Source: Spirochaetia bacterium | Lineage (GTDB): Bacteria > Spirochaetota > Spirochaetia > SP-2023 | NCBI GenBank assembly: GCA_965225855.1 | Contig: CBDDCK010000004.1 | Coordinates: 192,001 to 256,000, forward strand | Direction of reading: 5' to 3' | Length of the DNA: 64,000 nucleotides | In this document: in pieces, positions 1 to 64,000 of the stretch | How positions within the stretch are numbered: position 1 is the first letter of the stretch | How the letters are laid out: each line of letters begins with the position of its first letter | The notes under the pieces: generated by a model | What the model saw: the letters and a program-made list of their open reading frames with translations, nothing else | What the model was told of the DNA's origin: nothing | Databases searched by the model: none | Position numbers and translations under genes: made by a program

Positions 1-975
1 CTTAGGAGCATGATTTTTCTTTAAATTATCTTGCATTTGATCTGCGGTAACAGAACAAATAATAACGATGCCTAACAATATTTTTTGCCAAAATGTAGGT
101 ATGCGGCCTAAAGTAAGCCCATTATTCATAATAGCAATAAATAAAGTGCCGGAAACAATATTGAGAACCCGCCCTTTTCCCCCATGTATGCTAACCCCAC
201 CAATGACGGCAGCAGCGATTACTTCTAACTCAAAACCAATGAATGCGTTAGGGTCGGCTTGTCCTACGATGGATGTATGAGTAAAAGCGGCAATGCCCTG
301 CAAAAAACCTTGGCATATATATACAAATAATAAAACCCTTGATGTATTTATACCAAATCTTTTTGCACTAATAATATCGCCCCCCAATGCATAAGCGCTG
401 CGTCCTAATGTGGTATATGTCAACACAATAAAAGCAAGGAATAGTGATACAGTTACCAGTATAAACTGAATGGGCAAACCTCTCGTATTATCAAAAAATC
501 GATATTGTCCAAACGCGATGAAACTCTGAGGAATACCTGTGATCCAGTCTCCATTGCTTACGTACAATAATATGCCAAATAATACGCTAAGCATACCTAA
601 TGTAATTACTATAGCAGGAATTTTATAATGGACAATGAAAAATCCGTTTACGAAGCTAAGCCCAACGCCAACCATCAGGTTGACTATTAATAGCAATACT
701 GCATTGTGAGAATAGTTTACCAATAAATAGCCGCCAATCATCGTATTAACAGCTAATGCCGATCCTACAGAAACATCTATCCCACCAGTTAATAATATAA
801 ACAACATACCTAAGGAGCTAATCAATAATACAGAGTTGGCTTTTACTATATCCATAATATTTTCGATACTGAAAAATTTGGGGTTTAAAGCACCAACCAC
901 AGAGGAAATTATTAATATAAGTATAAAGATAGGCACTTCTCTATGGTTTAATATTTTTAAAGCGATATTTTTCAT
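1..975 (-). CDS. sugar (rhamnose) ABC transporter permease, 3' end runs off window
   Basis: Not in ORF track. ATG at 975 overlaps the ATPase stop (ATGA); hydrophobic minus-strand frame with GGIDVSVG and FELEVIAAAVIGG motifs, reaching position 1. Confidence 0.88.
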   Translation of the reverse strand, partial: MKNIALKILNHREVPIFILILIISSVVGALNPKFFSIENIMDIVKANSVLLISSLGMLFILLTGGIDVSVGSALAVNTMIGGYLLVNYSHNAVLLLIVNLMVGVGLSFVNGFFIVHYKIPAIVITLGMLSVLFGILLYVSNGDWITGIPQSFIAFGQYRFFDNTRGLPIQFILVTVSLFLAFIVLTYTTLGRSAYALGGDIISAKRFGINTSRVLLFVYICQGFLQGIAAFTHTSIVGQADPNAFIGFELEVIAAAVIGGVSIHGGKGRVLNIVSGTLFIAIMNNGLTLGRIPTFWQKILLGIVIICSVTADQMQDNLKKNHAPK

Positions 976-2486
976 TTAGAATCCCTGAGATTATGTAAGC
1001 CGATAGCTGCATATTTCATAATATTTCTGGGCTTGATTTCATCTTGATAAAGAGTAGCTGATATTCTGCCACGCCTCATGACAATCAATCTATCGCAAAC
1101 AGAAATAATTTCGTTCATTTCAGAAGAAATAACAATAATGCTAACCCCCTGTTCGCTGAGCCTGCGTAATAAATTGTGCATTTCTACTTTTGCGCCTATA
1201 TCAATGCCATTTGTTGGCTCATCTACAATCATAATCATGGGATTAATCGCAATCCATTTGCCGATAACCACCTTTTGTTTATTGCCACCAGAAAGCTGAT
1301 CTGCTAGCATATTTGGTATTCGGGGAATTACATTCAATGAATCTATTTGCTCTGAAACGAGCTCTTTTTCTTGAATAAGATTTCTCCACTGTAGTGTATT
1401 GATAGACTTAGAAGTTATAATTAAATTATCATGAATATTTCGAGAAATAAAAAGACCTTCATTTAGTCTATCTTCTGGAATGTAGGATAAACCTACTTTT
1501 CGGGCTTTTACCGTGGACAAAATATTGATAGGTACCCCATTAATAGATAAAATACCTGTGTCTGGTTTTTCTATGCCAAAGATGGCCTGCATTAGCTCTG
1601 TTCGTCCGGCACCAACCATGCCATAAAACCCTAATATTTCGCCATGATGTAATTCAAAGGAGATATCACCGAAATGCTTTTTCTTAGAGAAATGCTCTAT
1701 TTTTAATACTGTTTTTTCAGCTTGTTTGTCGCGTTTAGGATGAATAAAATATTCAATATCGCGTCCAACCATCAATTTGATAAGTTGTGATTCTGTTAGC
1801 TCTGTTTTATTAAAGGTCCCCATGTAAGACCCATCTCTTAGTATGGTAAATCGATCACATATCCTGAATAATTCATCCAATTTGTGGCTCACAAAGATAA
1901 TAGAAATGCCTTTATTTTTTATCTTCTGCATTACGCGAAATAAATCTTCAATCTCACTTGCAGAAAGTGAAGAGGTCGGCTCGTCCATAATAAAAATTTT
2001 GGTTTCGATTGTTAAGGCTTTTGCAATTGCAACTATTTGCTGTTTACCTATGGCAAGAGATTCTACTAAAGTATTTGGCTCTACATCTAACGATACTTCT
2101 GCCAGGGTATTGAGGGCAATTTGTCTTAATTTTTTCCAATTTACCCAAAAGTGATTTTTCTCTAATAATCGCCCCAGGAATAGATTTTCTCCGACACTTA
2201 GATTTTTCAGTAAAGATAGGTCTTGGTATATGACCGATATTCCTTTTTTGATAGATATTATTGGAGTTATTTCTTGTATTTGAGTGCCTTCCATAAAAAT
2301 TTTTGCACCGTCATCTGGTTGTTCTATCCCTGCTAATATTTTTATTAATGTCGATTTACCAGCACCATTTTCACCTATTAGAGCATGTATTTCGCCATAA
2401 TTTAAAAAGAATGATATATCTTTTAATGCCTTTACACCGGGGTAAGTTTTGCTTATATTTTGGCATTGTAGTAAAATTTTCTCCAT
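972..2486 (-). CDS. sugar ABC transporter ATP-binding protein (two ABC domains)
   Basis: GENGAGKST Walker A, DEPT, LSGGNKQK; rha operon context. Confidence 0.95.
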   Translation of the reverse strand: MEKILLQCQNISKTYPGVKALKDISFFLNYGEIHALIGENGAGKSTLIKILAGIEQPDDGAKIFMEGTQIQEITPIISIKKGISVIYQDLSLLKNLSVGENLFLGRLLEKNHFWVNWKKLRQIALNTLAEVSLDVEPNTLVESLAIGKQQIVAIAKALTIETKIFIMDEPTSSLSASEIEDLFRVMQKIKNKGISIIFVSHKLDELFRICDRFTILRDGSYMGTFNKTELTESQLIKLMVGRDIEYFIHPKRDKQAEKTVLKIEHFSKKKHFGDISFELHHGEILGFYGMVGAGRTELMQAIFGIEKPDTGILSINGVPINILSTVKARKVGLSYIPEDRLNEGLFISRNIHDNLIITSKSINTLQWRNLIQEKELVSEQIDSLNVIPRIPNMLADQLSGGNKQKVVIGKWIAINPMIMIVDEPTNGIDIGAKVEMHNLLRRLSEQGVSIIVISSEMNEIISVCDRLIVMRRGRISATLYQDEIKPRNIMKYAAIGLHNLRDSK

Positions 2487-2491
2487 GTTGC

Positions 2492-3292
2492 TTATTCCTT
2501 CCATAGCAACTTAGGGTTCAAGACAATACTAAAACGTTCGCTTAGTAAGCGTATTTCCTCTTTAGACATAGAGATTACCTCCGCTCCTGCGTTTTTGACC
2601 TTCAAAACAATCTCGGCCGATTTTTCTAAGGTTTCCAGTAAGCCAAAACCAGTCTCTAAGTTTTTGTCGCTGATAAATATCCCATGGTGAGCCCATAGAA
2701 CTACTTGAAAATCTTTCATCTTTTGCGCAGTAGCCATTCCGATTTCTAATGTGCCGGGGGTTAAATATGGTAATACTCCCACGCCATCAGGAAACATTAC
2801 CGCGCATTCGGGCATAGTCCACCACAGGTGATTGGAAAATGACTCGTCCGTGGCCGGCAGCACAAAGGACAAAGCAATCATATGAGTCAGATGACAATGC
2901 ATAATTACGCGCTCTACCCCTTTACTTAGGAGTTTGCGTACTGTGTGGCTCAACAGATGAGCCGCAACTTCGCTAGTTGGTTTACTCTTCCCCCATTGCT
3001 GGACATAATTTTTGCCATCTTCAGAAATACGAATGATGGCCAAATTGTTTTCTGGATATGCTGCAATGTGCCGAAAAAATTTACCTGTGCCTTTACATAA
3101 AAAATACTCTCCGGCAACTTCACTCGCATCAAAGTTTAGTAGAACTGGTTCGCTTTCCTTAAATTCTCCATTAAATTCGGCTATTTCCGCTTCTGTCATG
3201 CGCAGGGTAATATTCCCACCATTCCCTTCATTCCAGCCGCGCTGCCACATAAGTTGGGTGATGTGGCCAAATGTGTCTAATAAAGAATTCAT
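2492..3292 (-). CDS. rhaD: rhamnulose-1-phosphate aldolase
   Basis: GWNEGNGGN, PTSE, MHCH, LWAHHG class II aldolase motifs. Confidence 0.93.
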   Translation of the reverse strand: MNSLLDTFGHITQLMWQRGWNEGNGGNITLRMTEAEIAEFNGEFKESEPVLLNFDASEVAGEYFLCKGTGKFFRHIAAYPENNLAIIRISEDGKNYVQQWGKSKPTSEVAAHLLSHTVRKLLSKGVERVIMHCHLTHMIALSFVLPATDESFSNHLWWTMPECAVMFPDGVGVLPYLTPGTLEIGMATAQKMKDFQVVLWAHHGIFISDKNLETGFGLLETLEKSAEIVLKVKNAGAEVISMSKEEIRLLSERFSIVLNPKLLWKE

Positions 3293-3307
3293 AAACTTTC
3301 TTCTTTC

Positions 3308-4573
3308 TCAGCGATTAGATAATACGGTATGATTATATTGGGCTAATTCTCCCAGCCAGGCTATGCCGCAAGGAGTCTCATTGTGTAAACAGAAGTAATC
3401 CCACACCGCGCCAAAATCGAGACTTTTGTATTCTTCTGTTAAAGCCAGTCGCTCGGTCAAATCAAAGCGCTTTTCGGCTTGCTGTAATTGCTGTGTATTT
3501 TCCAATAAGCTAATAAGCAACGCTTTTTGTGTATTACGCATACCGATAACCCACGCGGCTAATCGGTTAATACTGGCATCAAAATAATCCAAAGCGATAT
3601 GGATTTTATCTAGGCAAGCACCGCGAACCAGTTCATGGCATAAGGCTAGTAGCTCATCATTGAGAGTAACGACATGATCGCTGTCCCAACGTACTGGCCG
3701 ACTCACATGCAACAGCATCTCATCGAGAAATAAAAGCACGGCCGAAAGTTTATCTGCCACTGATTCTGTGGGGTGAAAATGACCTAAATCATAGCAAAGT
3801 AGTTTTTTATTTTGCAAAGCATAGGCCAGATAAAATTCATGGCTGCCAACAACACAACTTTCTGAACCGATACCAAATAATTTTCCTTCTATCGCGTCTT
3901 TAACATATTGGCAAGGTTCGGCAAATATTTCATCTAATGATTCTTTAAGACGGGCTCTCACCGAAAATCTATCCACCGGTGTATCTTTAAAACCATCGAC
4001 TGCCCAAATACTATTTATGGAAATATCCTGTAATCCCTGACCCAAATAATTTGCAATACGGCGGGTAGCTCGACAATGTTTAATCCAATAGTCTCGAATC
4101 GACTTATCGGGATGGGATAAAGTCAATCCATCTAATGCTTTCTCATGAGCAAATAAAGTCGGGTTTAAATCCAATTTTACTCTTGTTGTTTTGGCCCAAG
4201 CCAGCCAGGAAGCAAAATGAACCGGCTCTAATTCAGCTCTATCGATTGCAATCCCTTTAGTATCTGCATATATGGCGTGTAAATTTAAACGATGTTGTCC
4301 CGGTATTAGTTTGTAAACAAAATTTAGATCTTGTTGTAATTCCTTGACTGTGGATGCTTTCCCTGGATAAGCTCCAGTTATGGGATTGCCAGCTCCGGCT
4401 TTGCTTTTGTATATTTCAAAACCATTTACATCGTCCCCTTGCCAACAATGTAACGAAATACTTATTTGTGCTAATCTAGTTAAGGCTTGGTCTGTGTCGA
4501 CCCCAAAATAGGCATATTGTTCGCGTGCGTGTTCATAACGTTGCTGAATGGCACTATCTTTTAAGTATTTCAT
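3308..4573 (-). CDS. rhaA: L-rhamnose isomerase
   Basis: SLHCWQGDDV, KLFGIGSES, HVSRPVRWDSDHV. Confidence 0.97.
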   Translation of the reverse strand: MKYLKDSAIQQRYEHAREQYAYFGVDTDQALTRLAQISISLHCWQGDDVNGFEIYKSKAGAGNPITGAYPGKASTVKELQQDLNFVYKLIPGQHRLNLHAIYADTKGIAIDRAELEPVHFASWLAWAKTTRVKLDLNPTLFAHEKALDGLTLSHPDKSIRDYWIKHCRATRRIANYLGQGLQDISINSIWAVDGFKDTPVDRFSVRARLKESLDEIFAEPCQYVKDAIEGKLFGIGSESCVVGSHEFYLAYALQNKKLLCYDLGHFHPTESVADKLSAVLLFLDEMLLHVSRPVRWDSDHVVTLNDELLALCHELVRGACLDKIHIALDYFDASINRLAAWVIGMRNTQKALLISLLENTQQLQQAEKRFDLTERLALTEEYKSLDFGAVWDYFCLHNETPCGIAWLGELAQYNHTVLSNR

Positions 4574-6093
4574 AGCAAGCTCTCACCGTTTTCGGACAGT
4601 TTGCGTTTTATATTTTTGTAGCGCTTGTATGTGGAGTCTACATCAAAAGAATTTTGAGGCAGAAAATTCTGCGTTTGAAAGGAGTTTTGGCTTAAAGCTC
4701 GAACTTCGGCGAGGCTATGGTAGTTTGTGTTTTGATCTGCAATAAGCTGGGCTAAAATATTGCCAATTGCCGAAGCCTCAATGTGTCCAGTCTCGACTGG
4801 TATCATTAAACTGTTTGCACAGAGCTGATTAAGTAAAGCACTCTGACTGCCACCTCCCACAATATGAAGAACTTTGCCTTTTTTACCACTGATATTTTGC
4901 AAAGTCTCATAGCAGCTACGATATTCCATAGCTAAGCTGTGGTAAATACTTGACACCAGTGTGGCGAGATTTTCAGGGATTGCCTCGCTTGCATGATGGC
5001 AAAGCTGCTGTATTTTGCCAGACATATTCCCGGGTTGCAGGAGCGCAGGGTGCTCTACTGGAAATAAAAAACGATAAGACTGGAGGGGAGCACCTGCTGC
5101 TAGTATCAATTCTTCAAGCTGGGCATAACTAGCAGAAGGGGCTAATTCGCGGCGTACTTCCTGTAGAATCCACAGGCCAGCAAGAGATTTTAGAAAGAGA
5201 ATTTTACCATCGTAACCTAACTCGTTGGCAAAGTTTTGATGATAGGACTCTGGGCTGGTGATGGGAGTTTCTAGTTCACAGCCCATCACGGACCAGGTTC
5301 CTGAGCTAAGAAAAAGTTTTGCTTCATCGGGGTTGCTTTCTCTAAAAGGTATTGCCATTACGGCCGAAGCCGTATCATGGCTGGCGACCTGTACCATACG
5401 GCAATTTTTTAAGCTACCGGAACATAATTCTGGGAAAAGATTGCCGGCCAATACTGTTGCAGCAGGAACAAATTTTTGAAACATTGTACTAGGGATTTGT
5501 AATGTTTTCATTAGCTCGAAATCCCAGTCTTTTTTATTCAGCGAATAAAGCTGAGATGTAGAAGCATTAGTTTTTTCATTGTAAAGATAGCCGCAAAGCC
5601 GAAAGGCCAAATAGTCCGGCATCATCAGAAAGTATTTAGCTTTTTGTAAAGTATTTTGTTCTTCGCAGCGAGCTGAAAATAACTGGCAAATGGTGTTGGC
5701 TTCCATAAATTGAGAGCCGGTACGCATGTATAATTCTTGCAAATCAATTAGTTTGGCCAGTTTGTTGTATTGGCCGGTAGTGCGCTCATCGCGGTAAGAA
5801 TAGGGAGGAGCAATTAATTGCTGGTTCGCATCTAATAGCAAATAATCTACTCCCCATGTATCTATACCAATCGAGCTATAATTCTCAGAATGCTCTGCGA
5901 TATTGCCTAATTGTTCTCGTATCCATGTTACCATTGGCTCTATTTGCCATTCTAAATGGCCAGAACTTCCTCGTATCGCTTGATGTTCCATTCGAGACAA
6001 TTCTTGCAGCTTTAGGATATTGCCCGAATGAGAGCCTGAAAATAAACGAATGCTAGATGCTCCTACATCTAGTGCCAAGTAAGAATATCCCAT
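4570..6093 (-). CDS. rhaB: rhamnulokinase
   Basis: ALDVGASS, IGIDTWGVDY, SHDTASAV, SSGTWS; start placed at MGYSYL. Confidence 0.94.
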   Translation of the reverse strand: MGYSYLALDVGASSIRLFSGSHSGNILKLQELSRMEHQAIRGSSGHLEWQIEPMVTWIREQLGNIAEHSENYSSIGIDTWGVDYLLLDANQQLIAPPYSYRDERTTGQYNKLAKLIDLQELYMRTGSQFMEANTICQLFSARCEEQNTLQKAKYFLMMPDYLAFRLCGYLYNEKTNASTSQLYSLNKKDWDFELMKTLQIPSTMFQKFVPAATVLAGNLFPELCSGSLKNCRMVQVASHDTASAVMAIPFRESNPDEAKLFLSSGTWSVMGCELETPITSPESYHQNFANELGYDGKILFLKSLAGLWILQEVRRELAPSASYAQLEELILAAGAPLQSYRFLFPVEHPALLQPGNMSGKIQQLCHHASEAIPENLATLVSSIYHSLAMEYRSCYETLQNISGKKGKVLHIVGGGSQSALLNQLCANSLMIPVETGHIEASAIGNILAQLIADQNTNYHSLAEVRALSQNSFQTQNFLPQNSFDVDSTYKRYKNIKRKLSENGESLL

Positions 6094-6319
6094 AGGATAT
6101 AGTCTAGCACGATTTTTTGGATTCGTCAAGAAAAAAATTGTAACATAATTTTATATCAAATTTAGTTCAACATCCTGTGTCAAAATCCTCTCTAATCTTG
6201 TTTAGACCCAACACAAAATAGCAGAAAAATTTTCACGTCATTTTTATTGGTATTGCTAGTTGCAGTGTTTTTCCATTTTCACTAGGTTAGACTCTCTTGT
6301 TTTGATAAAGAGAAAGACA

Positions 6320-6947
6320 ATGAGTATTACCGATTATTTACAGGCAAGGTATTCGACCAAATTATTCAATCTTGATAAGAAGTTGAATGCATAGCAAATA
6401 CAAGATATAAAAACATTATGCGGCTTAGCCCATCTAGTGTCAATATTTAGCCTTGGCATGTGCTTATTGCTAGTAGTCAGCAGAGCAAAAAATGGTATTG
6501 CCGAAGCGCGGCCCCGGGTGTTTATGCATTTAATGAAAAAAATATTGTGGATGCATCCCATGTTTTAATATACTGCGTCACAACAGATATTGATGAACAA
6601 TATCTGGACAACCTACTTATAAAGGAAATTTCTGAAGGTTTGTTAGCTACGGATACAGCCGGCGAATATGCATTCGATACGCTCTGCTAAAGTAGTTGCG
6701 CACCAAGAGAGGGTAAAAGATTTAAATCACTAAATAGATAAGCAGGTATAATGGTAATTGATACTGTACACCTATGGAAGGTTTCGATCAACAGATTCTT
6801 GATACAGAATTTGGCTTGAATTAACAAGGCTATCGTAGTTAGTTATTGTATCGCTGGGCTTACCGCAGTAATGACGATACTCATGCGGCTTGGCCTAAAT
6901 CCCGATTACCAAAACAACAAATTTTTACCGATTGGCTAGAGTCATAA
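6320..6947 (+). pseudogene. oxygen-insensitive NAD(P)H nitroreductase (NfsB-like), multiple stops and frameshifts
   Basis: Pieces read MSITDYLQARYSTKLF..., LSPSSVNI*PWHVLIAS, EGFDQQILDTEFGL, PKSRLP across frames. Confidence 0.85.
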
Positions 6948-8083
6948 TAAATAATGGTACTAACTGAAAGAGCATCCATAATCTGGGTGGCAATGCCTCT
7001 ACTTTTTATCTCTGATTCTGCCATATAATGTATTCCATCAAATGGGGCTGCTTTGAGTGTATAAAAATAAAAATCACGCCCCTGCTGCTCACCTAGCATC
7101 ATGGCAAAGTATTCTAGCTGGTTTTTATGTGCAGGGTGATCTTTATCCACCTCACCAGCAGGCGCTTCGCCAACACAACACCAAGAGTGTACCCCTAATT
7201 TGCCCCCTCGAGTAAAAATCCTTTCTACTCCCGAGGTAAATAAATCTACCCCTCCTGAAGATACATCACTATTAGAAAGTAATTTCGTTGCAAAGCCATT
7301 TTGCCTAAGCAGTCTACCTGTATGCATATTCACAGCATCATTTATTGAACCCGGCACCTCTGTCAGCACGATTGTCTTTACCTTGGGCTGTTCCTCAATA
7401 AGTTTTGTTATTTGGTGATAGGTGTGAGTACCTAAAATTCCAGATAAATAAGCTTCATCACCTACAACCTTTATTTGCGTACTGCCCATACCAAGAAGAT
7501 TTGGAGAGCCCGTAAAAGCAAAACGGGTAGTAGGTTTTCCGTTGTTATCTAGGATTGTACCTTCAACCACTATATCTCCTGATGAATTTTCTGTAAGAAC
7601 GACTAAACCTTGCTGAAAAGGGCTATCATCGATACCGTCTTGTTCCTCTAGTAAAATATTTCGGTTGAAAAAAGAAACGTCTGTTTGGCTTTCCTCATCT
7701 GCATCTTGCTTTTCGGCATCATTTACAATAATAAAAGCAGATTGGCTTTTGCCATCGCGATCATATACAAACGTCAAACCTAGATTTCCGCTCTCTGTAG
7801 GCAGTAATTCTATATCTTGTAGTGGATATTCTCTATCACCTATAGTAAATTTTGCTGTTTGGAACGCTGCCATGGTTTCATCGACCAAGCTGTCAATTTC
7901 AGAAGCAGGTATAGAATCATCGGTATAATCCCAACATTTATCTTTGTACCAGTATTTTTGTTGTTTTAGGCAAGCTGCTTCGCTTTTTATTTGGGTATTT
8001 GCGGAGCTAGAAGAACATGCCAACATTACAGCCAAAAATCCGCTCAAAGATATAGACAGTATAATTTGCTTCATGGTAGACAT
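6881..8083 (-). CDS. lipoprotein with C-terminal COG3904-like (ClpP/crotonase-like) domain
   Basis: Lipobox MLAC; VPGSIND...SGGVDLF...LGVHSW motifs. Confidence 0.7.
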   Translation of the reverse strand: MSTMKQIILSISLSGFLAVMLACSSSSANTQIKSEAACLKQQKYWYKDKCWDYTDDSIPASEIDSLVDETMAAFQTAKFTIGDREYPLQDIELLPTESGNLGLTFVYDRDGKSQSAFIIVNDAEKQDADEESQTDVSFFNRNILLEEQDGIDDSPFQQGLVVLTENSSGDIVVEGTILDNNGKPTTRFAFTGSPNLLGMGSTQIKVVGDEAYLSGILGTHTYHQITKLIEEQPKVKTIVLTEVPGSINDAVNMHTGRLLRQNGFATKLLSNSDVSSGGVDLFTSGVERIFTRGGKLGVHSWCCVGEAPAGEVDKDHPAHKNQLEYFAMMLGEQQGRDFYFYTLKAAPFDGIHYMAESEIKSRGIATQIMDALSVSTIIYYDSSQSVKICCFGNRDLGQAA

Positions 8084-8214
8084 CCTCTAAAATTTCGACT
8101 ACTGTATATGGATCAAAAAGCCTAGTCAATATGGTTTGATAATAATGTTGCATTATTTTTAACCGATCGAAAATTATTTACAAGGTTCAAGCAACATTGT
8201 CTTTCCCTACGTTT

Positions 8215-9012
8215 TTAAGCAATACTCTGCAATTTGCAGCCCAATAATAATTCTAAGCTATATTGTAACTTGATTATTATCTTGGATACAACCTCGCTAT
8301 AATATTGTGTTTGTACGCCAAAGAAAAGCTCATCTTGGCGCACAAAGCTGTCTAACCCTTGTTCGGCCCAGCACAATACATTGATCTCATCTTTAGATAG
8401 CCGATGTCCATTTCGAGCGCGAGCACAAAATTCACAAAGAAGTTCGCTGCGCATACTGAAAAATACAGTTTTTCCGAATAAATCAAAATTTTGGTTGCAG
8501 TTGTGGCAGTGCCCCAGCCCGGGTTGAAAACCTTCTAACAGCAAAAATTGCCATAAAAAACGCAAACTAGCCAAACGGCAATACGCTGGCGAATCAAAAT
8601 GCAGAACGCTGCTCAATAAACTGCGCAGTTCGGCAAACAATTGGGCCAAATTGCGCTGACCTAAGCCATGAGAATATAGCAATAATTCCGACCATAAAGC
8701 CACATGCTGGTAGACTTGCGCACAATTTGGATTTTTTAAGACTAGACTCGGAGCTTCCAAATGCCAATCGGCAACCTGAATTCGTTTGCCCTGTTTGAGG
8801 TTTAATTGCCCAAAAGAAAATGATTGAACTGTTGCTCGCAGCGGGTTTCTTTTACTGACAGAACCATATAAAAATGCGGATAGTAAACCATAATCTGGGC
8901 TCAAAAACACAATATGACGGTGTAAATCTTTCCACATTTCGCTGAAAATAATATATGCAGGGAAATATTGATTACATGGTACATGGTAATTTTTCCAGAT
9001 TGAGGCAGCCAT
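8215..9012 (-). CDS. recO: DNA repair protein RecO
   Basis: N-terminal OB-like FLSPDYGLLSAFLYG...LRATVQ, C-terminal CxxC...CxxC; start moved to ATG 9012 just after the upstream stop. Confidence 0.75.
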   Translation of the reverse strand: MAASIWKNYHVPCNQYFPAYIIFSEMWKDLHRHIVFLSPDYGLLSAFLYGSVSKRNPLRATVQSFSFGQLNLKQGKRIQVADWHLEAPSLVLKNPNCAQVYQHVALWSELLLYSHGLGQRNLAQLFAELRSLLSSVLHFDSPAYCRLASLRFLWQFLLLEGFQPGLGHCHNCNQNFDLFGKTVFFSMRSELLCEFCARARNGHRLSKDEINVLCWAEQGLDSFVRQDELFFGVQTQYYSEVVSKIIIKLQYSLELLLGCKLQSIA

Positions 9013-9014
9013 TC

Positions 9015-9881
9015 TTACGTCTCTGTGGCAATGCGCGTATGCTTTATTTCTTTTTTGCGCAAACGATAAGCCCATGGCCGAAACCGCCGAATAATCGCAT
9101 ATTGCCATGGTTTTGTCGCAACAGCTTCAGCCCAAGGTACCAAAATATGAATAACCCCTTGTGCGGCACTCATAACCTGCCCAGGGGCAAAAGAGACTTG
9201 AACCCCCTGTTTCCCCACACTGAGCATACGCAGATGCTCTCTAGTTGGTTTGATTCCCTGCGAATAAAAATTGCCGGCTCCAATATATTCATTGAGCTGG
9301 CGCAAACAAGAGTTTGCCAAATTCTCCAGTACTAAGCGAGGCTGTTCTACCACATCAAAAAAATCCACTACACTGCCAAATTTCAGCGCATACATAAGAA
9401 CTTCTGCCTGCGTGGTACGACTTGCTGCTGTAAGCTTGTTTGAATTTTGCTCAACATCTTTCCAATTGGCAGAATTGGAATGGATGTTCAAACTAGGAGG
9501 CAAATTCGAGGAGCTTGATTGGCCTTCCGTTTGCACTTCCCAAGTTTCGTATAACACAAAAGAAATAATATATAAGTCTGGCGAGCGCAGTACATCAAAT
9601 GTAGCTCGGTAAATAAAAGCAGTCTTTTGATTCAAATAATCCAAAATCTTATCATCAAGCTGCTTGCGAAATGCATTATACTTTGCCAAAATGCGCTCGC
9701 GCAGCGAGCCATCGAGGTTGGTATTATCAGTAACTGGATAATGTAATTCGGTAAGCAATAAATCTGTTTTCTTGCGATAGATAACTTGACGAACACCAGC
9801 AGCTAAAAATCGTTTTTCTGTTGTACTGCAAGAAACGTAAAAAAATAGTAAAGTCCAAATTATGATGATATTGCGAACCAT
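9015..9881 (-). CDS. lipoprotein with RsiV/DUF3298-like C-terminal domain
   Basis: Lipobox YVSC; VSFAPGQVMSAAQGVIHILVPW resembles the DUF3298 consensus. Confidence 0.6.
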   Translation of the reverse strand: MVRNIIIIWTLLFFYVSCSTTEKRFLAAGVRQVIYRKKTDLLLTELHYPVTDNTNLDGSLRERILAKYNAFRKQLDDKILDYLNQKTAFIYRATFDVLRSPDLYIISFVLYETWEVQTEGQSSSSNLPPSLNIHSNSANWKDVEQNSNKLTAASRTTQAEVLMYALKFGSVVDFFDVVEQPRLVLENLANSCLRQLNEYIGAGNFYSQGIKPTREHLRMLSVGKQGVQVSFAPGQVMSAAQGVIHILVPWAEAVATKPWQYAIIRRFRPWAYRLRKKEIKHTRIATET

Positions 9882-9902
9882 TATTGTTGACTTTGTGATT
9901 GT

Positions 9903-10937
9903 TTATTTTTTGCTAAAACTTTGTTGAGGCTCTAAATCGCCGCCAAATAAACTACTGGTTTGCAGCCAAGAAAGGCTTTCTTGCTGCCACAGAGCCAAGG
10001 CCCTTTGCCATTGGTTGGCTGCCTTCTTGCGACTAAAGGCTAAATACTCGGTTTCTTCTTTGGTTTTTGCTCTGACTTCTTGGCCTTGATTATTTTGCTC
10101 TAGCAGCAAAAGCGGTGAAAGGGAAAGCCAAGTCTCTACGGCTAAATCCCCGGCTTTATCTTGGTAATACCGGCACATAATTGCCTCTTGGTTAATATTA
10201 TTGATTTTATTGCGAATATCTTGCTCGCTAAGTATATGGCTGATTTTGTTATCTAAGGCCCAATAGGTACTAAACAGTATTTGCTGGCCAACCAACTGGA
10301 AGGTAATGCTTGCTTGTTCTGAATGCCGAGCAATCCCGTAATTCGCCAGATAATCCACTTGATAATCTGCTTGCTTTAGCAGCTTGCCAACCGCTTTAAG
10401 CTGCGAATCCACGCTGTAAAGCTGCTGCAATTCTTCTTCAATTTGGTTTGTTGGCTGGGTTTCTACCAGGTGAAAAAACTTTGCAAGCCAGCCATTATTG
10501 AATACAGTAAAAGCAACCATAGCGATAATTAACAAAAATGAAATCCATAGATTTCCATGAGCATTGGGATTGCGCAATTCTAACAAAAAATCTTTATCTT
10601 CATTGTATTTCAATGCTACATTTAAACGATTGATTGCATCATCTTGGGCACTGGTAGAAAAAAATAGCCAAGATAATTGGTTGCGGTCTTTAAAATGCTC
10701 GGTATTTTCGCAGTAATCAAATTCCCAACCAAATTGAAGCACAGTTGTACGCTGTTTGGGTTTGGCTCGCAACAAAAAATTGAGTTCGGCAGTTCGCCAT
10801 AAAGCCAAGCGATCGGGCACAACACAACACGGTGTATCCCCTAAAATTTCATTGTATTCTTGGATATTTTCTTTCAAATTGGGGACTTGCAAAGTAACAT
10901 GGAATCGCTTGGAATGGCGTTCTTGAAATGGCGACAT
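9903..10937 (-). CDS. membrane protein: N-terminal VOC/glyoxalase-like domain, one TM helix, YbjN-like C-terminal domain
   Basis: RFHVTLQV...ALWRTAELN; TM LWISFLLIIAMVAFTVF; NNINQEAIMCRYYQDKAGDLAVE. Confidence 0.5.
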   Translation of the reverse strand: MSPFQERHSKRFHVTLQVPNLKENIQEYNEILGDTPCCVVPDRLALWRTAELNFLLRAKPKQRTTVLQFGWEFDYCENTEHFKDRNQLSWLFFSTSAQDDAINRLNVALKYNEDKDFLLELRNPNAHGNLWISFLLIIAMVAFTVFNNGWLAKFFHLVETQPTNQIEEELQQLYSVDSQLKAVGKLLKQADYQVDYLANYGIARHSEQASITFQLVGQQILFSTYWALDNKISHILSEQDIRNKINNINQEAIMCRYYQDKAGDLAVETWLSLSPLLLLEQNNQGQEVRAKTKEETEYLAFSRKKAANQWQRALALWQQESLSWLQTSSLFGGDLEPQQSFSKK

Positions 10938-10959
10938 AGGGCATAGATATTACAACAAT

Positions 10960-11210
10960 TAGCCCGTTGCGTCCACTTGTAAACAGCAAAACAAAGGCAC
11001 AATTATATTAACGTCAGCTCTATTGCCGGTAGGAAGAGATTGCCAAATACAATTTGCGAATGGTAACCATTGCCCCCGGTGCTGTTGAAACCGAATTGTT
11101 ATCCCATACCACTTCGCAAGAAATTCTGGAAGGATACCAAACAATGGGAAGAGCCAATGGGGAAAATTCTGGCTGCAGAGGATATTGCCAATACTATTCA
11201 TTCCTCTCAT
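10960..11210 (+). pseudogene. short-chain dehydrogenase remnant
   Basis: KGTI / INVSSIAGRK then VTIAPGAVETELLSHTT; catalytic YxxxK segment missing, frameshifts. Confidence 0.7.
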
Positions 11211-11321
11211 TCCTCGGTAAAAAACTTACCAAGGCTATAATTGGCAAAAGCAGCCTTGATAAAAAACTTACCAAGGCTGCAATTGGCCAATGCAAGCGTT
11301 GCAACAACCAAACCCTACTTA

Positions 11322-13448
11322 CTAAGAATTACTAAGACTATTTTTTAGGTCTGCTGTACTACCAGGTACAAATCCTGCTGCTGCTTCAAGGTTGTATAGA
11401 CTAAAACGATCCTGCATTATAGCTTCGGCTTTCTGTTTTACACTACCGCTTAAAATAATCTTTAAGCCTTTTATAGCTGCTACAGTACCTGTGGCTCTGT
11501 TTTCACCTAAAGTTGAGTGCCGTGGTAATGTGTATCTCTTCTTACCATCACTGGATACAATCGTCAATTTGCTAAAGTCCCACTCTGCAATTGTTGTCGG
11601 TAAACCGCCACCATAAATAGTTAACTCGCCTGTATTAGCATTGTATGATGCGTTATTGATAAAACCTGCATAACCTCTAACGGTAATCGGGTTATTGCTT
11701 GTGTCTGCTATGTTACCACCTGCAAATCCTGCTGCTGCTTCCAGGTTGTATGCACCATTATTATCACGAACACCATCGTTAACCAGTATCTTCTCGGCTT
11801 CCGCTTTTACACTACCCGTTAAAAAAATCGCTAAGCTGTGTCTAGCTACACCAGAACCTGTGGCTGTGTTTTCACCTGCAGTTGAGGAGCGCCGGGGTAA
11901 TGTGAATCTCTTCTTACCATCACCGGATACAATCGTCAATTTGCTAAAGTCCCAGCCTGTAACTGCTGCTGGTAAATTAGTACCTGTAATTCCTAAGTGG
12001 CCTGTACTTACATTATAGGTTGCACTGGTAATTGTGGGTTCAGGATTACCACTAACGGTAATAGGGTTGCTTGTGTCTGCTGCGCTACCACCTGCAAATC
12101 CTGCTGCTGCTTCCAGGTTGTATGCACCATTATCATCACTATCACCATTCTTAACCAGTATCTTATTGGCTTCCGCTTTTACACTACCGCTTAAAATAAT
12201 ATCTAAGCCTGTTGCACTTGCTTTAAAACCTGAGGCTAGGTTTATACCTGCAGTTGAGTGCCGTGGTAATGTGTAGCTCTTACTACCATCACCGGATACA
12301 AGTGTCAATTTGCTAAAGTCCCAGTCTGCAACTGCTGCTGGTAAATTAGTACCTGTAATCACTAACTGGCCTGTATTAACATGGTAGGTTGCACGGGTAA
12401 TTGTGGGTGGGTTTCCACTAACGGCTAAGGCTTTGGCTGTATCTAAACCCGCCCAAGTACCAGTGCCAACGCTAAGCAACCCATCTTTTAGACCATTGGT
12501 ATTCATACCTGTCTTGCCATTCAGAGCATCTTTATCGTCATCGGTAAGGTAAAGCCAAAGCGCTGTGCCATCGCCTTTAATACGGTACTTACCTTTTGCA
12601 AGACTGCGACTATCTGGCCCAGTGGCTGTGCCATCTGCAGTATAAGAATTTAAGGCTAGGCCATCTACTACGATGGTTTGGATTTGCGCTTCTGTAGGAC
12701 TTAAGTCAGTACCTTGCAAGGTTAACAGCGCCGTGCCAACATGGTAGGTTGCACGGGTAATTGTGGCTTCAGGCGACTGATCTTCAGCTTGTTCGACTTG
12801 TTCGTCTTCTTCAGCTTCTTCAGGTTGCTTAGGCGACTCCTCTTCGGTTTGTTCGGCTTCGGGTAGTTTACGCGACTCCTCTTCAGCTTGTTCGACTTGT
12901 TCAGCTTGTTCAGTTTGCTTAGATGGCTGATTGTCATCGGATACTTTAGACTGCTTATTTTCGGGTATATTCCTAACGTCCAAGTCTTTGGCTGTATTTA
13001 AACCCGCCCAAGCACCAGAGCTAGTAAGCAAGCCTTTTTTTAGACCATCGCTATCCATACCTGTCTTGCCATTCAGAGCAGCTTTATGTGGATCGGTAAG
13101 TCTAAGCCAAAGCGCTGTGCCATCATTTGCAATACGGTACTTACCTTTTTCAAGACCACGACTATCTGGCCCAGTGGCTGGGTCATCTGCAGTATAGGAA
13201 CTGAAGGCTACACCATTTGTTCGGCTTCCTACCACGATGGTTTGGATTTGGGCTTGGGTCGCAGTTGTAGGGCTTAAGTGAGTACCTTGTACGGTTAACA
13301 GAGCCTTGCCAACATCGTAGATGGCGTTATTGATAGTCGGCTTAGACGGCGCAGAAGATCGATCATCGTCATCGGGTGGGGCGCAGGCCAAGGCCATAAA
13401 GGCCAGTAGCCAGGCTACAGGCAATAAAAGTAGTTTGAGCTTATACAT
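11322..13448 (-). CDS. repeat-containing surface lipoprotein (2 type-A + 3 type-B ~120-aa beta-rich repeats, acidic linker)
   Basis: RBS GGAGG, lipobox MALAC; repeats TI..A.Y....G.L...GT.L; type B carries WDFSKL-VSGDG-LSGSVK-YNLEAAAG. Confidence 0.85.
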   Translation of the reverse strand: MYKLKLLLLPVAWLLAFMALACAPPDDDDRSSAPSKPTINNAIYDVGKALLTVQGTHLSPTTATQAQIQTIVVGSRTNGVAFSSYTADDPATGPDSRGLEKGKYRIANDGTALWLRLTDPHKAALNGKTGMDSDGLKKGLLTSSGAWAGLNTAKDLDVRNIPENKQSKVSDDNQPSKQTEQAEQVEQAEEESRKLPEAEQTEEESPKQPEEAEEDEQVEQAEDQSPEATITRATYHVGTALLTLQGTDLSPTEAQIQTIVVDGLALNSYTADGTATGPDSRSLAKGKYRIKGDGTALWLYLTDDDKDALNGKTGMNTNGLKDGLLSVGTGTWAGLDTAKALAVSGNPPTITRATYHVNTGQLVITGTNLPAAVADWDFSKLTLVSGDGSKSYTLPRHSTAGINLASGFKASATGLDIILSGSVKAEANKILVKNGDSDDNGAYNLEAAAGFAGGSAADTSNPITVSGNPEPTITSATYNVSTGHLGITGTNLPAAVTGWDFSKLTIVSGDGKKRFTLPRRSSTAGENTATGSGVARHSLAIFLTGSVKAEAEKILVNDGVRDNNGAYNLEAAAGFAGGNIADTSNNPITVRGYAGFINNASYNANTGELTIYGGGLPTTIAEWDFSKLTIVSSDGKKRYTLPRHSTLGENRATGTVAAIKGLKIILSGSVKQKAEAIMQDRFSLYNLEAAAGFVPGSTADLKNSLSNS

Positions 13449-13511
13449 AAGCAATACCTCCAAAAATGGGTAAAGATTAACCAACCCATAAGGGCTAGTG
13501 TGTAAATCCCC

Positions 13512-13538
13512 ATTTTGCTAGGGGGGGTGTTGCGTCAA
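13512..13538 (-). promoter_or_regulatory. sigma70-like promoter with C7 tract in spacer
   Basis: TTGACG - 15 nt (CAACACCCCCCCTAG) - CAAAAT upstream of the lipoprotein gene. Confidence 0.55.
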
Positions 13539-13563
13539 GGCCTTTATAAGCTTTTTGTAAGTT

Positions 13564-13686
13564 TTTTTGTGTTTTTGTGTTTTTGTGTTTTTGTGTGTTA
13601 GTGTTGTTTTGTGTTGTTTTGTGTTGTTTTGTGTTGTTTTGTGTTGTTTTGTGTTGTTTTGTGTTGTTTTGTGTTGTTTTGTGTTG
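13564..13686. repeat. simple tandem repeat (TTTTTGTG)~4 + (GTGTTGTTTT)8
   Basis: Eight perfect 10-mers at 13601-13680 plus a partial copy. Confidence 0.97.
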
Positions 13687-13813
13687 TAAGGTAGTTAAAA
13701 ATCCATGCCAATCAAAAGGCTTGAGGGTGTTGGTTTGGTCTTTGGCTGTTTCAGGCTTTGGGGTGGGAAAGTGTAGAATTGAATAAAATACTTGATTACA
13801 CCTTAATTACACT

Positions 13814-13925
13814 ATGGGGCAATCTCCAAAAGGTGAAATATTAAAAGGTGAAACATTTAATGAAAATGAAAACGGGATATTATTCTTTCAGGGGCGTTCA
13901 GAATTTGGCCAACGATTGCCGATGA
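13814..13925 (+). pseudogene. type I restriction specificity subunit (HsdS) fragment
   Basis: MGQSPKGE...FNENENGILFFQGRSEFG resembles the HsdS TRD motif. Confidence 0.65.
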
Positions 13926-13983
13926 TTGTTGTATAGGTCCTTGATTATGTGCCGATGTAGAAAATTTCATTAAAGACTAGGGT

Positions 13984-14150
13984 ATCAATAGGTGGGAGGT
14001 AAATCTATGGATAGATTTAGGTCAATTCTATCAATAGGTGGGAGGTAATTCTATTGATAGATTTGGGTCAATTCTATCAATAGGTGGGAGGTAATTCTAT
14101 TAATAGATTTGGGTCGATTCTATTAAATAGGTGGGAGGTAATTCTATGGT
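13984..14150. repeat. 46-bp tandem repeat, ~3.5 copies, internally palindromic
   Basis: AATAGGTGGGAGGTAA starts at 13987, 14033, 14079, 14126. Confidence 0.95.
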
Positions 14151-14279
14151 TAGAGGGGGCTGGCTACTTTAATTAGATAATGATAAGTCGATGCCCCAAT
14201 TTGTGAATCTGCTTTTTTTATCTGAAGCCCTTTGGCCTTTACCTTGCGGCTCTTCTGGGTATATAGCGAAAGCGCTCCT

Positions 14280-14547
14280 TAATCAAAAATCTCAATTTTG
14301 TAATGTAAAGACTGCTATACAACAATTAGATAAAATTGCTAGTAAAGGAAAATATAAAATTCTACTTTTAAGTTATAATAGTGAAGGTATAATCGAGCAA
14401 GAAAATATATTTGTTACACTAGAAAAGTATGGCAAAGTGGAATTAGTTGAGTTTGAACATTTGTGTTTTAAAAGCAATAATAATGGTAACAATAAAACCA
14501 AAAAATTTGTTTATGAACAGCTTTATATATTAAAAAAACATCTATGA
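14280..14547 (+). pseudogene. C-terminal fragment of adenine-specific DNA methyltransferase
   Basis: KSQFC...ILLLSYNSEGII...VYEQLYILKK; no N-terminal half. Confidence 0.7.
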
Positions 14548-14795
14548 AAATCTTTGGATTCTGACAGAAGAACGGCCTGAAAAAGAAGTTTTACAAACTA
14601 TCTTTTACAAAATTTGCAAAGGATTATGGTTTTGCCATTTTTGTTGATACGATTTGTATCTTGCCAATTTTAGAAGACGATAAATTTACTTTTGCCTATG
14701 AAATTATGGGTTTCTGCTGTAATAAAGTAAATCAAGTCTATATAAAAACGGTTTCAGGAAATTCCAGTTTTACAGATTTTTTAGTGTTCTTGCAA
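14544..14795 (+). pseudogene. truncated, frameshifted gene coupled to the MTase (probable cognate restriction endonuclease N-terminus)
   Basis: ATGA overlap with MTase stop; reads NLWILTEERPEKEVLQTIF..KFAKDYGF...IKTVSGNSSFTDFLVF across frameshifts. Confidence 0.45.
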
Positions 14796-14831
14796 ATTAT
14801 CAGATTTTAGAGAGGTTTTGGAGGAGTTTTT

Positions 14832-16085
14832 ATGTCTAGTGAGTTATTTATTCCGAGTCTTGAGCAGGCCAACCAAGCAATAGAGCAAGCGGGCAGCCCA
14901 GTTTACCTAAGTGATATAGCTACGGTATTAGAGCGTTTAGAACAGCTGCGCCAAAGCTTTCTACAACATACCAAAATTTTTTATGCCATGAAGGCCAATT
15001 ACAATCCGGATTTGCTCAAAGCCTTATTAAATAATGGCTTAGATGGGGTAGATACGGTCTCGCCTCTGGAGATACAGATGGCTTTGCGCTGTGGTTTTGC
15101 TAAGGAACAAATTATTTTTACCGGCAATTATTCCAGCAGGGAAGAGCTGGCCCAAGTATTGAATGCGGGTGTGCTGTGCAATATTGGCTCGCTGATGGAA
15201 TTGGAATGGCTTGGCCAGCTTCAGCCCGGTGGGTCTGGGTTAGGCGTGGCCATTCGACTCAAGCCTACAGTTGGGGCTGGTGAATTTAAGGGTACGATTA
15301 CCGGCGGCAAGGATTCTAAATTTGGCATAGCTTTGAGTGATTTGCCAAAAGTGCGCATGATTTTGCAGCGTTATGGTTTGCAATTGCTTGGCTTGCACTG
15401 CCATATTGGTTCGGGTTTTTACCAGACGGCTGAATTTGAAACAGCAGTGCGTTCCATTTTGCAAATAGGGCAGGATTTTGCTTCACTGCAATTTATTGAC
15501 TGCGGTGGCGGCTTTGGGGTGCGCTATCAACTGGGCCAACAGGGTTTACAACTAAGTAAGTTTGCCGAGGCGATTGCTCCGGCATTAGAGGATTTCTATA
15601 GCCAGCGGCCGCAGGATAAGGCTTTGGAATTGCGCTTAGAGCCGGGCAAATTTTTGATTGCCGAATCTACAGTGTTGCTGTGCCGTGTTACGGCTGTAAA
15701 TTATAGTGAATCTTGTATTTATGTGGGTACGGATACGGGTTTTAACCACTTGATCCGCCCAGCTTTTTACGGAGCTTACCACCATGCTATTAACCTTACG
15801 GGCGAGGTTGCGGGGCGTGTTCGGCAAACAGTAAAAATCGTGGGCAACATTTGTGAGTCTTCGGACGTTATGGTTGAGGAAGCAAACATTGCCAAACCCC
15901 AGAGCGGTGATATTATTGCCTTGCTCACGGCAGGGGCTTACGGTGCTTCCATGCATTCGTTGTATAATTTGCGCCCCGCACCTGCAGAAGCAGTGCTGCA
16001 AATTGATGGTTCTCTAGTGGTCAGCCGCAAGCGTAAAGGTTTTGGCCAATTGCTCCGAGCGTTGGATTACCAAACTTTGGTATAA
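14832..16085 (+). CDS. lysA: diaminopimelate decarboxylase
   Basis: YAMKAN (PLP Lys), SKFGI, HCHIGS, EPGKFL, GNICES, AGAYG. Confidence 0.93.
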   Translation: MSSELFIPSLEQANQAIEQAGSPVYLSDIATVLERLEQLRQSFLQHTKIFYAMKANYNPDLLKALLNNGLDGVDTVSPLEIQMALRCGFAKEQIIFTGNYSSREELAQVLNAGVLCNIGSLMELEWLGQLQPGGSGLGVAIRLKPTVGAGEFKGTITGGKDSKFGIALSDLPKVRMILQRYGLQLLGLHCHIGSGFYQTAEFETAVRSILQIGQDFASLQFIDCGGGFGVRYQLGQQGLQLSKFAEAIAPALEDFYSQRPQDKALELRLEPGKFLIAESTVLLCRVTAVNYSESCIYVGTDTGFNHLIRPAFYGAYHHAINLTGEVAGRVRQTVKIVGNICESSDVMVEEANIAKPQSGDIIALLTAGAYGASMHSLYNLRPAPAEAVLQIDGSLVVSRKRKGFGQLLRALDYQTLV

Positions 16086-16250
16086 TATAGCTTTAGCAAC
16101 ACACGCAAAGAGCTCGCCCTAAATACGGGAAGAGCTCGCTCTAAATACGGGAAGAGCCGAAGGAAAATACGCAAAGAGCTCGCCCTAAATACGGGAATAA
16201 CTTGGGCGATATACGCAGATAGGTTTAAGCTAAAAGTAAAGGCCTACAAA
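16086..16250 (+). repeat. dispersed ~165-bp element of six 22-bp subunits (copy 1)
   Basis: Subunit AAATACGGGAAGAGCTCGCYCT; near-identical to 32846-33010. Confidence 0.92.
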
Positions 16251-16321
16251 TTGCAATGATTACCTAACCCAAGCTACCCAATAACGAGTATCTCAAGCAA
16301 TAGCTTAACTAGCCTAATCAT

Positions 16322-16351
16322 TTGACGCTATTGGTCTTTTATCTGTATAAT
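16322..16351 (+). promoter_or_regulatory. sigma70 promoter
   Basis: TTGACG-18 nt-TATAAT, ~25 nt before ATG 16376 with AAGGA RBS. Confidence 0.7.
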
Positions 16352-16375
16352 CTACACCATAAAAAGGACGATGCC

Positions 16376-18670
16376 ATGAAATTTATCTTACCATACTATG
16401 GTTGGCTATTGCTTATCTGTTTGCCGTTTAATTTATGGGCTATAGATAAATCTATAGTGCCAGAACAGCATAAGATAGCGGTTACCAAGCTCGAGATAGT
16501 CAATAATAGCGTGTGCTCTTTGCCAAAAATCAAGAGCGCGTACTTAACGGATATTGTCAATACAGAATTATTAGCCCTAGGTTACCAAGTGCAAGAACGC
16601 CATGCGCTGAAAACTTTAATAAAGGAACAAGAATTTTCCCAAAGCTATGTAAGAGAGGAAGATATTCCGGCGTTGGCAAAATTAAATGGGGTAGAGCAAA
16701 TCTTTTTAGGGTCTTTATCTATTGAAAATAAGACCAAAGAAAGTTGTACAGAGTACCAAATCCGTTTTGGTGGCAAAATACTCGATGTGGCCACGGCTGA
16801 ATATTTGGTGATTGAAGATGTTTTAGTTGAGAATAGCGATTTTTTTAAGGGCTTAATTGTGGCAATACAAAGTTATTTTGTCAAAATCCGCAAAACATAT
16901 CCTATTCAGGATACTAAGGAGCTTACGGTAGCTTTAGAGTCTGGCCAATCCAAAATTATTATGGATAATTTAGTGGCCGAGCAGAACAAAATTGCGCTGG
17001 CTGAAATACAGCTATCGGATAATTTCGGCAAGCCGAACGATAATATTATGCAATTTCTGCAAACCAATATTAACACGGGTTTAATGGCTACAGGTTATCG
17101 GGTAATGGAGCGCAAGGGCATTGTTTCTTTGTTTAGAGAGCAAGAATTTTCGCAAACATATGTTCGAGAAGACGATATAAATTCTTTGGCCAATTTGTTG
17201 GGTATAGATAAAGTGTTTCTATTGAGTATATCGGCCTTTGTAAACCTTGCTGGCAAGTATCAATATATTTTTTCTACGGCCAAAATACTCGATGTGGCCA
17301 GTGGTAAATATGAAATGGCCGGTTATGTAATTACCGATAACGATGGCCAAGAGGTTGTACCCGATAAAAAGGTAATTGATATATTTTTTCACAATTTAAG
17401 TGGGTTTGCTACCGCTAAACAGAATAATCTTAAATTTTATGCCAAGAAACAGGGTGATATAACTGGTAAGAAAGTTGCGGTAGTAGGCGATGATGCTTCC
17501 CAACATGATTTTACGATTGACAATGTCGCTAAAGAATTATTGAAAGCGGGTTACCGTACATTTGCGCGCAGTAATCTGGATATTGAGGCCATACAGGAAG
17601 AATGGCAAATATCACAAGAGTATGTGGAAGAAGGGCAAATTATATCTCCTTTTAAGCTGGCTGGTTTGGACAATGTTTTTATTGTTTCTTCCAGTGATTT
17701 GGCGGGCCAAGGTTGTGGTTCTGTTTTTACCGCTAAATTGCTGGACCAAACTGGAGAAATTGAGTGGATTGGTTCGGTAATTGCGCCGTCTAAAGAGTTA
17801 GCGGTAGAAATTTTCTTTGATGATAATTTTACCGCCAAACCAGAATATTCATTGCCGCGCAGTTGTTACGGTAGCGCTGCTCTTTTAAAAGAAATAACTC
17901 AAAAGCCCCAAACGCCTAAAAAATTCCCAAGAAAGCCTTTAGCTTTAGATGGGAAGAATTATTTTGGTATTCAAATTGGCGAGCTTGGTGGTACTTTTGG
18001 TACAGGCGATTACCAAGATGGTAGCCATTCTATTGCTAAGGCTGCCAAATATTCCAGATGGCTCACTGCCATTGGAATATCTTATGTTCATGGAATAAAT
18101 GATAAGATAAGTATAGGTTTTCTCTTTGGTGGCCGTATTAATTATGCTGTTGGCGATTCACTAGAATATTCTGGACCGTATTATAAATTTGAGCGTTCTT
18201 ATTATTCAGCATTCGATGGAGAACGATATTATGAACATAACTTTATAGATAGCAAAGTAAACCTTGGCTTTCACCTAGGGCCGAAGATTGATTTTTATTT
18301 TTGGTTTAATGGTGGCGGTGGTTTTAGTATTAGTCCCTATTTTGTGTATAGTCTGATCCACGAATCACTTTCTGGTGCTGTCGAAGAACGAGTAGATTAT
18401 TCTTCTAAGAAGGTGGGTTCTTTTACACAAGACCCTATCTTGGGTATTGGGGGCGGTCTGCGTTTAGAGTTCTTAGTGGGTTTTGATGACTCATTTTTGT
18501 GGGGTGATGACTTTTTGTGGGGATTTTCTTTGGGTATTGAAGTTCTCGGTGGTGCGACTCCCATTAGCTACCAAAGTGATGATGGCAAGATTGATGTCAA
18601 AGCCAGGCTCGATAATGTTGGGGTTAGTATTTATTTGGGTCTACTGAACCTTTATTTTAAAACTAATTAA
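16376..18670 (+). CDS. secreted protein with three CsgG/HfaB-like domains and a C-terminal outer-membrane beta-barrel-like region
   Basis: Signal peptide; three copies of L...GY.V.ER..L..L..EQEFSQ.YV.E..I...A.L.G...F; aromatic/Gly-rich amphipathic C-terminus ending LNLYFKTN. Confidence 0.7.
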   Translation: MKFILPYYGWLLLICLPFNLWAIDKSIVPEQHKIAVTKLEIVNNSVCSLPKIKSAYLTDIVNTELLALGYQVQERHALKTLIKEQEFSQSYVREEDIPALAKLNGVEQIFLGSLSIENKTKESCTEYQIRFGGKILDVATAEYLVIEDVLVENSDFFKGLIVAIQSYFVKIRKTYPIQDTKELTVALESGQSKIIMDNLVAEQNKIALAEIQLSDNFGKPNDNIMQFLQTNINTGLMATGYRVMERKGIVSLFREQEFSQTYVREDDINSLANLLGIDKVFLLSISAFVNLAGKYQYIFSTAKILDVASGKYEMAGYVITDNDGQEVVPDKKVIDIFFHNLSGFATAKQNNLKFYAKKQGDITGKKVAVVGDDASQHDFTIDNVAKELLKAGYRTFARSNLDIEAIQEEWQISQEYVEEGQIISPFKLAGLDNVFIVSSSDLAGQGCGSVFTAKLLDQTGEIEWIGSVIAPSKELAVEIFFDDNFTAKPEYSLPRSCYGSAALLKEITQKPQTPKKFPRKPLALDGKNYFGIQIGELGGTFGTGDYQDGSHSIAKAAKYSRWLTAIGISYVHGINDKISIGFLFGGRINYAVGDSLEYSGPYYKFERSYYSAFDGERYYEHNFIDSKVNLGFHLGPKIDFYFWFNGGGGFSISPYFVYSLIHESLSGAVEERVDYSSKKVGSFTQDPILGIGGGLRLEFLVGFDDSFLWGDDFLWGFSLGIEVLGGATPISYQSDDGKIDVKARLDNVGVSIYLGLLNLYFKTN

Positions 18671-18700
18671 ATGCCATTATATATTAGAGGAGATACCACG

Positions 18701-19942
18701 ATGCAAAGCTATCCATACCGCAACATAGCGGGGCTTATTTTTTGTTGGTCTTTGATAGCCTTTGTACTAACAGCCTGTGATCCTATTGAAATATACAGGA
18801 TCGATTCTAAAGAAACCCCTAGGAATATACCCGAAGCCGCAATTACCAGTGCAACCTACAATGTTGATACAGGCTTGGTTGGTACAGGCTTGTTAGAGAT
18901 TACAGGTACTAATTTACCAGTAGCAGTTACAGACTGGGACTTTAGCAAATTGACGCTTGTATCCGGTGATGGTAGTAAGAGATTCACATTACCCCGGCAC
19001 TCAACTTTAGGTAGAAACACAGCCTCAGGTTCTCGTGCAAGTGCAACAAAATTATTTATTGAGTTAAGCGGTAGTGTAAAAGCCAAAGCCGATAAGATAC
19101 TGGTTAACGATGGTGATAGTGATAATAATGGTGCATACAATCTTGAAGCAGCAGCAGGCTTTGCAGGTGGTAGCGCTGAAGACATAACTAATCCTATTAC
19201 CGTTAGTGGGTATACAGCCAGCATCACCAGAGCAACCTACGATGCTAATACAGGCAAGTTAACTATTTATGGTAGAGGTTTACCGAAAACAGTTGCAGAA
19301 TGGGACTTTAGCAAATTGATGCTTGTATCCGGTGATGGTAAGAAGAGATTCACATTACCCAAGCAATCAACTTCAGGTGTAAACACAGCCATAGGTTCTA
19401 GGGCAAATGGATACAGATTAACAATTACTTTAAGCGGTAGTGTAAAAGCCAAAGCCAATAAGATACTGGTTAACGATGGTGATAGTGATAATAATGGTGC
19501 ATACAACCTTGAAGCAGCAGCAGGCTTTGCAGGTGGTAGCGCTGAAGACACAAGCAACCCGATTACCGTTAGTGGCTACGTAAGCCTGCTCGAATCCGTA
19601 TTATACAGAGCTAGTGGAGGCCAGTTATTGATTTATGGTAGGAGGTTACCGACAGCAGTTGCAGACTGGGACTTTAGCAAATTGACGCTTGTATCCGGTG
19701 ATGGTAAGAAGAGATTCACATTACCACGGCACTCAACTTTAGGTGCAAACAAAGCCACAGGTTCTGAAGCAAGGGCAACAAAATTAACGATTATTTTAAG
19801 CGGTAGTGTAAAAGCGGAAGTCAATAAGATACTGGTTAAGAATGGTGTTCGTGATGATAATGGTGCATACAACCTTGAAGCAGCAACAGGATTTGTATCT
19901 GGTAGTCCAGAAGACCCAACCACTAGTATATACAAGTTATAA
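18701..19942 (+). CDS. surface lipoprotein with three type-B repeats, paralog of 11322-13448
   Basis: RBS GAGGAG, lipobox VLTAC, three WDFSKL-VSGDG-LSGSVK-YNLEAA repeats. Confidence 0.87.
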   Translation: MQSYPYRNIAGLIFCWSLIAFVLTACDPIEIYRIDSKETPRNIPEAAITSATYNVDTGLVGTGLLEITGTNLPVAVTDWDFSKLTLVSGDGSKRFTLPRHSTLGRNTASGSRASATKLFIELSGSVKAKADKILVNDGDSDNNGAYNLEAAAGFAGGSAEDITNPITVSGYTASITRATYDANTGKLTIYGRGLPKTVAEWDFSKLMLVSGDGKKRFTLPKQSTSGVNTAIGSRANGYRLTITLSGSVKAKANKILVNDGDSDNNGAYNLEAAAGFAGGSAEDTSNPITVSGYVSLLESVLYRASGGQLLIYGRRLPTAVADWDFSKLTLVSGDGKKRFTLPRHSTLGANKATGSEARATKLTIILSGSVKAEVNKILVKNGVRDDNGAYNLEAATGFVSGSPEDPTTSIYKL

Positions 19943-19988
19943 GTTGGTAAGTAAGGTTTGGTTGTTGCAACGCTTGCATTGGCCAATT

Positions 19989-20023
19989 GCAGCCTTGGTA
20001 AATTTTTTATCAAGGCTGCTTTT
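19989..20023 (+). terminator. intrinsic terminator of the lipoprotein gene (inverted copy at ~11246-11280)
   Basis: GCAGCCTTGGTAAA-TTT-TTTATCAAGGCTGC followed by TTTT. Confidence 0.6.
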
Positions 20024-20073
20024 ATCAATTATAGCCTTGGTATAAAGTATTGTTCCGCATTGGTGCAATACAT

Positions 20074-20113
20074 CTTTCCGCCTTGGATCAAGGCCTTGAT
20101 CCAAGGCGGAAAG
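20074..20113. repeat. perfect 40-bp palindrome
   Basis: CTTTCCGCCTTGGATCAAGG|CCTTGATCCAAGGCGGAAAG. Confidence 0.97.
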
Positions 20114-20408
20114 CTATATCATAGCAAGGCTAGAAAAATTTATTAAGGCTACAAACTTTTTTAGTAATAGATTTGAACAAACCCCTTACAATAATTATTA
20201 CCAGAACGTTGCCATAACAATTAAGAGAGTCTCTTAATGCCTAACAAGAGAATTTCTTAATAAGAGACCTTCTTAATAACTAACAACAATTTTTTGTAAC
20301 AAGATAAACTTTGGCCAAGCCTTGCTGGACTTTTGGGTGGGTACTATAGCTAGCAAGTCACTACCCGCTTGGTAGTGGGTTGCCCTGTATTGAATATTAG
20401 GAAACAAC

Positions 20409-20916
20409 CTAGTAGATAACTATGGAATTACTTGCTTTCTTATCCCAATGTTTATTGTTCTCTTTTCCGTCTATGTAGGTTTGGTCTACTTCAACAGTTC
20501 CAGTAAGATTATTTTTGTTTTGATTCAGGAGAATCCTAATTTGCTTAGCCATTCTCCATGCACATTTGTAAGTTACTCCAAGTTTCCTTTTTAGATTGAG
20601 AAAAAAGATATATAGCATAAAACCAAAGAGTAAGAGGTGTAGAAGATTTATAAAAGATGGTGTCTGCAAGGGGGGTGTATCGGATAACCACAAAATTGAC
20701 AGGCATAACATTTTCTATTTTGTACACGGTGAAATTTAGTAATCTTTTCACATTTAGAGCATTTGAATGGTTTTGAGCCATAGCGACCTTTGAAAATCCT
20801 ATCCAAACAAACATTATCATTGGGATATTTATTTATAAAGTCTTTGATTGTAAATTTGTCTGTTTTCATGATAGAATACCATCATAAATACTACTTGTTT
20901 TCAAAGGATATTTACC
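20409..20916 (-). mobile_element. IS1595-family insertion sequence remnant (frameshifted, 3' truncated)
   Basis: Zn ribbon CSKC...CQFC, DTIFYKSSTPLTLWFYAIYL, LGVTYKCAWRM, GTVEVDQTYIDG over three frames; putative left end GGTAAATATCCTTTGAAAACAAGTA at 20916. Confidence 0.88.
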
Positions 20917-20931
20917 AACTTTTTAGTAGAA

Positions 20932-20960
20932 TTGCCAAATTTTGTGAAATATTTTAGAAT
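20932..20960 (+). promoter_or_regulatory. sigma70 promoter of otn cluster
   Basis: TTGCCA-17 nt-TAGAAT. Confidence 0.6.
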
Positions 20961-21006
20961 AACTCGTCGCATGCGAAAGGGGGATTTGATACAATAATAA
21001 ACTCTT

Positions 21007-22308
21007 ATGAAGATTGGTGTGATTGCAGATGATTTTACGGGAGCTACCGACATAGCCAGTTTCATGGTTCAGGGTGGTTTGGCAACCGTGCAGGTGGTTG
21101 GTATTCCCAGTGGTGCCGAAGATAAGTGGGCTCAACTGGCTGAAGTTCAGACTGCAGATTGTGTTGTTGTCAGCCTTAAATCACGTTCTTGCCGGGCTCA
21201 AGAGGCTGTCAATTTATCTTTGGCAGCGCAGAAATGGTTGGATAAGCTCGGAGCTGAGTACATTTATTTTAAATACTGTTCTACTTTTGACAGTACCGCA
21301 GATGGCAATATAGGCCCTGTGTTGGAAGCCCTTTGTCAGGTGATGGGAGAATCTCAAACCGTTTTGTGTCCGGCTTTGCCGGTCAATCAGCGCAACGTTT
21401 ATAAAGGTTATTTATTTGTTGGTTCTTGCCTGTTACACGAATCTCATATGGCCCATCACCCCTTGAACCCAATGGTATCGTCAAAGCTGGAAAATTTGCT
21501 TGAGCCACAATTAAAGCATAAAAATTCTTGTGGTCTGTTGGAATGGGAGACTCTGCAACGGGGCAGTGAGGCAGTGCAAGCACGACTGCAAGAGCTAGAA
21601 AAAATGCGCTATGTGATATGCGACTCGATTTGTGATCGAGATTTAGAGCAATTGGCTGCAGTGCTCCTGCCAAGAATGCGTTTGTTTTCTGGTGGTTCTG
21701 GATTGGGTTGGGCCTTAGCCCAGCATTTGGTGCGTTCGCAAGCTGTTTCAAAAAATAAGCTTGAACAGAATGTCGTGCCCAGTAGGACAGTTAGCGTTGT
21801 GCTTTCGGGTTCTTGTTCGAAGGCTACATTGGAACAAATTGATGAATATAAAAAACTGGCACCGGCTTTTTTTGTCGATGTTCTCACCTGCGCTAAAAAT
21901 GTTCAAAGTTATGTAGCTAAAGTGATTGACTGGTTTAATAGACAATCAATGAGTCCGTATGCGCCTATGTTATATGCTTCTGCAGAATCAACCAAGGTTC
22001 AAGAGATACAAAGTATAATTGGTAAACAAAAAGCTTCTAAAGTGGTAGAAGATTTTTTTGCTGCGCTGGCAATCAATTTGAAGCAGATGAACGTACAAAA
22101 TTTTATCATTGCTGGTGGCGAAATATCAGGAGCTGTAGTGCAAGCATTGCAAATTCGGTATTTTGCTATTGGACATACAATTGCGCCTGGGGTACCTTGG
22201 TTAAAATCCTTAGATAGTGGGGCTTTTTTAGCCTTAAAATCCGGCAACTTTGGAGATAAAGATTTTTTCAGAGTAGCACAGGAAACGATGAAGGAGATTT
22301 GTGTGTGA
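21007..22308 (+). CDS. otnK: 3-oxo-tetronate kinase (four-carbon acid sugar kinase)
   Basis: IADDFTGATD, FKYCSTFDST, GGEISG, LALKSGNFG. Confidence 0.92.
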   Translation: MKIGVIADDFTGATDIASFMVQGGLATVQVVGIPSGAEDKWAQLAEVQTADCVVVSLKSRSCRAQEAVNLSLAAQKWLDKLGAEYIYFKYCSTFDSTADGNIGPVLEALCQVMGESQTVLCPALPVNQRNVYKGYLFVGSCLLHESHMAHHPLNPMVSSKLENLLEPQLKHKNSCGLLEWETLQRGSEAVQARLQELEKMRYVICDSICDRDLEQLAAVLLPRMRLFSGGSGLGWALAQHLVRSQAVSKNKLEQNVVPSRTVSVVLSGSCSKATLEQIDEYKKLAPAFFVDVLTCAKNVQSYVAKVIDWFNRQSMSPYAPMLYASAESTKVQEIQSIIGKQKASKVVEDFFAALAINLKQMNVQNFIIAGGEISGAVVQALQIRYFAIGHTIAPGVPWLKSLDSGAFLALKSGNFGDKDFFRVAQETMKEICV

Positions 22309-22934
22309 AAAAAGAAGCTGAAGCACTCGTACAATTAGGTAAATACTTGTTTGACAGGAATTATGCTAATGGTAGTGCGGGAAATATTTCGGTGCTACTA
22401 GAAGATGGAAAAAAATTATTGGCTAGCCCCTCGGGTTCTAATTTAGGCGCAATGTCTTCTACAGATCTCTCGTTATGTTCTTTACATGGAGAGCTCCTTG
22501 CTGGCCCGAAGGCAACCAAGGAATTGAACATTCATCTAACAATTTATCAAAACAGCCTTAATTCTCGTGTTATTATTCATTTACATTCATGTTATTTAAC
22601 AGCCTTATCCTGCCTGCAGGGCCTTAATCCCAAAAATGTTATTCGTCCCGTAACTCCATATATTGTGATGCGCGTAGGTGAAGTGCCTTTAATACCTTAC
22701 AATAATCCAGGCTCTATAAAGATTGCGCAAGATATTACTCCATTAGTTCAGCAGCATTCTGCATTTTTGTTGGCAAATCATGGCGTTGTAGTTGTAGGAG
22801 ATTCTATTGAGCAAGCTTGTCATAATTTTGAAGAACTAGAAGAAGCGGCTCGCTTATATTTTTTACTTTGCGATAGCAGGGTAAATTACTTAGACGCAGA
22901 ACAAATTGCAGAGTTAAAACGGATAAAGCCATAA
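22305..22934 (+). CDS. otnC: 3-oxo-tetronate 4-phosphate decarboxylase (class II aldolase fold)
   Basis: GSAGNIS, IHLHS, TPYIVMRVG, LLANHG; GTGA overlap with otnK. Confidence 0.88.
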   Translation: MKKEAEALVQLGKYLFDRNYANGSAGNISVLLEDGKKLLASPSGSNLGAMSSTDLSLCSLHGELLAGPKATKELNIHLTIYQNSLNSRVIIHLHSCYLTALSCLQGLNPKNVIRPVTPYIVMRVGEVPLIPYNNPGSIKIAQDITPLVQQHSAFLLANHGVVVVGDSIEQACHNFEELEEAARLYFLLCDSRVNYLDAEQIAELKRIKP

Positions 22935-22952
22935 AAGGATAATAGGTTTAGT

Positions 22953-23717
22953 ATGATCAAATTAGCTGCAAATTTAAGTATGTTGTTTACGGAAGTCGAT
23001 TTTCTTGAGCGCTTTCGGCAAGCAAAAGAAAACAACTTTGATTTTATAGAGTTTTTATTTCCTTACGACCACAAGCCAGAAATAATTGCCAACATAATTA
23101 GTGATTCTGGGCTAAGTATTGAGCTGTTTAATCTGCCTCCTGGCGATTGGAATAAAGGAGAGCGAGGGTTGGCAGCTTTGCCGCAGCATCGGACCCAGTT
23201 CTTGAAGTCGGTAGATATAGCTCTGGAATATGCCAACAAGCTGGGAGTTAAAAAACTGCACTGTATGGCCGGCTTAGGAGATTTTGAAAATGCCGAATTG
23301 CATAAAACATACGTGGAGAATTTGGCTTATGCTGCCAATACCTTGCAACAACATAACATTGTTCTGTTGATTGAGCCTTTGAATACTTTAAATATGCCGG
23401 GCTACTTTCTCAATAGCTTTGATAAAGCGGCTACTATTATAGATGAAATACCAAATGTTTTTTTGCAGTTTGACATTTTCCATTGCCAAAAAATTCATGG
23501 AAATATTTCATATTACCTAGAAAAATATAAAAATATATCGAAACATTATCAAATTGCCGGTGTTCCACAGCGTTTTGAGCCAGCTATTGGAGAATTAAAC
23601 TATAATTACATTTTACATAAAATTGATACAATGGGCTATGATGGCGCAATTGGCTGCGAATATAACCCTCAGTATGACACAATTTCTGGGTTGTCGTGGC
23701 GTAGATCTATTCAATAG
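22953..23717 (+). CDS. otnI: 2-oxo-tetronate isomerase (Hyi family)
   Basis: AANLSMLFTE, IEPLN, FDIFHCQ, GCEY; cluster context. Confidence 0.85.
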   Translation: MIKLAANLSMLFTEVDFLERFRQAKENNFDFIEFLFPYDHKPEIIANIISDSGLSIELFNLPPGDWNKGERGLAALPQHRTQFLKSVDIALEYANKLGVKKLHCMAGLGDFENAELHKTYVENLAYAANTLQQHNIVLLIEPLNTLNMPGYFLNSFDKAATIIDEIPNVFLQFDIFHCQKIHGNISYYLEKYKNISKHYQIAGVPQRFEPAIGELNYNYILHKIDTMGYDGAIGCEYNPQYDTISGLSWRRSIQ

Positions 23718-23742
23718 AAGTCTATTTTTCAGGAGGATGATA

Positions 23743-24642
23743 ATGAAGTATGGGGTCGTTGGGCTTGGTTCTATGGGCCTCGGTATGGCTAAATCAATGC
23801 TAAGGGCAAAACTAGATGTAGTTGGTGTAGATCTAAGTCCTGATAAGATTTCAGCTTTTCAAGAGGCAGGAGGTGAAGTTTCTCAGAATTTGCTTGGTGT
23901 CTGTTCTAATTTGGATGTTATCTTCATCGTGGTAGTGAGTGCACAGCAGGTAGATTCTGTGGTAAAGAGTATAGTCTCCTCATTAAAGAAGGAGGCTCTG
24001 CTTGTTTGTTGCAGTACAGTCTCACCAAAATTTATTCGAGAATTGAAAAATTCTTTAACAGAACAACAACGAAATCTGTGCTTATTAGATGCTCCTATTA
24101 GCGGCGGAGCAATAAAAGCAAATGCTGGTGAAATTACAGTCATGGCGTCCGGGCCGCAAGAGGGATTTGAAAAAGCCGCTAAAGCATTCCACGCAATTGC
24201 TTTTCGTGTATACAATTTAGGTGAAGAGATTGGTATAGGAAGCACTACGAAAATAGTGCACCAATTGTTAGCCGGCGTGCATGTGGCCGTTGCTTCTGAA
24301 GCTATGGCAATGGGTGTTCAATTAGGTTTGGATCCCCGGAAATTTTATGATGTTGTGACTCATGCCGCGGGGAATTCATTTATGTTTGAAAATCGGGTTC
24401 CTCATATCTTGGAAAGGGATTATCGCCCTAAAAGTTCTGTAAATATTTTTATCAAGGACTTGGGCATAGTTGCAGACTGTGCCGATCTCAACGGCTGTTC
24501 CGTGCCGATAGCCAAACAAGCCCTTGCTGCTTTTAAAGAAGCAGCCAAGCAAGGGCTTGGTGAAGAAGATGATGCGGCTTTATTCAAAATGTATGAAGGA
24601 GGTTATTATAAGCAGCAGATGAATATTTACAGTAAACCTTAA
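23743..24642 (+). CDS. ltnD: L-threonate dehydrogenase
   Basis: GLGSMGLGMA, LDAPISGG, KIVHQLLAGVH, MFENRVPH; AGGAGG RBS. Confidence 0.88.
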   Translation: MKYGVVGLGSMGLGMAKSMLRAKLDVVGVDLSPDKISAFQEAGGEVSQNLLGVCSNLDVIFIVVVSAQQVDSVVKSIVSSLKKEALLVCCSTVSPKFIRELKNSLTEQQRNLCLLDAPISGGAIKANAGEITVMASGPQEGFEKAAKAFHAIAFRVYNLGEEIGIGSTTKIVHQLLAGVHVAVASEAMAMGVQLGLDPRKFYDVVTHAAGNSFMFENRVPHILERDYRPKSSVNIFIKDLGIVADCADLNGCSVPIAKQALAAFKEAAKQGLGEEDDAALFKMYEGGYYKQQMNIYSKP

Positions 24643-24780
24643 AAGTAATAACCCACTTGTAGCTCAGCTTCAGGGTAAGGTTGGGCGATAGTTTGTTATT
24701 TTAGTATAGTTATTTTTTATTTATCTTTGTCATATTTTTGTCGATGGATGATAAGGATAAAAATTCATAAGGAGTTTAAT

Positions 24781-25941
24781 ATGAAAAACTTTTTCTTTTT
24801 GACAGTTGCCATTTTAATTATTAGCTGTAGTAGAAAGCCAGACAGTAATTCCCAATCAGGCACAGGCGATAACAAGAAAACCAGTGCTAATGAAGCTATA
24901 GCCGATTCAAGCCAGGAAATGCCTGATTTATATCTTTCAGAATGCTTTATACCGGCACCTGATAGTAAAAATATTACATATGAGGCAAAGGAAGGGCCTT
25001 ATAAGATCGCATTTGTCAACGGTTATGCTGGTAATGATTGGCGCATTCAGGCTATTCAGTCGGCTAAGGCATGGGCAAAAAGACCTGAAAATGCAAAGAA
25101 TTTAGAAGAATTTGTAGTTGTCTCTGTGGGTGATGATAGTGCAGCACAAATTGCGGCCATCGAGAATTATATTAATGCAGGATTTGATGCGATTACTTTT
25201 ATTGCGGTAAATCCCAGCGCATTTAAAGGCGTTATTAGAAAAGCCAAAAATTCAGGAACTGTCTTAGTACCTTTTGATAATGTTTTAGATACTGATGAAG
25301 TAGTTCAAGTAAATGAAAGTCAACTGGCTTTGGGATCCTTAAAAGCCAGAGCTGTTATGGATCAGCTTAGAGATGGTAAAGACAAAAAGATACTCATGGT
25401 TAATGGTTTGCCAGGTAATGCCACAGATAGGGATCGGCGTTTGGGTATGCTTTCTATCTTAGAGCAATATGAAGAGTTAGAGATTATCGAAGTGGTGGGT
25501 AATTGGGATACTGGCACGAGCCAGAAAGTTGTGGCAGATGCTTTATCTATCCATGGTAAGTTTGACGGAGTTGTTTCTCAGCACGGCTCAGCCGGTACTA
25601 TTAATGCCCTATTAGATGCTAATCATCCTATCGTACCTATGGGTGTGGACGGTGAAAATGGAGTTCGTATGTTAATGGCGAAACACAAAATCCCGGGGAT
25701 ATCAGCAAGTCAAGCACCGGCTATGTCAGCTGTCGCCTTAGAAGCAGCGGTAGCTTTATTAAAGGGTAAAACTTTGCCGCAAACTATTTTCTTACCAATT
25801 CCGCATGTAAAATCTGAAGATTTAGAAGACGGTGTTAACTATTTCTCGGAGCTGCCAAAATCCTTCAATACGGGAACGGGTTATGCAGATTGCTTTAAGG
25901 TTTTTACGCCTGAAGAATTATTGTCTCAACCTGTCAGTTAA
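24781..25941 (+). CDS. sugar ABC transporter substrate-binding lipoprotein
   Basis: Lipobox IISC; YAGNDWRIQ, QIAAIEN, VPFDN periplasmic-binding motifs. Confidence 0.88.
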   Translation: MKNFFFLTVAILIISCSRKPDSNSQSGTGDNKKTSANEAIADSSQEMPDLYLSECFIPAPDSKNITYEAKEGPYKIAFVNGYAGNDWRIQAIQSAKAWAKRPENAKNLEEFVVVSVGDDSAAQIAAIENYINAGFDAITFIAVNPSAFKGVIRKAKNSGTVLVPFDNVLDTDEVVQVNESQLALGSLKARAVMDQLRDGKDKKILMVNGLPGNATDRDRRLGMLSILEQYEELEIIEVVGNWDTGTSQKVVADALSIHGKFDGVVSQHGSAGTINALLDANHPIVPMGVDGENGVRMLMAKHKIPGISASQAPAMSAVALEAAVALLKGKTLPQTIFLPIPHVKSEDLEDGVNYFSELPKSFNTGTGYADCFKVFTPEELLSQPVS

Positions 25942-26038
25942 AAAATACTATTGAGGAAGGATTCTCTAACTTAGAGTTTATGTATCTCTCTAATTGTAGC
26001 ATTTTATCTCCAATAGTATTTTTCTTAGTAAATTTTTA

Positions 26039-27564
26039 TTGGAGATAAAAATGTTCTATTTTAATAGTAGCCTGAATTATTTAATCTATATAAAAAAATT
26101 CATTGTGGGATTTTTAGGCGGTTTTACCATAATGGTAATGCCTCCTCTTTTTGCACATCCCGAAGAATCCTCAAAGGACTTTGTATACGATCATTTACCT
26201 CAGCAATCTTATAATTTGTCTAGGAGTATCAATAGCTTTGATGTAAATTTTTATAATGATAATGTGGTTGAACTAGCGAAAGAATTTATATCACTCACAC
26301 CATCTTCTCAATTGACCGATTTGATAAAACCCTTTAGTAGTTCAGAACGTACAAAAGGTAGAGATACGGACAGTACTCCTTCTTTTTGTGCAGCACTCTC
26401 TTGGTGTATAGGTTGGGGAATCCCACAGCATAGTATGAGCAACGCACAAAAAACGGCTATGCACAAGATGCTGTCTATTGCTCTTTCTTCTGGGGGTTAT
26501 CAGACCTTTCTTGCCATTCTAAACCGACAACGGATTATTGGAGAGATGGAAGATAGAGGAACTAATATAGTTATCAAGGAAGCTACCGAAGAATATCCCA
26601 CCGATAAACGCCCTTCTATCTTTGATTTTTCATCTCTATCACCTTTTCCTTTGGACAAATGGTACCCTGAAGTAGGTGGTTTTATAAAGCCCGAATTTCC
26701 TGGGGATTTAAAGATCAATTGGGTTTGGAACCCACCGGGTTTAGAACAGCGCTACAAAGATTTTGGCAACTACTCGATACTTTTTCTTGGCAATCCCGGA
26801 GATGACAAATGGGCTATTCGGTTTGAAGGTCATCACGTATCACTTAATTTAACTTTTATAAAAGGCAACAACAATGGATATAAAGTTTACGCAACACCAC
26901 TTTTTATTGGTTCGTTTCCAATGATTATTCCCGAGAATGTGTCGCTGACAGCCCAAACTCCTCAAATTATGGAGCAGTGGAAATGGAGTGAAGGACAAGT
27001 GATGATGTTCAGCTCTACATATTACATCAGAAAGTTTTGGAATTCATTAACTCAAATAACCAAAGATAAAGCCTTTAACCCTCCAGATAAGTTTGTACAA
27101 GGTGGGCCTTTAATAATGGATACTCCGCCACCATTCCTTATTTCTACACTCGATACCCAAGTAGATATCAGAAAGATTTTAAATTATAATGTTGTTTCTA
27201 CTTATTCATCTGCTTTACCTCCGAAAGCTATTTGGTATCTGAAACAAGCTTTTTTTACTATACACAAACTATGAACCCTGTTATAGGCAATCAATATATG
27301 GATGATATTAGTGAAAAATTAAGTAGAGGGACTTATATTCAAATTGCTTGGGCAGGAGACAAAAATCTAAATGATCTTACAAAGCATCATTACAGCTATT
27401 TACAAATTAATAGTATTGTCCTAGAATATTTACAAAGCAATCAATTTTCAGTACAACATGATCCTAGTGTAACGGGTAACCATGTCCATAGCATGCTTCG
27501 CGATATATCTTTTGATTGGACAAACCCCATGCAAACACATCATCTATACTCTCATATAAGATGA
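26039..27564 (+). pseudogene. DUF3500-family protein, split by a 1-nt frameshift in T7 (27250-27256)
   Basis: GNPGDDKWAIRFEGHHVSLNLT in 5' ORF; IAWAG...NHVHSMLRD in 3' ORF. Confidence 0.75.
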
Positions 27565-27593
27565 TCATGTGCTTTAGAAATAAAGGATAGTCA

Positions 27594-29099
27594 ATGACTA
27601 ACGTTTCTCCTATCGTAAAATTTAGAAATATTTCTAAATTTTACGGGTATACTAAAGCTTTAAGTAATGTAAATTTTGAATGTTTTAAGGGAGAAGTAAG
27701 AGCTATTTTAGGAGAGAATGGCGCTGGTAAGTCCACCTTGATGAAAATAATCTCTGGGGTCATCGCTCCGGATGAAGGAAGGGTGCTTGTTGATAACCAA
27801 TCTGTAGCGTTTAAAAGTCCAAGAGATGCCATGGCTTTGGGCTTAGTTTGTATGTTTCAAGAATTATCATTAATCCCCGATTTAACAGTGCGAGAAAATA
27901 TATTGTTAGGCACTTCTTATAATCGTATAGGGTTTCTATCTTCATCAATACTGCAAAAGGCAAGAGATATATTAGATGCAATTGGTGGGAAAGATATCAA
28001 TTTTAAAACACCTGTGAATAGACTATTTTTATCGCAAATGCAACAAGTAGAAATTACTAAAGCCTTGTGTAAAAATCCTCGTTTACTTATTTTAGATGAA
28101 GCGACCTCTGCACTTAGTGTATCTATTGTCCAGAAAGTGTTTGATTTAATTAGAATCCAAAAAAAGCAAGGTGTTAGCATTCTTTTTATCTCTCATCGAT
28201 TCCACGAAATTGAGCAACTGGCCGATACTATATCTGTGTTTCGCGATGGTCAGCATATTGAAACTTTTAATAACAATACCTACATCTATGGGGATATTGT
28301 TAATAAAATGATTGGAGAACGACTCGATGATTTATTTCCCCCTAAGTGTGAGCCTACTACCAATGATAAATCAGAAATTATTTTGTCTGTTGATAACCTT
28401 TGTTGGCAACAAACTCTTAAGAGTATCTCTTTTGAAGTAAAAAAAGGCCAAATCATAGGATTGGGAGGACTACAAGGTCAAGGTCAAACCCTGTTAATTA
28501 ATAGCCTGTTTGGTATTCTCAAATCAGTCAATGGCACAATAACCATTAACGAGCAAAAGGTGATGTTTAATTCCCCCAAAGAAGCTAAATTATCAGAGAA
28601 AACCCGGTTAGCCTTAGTCCCAGAAGATAGGAAAAGTGAAAGTCTTATCCCCAGCCTATCAATTATGGATAATATGCAATTAGCGTTATTGGGTATTGCT
28701 AAACTTCGTCAATCGGTTAGTATCTTTTATTATGAACAATTTATTAAACGCTTAGAGTTAATTTATAGCTCACTCGAGCAACCTCTGAGCGATCTTTCTG
28801 GTGGCAATCAACAAAAAGTGGCTTTAATAAAATGGTTGGCTATTGCTCCTAAATGCCTATTATTAGCCGACCCCACTCGCGGTATAGATGTCAAGACCAA
28901 AGCACAAATATACCGCTTGATTAGAGATTTAGCCAACGATGGTATGGCTATCATATTGTTAAGTACCGATTATGAAGAACTTATTCATTTATGCGATGAA
29001 GTGCATATTTTTTATGGTGGTGCGATTAGAAAAACCCTAATAGGTGAGGAAATTTCTGCTAAAAACATTATTTCTAATTCTTTAAGAATAGGAGATTAG
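27594..29099 (+). CDS. sugar ABC transporter ATP-binding protein
   Basis: GENGAGKST, LDEATS, LSGGNQQK. Confidence 0.95.
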   Translation: MTNVSPIVKFRNISKFYGYTKALSNVNFECFKGEVRAILGENGAGKSTLMKIISGVIAPDEGRVLVDNQSVAFKSPRDAMALGLVCMFQELSLIPDLTVRENILLGTSYNRIGFLSSSILQKARDILDAIGGKDINFKTPVNRLFLSQMQQVEITKALCKNPRLLILDEATSALSVSIVQKVFDLIRIQKKQGVSILFISHRFHEIEQLADTISVFRDGQHIETFNNNTYIYGDIVNKMIGERLDDLFPPKCEPTTNDKSEIILSVDNLCWQQTLKSISFEVKKGQIIGLGGLQGQGQTLLINSLFGILKSVNGTITINEQKVMFNSPKEAKLSEKTRLALVPEDRKSESLIPSLSIMDNMQLALLGIAKLRQSVSIFYYEQFIKRLELIYSSLEQPLSDLSGGNQQKVALIKWLAIAPKCLLLADPTRGIDVKTKAQIYRLIRDLANDGMAIILLSTDYEELIHLCDEVHIFYGGAIRKTLIGEEISAKNIISNSLRIGD

Positions 29100-29103
29100 A
29101 TTA

Positions 29104-30066
29104 ATGTTGCACTATTTTGAAAATAATAAAAGAGAAAGTTTTGCTTTATTGTTTTTAGTTGTAGCTTTAATGGGGTATTTGAGCATTCACCCTGGAGGAT
29201 TATCTACTAATGTTCTAACCACCTGGAGTAATCAGTCCCTTATCTTAGGATTGGTAGCTATTGCTCAATTTTTTGCAGTTTTGGTACGGGGATTAGATTT
29301 GTCGGTCGGTGCAATTATGGCATTAACTAATTGTGCGGCTTCTTATTGGGTTATAGGCAATAAATTTGATATAGCTTATGGCTCTGTTATGGTTATAGTG
29401 ATAGGCATACTATGTGGATTATTTAATGGCTTCATCATTGTTTATGGCCGTATTCAGCCTATTATCGTTACCCTTGCCACAGCAGCGATCTTTGTAGGTA
29501 CCGCTCTTTTGGTACGGCCTATTCCCGGTGGTGAAATTGACTTAAATTTAGCTGATGCCATGACATTTGATCTGTGGGGTGTGCCGGTTTCTATCATTAT
29601 CACGCTATTGATTATTATTGGGTTTTGGATACCTCTAAGGCGTACTGGACTTGGATTAGCTCTTTATGCCACTGGCTCTTCAGAAAAATCAGCTTTTCAA
29701 TCAGGTATTCCTGTTGATAAGATACGCATTGTAGCATTTGGTTTAAGTGGACTGTTCGCAGGATTTGCTGGAAGTTATCTCGGCTTTGTTACCACAACAG
29801 GAGATGCTGGTATTGCTGACAATTATACCCTTAAATCTATTGCAGCTGTGGTCATCGGTGGGGTAGCTTTAAGAGGGGGCAGTGGTACTCTCACCGGGGC
29901 TTTAATAGGCGCTTCTATTTTGCAGACTATAAATGCTTTGATGTTTTTTTCTAGAATGCCCCCATTAGCTCAACCTTTTATCGAAGGGTTGGTTTTGGCT
30001 ACCGCCATCGCTATCGGTAGTATTGACTTATTAAAAGTTCACAACCGTTTGGAGATATTTAAATAA
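29104..30066 (+). CDS. sugar ABC transporter permease
   Basis: RGLDLSVG, IAAVVIGG. Confidence 0.92.
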   Translation: MLHYFENNKRESFALLFLVVALMGYLSIHPGGLSTNVLTTWSNQSLILGLVAIAQFFAVLVRGLDLSVGAIMALTNCAASYWVIGNKFDIAYGSVMVIVIGILCGLFNGFIIVYGRIQPIIVTLATAAIFVGTALLVRPIPGGEIDLNLADAMTFDLWGVPVSIIITLLIIIGFWIPLRRTGLGLALYATGSSEKSAFQSGIPVDKIRIVAFGLSGLFAGFAGSYLGFVTTTGDAGIADNYTLKSIAAVVIGGVALRGGSGTLTGALIGASILQTINALMFFSRMPPLAQPFIEGLVLATAIAIGSIDLLKVHNRLEIFK

Positions 30067-31028
30067 TGAATAAAACTCATTTATTACGCCAAGTATTAAA
30101 ACACAAAGTAACTTTGACCCCCTTTTTAGGATCAATAATTATCATACTGCTTGGCGCGATTATATTTCCTCAATTTCTAAACACAGCCTATCTGTTACAG
30201 CAGCTACGAATCTCTTCTTTTTTAGGGGTTATTGCAATAGGCGCTATCTTAGTGATTTTTTTAGGACATATTGATTTATCCGTGCCTTGGGTATTTACAG
30301 GAGCAGCTATCATTTCAACAACTCTCAACGGAACTAATATCCCCGTATTACAGTTCTTGGCCTTACCTTTGGCCTTATTGTTTGGAGCATTTATAGGTTC
30401 TATTAACGGCATAGGCGTAGCAATCTTGAGAATCCCTTCTATGGTGTGGACATTAGCTATTAACTCTATGCTCTTTGGGATAGCTGTTTTAAATACTGGT
30501 GGACATAATCCACAAGGTCAATCTTCAGAGCTGATGAAGTATCTTGCCAAAAGCTTTTTCTTAGGTATTCCGACGGCTTTTTGGGTATGGATAGGATTAT
30601 CTACTATGCTATTTGTGATTATCAAAAAAACACCTTTTGGCAATTATCTTAGTGCCATTGGTTATTGTGAAAAAGCTACTTTTTTATCTGGTGTAAAGAC
30701 AACAAAAATAGTTTTTATTGTCTTTACCCTTGCGGGGGTTTTTTCGGCTTTGGGGGGCATTTTATTAGCTGGCTATGCCGATCAAGCATATCAGTCTATG
30801 GGTGATCCTTATCTAATGCCCGTAATTGCTGCTGTAGTTATTGGAGGCACTTCAATTCTAGGTGGTAAAGGTTCTTTTATCGGCATGATTGGAGGGGTAA
30901 TTTTTATCACTCTACTCACCTCTATTCTGTCGGTTATACAAATTAGTGAGGCGTGGCGATTAATTATTTTCGGTACGATTATTATCGTAATGTTACTTGC
31001 CCAAAGAGAAAAACAAAAATTATTGTAG
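30066..31028 (+). CDS. sugar ABC transporter permease
   Basis: GHIDLSVP, IAAVVIGGTS. Confidence 0.92.
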   Translation: MNKTHLLRQVLKHKVTLTPFLGSIIIILLGAIIFPQFLNTAYLLQQLRISSFLGVIAIGAILVIFLGHIDLSVPWVFTGAAIISTTLNGTNIPVLQFLALPLALLFGAFIGSINGIGVAILRIPSMVWTLAINSMLFGIAVLNTGGHNPQGQSSELMKYLAKSFFLGIPTAFWVWIGLSTMLFVIIKKTPFGNYLSAIGYCEKATFLSGVKTTKIVFIVFTLAGVFSALGGILLAGYADQAYQSMGDPYLMPVIAAVVIGGTSILGGKGSFIGMIGGVIFITLLTSILSVIQISEAWRLIIFGTIIIVMLLAQREKQKLL

Positions 31029-31038
31029 GAGATTTAGA

Positions 31039-31980
31039 ATGTCTGTTCGCTATGAAATTATTGACTCAGAATTTGAACAGTTGTTAGATACCTCTTGTTT
31101 TCCTCAAGTGATATCCCAAAATCATAAATGGACTGAAGGTCCTGTTTGGTTAGATAATGCCCTATATTTTAATGATATTCCCAATAAAAAAATGTTCAAA
31201 TGGTCGCAAAATTTAGGGGCGCAACAGGTGATTGGAGATACTGATTTTGCCAATGGCAATACCACCGATTTGCAAGGCAATATGATTTCTTGTGAACATG
31301 GTAAAAGAAGGGTAATTCGTCGCTTAAAGATCGAAGATGAAAATGCCATTGAAATAGTTGCCGATAGCTTTAAGGGTAAACGGTTAAATTCGCCCAATGA
31401 TGTCATCGTCAAATCCGATGGCACGGTTTGGTTTAGCGATCCTCCTTACGGGATAAATTCTGACGTAGAAGGCTATCTTGCCAAGAGTGAAATAGGAGGG
31501 TGCTTTGTCTTTAGAGTAGATATTGATGGTACGATTAGCGCAGTAGCTACCGATTTTGAAAAACCTAATGGCTTGGCTTTTTCACCCAATGAAAAACAGC
31601 TATATATCGCTGATTCTGGCGCTATTAAAGGGGCGAGCTTTCCAGAAATTGATTATAAATTGCCTCACCACATTAAAGTTTTTAATGTAGATGAATTAAA
31701 TAACTTGAGTGAACCTAGGCTATTGGTTGAAATTTATCCGGGTGTTCCCGATGGTCTTAGAGTAGATACAGAAGGATATATTTGGAGTTCTGCTTTAGAT
31801 GGTATCCATTGTTTGCAACCCAATGGCAATATTATCGGTAAGATACGATTGCCCGAACAAACTTCCAATTGTTGTTTTGGGGGTCGAGATGGTAATGATC
31901 TATTCATCACTTCATCTACTCGAGTTTACCGTGTAAAAACTAATCGCAAAGGGGCAGAGAGTTTGTTCCGTAAATTTTAA
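31039..31980 (+). CDS. SMP-30/gluconolactonase family protein
   Basis: WTEGPVW, LNSPND, PNGLAFSP, PDGLRVD. Confidence 0.92.
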   Translation: MSVRYEIIDSEFEQLLDTSCFPQVISQNHKWTEGPVWLDNALYFNDIPNKKMFKWSQNLGAQQVIGDTDFANGNTTDLQGNMISCEHGKRRVIRRLKIEDENAIEIVADSFKGKRLNSPNDVIVKSDGTVWFSDPPYGINSDVEGYLAKSEIGGCFVFRVDIDGTISAVATDFEKPNGLAFSPNEKQLYIADSGAIKGASFPEIDYKLPHHIKVFNVDELNNLSEPRLLVEIYPGVPDGLRVDTEGYIWSSALDGIHCLQPNGNIIGKIRLPEQTSNCCFGGRDGNDLFITSSTRVYRVKTNRKGAESLFRKF

Positions 31981-32046
31981 CTCCATACTGAGGTTCAAAG
32001 TTTTCACACAGCTTAAATGCCATTAATTTTTTAAAGAGATACCACG

Positions 32047-32500
32047 ATGCAAAGCTATATATACCGCAGCATAGCGGGGCTTATTTTTTGTTGGTCTTTG
32101 ATAGCCCTTGTGCTAACAGCCTGTGGTCCTGTTGAAAATATATAGGATCGATTCTAAAGAAACGCCTAAGACACCCGAAACACCATAAAACGCCTAAAGA
32201 AATTGTTTGCAAGGGCATTCGTATAACTATTACCGCAAAGCCCCAAAGTAAGGGCGAGCTGAAACTGTTAATAAAAGCAGCCATTGATAAAGACGGGCCT
32301 ACCGCCAACCTCAACTATATAGACACCTCTGCCATTACCGATATGTCCGAGCTATTCAAAGACAACATCAGATTCAATGGCGATATTTCCTGCTGGAATA
32401 CCTCCCGCGTTACCGATATGTCTTAATGTCTTACATGTTTAGTGCTGCCCATGCGTTTAACCAAGACCTAAGCCGTTGGGAGACCCGTTTAGTTACTTCA
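32047..32500 (+). pseudogene. DUF285/BspA-type surface lipoprotein remnant
   Basis: Signal peptide ...VLTAC; NLNYIDTSAITDMSELF..FNGDISCWNTSRVTDMS..MF..FNQDLSRW; frameshifts and stops. Confidence 0.85.
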
Positions 32501-32624
32501 TGTTCTGGTATTTTCAGGCATGCTAAGCAGCCATCATTGAGTAGGGCAAAGCAGCCTAGCTTTAGTAAGTGTAGCCCCTAGGTTAAGTTATAGCTTTAGG
32601 GAATAGATTGTAAAGGGGTCTATT

Positions 32625-32834
32625 ATGAACTTTTATATCACTGTTGAGAAAGATGGCGATGGTTATTTGGCAAAGGTAGAACAGCAGCAGCACTTGTTTG
32701 CCTTTGCCTATTCTGAAAGAGAAGCCGTATTAGAGTTAAAAAATGTGGTTGAAATGCTATTGGATTATCATCTTGAGCAAATAAATAATGAAAGAATCAT
32801 AAGAAATCAGCTTGTTTCTGCTGTAACAAAATAA
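32625..32834 (+). CDS. HicB-like small protein
   Basis: ITVEKDGDGYLAKV...FAFAYSEREAVLELKNVVEMLL. Confidence 0.55.
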   Translation: MNFYITVEKDGDGYLAKVEQQQHLFAFAYSEREAVLELKNVVEMLLDYHLEQINNERIIRNQLVSAVTK

Positions 32835-32845
32835 AGCCCAATCCC

Positions 32846-33010
32846 ATATAGCTTTAGCAACACACGCAAAGAGCTTGAGGAAAATACGGGAAGAGCTCGC
32901 TCTAAATACGGGAAGAGCTTGAGGAAAATACGGGAAGAGCTCGCCCTAAATACGGGAATAACTTGGGCGATATACGCAGATAGGTTTAAGCTAAAAGTAA
33001 AGACCTATAA
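32846..33010 (+). repeat. dispersed 22-bp-subunit element (copy 2)
   Basis: Same ends and periodicity as 16086-16250. Confidence 0.92.
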
Positions 33011-33078
33011 ACCGCCTTGCTTTCACAAGTTGGCAATAAATATTACAATTAGGGCACTCCAAATAAAAGAAGGCCAAC

Positions 33079-34266
33079 ATGAATAACGATCCAGAAACTT
33101 TCAAACGCAAGGCCTTAGAGCTGCATGAACGCTGTGGCGGCAAAATTGCCACGGCTATTAAAGTCCCCGTTCGCAATTTAGATGATTTAGCCTTGGCTTA
33201 TTCGCCCGGCGTGGCCGAGCCTTGCCGTAAAATTTCCCACAATCTGGCTGATGTTTTCCGCTACACCAACAAAGCCAATACGGTGGCTGTTGTATCGGAC
33301 GGCAGTGCTGTGCTGGGGCTGGGCCGTATTGGAGCGCATGCTGGGCTGCCCGTAATGGAAGGCAAAGCATTACTTTTTAAACATTTTGCCGGCATAGATG
33401 CCGTGCCTATCTGCCTGAATGTTGATTCTCCCCAGCAATTGGTGGATATTTGTTGCGCACTAGAGCCCAACTTTGGCGGCATCAATTTAGAAGATATTGC
33501 TTCACCTGCTTGCGTTATGGTCGAGCGGGCTTTGCAACAACGGCTTTCGATACCCGTTTTTCACGATGACCAGCACGGCACGGCTATTGTTTGTGCTGCC
33601 GCACTGACCAATGCGGCCAAACTTACGGGCCGAAAGCTCAGCGATATGCAATTAGTTATTTGTGGTATGGGTGCTGCGGGCACGGCTATTGCAAGGCTAT
33701 TAAAAACCATGGGCGTTGCCTGTATTTACGGCTATGATGCCCAAGGGGCTGTATCTAGTGCACGCAACTTTATAATAGAGGAACTACTGCTTGAGGGGGT
33801 TTTGGACGTTTCCAAACAGCGATCGGGGCTAGCTGATTTGCTCAAAGGTGCTGACGCTTTTATTGGCGTTTCGGTCGGTGGTGTGCTCAAGAAAGAAATG
33901 CTAGGCTACATGGCTAAAAAGCCAATTATTATGGCGATGGCCAATCCAGAGCCAGAGATCACCCCCGAGGAAGCCTTAGCGGCTGGCTGCGCCATCGTTG
34001 GTACCGGGCGAATGGACTACCCCAACCAAATAAATAATGTGTTGGCGTTTCCCGGCATTTTCTGTGGTGCACTCGAAGCTCAAAGAGAGCGCATTGCCCA
34101 AGGCTTGGCGACTCAAATTACTGATGCCATGAAACTAGCTGCGGTCAAGGCCTTGGCCAATATTTTAGGCGAACATGAACTACATGCCAAGCAGATACTG
34201 CCTGCTCCCACAGACCCGCGCGTGGTAGTGCAAATTTGCGATGCGGTGCGCCAAGCCTGCGTTTAG
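33079..34266 (+). CDS. NAD(P)-dependent malic enzyme
   Basis: LAYSPGVA, PVMEGKA, INLEDI, FHDDQHGT, NQINNVLAFPG. Confidence 0.94.
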   Translation: MNNDPETFKRKALELHERCGGKIATAIKVPVRNLDDLALAYSPGVAEPCRKISHNLADVFRYTNKANTVAVVSDGSAVLGLGRIGAHAGLPVMEGKALLFKHFAGIDAVPICLNVDSPQQLVDICCALEPNFGGINLEDIASPACVMVERALQQRLSIPVFHDDQHGTAIVCAAALTNAAKLTGRKLSDMQLVICGMGAAGTAIARLLKTMGVACIYGYDAQGAVSSARNFIIEELLLEGVLDVSKQRSGLADLLKGADAFIGVSVGGVLKKEMLGYMAKKPIIMAMANPEPEITPEEALAAGCAIVGTGRMDYPNQINNVLAFPGIFCGALEAQRERIAQGLATQITDAMKLAAVKALANILGEHELHAKQILPAPTDPRVVVQICDAVRQACV

Positions 34267-34290
34267 AAAATTGAGCTTTTGATGAATTTA

Positions 34291-35541
34291 CTATTTGGAT
34301 TTTTGCATGATAACAATATATTCATGGTTCATTGTGGTTGCTTTCTTTCCCGTTTGATTTGTAGGGCTATTTTTGCTTGGCATTCTTTTATTGGGTATAT
34401 TTCTAATAAAAATATTTTTATATTCAAAGCCATGTTCTTGAAATAAACATTTGGTTATTTCGTCTGTTGGCAATACCGTATCCTTTACTTTTCTATTGCC
34501 AACCACATAGCAAGCATATCCGCCTGGCTTAATTACATTGGCAACATTGGCAATAGATTTGCTATAATCTGCATAAAAACTATAAATTTCTTTGGCCCTT
34601 TTTTCGTCTTTGTGAGCAATCTCTTGGATAGTAGTATCTATAATATCAAGTCTTGTTGCTTGAATATTTTTCTTTTTGCCACCCAATAATTGGTTATCTA
34701 TTTGGTTGGCACGTTCCATGCCAAGCCACTGGTTGGACAAACGAGAGAATTGACCATAGGCAACTGTGGTCCTGCTATCCCCATAAGGTGGGGAGGTTAC
34801 CACTAAATCAATAGAGTTTTTATCTATTTCTTTGATATTTTCTGCGGAATTAAAATTATAAATATTTGCTGTAATGCCTTCTTTTGCCTTTTGATTATAG
34901 CTCTTTAGCCCGATTCGATTCCTAGCCAGTTTACTATTGATCATACCAAATACATCGGGACGAAATTTTTCCCTTTGTTGTTCTGGCATTCTATACAATT
35001 TAAATTCACTATTTCTGGTAAAAGAACTTTCTCTAATTGTTTCACTAAATGCTACCCAAAAAAATTTTTTAATTGGTTCATTTTGAATATTGTCTATAAA
35101 ATGTTTGATATTTGTCAGCTTATCTTTTATATCTTTGCGAAACCAAAAATCAATATTGTTGAAATGAACGGCAACGATATTCGGTTCTTTGGGAATGCCA
35201 TAGCTCAATGAAAATAAAAAATCGTTAAATTCTTTTAGGTACAAGTCCAGTATTTGTAGTTCTATTTTGGTTGTTTTTGCTTGCGCTATCAGTCTAGCCA
35301 TTGGGTTTAAGTCGGTTCCTATGGAATTAATACCCATTAAGCTTGCTTCCACAAGCGATGTTCCTGTGCCACAATATGGGTCAAAAAGTGTATTGGCTGC
35401 TTTACCGTATAAATCAATAAGCCTATGAGCTATTTGAGGTATCATCATTGCCGGATAATTGTGATAGCAATGGGTATATTGTTTGGTATCGGCGGTTTTA
35501 AAATCCCAAGTATTATCTACATATTTTTTACAGCTATTCAT
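34291..35541 (-). CDS. N4-cytosine DNA methyltransferase (MvaI-like)
   Basis: HNYPAMMIP, FDPYCGTGT (motif I), TSPPY (motif IV). Confidence 0.88.
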   Translation of the reverse strand: MNSCKKYVDNTWDFKTADTKQYTHCYHNYPAMMIPQIAHRLIDLYGKAANTLFDPYCGTGTSLVEASLMGINSIGTDLNPMARLIAQAKTTKIELQILDLYLKEFNDFLFSLSYGIPKEPNIVAVHFNNIDFWFRKDIKDKLTNIKHFIDNIQNEPIKKFFWVAFSETIRESSFTRNSEFKLYRMPEQQREKFRPDVFGMINSKLARNRIGLKSYNQKAKEGITANIYNFNSAENIKEIDKNSIDLVVTSPPYGDSRTTVAYGQFSRLSNQWLGMERANQIDNQLLGGKKKNIQATRLDIIDTTIQEIAHKDEKRAKEIYSFYADYSKSIANVANVIKPGGYACYVVGNRKVKDTVLPTDEITKCLFQEHGFEYKNIFIRNIPNKRMPSKNSPTNQTGKKATTMNHEYIVIMQKSK

Positions 35542-36223
35542 ACGGCAATATCTTCTATCTTGTGGAATAATAAAGGTAGTTTATCCTCGAATATTCTAAA
35601 GCCTGTTCCATGGTTTCTTGCCCTTGTTTCTTTGTCATGTAAGCGAAGATCAACCAATAAATTGCCAGTTTTAAATAGCTCAGCTAGTAAATCTTGATTT
35701 GTTTGCCTCATTAATTGAGCTCTATAAAAATGAAAATATTCTATACCAGCCCTTTCTTCTGTATGTACCGATACAAGTAGTAATGCCGGATTTTCTGTGC
35801 AAACCTTTGTGCAAGAACAGATAATGACCATATTGCTATAACTTGACCAGATATATGCTGAACAGATATTTGTGTTTTATCTACTTTTAAAAATAGACCT
35901 GCACTATTTGGTGTTAAAGACATCGTGTAATACATTCCAAGCCTTCCATTACTATCATTGCTACCATATCGCTTGATCGCTTCCAAAGGATTCATTTGCC
36001 ATGCTTTATTATTGAAAGTAAAAAGCGTAATCATACTATTAGAATTGTCTCTATGAGCTTTAATTTCAATATTATCAATATCAGGTAATGCTAGATTATT
36101 CTCGTCTATACCCATTAAAGTTTCTAATGTAAGTCCGATTCCCGTTGGACCTTTTCTAAGCGATCTTACAAAACCTTTGTTTTTTAATTCTCGAAATCTT
36201 TGGCTAAATTCTTGTAAATCCAT
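35538..36223 (-). pseudogene. MvaI/BcnI-family restriction endonuclease, 1-nt frameshift near 35790
   Basis: GPTGIGLTLE...NNLALPD..IEIKAHR...ITLF; second frame ...VDLRLH...RNHGTGFRI; ATGA overlap with MTase. Confidence 0.85.
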
Positions 36224-36328
36224 TTATTTCCTCATTATGTAATTAAGTTTAGAGTCAAGTTTACTTTTGTAATAGAATGTTTTTTATAAAGCAATCTTTA
36301 ACAATGTCTATCTTTTAGTGAGGCTAGT

Positions 36329-37150
36329 CTATTCAACTCCAAGTAGCGTTAGGAATTCTTCCGTAGATGAGGTATTGGTGATTTGGTATTTTTGCATTTC
36401 TTCTGTACTTAGAAAATGCATACTATTGGAGGGAACTGAACGCATGAAATCAAAAAATTTAGGGCTAATTCCCATTTTTTGGTAGGTATCTTTCATCAAA
36501 GCAATAGCGGGATTATTGTTGTTATAGTCGTTGTTATCTAAATGGGTAAAGTCGTGTATGCCCATTCGGGCACCAACTTCGGCATAGCGGAATTTACCCG
36601 CCATAAATATGTCTACTCCTGCCGACAATATTTCTGATTCTTTAGATGCCCAAGTACCGTAACCATACTCTCGTATCTGCTCCATGGCCTCTGCCATACT
36701 GTACATATCCACACCGCCTGTTATATTTAAAAGTCCAAGAACACGTACATCGGGAAAATTCTGCTGCAGCAATTGAATGGCAGTAGGAAGGGTAGAACCA
36801 AGATTGCCGACTAACACCGCTAATGTACTATCTCCTTCCATCGATAAATAAGAAATATTGATATCCGCAGTATCGGAATTTTCCACTTCATACATATCTA
36901 CCATAAACAGACCATCTTTAAATTGCATAATAAAATGGGGCGTTGATTCGTGTATATCATCTTGCTCTGGGATATTGATAACAACATAATTCTCTTTGGA
37001 AGTAACACTGACTTGTCCAATAGATAATTCCCTAGATAATTCCCTCATATCAAAGATAGCTACGATTTGCTCTGCGTTGTTTAGAGTAGAACAACTATGG
37101 AATATGGCTACCCATATAATAAAAAGTATGATGAGAAGATTTTTCTGCAT
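36329..37150 (-). CDS. lipoprotein with COG3904-like domain, related to 6881-8083
   Basis: Lipobox FHSC; LSAGVDIFMAG...MGIHDF...MHFLS.EE. Confidence 0.65.
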   Translation of the reverse strand: MQKNLLIILFIIWVAIFHSCSTLNNAEQIVAIFDMRELSRELSIGQVSVTSKENYVVINIPEQDDIHESTPHFIMQFKDGLFMVDMYEVENSDTADINISYLSMEGDSTLAVLVGNLGSTLPTAIQLLQQNFPDVRVLGLLNITGGVDMYSMAEAMEQIREYGYGTWASKESEILSAGVDIFMAGKFRYAEVGARMGIHDFTHLDNNDYNNNNPAIALMKDTYQKMGISPKFFDFMRSVPSNSMHFLSTEEMQKYQITNTSSTEEFLTLLGVE

Positions 37151-37272
37151 ACAGAGTCTCCTAAGCTTGTTGAAGTATGCCACTCACAATAAAGTGACAG
37201 CTTTTTATTTTTTCTTCATTGGGGCCGTATTCTAAGTAAAAAATGATCAAGAAACAATCCTAAGCTAGCATT

Positions 37273-38112
37273 ATGAATTCTATTTCCCTAAAGTATCTCT
37301 TACTTAGATTTAAATGGCGTATTTCGTTTACATCTTTATTAGTAATTTTAGAATCCGTTTTAGATATAATGTTCCCATTATTCATAGGTTATGCAATCAA
37401 TGATCTTTTGGCAGGCAAATATACTGGTATAATAAGAATTTTCCTATTGGGCATACTATTGTTAATCATTGGTACGGCCCGAAGGTTTTACGACACGAGA
37501 ATATATGCTGGAATTTACAGCCAAATTACTCCTGAAATAGTTGCATCTGAATATAGCAAAAATAGCTCAGTTTCCAAAATCACCGCCCGGTCATCTTTGT
37601 TGACCGAATTTGTAGAGTTTTTAGAAAACTCAATGCCAGAAGTCATAGGAGCTATTTTTTCTTTAATTGGAATTATTTCGATTATAGCAACACTCAATAT
37701 CCAGGTATTCTATGCCTGTATCGCTCTGTTATTTCTGATTTTTATAATTTATCTGGTAACAGGGAAATTTAATTTTCGTTTAAATGCTCAATACAATGAA
37801 CAATTAGAAAAACAAGTAGAAATATTGGAAAGCCGAAATAATATATTCATCAAAAATTACTTTAAAGACTTGATGAAATGGAATATAAAACTCTCTGATC
37901 TAGAAACTATCAATTACTTTATCATATGGATAGGTATCATTGCCTTAGTTGTATTCACCCCTATAACTGTTATTGAAAGTGGAATATTAGAATATGGTTT
38001 AGTATTTTCTACATTAATGTATGTGTTTGAATATATTAATAAAATATTAGCATTTCCATTCTACATTCAGCAATTGATTCGACTTAAAGAAATTTCTAAT
38101 AGACTAAAATAA
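37273..38112 (+). CDS. ABC-transporter six-TM-domain protein (no ATPase)
   Basis: FPLFIGYAINDLL, ARRFYDTRIY, EFVEFLE. Confidence 0.7.
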   Translation: MNSISLKYLLLRFKWRISFTSLLVILESVLDIMFPLFIGYAINDLLAGKYTGIIRIFLLGILLLIIGTARRFYDTRIYAGIYSQITPEIVASEYSKNSSVSKITARSSLLTEFVEFLENSMPEVIGAIFSLIGIISIIATLNIQVFYACIALLFLIFIIYLVTGKFNFRLNAQYNEQLEKQVEILESRNNIFIKNYFKDLMKWNIKLSDLETINYFIIWIGIIALVVFTPITVIESGILEYGLVFSTLMYVFEYINKILAFPFYIQQLIRLKEISNRLK

Positions 38113-38187
38113 GAATATTATTTGCATATTTAGATAATAGCTTTCTGTCTAAAAAGATGTAAATATCATATACCATAGGAGTATCGT

Positions 38188-39360
38188 ATGACAATTTATT
38201 TATCTATAGGAATGATTTTTACCATATTATTAGTTACTTATATTCTTATACGATGGGGCAATTTGCGCTTAGAAGGCTCCAAACCATTGGGCTTGTTTAC
38301 ATTTACTGCTGTTTTATTTACATCTGGTTTAGATGTAGGTTTAATTATGTTTCCTCTAACTGAATTTCCTGTATATGCAGACCTTGCCAATGCCGTAGAT
38401 TATGGTTTTACCAATCCTTTAGCTATAGAGTTTGGCTTTTGGGGGTTTCTAATTTGGGCTCTGTACTTTTTGACTACATTTTATTTTTGTGCAATTGAAC
38501 CCAAAGTATTATTTTTTGAGATTCCGCTTATTAAGTGGATTAACAATTTTGTGATTATCACAACTTGCGCTTTAACTGGTCATTTATTTTTAATCAATTT
38601 GCCTTGGTATTTGCCAATGGTGGGAGATGGAGAAACCATTGGGCCAGTATTCTACGCCATTGTATTTGGTACAATCGTATTGGCAACTTTATCTTCAACG
38701 CGTATGCGCTATGTGCGGATTTTATCGGTAGCTTCTGTTGCCCTATTTACTATACTAACGCTTGTTATGTGGTTTAGTTCTGGTATGGGCTTTGGCGGTA
38801 TGGTAGAAAATTTGGCCTTACTGGGAGACTACTTTGCCAAGTTAAATAAATTTATTTTGCCGTTTAATGACTATCATCAATTTTATTTATTTTGGTGGTT
38901 TTCTTGGTCTATCATGATAGGCCAATTTGTATCGCGTTTTTTAGGTGGGCTTTATACTTATCAGTTATTGCTGGCAATGTTGGTTATTCCATCTATTTCA
39001 TTGGCCATTTGGTTTTCTGTCCTGTACTACTACCATGTTCAAGAAATTAGTATTGTGCAGTTTAATATTGTGATGGCATTTGTAGGCACTTTATTTGTAA
39101 TCAATTCGCTAGATTCTTTGATCCGTTTATATACCGATAATATGAATTTTACTTTTAAACGCATAAGTAAAACAAAATATGGTGCTGTAAAATATATTGT
39201 AGGGAATGTTGCAGCATTGTGCACTTTAGGTTTATTATTTCATTACGGCTACTTAAGTGCTGAAATTGTAGGATCGATTGTCATAGCTATTTTCTTTATT
39301 TGCACTGTTTATATTTTAAAAAGCAAACGCAGAGAAATTCAAGATATTGGCACGAGATAG
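38188..39360 (+). CDS. BCCT-family (choline/betaine/carnitine) transporter, short type
   Basis: LFTSGLDVGLIMFP, FYLFWWFSWSIMIGQFVSRF. Confidence 0.82.
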   Translation: MTIYLSIGMIFTILLVTYILIRWGNLRLEGSKPLGLFTFTAVLFTSGLDVGLIMFPLTEFPVYADLANAVDYGFTNPLAIEFGFWGFLIWALYFLTTFYFCAIEPKVLFFEIPLIKWINNFVIITTCALTGHLFLINLPWYLPMVGDGETIGPVFYAIVFGTIVLATLSSTRMRYVRILSVASVALFTILTLVMWFSSGMGFGGMVENLALLGDYFAKLNKFILPFNDYHQFYLFWWFSWSIMIGQFVSRFLGGLYTYQLLLAMLVIPSISLAIWFSVLYYYHVQEISIVQFNIVMAFVGTLFVINSLDSLIRLYTDNMNFTFKRISKTKYGAVKYIVGNVAALCTLGLLFHYGYLSAEIVGSIVIAIFFICTVYILKSKRREIQDIGTR

Positions 39361-39428
39361 CCTTAAAGCATAAATTAAAGAGATTCACAAATTCTCACAA
39401 AAAATTATTCATTTTCTTGTTTAGTCGC

Positions 39429-39456
39429 TTGACAAAGTTTTGTTGATTCAAATAAT
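39429..39456 (+). promoter_or_regulatory. sigma70 promoter of leader/symporter transcript
   Basis: TTGACA-16 nt-AATAAT. Confidence 0.6.
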
Positions 39457-39464
39457 GTTAGAAT

Positions 39465-39521
39465 ATGATTACTTTACACCTTGCAAATTGTTGTTGCCAC
39501 TGTCTATCGATCAGGAGGTAG
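39465..39521 (+). CDS. Cys-rich attenuator leader peptide MITLHLANCCCHCLSIRR
   Basis: 18 codons with TGT TGT TGC CAC TGT, between promoter and terminator upstream of a cystine-type symporter. Confidence 0.8.
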   Translation: MITLHLANCCCHCLSIRR

Positions 39522-39566
39522 TTGCGTCTATGTGTATATAATGGCTGTATTTTCGTATTAACCAAT

Positions 39567-39603
39567 AAGGCTACCTTTATCAAGGTAGCCTTTTTTATTT
39601 TTT
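39567..39603 (+). terminator. attenuator terminator hairpin
   Basis: AAGGCTACCTT-TATC-AAGGTAGCCTT followed by T-rich tract, ~30 nt before the symporter ATG. Confidence 0.85.
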
Positions 39604-39629
39604 ATTCACTACAATTTTTAGGAGATATT

Positions 39630-41060
39630 ATGATTGCATTACTTTATTTATCGATAGCTTTTGGCTTGACTGGTATATTTATTGCCCATCGAAAGCAATT
39701 TAGCTTTTCCGTTCAAGTATTCTCGGCATTGTTAGCGGCTATATTGTTAGGCTGGCTCATTAATGTATTGCACAATAATTGGGCCATAGAAGCATCTGCA
39801 TTTAAGAACTGGATAGCATGGCTCAATTTTCTGGGGTACGGTTATGTAGACCTGCTGCGTATGGTTTCCATACCACTGATTATGATTTCTATTATTAGTG
39901 CTTTGGTAAACATCAATTACAAAGAAGATAAAGTGCTTAAAACGGTACTCATTATTTTGGCCACTCTGTTAATTACAGTGGTTCTTGCGGCTTTGGTTTC
40001 ATTGGTTGTTTCAGTGTTTTTGGGCCTAGATTCTTCTTCTCTAACGCCGGACGAAAAGAAATTGGCCAATTGGCAAGGGCGTATTAGTAAAATTGAAAGT
40101 GTGCCCGGGCTATTGCGTAGCTTATTGCCGAAAAATCCCTTTTTGGATATGACTGGCCAGCGCAGTTCTTCTATTGCAGCGGTTGTGATATTTAGCTTGT
40201 TCCTTTCTTGGGGATATTTGAGTTTGGATAAAGATGAGCGCAATGCCCAGCACTTAGATAACTTCCGCAATAGTGTCAATGCCTTACAAAAAGTGATTAT
40301 CAGCATGGTACGCAATGTATTAAAATTAACGCCCTATGGTGTTTTTGCGATTATGTTGCGTGTGGCTTCCAGTACCAATTTTGCTGCTTTACAAGAATTG
40401 GGCAAGTTTATAGCGGCTACTTATGTGGCACTTGGGCTAGTCTTTATTTTGCATTTGATCATTATTGGCTTGTTTGGTTATTCGCCCATTACTTATGTGA
40501 AAAAAGCTTGGCCCACATTGAGCTTTGCTTTTACTTCTCGTTCTTCAGCGGGCACGCTGCCATTGACGATTGAAACTCAAGAGCAAGCATTTGGTGTGAA
40601 AAGTAGCGTTGCTTCTATATCTTCTTCGTTAGGGACAACTATAGGGCAAAACGGTTGTGCTGGCGTATGGCCTGCCATGCTGGTTGTGATGATTTGGAAT
40701 GCCATTGGCCATAATATTGGTGTTTTGGACGTGCTTAGCCTGGTTGGGGTAATCTTAATATCTTCGCTTGGTGTTGCCGGTGTTGGTGGCGGTGCAACCT
40801 TTGCTTCTATTATGGTATTGAGTACTTTGGGGCTTAGCGAGCATTTGGCATTGGCTGTTGTACTCACTTCAATAGAATCCATTGCCGATATGGGGCGGAC
40901 CTTGGTCAATGTTTCAGGTTCTATGGTTTCGGGCTTGGTAACGGGGCGCATTACCAATGGAGTCGATCTAAGTATCTACAATAGCCAAGACAGTCAGGAG
41001 GATATCGTGGAGAATATTGCCAAAAAGAAGGGTAACAATGGGTGGACAACGAAAGCGTAG
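39630..41060 (+). CDS. tcyP: dicarboxylate/amino acid:cation symporter, L-cystine transporter TcyP-like
   Basis: FAFTSRSSAGTLP, TIGQNGCAGVWPAM, GVAGVGGGATFA, DMGRTLVNVSG. Confidence 0.82.
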   Translation: MIALLYLSIAFGLTGIFIAHRKQFSFSVQVFSALLAAILLGWLINVLHNNWAIEASAFKNWIAWLNFLGYGYVDLLRMVSIPLIMISIISALVNINYKEDKVLKTVLIILATLLITVVLAALVSLVVSVFLGLDSSSLTPDEKKLANWQGRISKIESVPGLLRSLLPKNPFLDMTGQRSSSIAAVVIFSLFLSWGYLSLDKDERNAQHLDNFRNSVNALQKVIISMVRNVLKLTPYGVFAIMLRVASSTNFAALQELGKFIAATYVALGLVFILHLIIIGLFGYSPITYVKKAWPTLSFAFTSRSSAGTLPLTIETQEQAFGVKSSVASISSSLGTTIGQNGCAGVWPAMLVVMIWNAIGHNIGVLDVLSLVGVILISSLGVAGVGGGATFASIMVLSTLGLSEHLALAVVLTSIESIADMGRTLVNVSGSMVSGLVTGRITNGVDLSIYNSQDSQEDIVENIAKKKGNNGWTTKA

Positions 41061-41153
41061 TAAATTTGTTTAGTGTTTTTATATTTTCCAGTAAAGCCGT
41101 GGGGGAGCTTACAAAGCCTAGGGGCCCTGCGGCTCTCTTTTTTACTTAAAGTG

Positions 41154-41221
41154 AGAAAATTTATTCTAGGTATATGCCCAAAGTTATTTGTGTATATCAC
41201 CCAAGTTCTTCCCGTATTTAG
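41154..41221 (-). repeat. partial, diverged third copy of the 22-bp-subunit element
   Basis: Minus strand CT-AAATACGGGAAGAACTTGGGTG-ATATACACAAATAACTTTGGGC-ATATAC... Confidence 0.7.
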
Positions 41222-41224
41222 CCG

Positions 41225-41464
41225 AGGCGCGAACCGTGAATTACCCGAGCAATTCACGCAGATAACTTTGCTTATTTTTATGCTGCGGTTGAGCAAGCCG
41301 TTCGGCAACAGAATATACCAGTTGTCTTGGGCTTTGGCGTTAAAGGGTCCACCGAAGTGCGCCAGCTTTGTGAGTTTGCCACAGGTTTTGTGATTGGTAC
41401 AGTTGCAGTCAAGCTGCAAGGAAATTTAATTGAGTATCGTAAATTTCTTGCATCGTTATCTTAG
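41225..41464 (+). pseudogene. trpA: tryptophan synthase alpha chain 3' remnant
   Basis: P*ITRA (decayed PGITGA) ... IPVVLGFGVKGSTEVRQLCEFATGFVIGTVAVK...stop at 41464. Confidence 0.65.
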
Positions 41465-41568
41465 TTGTTTCTAAAATAAAGTTTAAAGTCTGTAACCGAT
41501 GGCCTTAGTATCAATTTTGATGGCAAAAAAATTAAGAAGAATTATCAGCATATATTTGAATATAATAC

Positions 41569-41597
41569 TTGCTTTCTATTTCATAAATATGTATAAT
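41569..41597 (+). promoter_or_regulatory. sigma70 promoter
   Basis: TTGCTT-17 nt-TATAAT upstream of AAGGAG RBS. Confidence 0.65.
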
Positions 41598-41628
41598 GCG
41601 TTATCGTATTCAAAAAGGAGCTTGGATT

Positions 41629-42534
41629 ATGAGATTAGTTACTCGGTCTGACTTTGATGGGATTGTATGTTGTGTTCTCTTAGAAGAGGCAGGAATTACA
41701 AATTCTCGCTTGTATTGCCACCCTAAAGATTTACAAGATGGTAAAATCCCTATTACAAAAGATGACGTGCTGGCAAATGTTCCCTATGTGGAAGGTTGTG
41801 GCCTTTGGTTTGATCATCATAAATCAAATATTGCCCACGCACCAAAAGATTTTAAGGGAAAAGCTTATTTGGCCCCGAGTGCTGCCCGTATTATTTGGGA
41901 TTATTACGGTAGCGAAGAAAAATTTGGCTGTGAATACCAACCTTTAATGCGTGATGTCGATAAAGTTGATTCGGCCTCTTTGACTAAAGAAGATATTTTG
42001 AATCCCTGTGGCTGGGTTATGTTGGGTTTTATTATAGACCCGCGTACAGGTTTGGGGCATCATCATCATTTTAGGATTAGTAACTATCAGCTAATGCAGG
42101 ATATGGTTGGACTCATTCGCACCAAGAATCTTGAGGAAATTTTGGAATATCCAGACGTGTATGATCGTTTTACTTTTTATTACCAGAAGGTTTCCGAGAG
42201 TATTTCCATTATTCAAGAAAATTGTCGGAAAGTAGGTAAGACCGTTATATTTGAGACTCGCTATATAGATCATATGCCTGTAGGAAATAGATTTTTGATT
42301 TATGGACTGTATTCGGAATGTGATACCAGTATACAAATTGGCTGGGGTAAAAATAAAGAAAAAGTGTTTATTGCAGTTGGAAAAAGTATTTTGGATCGTT
42401 CAAATAATACCGATATCAGCGCTATCTTAAGTGTATATGGTGGCGGTGGTCATAATAATGTGGGTACTTGTCAGGTTGAGCTTGATCAAGTAGACGCTGT
42501 TATTCAAGATATTACCGCTAAGTTGAATCAATAA
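41629..42534 (+). CDS. DHH/DHHA1 phosphoesterase (exopolyphosphatase-related / nanoRNase-like)
   Basis: RLVTRSDFDG, FDHH, YGGGGH..VGTCQ. Confidence 0.85.
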   Translation: MRLVTRSDFDGIVCCVLLEEAGITNSRLYCHPKDLQDGKIPITKDDVLANVPYVEGCGLWFDHHKSNIAHAPKDFKGKAYLAPSAARIIWDYYGSEEKFGCEYQPLMRDVDKVDSASLTKEDILNPCGWVMLGFIIDPRTGLGHHHHFRISNYQLMQDMVGLIRTKNLEEILEYPDVYDRFTFYYQKVSESISIIQENCRKVGKTVIFETRYIDHMPVGNRFLIYGLYSECDTSIQIGWGKNKEKVFIAVGKSILDRSNNTDISAILSVYGGGGHNNVGTCQVELDQVDAVIQDITAKLNQ

Positions 42535-42565
42535 TAAAAATAAAATTACAAAAGGAAGGTTTTTA

Positions 42566-43753
42566 ATGGCAACAATTATTTTATCTCCCCTAGTAGTCGG
42601 TGCTGTTATTGCGTTGCTGGGGCTGTTGATTTCAATTTTAGACAGTATTGTCAATAATTATGGTGATGTGGTGGTCAATATTAACGACCATACCAAAGAT
42701 TTAACGGTTAAGGGTGGTGCGCCATTGTTGCGCAGTTTATCACAGGAAAAGATTTTCGTTCCTTCTGCATGTGGCGGTAAAGGTAGTTGTGGTGCTTGTA
42801 AAACGATTGTTAAATCTGATGTTGGGCCTCATCTGCCAACTGAATTGCCTTATCTTTCTAAAGCAGAATTAGAAAGCAATGTTCGGCTTGCTTGTCAAGT
42901 CAAGGTGAAAAAAGATATTGACATTGAAATACCAGAAGAGCTGTTTAACGTACAAGAATATCATGCTAAGGTAGAAAGCAAGCGCGTGATGACCTATGAT
43001 ATTGTCGAGCTATATTTAAAGTTAGATAATGCTATTAAATTTAAGCCCGGTATGTATATGCAGCTAATCATTCCGTCTTATAAACCAAAGAATAAAGGTG
43101 ATTTTTCTTTTAAAGGGCAGACGATGCGTGCCTATTCTATTTCTTCTCCTCCTTCTGACAATGAACATGCTGAATTTTTAATACGTTCTATGCCTCCTGG
43201 AAAACCTGGAATTGCTACTACTTATGTGCATGACCATCTGGAGGGAGGAACATCTATAGATGTTGTCGGCCCGTTTGGAGATTTTTATCTTCGAGAAACA
43301 GATGCTACTATGGTTTGTGTTGGTGGTGGTTCTGGAATGGCCCCCTTCCGTTCTATATTGCGTTATATGAAAGAACATGGAATGACTCACCGTGAGGTTT
43401 GGTATTTTTTTGGTTGTCGCGATTATCCAGATATTTATTATTTGGAAGAAATGCGAGCCCTTGAAAAAGAATGGCCTAAATTTCGCTGCGTTTACGCTCT
43501 TTCTGATAAAGAATTGCACGAGCCAGAAGAGTGGGACGAAGAAAAATTCGGTTCAAAGGATAGGATCATAACAGGGCCTAGGGCGCGAATTGATTTTGTG
43601 GTTGACGATCACTTGAAAAAACATATTAAGTCCCCTGAAGCAGGATTAGAAGGATATATGTGTGGTTCGCCCATTATGATTAAAGGTTGTACTGCAATAT
43701 TACTGGCTAATGGTATACCAAAAGACAAAATTTACAATGATGAATTCTCTTAA
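42566..43753 (+). CDS. NqrF-like membrane-anchored 2Fe-2S/FAD/NAD oxidoreductase
   Basis: N-terminal TM, SACGGKGSCGAC, RLACQ, RAYS, GGGSGMAP, YMCGSP. Confidence 0.87.
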   Translation: MATIILSPLVVGAVIALLGLLISILDSIVNNYGDVVVNINDHTKDLTVKGGAPLLRSLSQEKIFVPSACGGKGSCGACKTIVKSDVGPHLPTELPYLSKAELESNVRLACQVKVKKDIDIEIPEELFNVQEYHAKVESKRVMTYDIVELYLKLDNAIKFKPGMYMQLIIPSYKPKNKGDFSFKGQTMRAYSISSPPSDNEHAEFLIRSMPPGKPGIATTYVHDHLEGGTSIDVVGPFGDFYLRETDATMVCVGGGSGMAPFRSILRYMKEHGMTHREVWYFFGCRDYPDIYYLEEMRALEKEWPKFRCVYALSDKELHEPEEWDEEKFGSKDRIITGPRARIDFVVDDHLKKHIKSPEAGLEGYMCGSPIMIKGCTAILLANGIPKDKIYNDEFS

Positions 43754-43873
43754 GATGGATTTCAATCTTTCTTACTTAGGTTTATTTGAGGTTTGAGTTA
43801 GGAACAGTTTTTCAGATTTCTGTTTATCTGTAAAGCTGTTCCTTCGTCTTATTGTACAAAAGAAGGTAAAAGT

Positions 43874-44122
43874 ATGACTTTTGATGAAGTAAATGAAGTG
43901 TTGCAAGAGATAAGGCCTGCATTACAAGGTGATGGTGGGGATATTGATCTAATAGAAGTTAAAGAAGATGGGGAAATCGTAGTACAGATGACTGGTGCTT
44001 GTCGAGGTTGCCCTATGTCTTTGATGACTTTGAAACAAGGTATTGAGCGTTATCTTATGAGTCGTTTTCCTGAAATTACAGAAGTAAATGCTATTGGGCT
44101 GGAAATACCTTTTTCATATTGA
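43874..44122 (+). CDS. NifU/Nfu C-terminal domain Fe-S protein
   Basis: IRPALQGDGGDI, GACRGCP. Confidence 0.92.
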   Translation: MTFDEVNEVLQEIRPALQGDGGDIDLIEVKEDGEIVVQMTGACRGCPMSLMTLKQGIERYLMSRFPEITEVNAIGLEIPFSY

Positions 44123-44127
44123 TTGCA

Positions 44128-45231
44128 ATGTTTGATGTTTTGAATTTATTTGTAAACTGGTCAATACGTAGTATTTTTGGTTTTGTTTTTTGTTTTCTAA
44201 GTATGGCTGGTGCCCTGCGAGCGGAATCTGATCTTGTAAAAATGGGAAATGTGCTGCCAGGGGTAGATGAAATTCAGCTTAGCTCTGTAGAGTGGGAAAG
44301 TTTGGGATTTTCTTTTGATGGTCAATTTTTTGCTAGTATGACTTATGGTGTTGAGCATAATTTAGCAGAAGCTAAAAGCTATTTCTTTGCTAGATTGTCC
44401 ATTGTGCAACTTCGGGGGCAAAATGATGAATTGGTGTACGAACGGACTTTAAGGTGTAGTGGAACTTTTAAAAAAGGTCTTGTAGCTCGTTCTATTATGC
44501 AGGATTTGTTGCGGCGTGAAAGTAGGGAGCTTCGCAAGTTTCAGATTGAAGCTTTGGAACAAGGGGAAATACTACTTTCTCCAAAAATGGGTGAAAAAAT
44601 AACAGAATTAGAGAAAAAAGATGAAACGAAAGCTGGGCGGGAAGAAATAGCTGGAACAATGAACAATCCGTCAAATGGTAGTTTAGCCAATGAAGATACT
44701 AATGTTCTGTTTGTTGAAATGGAATCGAATGAGTTAAACCCTTCAGTTCAAGATAATAGCAAGAGTGATACTTTTTCTATTTTGCTGGAAAAGCTCCGAC
44801 AAACAGAAGAGATGCAAAGTATGGTAAAACAAAATATGCTTAATTTTTCTGGTATTCTAAACCGAGTTTATGTGATAACTCGAAATGTTAATACTACTGT
44901 GTTTCAACTGAAGCAGTTGCGGCTAGATAGTCTCAATTCTTTGCGAGGGCAAATCATTGTTTTGCAATCTAAAGGCTTTCCGCATAAATATGTGTTCCAA
45001 AAAAATTGGAATACGCTACTACAACATAATATTCAAAAATATACTCAACTTATTTTGCGTCCAATATTTATTACTTTATCTCCCGATATGGAACATCTGC
45101 TGCTAACCGTGCAAATACATGTTGATGATATGGAAGAAGAGAAAATGGCAGAAAATACTTTGACAATGGAGACAGAATTTGAAAACAATGACAATTATGC
45201 ATTTGCAACATTTTCAGTACAAGTTTATTAA
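44128..45231 (+). CDS. secreted hypothetical protein (weak DUF2259-like N-terminus)
   Basis: Signal-like N-terminus; LGFSFDGQFFASMTYG. Confidence 0.5.
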   Translation: MFDVLNLFVNWSIRSIFGFVFCFLSMAGALRAESDLVKMGNVLPGVDEIQLSSVEWESLGFSFDGQFFASMTYGVEHNLAEAKSYFFARLSIVQLRGQNDELVYERTLRCSGTFKKGLVARSIMQDLLRRESRELRKFQIEALEQGEILLSPKMGEKITELEKKDETKAGREEIAGTMNNPSNGSLANEDTNVLFVEMESNELNPSVQDNSKSDTFSILLEKLRQTEEMQSMVKQNMLNFSGILNRVYVITRNVNTTVFQLKQLRLDSLNSLRGQIIVLQSKGFPHKYVFQKNWNTLLQHNIQKYTQLILRPIFITLSPDMEHLLLTVQIHVDDMEEEKMAENTLTMETEFENNDNYAFATFSVQVY

Positions 45232-45265
45232 AATATTTTGATTTCAAAAAATAAAGGAGGTTTTT

Positions 45266-45697
45266 ATGAAACAACAATTACAAATCACAAACATAGAAGG
45301 CGATAATATAAAACTTAGTGCAGAGCCAGTCCGTTCCTTTATGGGGCAAAAGGAGCGCAGCTTTTGGATAAAAAATAGCCAGAATATGGAGCTAGAGCAG
45401 GGTGCTTGGGTAGAAGTTTGTTATCCTTCGAGCCGTAGTTTGTTGGATGTTTTTTTGTTGTTGATGTTGCCAGTGCTGTTAATAGTTGCAATAGCTCACT
45501 TACTTCCGGCTACTATGTCGCAACTCAATCAGGTTTTGATCTCTTTAAGTGGTTTGCCTATAGGGATAACTATTTTTGCTTTGAGTCAAAAAATATTGCC
45601 AAAAATGCAACCAGAAATAGTTCGTGTGCTTAGTCCCGATGAATATACGGGCCAGAGCTCGGGTTGTGGTTCGGGCTGCGTTTGTAAAGCAATATGA
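45266..45697 (+). CDS. RseC/MucC-like membrane protein
   Basis: Soluble N-terminus, two TM helices, P..VRVL, Cys-rich tail. Confidence 0.5.
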   Translation: MKQQLQITNIEGDNIKLSAEPVRSFMGQKERSFWIKNSQNMELEQGAWVEVCYPSSRSLLDVFLLLMLPVLLIVAIAHLLPATMSQLNQVLISLSGLPIGITIFALSQKILPKMQPEIVRVLSPDEYTGQSSGCGSGCVCKAI

Positions 45698-45749
45698 TTT
45701 GCGTTTGTTTTAGAAGCTCTGGAATCTGTTATAAAAACTAGGAGGGACT

Positions 45750-47504
45750 ATGCCTAGCATTGAAGAAATTCGCCACTCATTGGCCCATGTCATGGCTTAT
45801 GCTGTGAAAGAGCTGTATGGGAAGGTGAAAATGGGTGTTGGGCCAACGACATCGAGTGGTTTTTATTATGATTTAGATTTGGAGCATCGTATTAATCAAA
45901 GCGACCTTCAGCAAATTGAAGGCAAAATGCAAGAATTGATAAGGCAAAAGTATGACTTTGTGCGTGAAGAAGTTTCGGTAACAGAGGCCCGGCTGCGTTT
46001 TGCCGGCGACCGTTACAAAATGGAATTGATAGAGAATATTGTCCAGCGCGGTGAAAATATAAGTTTATATCGCTGTGGCGATTTTGTTGATTTGTGTCGA
46101 GGCCCCCATGTGGAAAATATGGCTCAAATTCCCAAAAAAGCTTTTCGGTTAGTTTCGATTGCGGGTTCTTATTGGCGTGGAGATGAGACAAATCCCATGA
46201 TGCAAAGGATTTATGGTTTTGCTTTTGAGAGCCCGACTGAATTAAAAGAGCATATTCATTTAATGGAAAAAATAAAGAAACGTGACCATCGTAAACTGGG
46301 CCCAGAATTGGACTTATTCTCTTTGCATGAAGAAGCTGGCTCTGGACTTGTGTATTGGCATCCTAAGGGGGGACGACTGCGTGTTGCACTGGAAAATTAC
46401 TGGAGGCAAGAGCATCTTGATAGCGGTTATGAAATTATTTTTACACCGCACATGGGACGTTCTTGGTTGTGGCAAACTTCAGGGCATTTAGATTTTTATG
46501 CTGATGGTATGTTTTTTCCAATGAAGATTGATGAGCATGAATATTATATGAAACCGATGAATTGCCCTTTTCACATCATGATTTACCAAAATAGCAAGCA
46601 TTCCTATCGGGATTTGCCATTTCGCTGGGCTGAATTGGGTACGGTTTATCGTTATGAGCGTTCGGGTACTATGCATGGTTTAATGCGAGTTCGTGGTTTT
46701 ACCCAAGATGATGCACATATTTTTTGTACACACGAACAGGTAGAAGAAGAAATACTGCAAGTACTTTGTTTTTCTTTAAATATGCTTAGAACATTTGGTT
46801 TTCAAAAAATTTCGGCTTATCTTTCAACCCGTCCTAAAAAAGCGGTTGGGGATTCTAAACGTTGGGAATTGGCCCAAAAGTCTTTGTTGGCCGCTTTGGA
46901 GAAAGAAGCAATTCCCTACAATATTGATGAAGGAGGGGGTGCTTTTTATGGCCCCAAAATTGATTTAAAAGTAGAAGATGCGATGAAACGGGAGTGGCAA
47001 CTTTCAACGATTCAATTTGATTTTAATTTGCCCGAACGCTTTAACATTTATTATACAGCTAAAGATGGTAGCAAGCAGCGGCCGTATATGGTTCATCGCG
47101 CTTTGCTCGGTTCGATTGAACGTTTTTTTGGTGTTTTGATCGAGCATTACGGTGGCTTTTTTCCATTTTGGCTCTCGCCCGTGCAAATAGCCATTATTCC
47201 TATACGCTTAGAACACAAGATGGCAGCAGATAAAATTTATGCAAAACTGAAAGAACTGGGTTTTCGGCTCAATTACCTAGAACGCGATGAGAATTTAAAT
47301 GCTAAAATTAAACGAGCTCAAAAAGATAAAACACCTTATATTCTGGTTATTGGTGATAAAGAAGCATCAAAAGGTATGCTTGCAGTGCGTATGCGTGGTA
47401 ATATTCAGCTTAGCGATGTCAGCCAATCGGCATTTGTTGCAGGCTGTATTCAACTACAAAAAGAACGCAGTACAGAATTGCTCTCAGATTTTTCTGTATT
47501 GTAA
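45750..47504 (+). CDS. thrS: threonyl-tRNA synthetase
   Basis: RHSLAH, DLCRGPH, RDHRKLG, KPMNCP, FTQDDAH, AFYGPK. Confidence 0.98.
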   Translation: MPSIEEIRHSLAHVMAYAVKELYGKVKMGVGPTTSSGFYYDLDLEHRINQSDLQQIEGKMQELIRQKYDFVREEVSVTEARLRFAGDRYKMELIENIVQRGENISLYRCGDFVDLCRGPHVENMAQIPKKAFRLVSIAGSYWRGDETNPMMQRIYGFAFESPTELKEHIHLMEKIKKRDHRKLGPELDLFSLHEEAGSGLVYWHPKGGRLRVALENYWRQEHLDSGYEIIFTPHMGRSWLWQTSGHLDFYADGMFFPMKIDEHEYYMKPMNCPFHIMIYQNSKHSYRDLPFRWAELGTVYRYERSGTMHGLMRVRGFTQDDAHIFCTHEQVEEEILQVLCFSLNMLRTFGFQKISAYLSTRPKKAVGDSKRWELAQKSLLAALEKEAIPYNIDEGGGAFYGPKIDLKVEDAMKREWQLSTIQFDFNLPERFNIYYTAKDGSKQRPYMVHRALLGSIERFFGVLIEHYGGFFPFWLSPVQIAIIPIRLEHKMAADKIYAKLKELGFRLNYLERDENLNAKIKRAQKDKTPYILVIGDKEASKGMLAVRMRGNIQLSDVSQSAFVAGCIQLQKERSTELLSDFSVL

Positions 47505-47673
47505 TTGTAGGAGCTAGAAGCACATTTTTAGCATTGTAACTTTGGGTAACAGCAAGCTTAATTGTAATCTAGCTTTTCCAGAATTTATTTCTTGTAAAAT
47601 AGCTGTTGTTCTGTCATATTTCTTTAGAATAATAAAAATACTACTTAAAGATAAGTAAAATAGGAATAGAGGC

Positions 47674-48633
47674 TTGGAAGATATTAAACAACTATGGGCG
47701 AATCTTGGTCGTAAACTCTGGTCTATAATTGTTCCTCCTGGGAGTCCGCAAGAATATTTGCTGGAACTGTGCTTGAGCTTTTGGGATTATGGGGCGCCTA
47801 TTGTTGGGATTCTAATATTAGCCTTGTTGCTTTATACTGGTTACAATGCTTTTGTTGCTGTTGGAGCCCAGGAATTATTATACGGAGTCTCTACTGTAGG
47901 GTTGTTATATTTGGTAGCATTAGTATTGCGTTTAGAATTTTTACTATGGGCTCTGCAGCGAATTATCCCAACTTTGGTTGTAGTATTGGCTGTTATCTTG
48001 CAGCCAGAATTGCGGCGAATTTTTGTACAAATTGGCCGCCAGAGTAATTTGTATCAGACTCAACGCCATTCATACCAAGATTTGCGTGTGATTGAGGATA
48101 TAGCTCAAGCGTGCGAAATTCTTTCTAATAGCGAGCGTGGTGCTTTAATTATTTTTAGCCGTGAGAATATTTTACGCCATATTACCAGTACTGGTACTGT
48201 TTTAGATGCTAAGCCGAGTACAGAATTAATCGTTTCACTTTTTGCCTATGATACGCCACTACATGATGGGGCTGTAATACTCAACCGTTCACGGCTAATG
48301 GCTGCGGGCTGTATTTTGCCGATAGACCCTGAAGAAACAAGTTTATTATCGATGAAATTGGGTACTCGTCATCGTTCTGCAATGAGTTTGGCGCGCAATA
48401 CAGATGCTGTAATCCTAATTGTTTCAGAAGAATCTGGCCATATTTCTTTAGCTTTTGACAGTATGATGGACTCCCATCTTAGCAGAGCCCGAACGGTAGA
48501 AATTTTGCGTGAATTGCTGCTCAATGAACATAGCGATTCTTCCAAATGGCTATCCAGATGGTTTCGCTTTGGTTCCCAGAAAGCGAAATTAATTGTGTCT
48601 TTAGTAAAGTACAAACCTAAAAATCATCAATAA
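47674..48633 (+). CDS. cdaA: diadenylate cyclase CdaA
   Basis: TM helices, QPELRR, PLHDGA, LGTRHR, VSEE. Confidence 0.92.
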   Translation: MEDIKQLWANLGRKLWSIIVPPGSPQEYLLELCLSFWDYGAPIVGILILALLLYTGYNAFVAVGAQELLYGVSTVGLLYLVALVLRLEFLLWALQRIIPTLVVVLAVILQPELRRIFVQIGRQSNLYQTQRHSYQDLRVIEDIAQACEILSNSERGALIIFSRENILRHITSTGTVLDAKPSTELIVSLFAYDTPLHDGAVILNRSRLMAAGCILPIDPEETSLLSMKLGTRHRSAMSLARNTDAVILIVSEESGHISLAFDSMMDSHLSRARTVEILRELLLNEHSDSSKWLSRWFRFGSQKAKLIVSLVKYKPKNHQ

Positions 48634-48646
48634 TTTTCAGAGAATT

Positions 48647-49636
48647 TTGAGCATGAAACAAAAAAAAGAACGTAAAAATTATACAAAGAGTAAACGATTT
48701 GCAGATTGGCTGGCCAAGCTGTTATCATTTTTGATAGCTGTGGGGCTTTATTTTTACTATCAGTCGGCAATACAAGATAAAGTTTCTTTTACATTACCTT
48801 TAAACATCATTGGCATACAGGGTCATATTGCCAGTTTGCAAGATATACAAAAAGTTACATTGCATCTTGAAGGTAAGGGGCAAGATTTGGAAAACTTGCG
48901 TAGTAGTGATTTTGAAACTTATGTGCGTTTTATTTCCAGAGTGGGTTCACAAAAATTGCCGGTAATGTATCGATTGCGCAATAATAATTTACAATTGAGC
49001 AAAAATATTCGCGTGAAAATTGAGCCAGATTTTGTTGCTTTGACGGTGGAAAGAAAGAGTAGTAAAGAACTGCCGATAAAAGTACGTATCCAAGGTTATC
49101 CTGCAACCGGTTTTAGTTTAGGTGTTTATCGTGTTTATCCTGATATGGTCAATGTTATAGGGCCGACTTCAATATTGCAAAAGCTCTCCGCTATTAGTAC
49201 CAAGTCGATAGATATTACTGGTAAAAGTGAATCATTCCAGAAATTAGTGGAATTGCAAATTCCTATATTTCCAGAAATTGAGAAATTTTTGATTCAAAGC
49301 TTGACCTTGGCTTTTGAACGTGTTCAAGTGGAAGTCCAAATTGATGCCCGCATCGAAACAAGGATTTTCCAACTGCAACCCCGTGTTACTAATTTACCCA
49401 AGAATTTGAAATTGCGAAAGATGCTGCCGAAAGCGGTAGAATTGACTTTACAGGGCAATAGCAATATTTTGCAAAGTGTTGAAAAAGAAAACTTGATCAT
49501 TATTGAACTAGATGCAGGCGATATTTTTACTTCTGGGCGTTATGCTCTACCCGTAGTTATCAGCGATTTACCTACAGGAGTTCGCTTGCTAAACAGCAGG
49601 CCGAATCGTATTAGTCTTATTCTTGCCGAAAATTAA
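48647..49636 (+). CDS. cdaR: CdaR/YbbR family regulator
   Basis: Single TM, YbbR-like repeats, follows cdaA. Confidence 0.82.
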   Translation: MSMKQKKERKNYTKSKRFADWLAKLLSFLIAVGLYFYYQSAIQDKVSFTLPLNIIGIQGHIASLQDIQKVTLHLEGKGQDLENLRSSDFETYVRFISRVGSQKLPVMYRLRNNNLQLSKNIRVKIEPDFVALTVERKSSKELPIKVRIQGYPATGFSLGVYRVYPDMVNVIGPTSILQKLSAISTKSIDITGKSESFQKLVELQIPIFPEIEKFLIQSLTLAFERVQVEVQIDARIETRIFQLQPRVTNLPKNLKLRKMLPKAVELTLQGNSNILQSVEKENLIIIELDAGDIFTSGRYALPVVISDLPTGVRLLNSRPNRISLILAEN

Positions 49637-50682
49637 ATATGTTTAACTCCGCTTACATATTGCAACACAACATAACTGATGTAAATGACAATCAACAATA
49701 GGCCGTACCATTTGGGAATAACCCAATGATTTTTGCGCATTTGAAACAGAAAAATTATGCGTAAAGTCCACAAGACCAATAACATTACCGGGAAATGCAA
49801 CCAGAAAAACGTTGATTCTACTTGAATTGGTTTGGTCGCTGTTGCCGCACCAACCACAAATAGAATATTGAGAATATCGGCACCCATAATATTGCCAACA
49901 CCTAGAGCTTCGGTTTTTTTGCGTACTGCGGCTAATGTTGTGATCAATTCGGGCAGGGAAGTTCCAAATGCAACTAAGGTTGTGGCAATAACGTCTTGAG
50001 AAATACCTAAGCGCAGAGCAAAAAGTTCTACTTGCGGCAAGAGTAAACGGCTGCTGCCAACGACAAAGCCCAGACCAAAAAGTAGGTAAACAATACTTTT
50101 GCTCAAACTGAACTGTTTTATATTTTGTTCTTCGAGAGTTTCCCCGTATATTGCAGATAGGTCTATATTTTCTGTTAAAGGCAAAGACGTTTTTTTAAGT
50201 TTTACCTGATTCAAGTACGTTTGCAGGAGAAACAAGATTAAGAAGGTTAAGGAAATAAAGCCAACCCAGCGTGGCAAAGTATGTTCTGGCAATAGAAAGG
50301 CAACAAGTACCAGCAAGCTGGCAGATAAATCGCGCCACCAGGAAGCATTGGAAATGCTTTTCTTTTCTAAAACTACACGGCCTAGCAAAACCAGTAGCCC
50401 CATGATCAAGGCGGTATCGGCAATAATAGAGCCTATGCCGTTGCCCAGTGCTAGGTTACTATCTCCATAAAAGGCAGCAAAAACTGAAACCATTACTTCT
50501 GGCATGGTGGTACCTAAAGAAATAATGGTAGCTCCAATAACTAAGGGCGAAAGCCCTGTATATTGCGCCAAAGAAGCAGCCCCATCAACCATTTTATCAG
50601 CGGAAAAACCTAGCACTAGAATAGATATTATTATAATGAATAATAACACCCAAGTAGGAAAAGTTTGAAAAAATTCTTGCAT
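49633..50682 (-). CDS. calcium/sodium antiporter (YrbG family)
   Basis: SLGTTMPE...GNGIGS and AFGTSLPE...GNIMGA alpha repeats. Confidence 0.9.
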   Translation of the reverse strand: MQEFFQTFPTWVLLFIIIISILVLGFSADKMVDGAASLAQYTGLSPLVIGATIISLGTTMPEVMVSVFAAFYGDSNLALGNGIGSIIADTALIMGLLVLLGRVVLEKKSISNASWWRDLSASLLVLVAFLLPEHTLPRWVGFISLTFLILFLLQTYLNQVKLKKTSLPLTENIDLSAIYGETLEEQNIKQFSLSKSIVYLLFGLGFVVGSSRLLLPQVELFALRLGISQDVIATTLVAFGTSLPELITTLAAVRKKTEALGVGNIMGADILNILFVVGAATATKPIQVESTFFWLHFPVMLLVLWTLRIIFLFQMRKNHWVIPKWYGLLLIVIYISYVVLQYVSGVKHI

Positions 50683-50685
50683 AAG

Positions 50686-51186
50686 TTAACAGTTTTTGTC
50701 TTTGCCAGATTCTATTTCGTCTTGGTGTACTTTTTCAGGTAAAAGTTGTTCGAGTTCCATCATCTGTGCAACACGCATAGCATGCCGTCCACCTTCAAAT
50801 TCAGTAGCCAAATAGGCATTGAGAATATTTTCGGGGCTTTCTGAATAGTCTATACGGGCACCAAAAGCTAAAAAATTGGCATTGTTATGTTGCTTGGCCA
50901 TCTCTGCTGCATACATATTTTGAGGCAAGGCGCAGCGAATACCACAAATTTTATTGGCTGAAATGGAAATTCCAATTCCTGTGCCACAAATCAGCAGGCC
51001 AAAGGCATAGCCTCCGGTTAAATATTTTAAGCAAGCTTTTTTGGCAAAATCTGTGTAGTTTACAGAATCACTACTATGGGTGCCCAAATCTTCCACCAAG
51101 AACCCGTGTTGCTCCAAGTGTGTTTTTAAATGAAGCTTGAGCTCTAATGAACTGTGATCACCTGCAATAATTACTTTTTTTTGCAT
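50686..51186 (-). CDS. rpiB: ribose-5-phosphate isomerase B
   Basis: GDH, CGTGIG, ANK, HNNAN, FEGGRH. Confidence 0.93.
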   Translation of the reverse strand: MQKKVIIAGDHSSLELKLHLKTHLEQHGFLVEDLGTHSSDSVNYTDFAKKACLKYLTGGYAFGLLICGTGIGISISANKICGIRCALPQNMYAAEMAKQHNNANFLAFGARIDYSESPENILNAYLATEFEGGRHAMRVAQMMELEQLLPEKVHQDEIESGKDKNC

Positions 51187-51198
51187 AACTTAGATTCC

Positions 51199-52149
51199 TT
51201 ATTGAGAATATGATTTTCTTCTTTTCATTTTCGTCTGATTCTTTTTGGTTTTCGCTATGCCAAAATTGTTGTGCCTTTGGCCTGTAGCAGATTTTTCTCT
51301 CGGATACGGATTTGATGGCGTATTGTAGAGTCCACGTTGTTTTTGTCTTGTGGTTGCTTTTGTATATCTATCACGGTTATAATTTTTATTTTTGCCTTGG
51401 TTTGTTTTTTTCGGTGTTTCTACTTTTTTACCTGTTTGCAAAGCCCGAATCTCAAACGGCTTCAATTTCCGAAACTCTCCGGGGGCTAGGCCATAAAGTC
51501 TTACCATATCAACACGTAGGCGGTGAACTCGTTTTAAAGGAATGTGGAAATGTTCAAATACTCGTCGAACTTCGCGGTTTAATCCTTCTGTCAAGACTAG
51601 CTGAACTTTGCGTTGCCCAAGCATTTGGTAGCGGCAAAGTTTATAGCGTACTCCATTTATATGGATACCACGCTGCCAGTGTTCCAACATAAATTCTGGA
51701 ATACTTTTGCGAGTTTTTACCTCATACTCTTTTTCTATCATGGAAGAAGGGTGCTGAACCGTTTGGGCCAAATCGCCATCATTGGTAAATAAAATTAAAC
51801 CACTGCTATTTTTATCCAATCTTCCAACATGAAATAAACGTTCTTTATAAATAGGCTGGATTAAATCAATAGCACAAGGGCGATTTTCTTCTGGGTCAGA
51901 ATTCGCAGAAAGATAGCCCGGTGGCTTATATAAAGCCAGATATAGCAGGCGTTTGTTGGTTCTATCTATACCGATTCCTTCCACTTTTACATGTTGATTT
52001 TGTTCCACACTTTGCCAGGGGAGGGTACAGATTTTTCCATCTAGCTCAACTTTACCTTGGACAATCAAATCGGCAGCTTTACGCCGTGAACAATGGCCCA
52101 ATTGAGAAATATATCGTTGCAGACTGGGGGAGACTATATTTTGTTTCAT
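51199..52149 (-). CDS. rluB: rRNA pseudouridine synthase (RluB/RsuA family)
   Basis: S4 domain SRRKA, VGRLD, EGLNREVRR. Confidence 0.85.
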   Translation of the reverse strand: MKQNIVSPSLQRYISQLGHCSRRKAADLIVQGKVELDGKICTLPWQSVEQNQHVKVEGIGIDRTNKRLLYLALYKPPGYLSANSDPEENRPCAIDLIQPIYKERLFHVGRLDKNSSGLILFTNDGDLAQTVQHPSSMIEKEYEVKTRKSIPEFMLEHWQRGIHINGVRYKLCRYQMLGQRKVQLVLTEGLNREVRRVFEHFHIPLKRVHRLRVDMVRLYGLAPGEFRKLKPFEIRALQTGKKVETPKKTNQGKNKNYNRDRYTKATTRQKQRGLYNTPSNPYPREKSATGQRHNNFGIAKTKKNQTKMKRRKSYSQ

Positions 52150-52267
52150 CGGTAATCACAACTTCATTTTCTTGGAAGTGTTTTTTAGCAAGTTGAGCCT
52201 GAAATAGGAAATAAAAAACAAATTAAAGACTGAAATTTTTGAGGTGAAATTGCAAACAGGACATCAT

Positions 52268-52963
52268 TTATTTTGTTTTTGCATTTTTCATATACTTTGC
52301 TCGAATACCTTTTATGATGTCTAAAGCATAGTCTTTACCAAGATTAAATTCTTCGTCATTTGTATAACTAGAAGCTGGTGTCAAAATGGCTGTGCGCAAA
52401 AAGAAATTTTTAACACGGTAGATAAACTCAAAATATACTACATTTCTTATCGTATATTGTAAGAGCTGGCCTTTAATATTTCCTTTAGTTTTAATCATAC
52501 CCAAATTTTGAGGGTTTTGCACATAGCCATACGCTGTACGCATTAAATAATTAATGTAGGCTTTAAGGCTAACATCATGACGATTGTTAATAATATACTG
52601 GGTATAGCTGTAAAAATCTTTAGCTACAGTTCTCCCAAAAAATAGTGATTGGGTTGCACTACCAGTATTGTTTTGAGATTGAGCCATCATTTTTATATGT
52701 GATTGATCTATTTCTATATCTTTTGGATAAATTTTCCAAACTTTATCAAAGGGTATCATGAGTGTTGCAGTATTTTGTTCTTGATCTATAAGCGAAAAAT
52801 TTTTTGTTGCTTTACCTGCTTGACTAGAACTTTGGCAACTATAAAGGCCTATCAGTAAAAGTGCGGTGAGCAGCTTTACTGAAGAAAGAAATCTTTTCTG
52901 ACTTTGACTAAAAATCTTTTGATTTTTGTATTTTACCTCTATACAATATTTTATTGACCGCAC
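52268..52963 (-). CDS. hypothetical lipoprotein
   Basis: Lipobox LYSC; GGAGGG upstream of GTG. Confidence 0.6.
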   Translation of the reverse strand: MRSIKYCIEVKYKNQKIFSQSQKRFLSSVKLLTALLLIGLYSCQSSSQAGKATKNFSLIDQEQNTATLMIPFDKVWKIYPKDIEIDQSHIKMMAQSQNNTGSATQSLFFGRTVAKDFYSYTQYIINNRHDVSLKAYINYLMRTAYGYVQNPQNLGMIKTKGNIKGQLLQYTIRNVVYFEFIYRVKNFFLRTAILTPASSYTNDEEFNLGKDYALDIIKGIRAKYMKNAKTK

Positions 52964-53272
52964 TGGCTCCCTCCTAAATAATTAGCTAGTAAAAAGGTCT
53001 ATTAGGCTATTAAAAATGCTTGCTACTCTTAAGTATCGAAAATATTGACTTACATTAAATATAAAAATGTTTGTTGAATTTAGTTTTTTGGAAAATTATT
53101 TTTAAATTATTGTACATGATATAATAATAAAATTTTGTTTCAATCTGCTAGCCTAGTTCTTTAAAAATTATATAATGCTGCCCAGTTTAAATTATGTATT
53201 GCTGCCGGATTGATTTGAGATGGAATTTAAATATTACCCACAACTTCCAATGAAAATGCATCTTTATGTGTT

Positions 53273-53641
53273 TTGTTTCTTGCTGTAATTGATTTTACTA
53301 GTTTGATAGGGCCTATATTTTCTAATGAAAAGTATGATATGGAAAAATTAAGCTCCATCGACCAAGAAATGAAAGCACAGCATGAAGCTATTTGGAAAGA
53401 TTTGGATACAATGTGGAAACAATTTTGGACGGGTAAAATCAATGCTCGTTTTGCAAAATTTTATCCTTTTTTTAGTGAACTAGAAAATAGTGTAAAAAAA
53501 TCAAGTACAGGAAAGGAAGCGAGTTCCAATTGGGATATAAATGAATTTTTAAATTTTTATTATAGTTTTTTGCAAGAAAATTCTAGCTGGCAATCCTTGG
53601 CTGTTACAAGCGTGCAGCCCCTTTTATTTTCTCGCCACTAA
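53273..53641 (+). CDS. hypothetical protein
   Basis: ORF only; start uncertain. Confidence 0.35.
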   Translation: MFLAVIDFTSLIGPIFSNEKYDMEKLSSIDQEMKAQHEAIWKDLDTMWKQFWTGKINARFAKFYPFFSELENSVKKSSTGKEASSNWDINEFLNFYYSFLQENSSWQSLAVTSVQPLLFSRH

Positions 53642-53734
53642 TTGTTTATGCTTATTTTGTAACTCAATATGCCAAAGATTTTTTCGCATCGAAAAACTAC
53701 TGTATAAAAATAATCGTATGAGTGTTTATAAATA

Positions 53735-54793
53735 ATGACTGGAATAGAAATAAAGGTTTCCACGGTTCTTGAAGAATTGAAAGAAATTGATCAATTAGTT
53801 ATGGAGCCAAATTTAATTAAAGATCAAAAACGTTATGCTGAGGTGATGCGGTTATATCAGCGGGGGGTTGAGATAAAAAGTACTTATCAAGAATACCAAA
53901 ATTTAAAGCAGCAAATTGCCGATGTTCGGATTGCTTTGCGCAATGAATCTGATAGTGAAATGTCGGCGTTGTATGAAGAAGAGCTGCCTTGTTTAGAAGA
54001 AAATTTTGGGAAAATCTGTAAAAACTTAAATTTCTTATTAGTGCCGGCAGACCCATTGAACTCACGCAACATTATTATGGAAATTCGTGCCGGAACTGGA
54101 GGTGATGAGGCTGCGCTTTTTGCTGGGGATTTGTACCGTATGTATTTGCATTATAGTGAGAGATTGAATTGGTCAACAGAATTACTTAGTGTCAATGAAC
54201 AAGAACAGGGTGGTTATAAAGAAATTATTTTTAGTATCAAGGGGAAGGAAGTATATGGTATGTTGCGCTACGAAAGTGGTACACATCGAGTGCAGCGTAT
54301 TCCGGTAACCGAATCGCAAGGCCGTATTCATACTTCTGCAGCTACAGTTGCGGTGCTGCCTGAGGCTGAATCAATGGATGTGGATATTCAAGAAAAGGAT
54401 TTGCGCATTGATACGTATCGTGCGGCTGGTGCTGGTGGCCAACATGTGAATACTACTGATTCGGCTGTGCGTATTACGCATATCTCTTCTGGCTTAGTCG
54501 TGCAGTGTCAAGATGAACGTTCGCAAATTAAAAATCGGGCTAAAGCCATGAAAATGTTGCGCAGCCGTCTGCTGGCTTATTTAACAGAACAAACGCAGGC
54601 AAAACGGGCTGCAGAGCGCAAAAAACAAGTTGGGACAGGCGATCGGTCAGGGCGTATTCGCACATACAATTTCCCTCAAAATCGCATTACCGATCACCGT
54701 ATTTCTTTGACTCTGTACAAATTGGAATTGATTTTGCAAGGGGATATGGACGAATTGCTCCAGTCTTTACGTATTGCCAATGCAGAAATCTAA
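53735..54793 (+). CDS. prfA: peptide chain release factor 1
   Basis: PVT anticodon motif, GGQ, RTYNFPQ. Confidence 0.97.
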
Positions 54794-54833
54794 TTAAATT
54801 TTATTTAGCTCAAGAAATAAGTAGGTAAAACTG

Positions 54834-55622
54834 ATGGGAAAACATATTCGTAAAGCTTTTATTACTGGTGCTTCTAGGGGCATTGGCAAAGGCATTGCAC
54901 TAGCATTAGTTCAAGATGGCTATGATGTGGCTTTTACTTATGCTAGTCAGGTAGAACAAGCACAAGCTACCGTAGAGGAATTAAAGGCCCAAGTTAAAGT
55001 TCAAGCCCCTTTAAAAGAAGGCAACCCAAATGGTGTAAAAATCCAAGCCTATCAAATGCAACTCAATGACCCTAAGCAAATTGAAGCAGTGGCCGATCAA
55101 GTGTTGCTTGACTTTGATGAGATTGGCGTAGTAGTCAACAATGCTGCGATGCTGCGCAATAATGCTATTGCCCTTATGAGTAACGAAGAATGGGAAGATG
55201 TGATCGCAGCTGATTTAAGTGGACCATTTTATGTGATTCGCAGTTTTTTGATGCACATGATTAGTAACCGCTTTGGTCGTATTATCAATATTTCTTCATT
55301 GGCTCAAGATGGGGTCAGTGGCCAGGCAAATTATGCTGCAGCCAAAGCCGGTCTGGTTGGGCTAACCCAATCTTTAGCCCGTGAATATGGCCCGAAAGGT
55401 ATTACCTCTAATGTGGTTTCAGCAGGTCTGTTCGATACCGATATGAGCCGTGAGCATGCCCAAGATGAAATGGTTCAATTGCTATTAAATTACTGCCCTT
55501 TAAGGCGTTATGGTCAAATAGAAGAGCTTGCCAATACCGTTAAATTTTTAGCTGGGCCAGAGGCAAGCTATATCAATGGTGAGTCGCTCCGTGTTGCGGG
55601 TGGCCTATCTTATGTTCCTTAA
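54834..55622 (+). CDS. fabG: 3-oxoacyl-ACP reductase (SDR)
   Basis: TGASRGIG, NNA, GQANYAAAKAG. Confidence 0.78.
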   Translation: MGKHIRKAFITGASRGIGKGIALALVQDGYDVAFTYASQVEQAQATVEELKAQVKVQAPLKEGNPNGVKIQAYQMQLNDPKQIEAVADQVLLDFDEIGVVVNNAAMLRNNAIALMSNEEWEDVIAADLSGPFYVIRSFLMHMISNRFGRIINISSLAQDGVSGQANYAAAKAGLVGLTQSLAREYGPKGITSNVVSAGLFDTDMSREHAQDEMVQLLLNYCPLRRYGQIEELANTVKFLAGPEASYINGESLRVAGGLSYVP

Positions 55623-55657
55623 AGATAGAGCCTAGGGTTTGTAAGCAACGGCTTAGT

Positions 55658-56236
55658 ATGGTTGGGTGCATTACCTTTGTCGGTTTAAAGCACAGTGGCA
55701 AAAGCAGCATTAGTAGGCTCTTATCTAATAGTCTGAAACGGCCTTGCTACGATGCTGATTCGCTTTTAGAACGTTTTTATTGTGCTCGGTATGGGCAAAA
55801 GTTAAGCTTTCGTGCAATCTATCGTGCACTGGGTAAAGATGGGTTTGATACATTGCAATTTGATGTTTTAAAAGGTTTTTTTACCCAGCATAGTGTAGAA
55901 CGAAATTCTATATTATCATTGGGTGGTGGTGCAGCTGATGTGGAGCCGATTGGCCCTTTGCTTAGGGCAAGAAATTGTTTCATTGTTCTGTTAGAAGAGG
56001 AGCTATCATTGCTTTTTGATCGCATCGTTGATAGCGGTTTGCCGCCGTTTTTACAGAGTAGCGCAGAATTACAAAGTAATTTTCAAAGTGCTTTCGAGAA
56101 GTTTTGCCAATTGAGTGAAGTGCGTTTGCAACGCTACCGAGCTTGGGCCCATATTACTCTGCAGTGCGGTGGCCGCAAGCCAAAGGTTCTGGCTACCGAA
56201 TTGCAAAACCACTTAGAGCTTTTCAGTAAAGTCTAA
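55658..56236 (+). CDS. aroK: shikimate kinase
   Basis: GLKHSGKS, DAD, SLGGG. Confidence 0.75.
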   Translation: MVGCITFVGLKHSGKSSISRLLSNSLKRPCYDADSLLERFYCARYGQKLSFRAIYRALGKDGFDTLQFDVLKGFFTQHSVERNSILSLGGGAADVEPIGPLLRARNCFIVLLEEELSLLFDRIVDSGLPPFLQSSAELQSNFQSAFEKFCQLSEVRLQRYRAWAHITLQCGGRKPKVLATELQNHLELFSKV

Positions 56237-56348
56237 ATCCATTCATGATAGGAAGCAGATGCGATTTTTTATAGCTTTGTTTTACACAGGTCGGCCTCTA
56301 CTGCTTGTGCCAAGATATCGAGCTTGGTAGCAATTCCTCTTTATTTTT

Positions 56349-58235
56349 ATGTCTAAATTAGTTGTTCTGCAGAGCCGTAAGCAAAATGCAGCTATGCTTT
56401 ATATTGCTGTTCTACTTACAGGTAGTTGCGGCCTTGCTTACGAATACACTATTAGCAAAGTGGCTTCTGACCTTCTGGGCAATAGCAGCCGCCAATGGGC
56501 CATGATTATTGGGGTGATGATGTTCTTTATGGGGCTAGGTGCAAATTACCAAAAGATACTGCGTGAGCATATGTTGTTTGCTTGGTTTGTGCTATTGGAA
56601 TTACTATTATCACTATTCGGTGGCTTATCGCCGTTGCTACTGTTGTGGACTTACGCCTATTGGCAAAGCTACTATGTGTTGTGGCAGTACCTTTTGATAG
56701 CCGCGATTGGCTTTTTAATTGGCTTAGAAATACCCATCATTACACGTATCAACGAAGGCTTTACACCAGAGCTAAAGGTGAATATAGGACGCACGTTACA
56801 AATGGATTATATTGGTGCTTTGGGCGGTGCGCTACTGTGGAGTTATGCTTTACTGCCCTATCTACCCTTGAGTCAGGCTGCGGTTATCATTGGCTTTGCA
56901 AACTTGGTGGTAACCTGGTTGTTCATGGCCTATTTTTACCGTCAGCTGCGATGGCGCAAACTGCTCTGGGTGGCCAATATTGGCATCAGTTCCCTGCTTC
57001 TATGGGCGTTTGTGAAAGGGCCTCAGTGGTCTTTACGCAGTGAACAAGGCTTGTACCAGGATCCTATTGTCTTTAGTAAAACAACGAAATATCAACATTT
57101 AGTGATGACCGAAAGTGCCCATTTGCGCCCAGCTTATTTTCAACAGGCATGGCCATATCAGAGCGAATATCGCTTGTATATCAATGGCCATTTACAATTT
57201 AGCAGCCTAGACGAATTCATTTATCATGAGAATTTAGTACATCCAGCTTTAGCATTGTTTCGTGAACAAACTGGGCGCGGTGCTAAGCGCGTTTTAATCT
57301 TAGGGGGAGGAGATGGCCTGGCACTGCGTGAGGTTCTTAAATATGCTTCGATACAGACGGTAATTCTTTGTGATTTCGATACAGACATGCTGCGCTTGGC
57401 AGCCGAACAGCCGATATTGCGCCGCCTCAATCAAAATTCGTTACGGGGTTCACCTTCCAACGGGAAAGTTACTATTATATCAACAGATAGCAAGTTGGCT
57501 AAAACAGAAGAGCAATCGTATCGTGCAACGGCTTACCTCAATAGTAAGAGCCCTGAAGCGAAAAAGTCGTCGGCAGGGAAGATAAGGGCTAAACGAGTGT
57601 TGCTACGCGATATAGATGCTGTGCGCTATATTGGTCAAGCTACTGGATCGTTCGACGTCATTATAGCAGACTTTCCCGACCCAAATAATGAAGTTTTAAG
57701 CAAATTATATTCATTGCCGTTTTACCACAACGTAAAGCGCAAGCTGGCAGACGGAGGTGTGTTTGTTCAGCAATCTACCTCGCCAGCCTACGCTTATAAA
57801 GCATTTTGGTCTGTTGGTAGGACGATGATGGCAGCGGGCTTAGAAGCTTTGCCATACAGTGATTTCGTGCCTAGCTTTGGGGAGTGGGGTTGGTGGCTGG
57901 CTCAGGTTGCTACCGATGGTAAACGAAGTATATGGCAACTGTATGAGGCTGCAAAGTTACACAATGTGGGTCTGCGTTATTTGAATGATGCGATTATGCA
58001 GGCAAACATCGTATTACCCGCATCTTTTATGGCTATGTATGGTGATAGTTTGGTATTGCTACCTCATTATGCTAGCCAAAAGATTGTTCAATATTTGGTT
58101 GATTCCAAAAGGTTTCCAAAAAGTTTGACTAATAATTTAAATAAAGTAGATACTGGTTTGCTATATTTACATTGGGTTACCACATACACCCAAAGCAAAG
58201 TATATCAGTACTATTTAGAAGCTAGTTGGTATTAG
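56349..58235 (+). CDS. speE: membrane-anchored polyamine aminopropyltransferase (spermidine synthase with N-terminal TM domain)
   Basis: ~7 TM helices, LQFSSLDEFIYHE, LGGGDG, DFPDP, PSFGEWG. Confidence 0.85.
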   Translation: MSKLVVLQSRKQNAAMLYIAVLLTGSCGLAYEYTISKVASDLLGNSSRQWAMIIGVMMFFMGLGANYQKILREHMLFAWFVLLELLLSLFGGLSPLLLLWTYAYWQSYYVLWQYLLIAAIGFLIGLEIPIITRINEGFTPELKVNIGRTLQMDYIGALGGALLWSYALLPYLPLSQAAVIIGFANLVVTWLFMAYFYRQLRWRKLLWVANIGISSLLLWAFVKGPQWSLRSEQGLYQDPIVFSKTTKYQHLVMTESAHLRPAYFQQAWPYQSEYRLYINGHLQFSSLDEFIYHENLVHPALALFREQTGRGAKRVLILGGGDGLALREVLKYASIQTVILCDFDTDMLRLAAEQPILRRLNQNSLRGSPSNGKVTIISTDSKLAKTEEQSYRATAYLNSKSPEAKKSSAGKIRAKRVLLRDIDAVRYIGQATGSFDVIIADFPDPNNEVLSKLYSLPFYHNVKRKLADGGVFVQQSTSPAYAYKAFWSVGRTMMAAGLEALPYSDFVPSFGEWGWWLAQVATDGKRSIWQLYEAAKLHNVGLRYLNDAIMQANIVLPASFMAMYGDSLVLLPHYASQKIVQYLVDSKRFPKSLTNNLNKVDTGLLYLHWVTTYTQSKVYQYYLEASWY

Positions 58236-58280
58236 ATATAAGCTTTATAGCTATCTAGCGATTGCGGTGCCGTGTAGGCT

Positions 58281-59456
58281 TTATAGACAACGCAATTTCA
58301 ATATTCCCGAGATAGCTGAAAGCTCTGTTAAAGTAGTCTCACTAGGTATGGCATCGACATGAATGATAGTGTAGGCAAAGCTTCCAAGATGGCGATTTGC
58401 CATAGCTTGAATATTCAGTTTCTGCTTGGCTAGGGTGGACGATATTTGCCCTAGCATATTGGGCTCGTTTCTATGACTAAAGGTCAAGCGATATTCTGTG
58501 CCACTATGTTCTAATTCGCAGTTTGGGTAATTGACAGAGTTGCGAATATTGCCATTCAGCAGAAAATCGGTGAGCTGCTCACAAGCCATAATGGCACAAT
58601 TATCTTCTGCTTCTGGGGTAGAAGCCCCTAGATGTGGGAAGCTAATGGCACCTTTGATGCCTTTTAAGGTATCGCTAGGGAAGTCAGAAACATAGTAGCT
58701 GATACTGCCAGCCTCCAGTGCTTCGGCGATAATATCCTCATCGACTAACTCTGCCCGGGCAAAATTGATTAGGCGGCAATCTGGTTTGATAGTCTGAAGA
58801 TATTCTCTTGTGATGAGGCCCTTTGTTTCTGGAGATAATGGCAGATGTAGGCTAACATAGTCGGATTGTTTAAGCAGTTCAGAAATATCTTCAAATAGCT
58901 GAATTTGCTTAGGCAATTTTAGTGCATTGGTAACTGATAAAAACGGGTCGTAGCCAATCACTTGCATACCCAAGGCTTGTGCGGCATTGGCTACCAGTGA
59001 GCCAATGGCACCTAAGCCTACAATGCCCAAGGTCTTGCCAGAAATTTCAGGGCCGACAAACATTTTTTTACCTACTTCCAGTGCTTTCGTATCGCTTAGA
59101 TTGCATTGAGCTAACCATTGAATACTTTCGCTCAATTTGCGTGAAGATAATAACATGGCACAGATTACCAGTTCCTTCACACTATTGGCATTGGCACCGG
59201 GTGTATTGAACACGACAATACCGCGTTCACTGCATTGATGAATGGGTATATTATTGGTACCAACTCCGGCACGGGCAATGCCATAAATACTTTCTTCAAT
59301 TTCGTTACTTTGCAATTTATGGCTGCGTAGTAGTATGCCTTGAGTGCTTTGGACACCTGTTTGGCTAGCTGAATATTGGATGGAACAAGGCAAACGATTC
59401 AGCCCTTTTTGCGAAATATTATTGTAATAGCGAATGTGATACATTGATAACTCCAT
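58281..59456 (-). CDS. serA: D-3-phosphoglycerate dehydrogenase with ACT domain
   Basis: RAGVGTNNI, NTPGANANSVKE, GLGAIG, PHLGAST, HRNEPNML. Confidence 0.92.
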   Translation of the reverse strand: MELSMYHIRYYNNISQKGLNRLPCSIQYSASQTGVQSTQGILLRSHKLQSNEIEESIYGIARAGVGTNNIPIHQCSERGIVVFNTPGANANSVKELVICAMLLSSRKLSESIQWLAQCNLSDTKALEVGKKMFVGPEISGKTLGIVGLGAIGSLVANAAQALGMQVIGYDPFLSVTNALKLPKQIQLFEDISELLKQSDYVSLHLPLSPETKGLITREYLQTIKPDCRLINFARAELVDEDIIAEALEAGSISYYVSDFPSDTLKGIKGAISFPHLGASTPEAEDNCAIMACEQLTDFLLNGNIRNSVNYPNCELEHSGTEYRLTFSHRNEPNMLGQISSTLAKQKLNIQAMANRHLGSFAYTIIHVDAIPSETTLTELSAISGILKLRCL

Positions 59457-59744
59457 AAGTTTTAATTAGGAGTAAAGATTGTAGTGAAAAGTTGTTGATA
59501 TGGCAATATGGGATTTCATCCAGACTCAAAATATTTTAGAATTGTTATAACTCAGGCCTGGTATTACTTACGCTTATTACTATACTTGGCCTTATTTTAA
59601 GCTAATGCCCTATTGGGGCGGCAGCTATAGTTTTGAGCTTCACAGCTATTTTGGAGCTAGCAAAACCCTAACCAAAACTATGCAAACTATGCTATCAAAG
59701 CATATTGTAACGGTATGCTAAACTTTATGTTTATTGAAGGTTGC

Positions 59745-60070
59745 CACTAGCATTAGTCAGAGGTAGAGAGTAGTGCTAGCTAGAAGTTGTCGAAAGGTTG
59801 ACTAAAATAACTAGGCAAAGATATGCCAATTTTATGCCCATTTGGTGGGCTTTTAGTGTAGAGTTTTGGTCGGCGATAGCCAAATAACTTACTATTTTGG
59901 GCATATTTTATCTAAAAAATACTTGACTTATTACCCCAAAAAAACGATATAATGCACTGTAGGTTTTGTATAAAGCCTAATTATTAAATTTAATGTAAGG
60001 TAATTGCTTAAATAGGCAATATGCTTGGATTAGATTATACAATGGAAAACAAGACTGCAGTTGCAAAGGT
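59745..60070 (+). repeat. ~330-bp unit A (upstream region + first 10 codons of dynamin-like gene), repeated at 62461-62792
   Basis: CTAGCATTAGTCA ... ATGGAAA.CAAGACTGCAGTTGCAAAGGT in both copies. Confidence 0.9.
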
Positions 60071-62362
60071 ACAAGATTCTGCTATAGCTATTTTGGATAA
60101 ATTTACAGGTGTATGTACAACCTACCAACAACAGCATAGCGAAAGGTATGAAGATAAAGAGCATAAGGATTATAAAGACGAACAAGCCAAGATAACGGAA
60201 GTTCTTACATGGATAAAAACAGAACGAGATAAAGTACAAGACATGGAGTTTTCTATTGGCACCATGAAAGCTGGTAAATCTACGGTAATTAATTCTATTG
60301 TGGGCTATGATATTGCGCCTATCAAAAGTTATAATGGCAATGAACAATGGTTAGCGGAACAACACTTGAAGCAAACTTACCAAGACTTGGACAAAGTAGT
60401 GAAAGAAATATCTCCAATAATCAAAGAGTCGCAGAAGATAAAACAAGACCATTACTTGGCTAAATGACGTTTGCCGTATTGCCAAAATATTTGCAGAATA
60501 TTTAGAAAGCAAGAGGCTTGATAAGTTAATTACCGATTTACTACAGGCAGATATGTTGCGCATAGAATTGGCTTTCTTTTGTTTGAAGGATAGCTCCAAT
60601 TCTATTGGCAAGCTTTCCCTTTACGATACCGCAGGCTTTAATGAAGCATTACTAAATAAGGAATTAGAGCTTGCCACTAAGCATTTACTGAGCGATTCTT
60701 CCGCAATTGTTTATGTTGTCGATGCATCACAATCAGGTACAAAGGCCGAGTCTGACTTGAAGGGATGGGTAAAAGAAGGTAGAGAAGTCTATATCTGTGC
60801 CAATAAAAAAGATCAATATAAAGATGTGAGTGAAGGTAACGTCGATACTACCTTAGAGCAAAATAACCTAAGGAAATACAAAGAGTGTGTCCCTAACTTG
60901 AAAGAGAAAGATATATTCCCCACCAATTCAAGAATAGGGCTTTTCAGTAGTAAGCTGCAACAATATTTTCGCCTACATGAGTGCTACCCAAAACCAAGAC
61001 CGGCTGACCAAAATAACCCCATGGCTGAAATCATAAAAGAATGTTTTGGAAAACCAAAATTAAAGAACTTTGACTCTAATAAATGGCGGTTATCTGAACA
61101 AGAGAGCAATGCCTTTACAGAATATCTAATAGATGAATATAGTGGCTCTGGTATACCCAGCCTTATTAATATTGTGTTTGTAGAGACTGCCAACAATATT
61201 ATACAGAAGGTCTTTGAAAATTTTGATTGCTGGCTTACTCAAGTGGTAAAAGATTTCGAGGGGAACTTACAAACATATCAAGACGGCCTAGAGAAAGATT
61301 TAGAAGAACTACGTAATGACATAGCAATGTTGGAGAGGCTGATAGAGGATACAAACTTGGCATCAAATTCTGCCCAACAGCTTCCTGTTAAGATCAAGGG
61401 CATATTATCTACTGAATTAGGTAATATTACAACAGAAATTAAAAGGCGGGTATTAGAGGAATTCAATAAGGTTTCCGATAGTAATACTAAAGTCAATGAT
61501 GATATAAACCAAATCATGTCTAGCACTGATGGGAATGATAGTAAGTTTAAAAAAATTCCTTTAGTTTTCCTTCTTCGATGTTAAAAAAAGAGTTCAAAGA
61601 CTGGATAAGTCTGGGAATAGCACTGGTGAACATGATAAATAGTGGTAGTTTAAGTTCCGAAAATATAGAAGAGATTCGTAAAAAGAATGAGGATTTTAAA
61701 ATTCTTGTCAACGCTATTGTGTCATCTCTAAAGGAAGATTTAGAAGAAAAACTCAAGGAAAATAATGATAGATTTAAAGGGATAATAAACGAAAAAGTTC
61801 GCCCCTTGCAAGAACAATTGAATAAGATAGGGAATCAATTTGCAGAGTTTATGAAGGATAATTATAGCAATGTGCGTTTCAAAGCACCGAAATTTAGTAT
61901 ACCATTACCAAAAGTCAACATTGGTGCTATGGATGATTTTATGTACAGTCATTCAAGATACGTACCTAAGAGCGGGGTTTTAAATCTTCTTAAACGTATT
62001 CCTGGTTGGATATTTGGGAAGCCTTGGGGTAGGGAAGAGATTACTGAGTATACTTTTGATGGTCAGAAAGCAAAGAAGCAATTTGAGCGCTCAATTAATG
62101 AATGTTTAAAGGGTATAAAAGATGGTTTGCTAACTTATGTGGAAGAGGATTTAACAGAGGAAATTCGCAAGGTTTGCTCTAGCTTAGAAAATCAATTAGG
62201 TGATAAACTCAGAGCCATTGCTTCAGCACTTACCGATACTCAAATTCCAAATAAAGAAAAAATTGAAGAAGCAAAAAAAATACACAAACTTTGCTTACAA
62301 CCTTAGAAAGTATTGAAACGGAAATACCAGAATTTAGGAAAGAAGCGGAAAAGATAAGATAA
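60042..62362 (+). pseudogene. bacterial dynamin-like GTPase (CrfC/YjdA-like), fragmented
   Basis: G1 GTMKAGKST, G3 YDTAG, G4 NKKD, coiled-coil tail; stop at 60465, frameshifts near 61550 and 62280. Confidence 0.8.
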
Positions 62363-62374
62363 GGTTGGGCTCAA

Positions 62375-62405
62375 AGTCTAGGTGGCAATCACTTAGACTA
62401 TTTTT
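62375..62405 (+). terminator. intrinsic terminator (unit B), repeated at ~62809-62839
   Basis: AGTCTAGGTG-GCAAT-CACTTAGACT-ATTTTT; second copy AGGCTAGGTG-GCAAT-CACCTAGCCT with compensatory change. Confidence 0.7.
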
Positions 62406-62460
62406 ATATAGTCTTATGATTAGTTTGTTCTAGCTTTGTATTAAAGAGCAATTACAGACT

Positions 62461-62892
62461 GCGACTAGCATTAGTCATAGGTTGCGAGTAGTATTAGCTA
62501 GAGTTTGTCGAAATTTTGAATGAAATAGCTAGGCTAAGATATGACCTTGATTTTATGCCATTTTGGTGGTATTTGAGGTACGTTATTTCTAGCGCTAGCC
62601 AAATAATTTTCTATTTGGGTTATATTTTATCTAAAAATACTTTAATTATTACTAAAAAACCGATTTAATGCAATGTAGGTTTTTTATAAAGTTTATATTA
62701 GATTTAATGTAAGGCAATAGGTAATTGCTTAAATAGGCAATATGTTTGGATTAGAGTTATACAATGGAAATCAAGACTGCAGTTGCAAAGGTTGTTTTAA
62801 AGGTTCAAAGGCTAGGTGGCAATCACCTAGCCTATTTTTATATAGGCTTATGATTAGTTTGTTCTAGCTTTGTATTAAGGAGCAATTGCAGA
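62461..62892 (+). repeat. second, gene-less copy of unit A + unit B
   Basis: Diverged direct repeat of 59745-60070 joined to a repeat of 62370-62458. Confidence 0.88.
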
Positions 62893-63621
62893 ATGAATAA
62901 TGAAAGTAATGTTTTAGCAGGTATAGACAATGCCATAGCTAAGCATTTATATATAGTAGCCACTCCCTTGGGCAATTTGCGCGACATTAGTTTAAGGGCT
63001 TTGGACATACTTGCTTCAGTTGATATTATCGCCTGTGAAAGCTTGGCGCGCTCTAAAAATTTACTGCGTGAATATGGCATTCAGCCACAGCAGCTAGTGG
63101 TTTGCCAAGCAGGCAACGAAGCTGCCAGTGCCGAAGGTTTGGTCAAACTATTAAAACAAGGGCACAGCATAGCATATATCAGTGATGCAGGAACCCCTGG
63201 TATTAGTGACCCGGGTACCAAACTTGTTGCTAGAGTAAAGCAAGCTGGCTTTGTTATAAAAGCCCTTCCGGGCCCTTCTGCCTTGACATTGATTGCAAGC
63301 TTAGCAGGTTACCCTTGTAAACCATTAGCTTTTATCGGTTTTTTAAGTACAAAAAACGGGCGAAGGAGGCTTGAACTACAGCATTGGCTAGAACAAGAGC
63401 ATTGCTTTGTATTGTATGAGTCGCCATTTCGTATTATTTCTACTTTAAAAGAGTTAGCGAGTTTGGCGCCCAAGCGCAAGATATTTTTAGGGCGTGAAAT
63501 GACAAAAAAAAGCGAACAGTTTTTATCAGGAACTTCCGATTATATACTAAGTCATCTGGAAGCCGTTAGCTTTTCTATTCGTGGGGAATTTACTTTGTTT
63601 ATTGCAGCGGAATCAGTGTGA
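62893..63621 (+). CDS. rsmI: 16S rRNA (cytidine1402-2'-O)-methyltransferase
   Basis: LYIVATPLGNLRDI, SDAGTPGISDPG, YESPFR, REMTK, GEF. Confidence 0.95.
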   Translation: MNNESNVLAGIDNAIAKHLYIVATPLGNLRDISLRALDILASVDIIACESLARSKNLLREYGIQPQQLVVCQAGNEAASAEGLVKLLKQGHSIAYISDAGTPGISDPGTKLVARVKQAGFVIKALPGPSALTLIASLAGYPCKPLAFIGFLSTKNGRRRLELQHWLEQEHCFVLYESPFRIISTLKELASLAPKRKIFLGREMTKKSEQFLSGTSDYILSHLEAVSFSIRGEFTLFIAAESV

Positions 63622-63683
63622 TAACCTTGAGTTAAAGAGGTTGATTTTCGCAAGGATTGCGATTTGCAAGGAAGAGATTTATT

Positions 63684-63983
63684 ATGCCTATTGATAAGAT
63701 TGGTTCTACAGAGAGTTATGCTCCTGTTAAGCGAAGTTTTGCAAAGCCTAAACCTCAGTTGCGGCAAATTAGACAAGATACAATTAGCTTAACTCAGACA
63801 GCAAAACAGAATGCGGAACTATTGAGAATTCATGATTTGGCGATGGCTGCTCCTGATATACGTATGGAAAAAGTTATAGAATTGCGGGATAAGCTTCAAA
63901 TCCCTTCTTATCCCGATCACGCTATTATTGCTAGCTTGGCAGATCGCTTGTCTGAATTATTTATAGGGACTGGACAAGATTAG
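63684..63983 (+). CDS. flgM: anti-sigma28 factor FlgM
   Basis: DTISLT...APDIRMEKVIELRDKL..SY...IASLADRL. Confidence 0.8.
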   Translation: MPIDKIGSTESYAPVKRSFAKPKPQLRQIRQDTISLTQTAKQNAELLRIHDLAMAAPDIRMEKVIELRDKLQIPSYPDHAIIASLADRLSELFIGTGQD

Positions 63984-64000
63984 AAAGAATTTTGGCGTAA

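Follow-up and report, generated by a model that had tools for sequence, protein, structure and literature searches.

A candidate cysteine-codon transcription attenuator in the leader of a TcyP-clade transporter gene from a spirochete

Classical attenuators such as E. coli trpL, Salmonella hisL, thrL and pheL combine an upstream open reading frame (uORF) containing codons for the cognate amino acid with alternative pairings of the leader RNA (protector 1:2, antiterminator 2:3 and terminator 3:4) ahead of a gene for supply of that amino acid, a four-segment scheme summarised in the relevant passages of 10.1101/834739. Cysteine is a gap in the list of classical attenuators. The same passages state that as of 2020 no attenuation by a uORF had been described for cysteine (10.1101/834739), and the main text of PMC2965389 names no cysteine case. 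In mycobacteria, the leaderless poly-Cys small ORFs Ms5788A and Rv2334A have been shown to mediate attenuation, which for Ms5788A is described as translational and as working by occlusion of the Shine-Dalgarno (SD) sequence, not through an intrinsic terminator (10.1101/834739). Mycobacterial poly-Cys leaders are also predicted in PMC1262725, whose account of them reports that conserved terminator hairpins were not found there, and further mycobacterial candidates of the translational type are given in the text of PMC13236596. Finally, uORFC-8-2, as its published description has it, places a Cys-codon uORF and an intrinsic terminator before cysS in Rhodobacterales (145 examples, a prediction only; Brewer et al. 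2021, PMC8632094). Attenuation by cysteine is accordingly represented by one proven case that is translational and by one terminator-type case found in print that is a prediction. In 2010 Lopatovskaya, Seliverstov and Lyubetsky surveyed attenuation comparatively, and their work may bear on novelty. Our own literature search found no Cys attenuator for tcyP or in spirochetes; further examples may be given in the supplementary material of PMC8632094 and PMC2965389. An earlier note on the DNA described here had professed to know of no terminator-type Cys attenuator on tcyP or in spirochetes; within the papers searched its claim of novelty stands for this gene and these bacteria but not for the terminator type as such, which uORFC-8-2 anticipates (PMC8632094).

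We analysed 64,000 nt of the genome of a member of the Spirochaetia (this whole stretch is the window), which contains a TcyP-clade transporter gene, called tcyP below, preceded by the leader whose features are collected in Table 1. The leader shares with the classical attenuators a uORF with cognate codons, an intrinsic terminator, 2:3 and 1:2 pairings found in silico and, by homology, a supply gene downstream; it differs from them in that it reads cysteine, likely relies on leaderless initiation and has an importer as its target. We propose that it is a ribosome-coupled transcription attenuator whose Cys codons sense the level of cysteinyl-tRNA, a reading to which we assign a probability of about 0.72. 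The trp/his-type stalling logic that the earlier note had suggested is supported by the anatomy of the leader, by the geometry of the ribosome footprint, by the cognate gene, by a genome that seems to have no cysteine synthase and by the compensated terminator of a relative.

Table 1 Features of the tcyP leader and gene (positions are those of the window).
Feature	Coordinates	Strand	Basis
Sigma-70-type promoter candidate	39429..39458	+	best-scoring of 14 sites in 3 kb, 11/12 matches
Rival extended -10, TG-n-TAGAAT	39456..39464	+	sequence; lacks a -35 match at a spacing of 16-18 nt
Leaderless-type uORF, 18 aa, Cys codons 39489-39503	39465..39521	+	sequence, shuffles; translation putative
Predicted protector (1:2) helix, 39494-39504 with 39509-39521	39494..39521	+	folding
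Predicted antiterminator (2:3), 39514-39523 with 39569-39578	39514..39578	+	folding of partial transcripts
Intrinsic terminator (3:4) with 11-bp stem, loop of 4 nt and U-tract	39567..39603	+	fold; stem kept in relative
Shine-Dalgarno of transporter gene	39620..39625	+	sequence
TcyP-clade sodium:dicarboxylate symporter family gene, 476 aa	39630..41060	+	PF00375 E 5e-85, clade
Hairpin and U-run 3' of transporter gene	41095..41144	+	-24.2 kcal/mol fold of 41086-41160

With uORFC-8-2 the tcyP leader has in common a Cys uORF, an intrinsic terminator and the same proposed stalling logic, but as described uORFC-8-2 carries two tandem Cys codons (codons 14-15) and is confined to alphaproteobacterial cysS, whereas the tcyP leader has four Cys codons, a transporter gene and a spirochete host (PMC8632094). 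The mycobacterial small ORFs, in the accounts cited above, resemble it in being short, in sensing Cys-tRNA through consecutive Cys codons near the end (a proposed role in the tcyP leader), in preceding cysteine-related genes and, if the predicted tcyP start site is right, in being leaderless; in the tcyP leader, by contrast, a strong terminator forms the switch and the SD follows 17 nt after the U-tract. In folds reaching 39605 the tcyP Cys codons pair with 39509-39521 and the terminator precedes the SD, which is not the SD pairing of the mycobacterial type. By these features the tcyP leader is a member neither of uORFC-8-2 nor of the mycobacterial translational class. No Rfam leader family reached its gathering score (the best was Phe_leader, 25.4 bits against 55); T-boxes (RF00230) and other Rfam cis-elements numbered zero in the window, with none over the cut-off at 39300-39700, and no T-box was found in the source genome (G000).

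The uORF encodes MITLHLANCCCHCLSIRR, running from an ATG at 39465 to a TAG at 39519-39521, with Cys at codons 9, 10, 11 and 13 (39489, 39492, 39495 and 39501). No SD precedes its ATG in the sequence; the 18-aa ORF, its four Cys codons in five and its missing SD are all present as the earlier note had read them. Cys codons make up 1.2% of codons in the genome. Among 20000 dinucleotide shuffles of the leader, a small ORF with four Cys in five codons arose in 9, and one that also started within the first 9 nt in 4. A hairpin resembling a terminator lies within 120 nt of the start in 111 of the 1316 genes preceded by a gap of at least 60 nt, and the tcyP leader is the only one of these 111 in which a small ORF with at least three Cys in five codons comes first. 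Genome-wide there are 41 four-Cys small ORFs, four of them intergenic (outside long-ORF calls), and the uORF of the tcyP leader alone precedes a terminator and a gene. Among 42 promoter-adjacent small ORFs, four are followed by a hairpin: one is the tcyP leader and another a 12-aa Cys-Cys ORF at 243486-243600 of contig C1, a candidate that we rejected, there being no downstream gene on its strand. A repeated lipoprotein-like gene lies on one side of this ORF and a convergent gene on the other, and its example indicates that weaker versions, with two Cys codons and a hairpin, can arise by chance. Four Cys codons with a cystine-type transporter downstream are difficult to ascribe to chance and hard to dismiss.

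The promoter candidate begins with TTGACA (39429-39434) and scores best among 14 promoter-like sites in 38500-41500. If AATAAT (39451-39456) is its -10 element, the spacer measures 16 nt and transcription is predicted to start at about 39463; if TAATGT (39453-39458) is, the spacer measures 18 nt and the predicted start coincides with the uORF ATG. Transcription would therefore probably start at the ATG or 2 nt before it, giving a message of the leaderless type. AUGs at or near a 5' end are bound by 70S ribosomes, as described in the pertinent part of PMC9031893. When 2707 ATGs of the genome were examined, 16 without an SD (10 distinct genes) had a bipartite promoter whose -10 begins 12 nt upstream, where the median count for the remaining distances is 3, and this 12-nt peak is the geometry that TAATGT has in the tcyP leader. 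The most common spacer in the genome is 17 nt, so that a promoter with 16 or 18 is suboptimal. The TTGACA promoter-like site of the earlier note is present, with the reservations that its spacing is suboptimal and that a rival extended -10 had been overlooked. From that element, a perfect one (TG-n-TAGAAT, 39456-39464), transcription would start near 39471, within the uORF, leaving the uORF without a start codon. It is accordingly conceivable, if unlikely, that the Cys frame is untranslated and that the hairpin serves constitutively as a leaky terminator or answers to a protein or small RNA, a reading in keeping with the suboptimal TTGACA spacing and with the absence of any in-frame ATG, GTG or TTG between 39471 and the Cys codons. 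This explanation leaves the cluster of four Cys in five codons before a cystine-type transporter to chance (9/20000), and it does not account for the alignment of the RNA switch with the last Cys codon that is described below. Of the objections to the attenuator reading, this rival start site weighs most.

The terminator stem (39567-39577 with 39582-39592) consists of 11 Watson-Crick pairs with a folding energy of -16.1 kcal/mol (z -5.75), a stability reached in 0 of 200 shuffles, and the U-tract runs to 39603; the perfect stem and U-tract reported by the earlier note are therefore as described. Its antiterminator, spanning the uORF stop, is likewise there: 39515-39523 forms 9 pairs with 39569-39577, 3 of them G-U, with predicted energies of -7.8 to -8.3 as a bare helix and -12 to -13 with an inner hairpin. 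On its own this pairing is only modestly unusual, since shuffles matched the duplex energy in 75 of 2000 cases and the switch in 18 of 400. To these elements, both of which stand, we add a protector helix that the first reading had missed, in which the Cys11-His12-Cys13 codons pair with the antiterminator strand (-7.5 kcal/mol; pair probabilities of 0.55-0.92 in transcripts ending at 39560). With the protector, all four segments of a classical attenuator are present. The 1:2 and 2:3 pairings are about equal in energy, which implies that the ribosome-free state is mixed; consistent with this, the model without a ribosome was ambiguous (antiterminator probability 0.35-0.75).

To model the ribosome, we masked 12 or 15 nt past its A site and folded partial transcripts, the longest folds reaching 39605. 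In transcripts ending at 39577-39586, the antiterminator had a probability of 0.93-1.00 when the ribosome occupied any of the Cys codons and of 0.00-0.06 when it stood anywhere from Ser15 to the stop, and in the latter positions the terminator nucleated with a probability of 0.79-0.95 once the transcript reached 39586. The switch point fell between Cys13 and Ser15 with the 12-nt and the 15-nt footprint. Thus the comparison of folds with and without ribosome-masked segments, which the earlier note had proposed as a check, places the flip right after the last Cys codon in partial transcripts. In the full-length leader the terminator had a probability of 1.00 whatever the position of the ribosome. 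The finished terminator thus wins at equilibrium, and control must be kinetic, with the antiterminator as a kinetic trap.

Under the proposed attenuator, transcription would start at the uORF ATG or 2 nt before it and a ribosome would load without an SD. When cysteine is ample, the ribosome would pass codon 13 and cover 39514-39523, so that the terminator forms and transcription stops near 39600. When Cys-tRNA is scarce, the ribosome would stall at codons 9-13 and hold the protector strand, leaving 39514-39523 free to capture the 5' arm of the terminator before the 3' arm exists, with read-through into the transporter gene as the outcome. Antitermination would be kinetic in that the antiterminator acts before the terminator is completed. 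With no ribosome on the leader, the 1:2 protector would favour termination, only partly so in the model.

Sequence from relatives bears on the terminator. The contigs of the relatives cover the terminator and SD region, a thin comparative base. One relative is represented by a 151-nt contig from another study (run X5, depth 2.1) that aligns to 39515-39568 with 8 differences. Its terminator, paired by hand, differs at 5 of 26 positions, 2 of them in the loop, and keeps all 11 pairs; the pair 39569/39590 changes on both sides from G-C to A-U and the pair 39572/39587 on one side from U-A to U-G. Should 39523 be the same in this relative, the substitution at 39569 would in addition replace a U-G pair of the antiterminator by U-A. 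In a relative the SD is improved to the full consensus, at a loose end of the sequence, and the relative in runs X2 and X3 of the probable source sample (coding region about 84% identical) keeps the U-tract and SD and has lost TACAAT. The last of these observations touches on a highly improbable explanation, namely that the hairpin ends the transcript of the upstream BCCT-family gene or a small RNA and that tcyP has a promoter of its own, with TACAAT at 39610-39615, overlapping the U-tract. TACAAT matches the consensus at 5 of 6 positions, and no strong terminator lies between the BCCT stop (39360) and 39429, where the best fold is -5.7. Against such a promoter, its -35 matches at only 3 of 6 positions, the start would fall inside the SD, and it is the conserved A of TACAAT that the X2/X3 relative has lost while keeping the U-tract and SD.

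Two further explanations accept a translated uORF. Still less credible to us is that the nascent CCCHC, like the CXXC of CruR, makes it a sensor of a metal or of redox state instead of tRNA charging. CCCHC does contain a CXXC and a His, Rho is present in the source genome and CruR supplies a precedent; CruR is, in the passages describing it, a DUF2946 protein that acts through Rho with an arrest motif (PMC9426467). The tcyP uORF peptide, however, has 18 aa, with the ribosome near the switch point the exit tunnel would still enclose its Cys residues, and, unlike in the CruR/Rho case, the terminator is intrinsic and the target a cystine-type transporter. Least probable is an action of the uORF on tcyP translation, by read-through of the TAG or by a strong SD-like AGGAGG (39513-39518) loading ribosomes on a Met-Cys-Ile micro-ORF (39530-39541): no stop interrupts 39522-39629 in the frame that both ORFs share and AGGAGG stands 11 nt before the ATG at 39530, but the apparent 2 extra bases in the X5 relative would disrupt this frame if no other change compensates for them, a ribosome stalled on the micro-ORF would cover the antiterminator, so that the response would have the wrong sign, and neither TAG read-through nor the micro-ORF explains the terminator.

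As separate observations on this segment, the uORF is in frame with tcyP, a single TAG being followed by an open path to the tcyP start (39465-39629), and this link of frame is probably not conserved, because 2 additional bases seem to precede the terminator in the X5 contig. The AGGAGG is a perfect one and lies within the antiterminator strand. A>G at 39538, seen in two sequencing runs (X4 and X5), changes the third codon of the micro-ORF to Met.

The downstream gene had been called TcyP-like in the earlier note, an assignment that PF00375, the GQNGCAG motif and placement within the TcyP clade with support 100 (quick tree, 46 rows) uphold, the substrate being assigned by homology. TcyP symporters, including Bacillus TcyP and Borrelia BB0729, share this family, motif and clade; BB0729 was put in the TcyP clade by homology and is argued to be a cystine symporter in the pertinent section of PMC12830385. 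GQNGCAG occurs in 120/120 of the matches listed, and glutamate-type homologues have NMDGT. Among the matches listed, the best named ones are L-cystine transporters (42-48% identity); no NCBIfam model scored above its cut-off. Three closer homologues, one labelled Spirochaetota, are 89% (P0002), 71% (P0003, MEM9423971.1) and 61% (P0004) identical and form with the tcyP product (P0001) a long-branch subclade (branch 1.47, quick tree). Going by these similarities, the 476-aa protein is likely an L-cystine importer, and if the attenuator is real, the leader backs cystine as a substrate of this divergent subclade. The hairpin at 41095-41144 is likely the end of a single-gene transcript.

The source genome (94% complete) has no match over the cut-off for cysK or cysM and none for cysE, with one weak cysE-family match. 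Its two PALP proteins are threonine-synthase-like and cysteate-synthase-like. Given the apparent absence of cysteine synthase genes in this genome, the organism is likely to depend on uptake of cyst(e)ine, as far as gene content can tell; the incompleteness of the genome and two unassigned Cys/Met PLP enzymes leave room. The genus, represented by four genomes, carries tcyP and cysK/cysE in a complementary pattern: tcyP is present in the source genome and in the third congener (G003), which lacks cysK, and in the other two congeners (G001 and G002) cysK and a cysE-like gene were found but nothing at TcyP level. The cysteate-synthase-like PALP protein (contig C4, 173010-173924) matches TIGR03844 below the cut-off, over part of the query.

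The earlier note had also proposed looking for conserved Cys-rich uORFs before homologues of tcyP, and the more distant homologues screened lack the leader. We found no Cys leader at 29 spirochete homologue loci (the top loci of 54 matching genomes among 401) and no Cys uORF with terminator at 30 Fusobacteriota homologue loci (33 matches among 121), 11 of which have Cys-containing small ORFs, none followed by a terminator. The combination of Cys uORF and terminator was absent from all 20 non-self loci among the matches listed (21 of 22 loci yielded an entry), from the upstream regions of 9 of the 12 metagenome loci and from the Cys/Met PLP enzyme loci (L023, L095 and L096), and no Cys leader with terminator was found at the cysK, cysS (4 of 4) and cysE loci of the source genome and its three congeners. 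Two loci (L035 and L036) have a 2-Cys ORF over a weak hairpin, which we did not count as a Cys leader. Searches for orthologous leaders gave 1 locus in genome contigs, 12 distant loci in metagenome contigs, 2 in viral contigs and none in plasmids; a close tcyP orthologue is absent from 5 other genomes of the order, and searches of the 3 congeners for orthologous leader DNA gave short chance matches only (best E 0.15). A pattern for the antiterminator/terminator layout had 0 hits in viral contigs, and a loose version of it, run over 151 genomes, matched at the control level, the other matches in the source genome being repeats. That distant homologues lack the leader suggests that the element is lineage-restricted.

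A more specific account, which we favour only slightly over its negation, is that a leaderless poly-Cys uORF and a complete four-segment terminator attenuator arose independently on a cystine importer in a cysteine-auxotrophic spirochete lineage, in effect coupling a sensor of the mycobacterial kind with a switch of the enterobacterial kind. As a mechanism this is textbook, although for cysteine the terminator type has been put forward only as a prediction to date; the new parts are likely the leaderless start, the transporter target and the spirochete host. If the proposal holds, this would be the first cysteine attenuator in Spirochaetota, a spirochete would control amino acid uptake via transcription-translation coupling begun by a leaderless ribosome, and the leader would offer a compact 140-nt test case for the coupling of leaderless ribosomes to RNA polymerase.

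Upstream of tcyP, the stretch 36300-39600 has a GC content of 0.32-0.35 against 0.40 and holds an ABC membrane domain gene and the short BCCT-family gene, which was not found in the 3 congeners; further upstream (34291-36223), a split restriction-type gene pair and a methyltransferase-like ORF were read by eye. The low-GC stretch around the leader was possibly acquired. A G-rich motif opens the hairpin 3' of tcyP; G003 has this motif too, about 450 nt before its own tcyP (L004), and with only 4 copies of the 9-mer in the source genome this motif is not a repeat family. The source genome also carries, on contig C5 and others, a large family of near-identical lipoprotein-like genes (products starting MYKLKLLLLP) with common upstream hairpins, and a leaderless gene (product starting MNNLAEHH) recurs in it in six copies.
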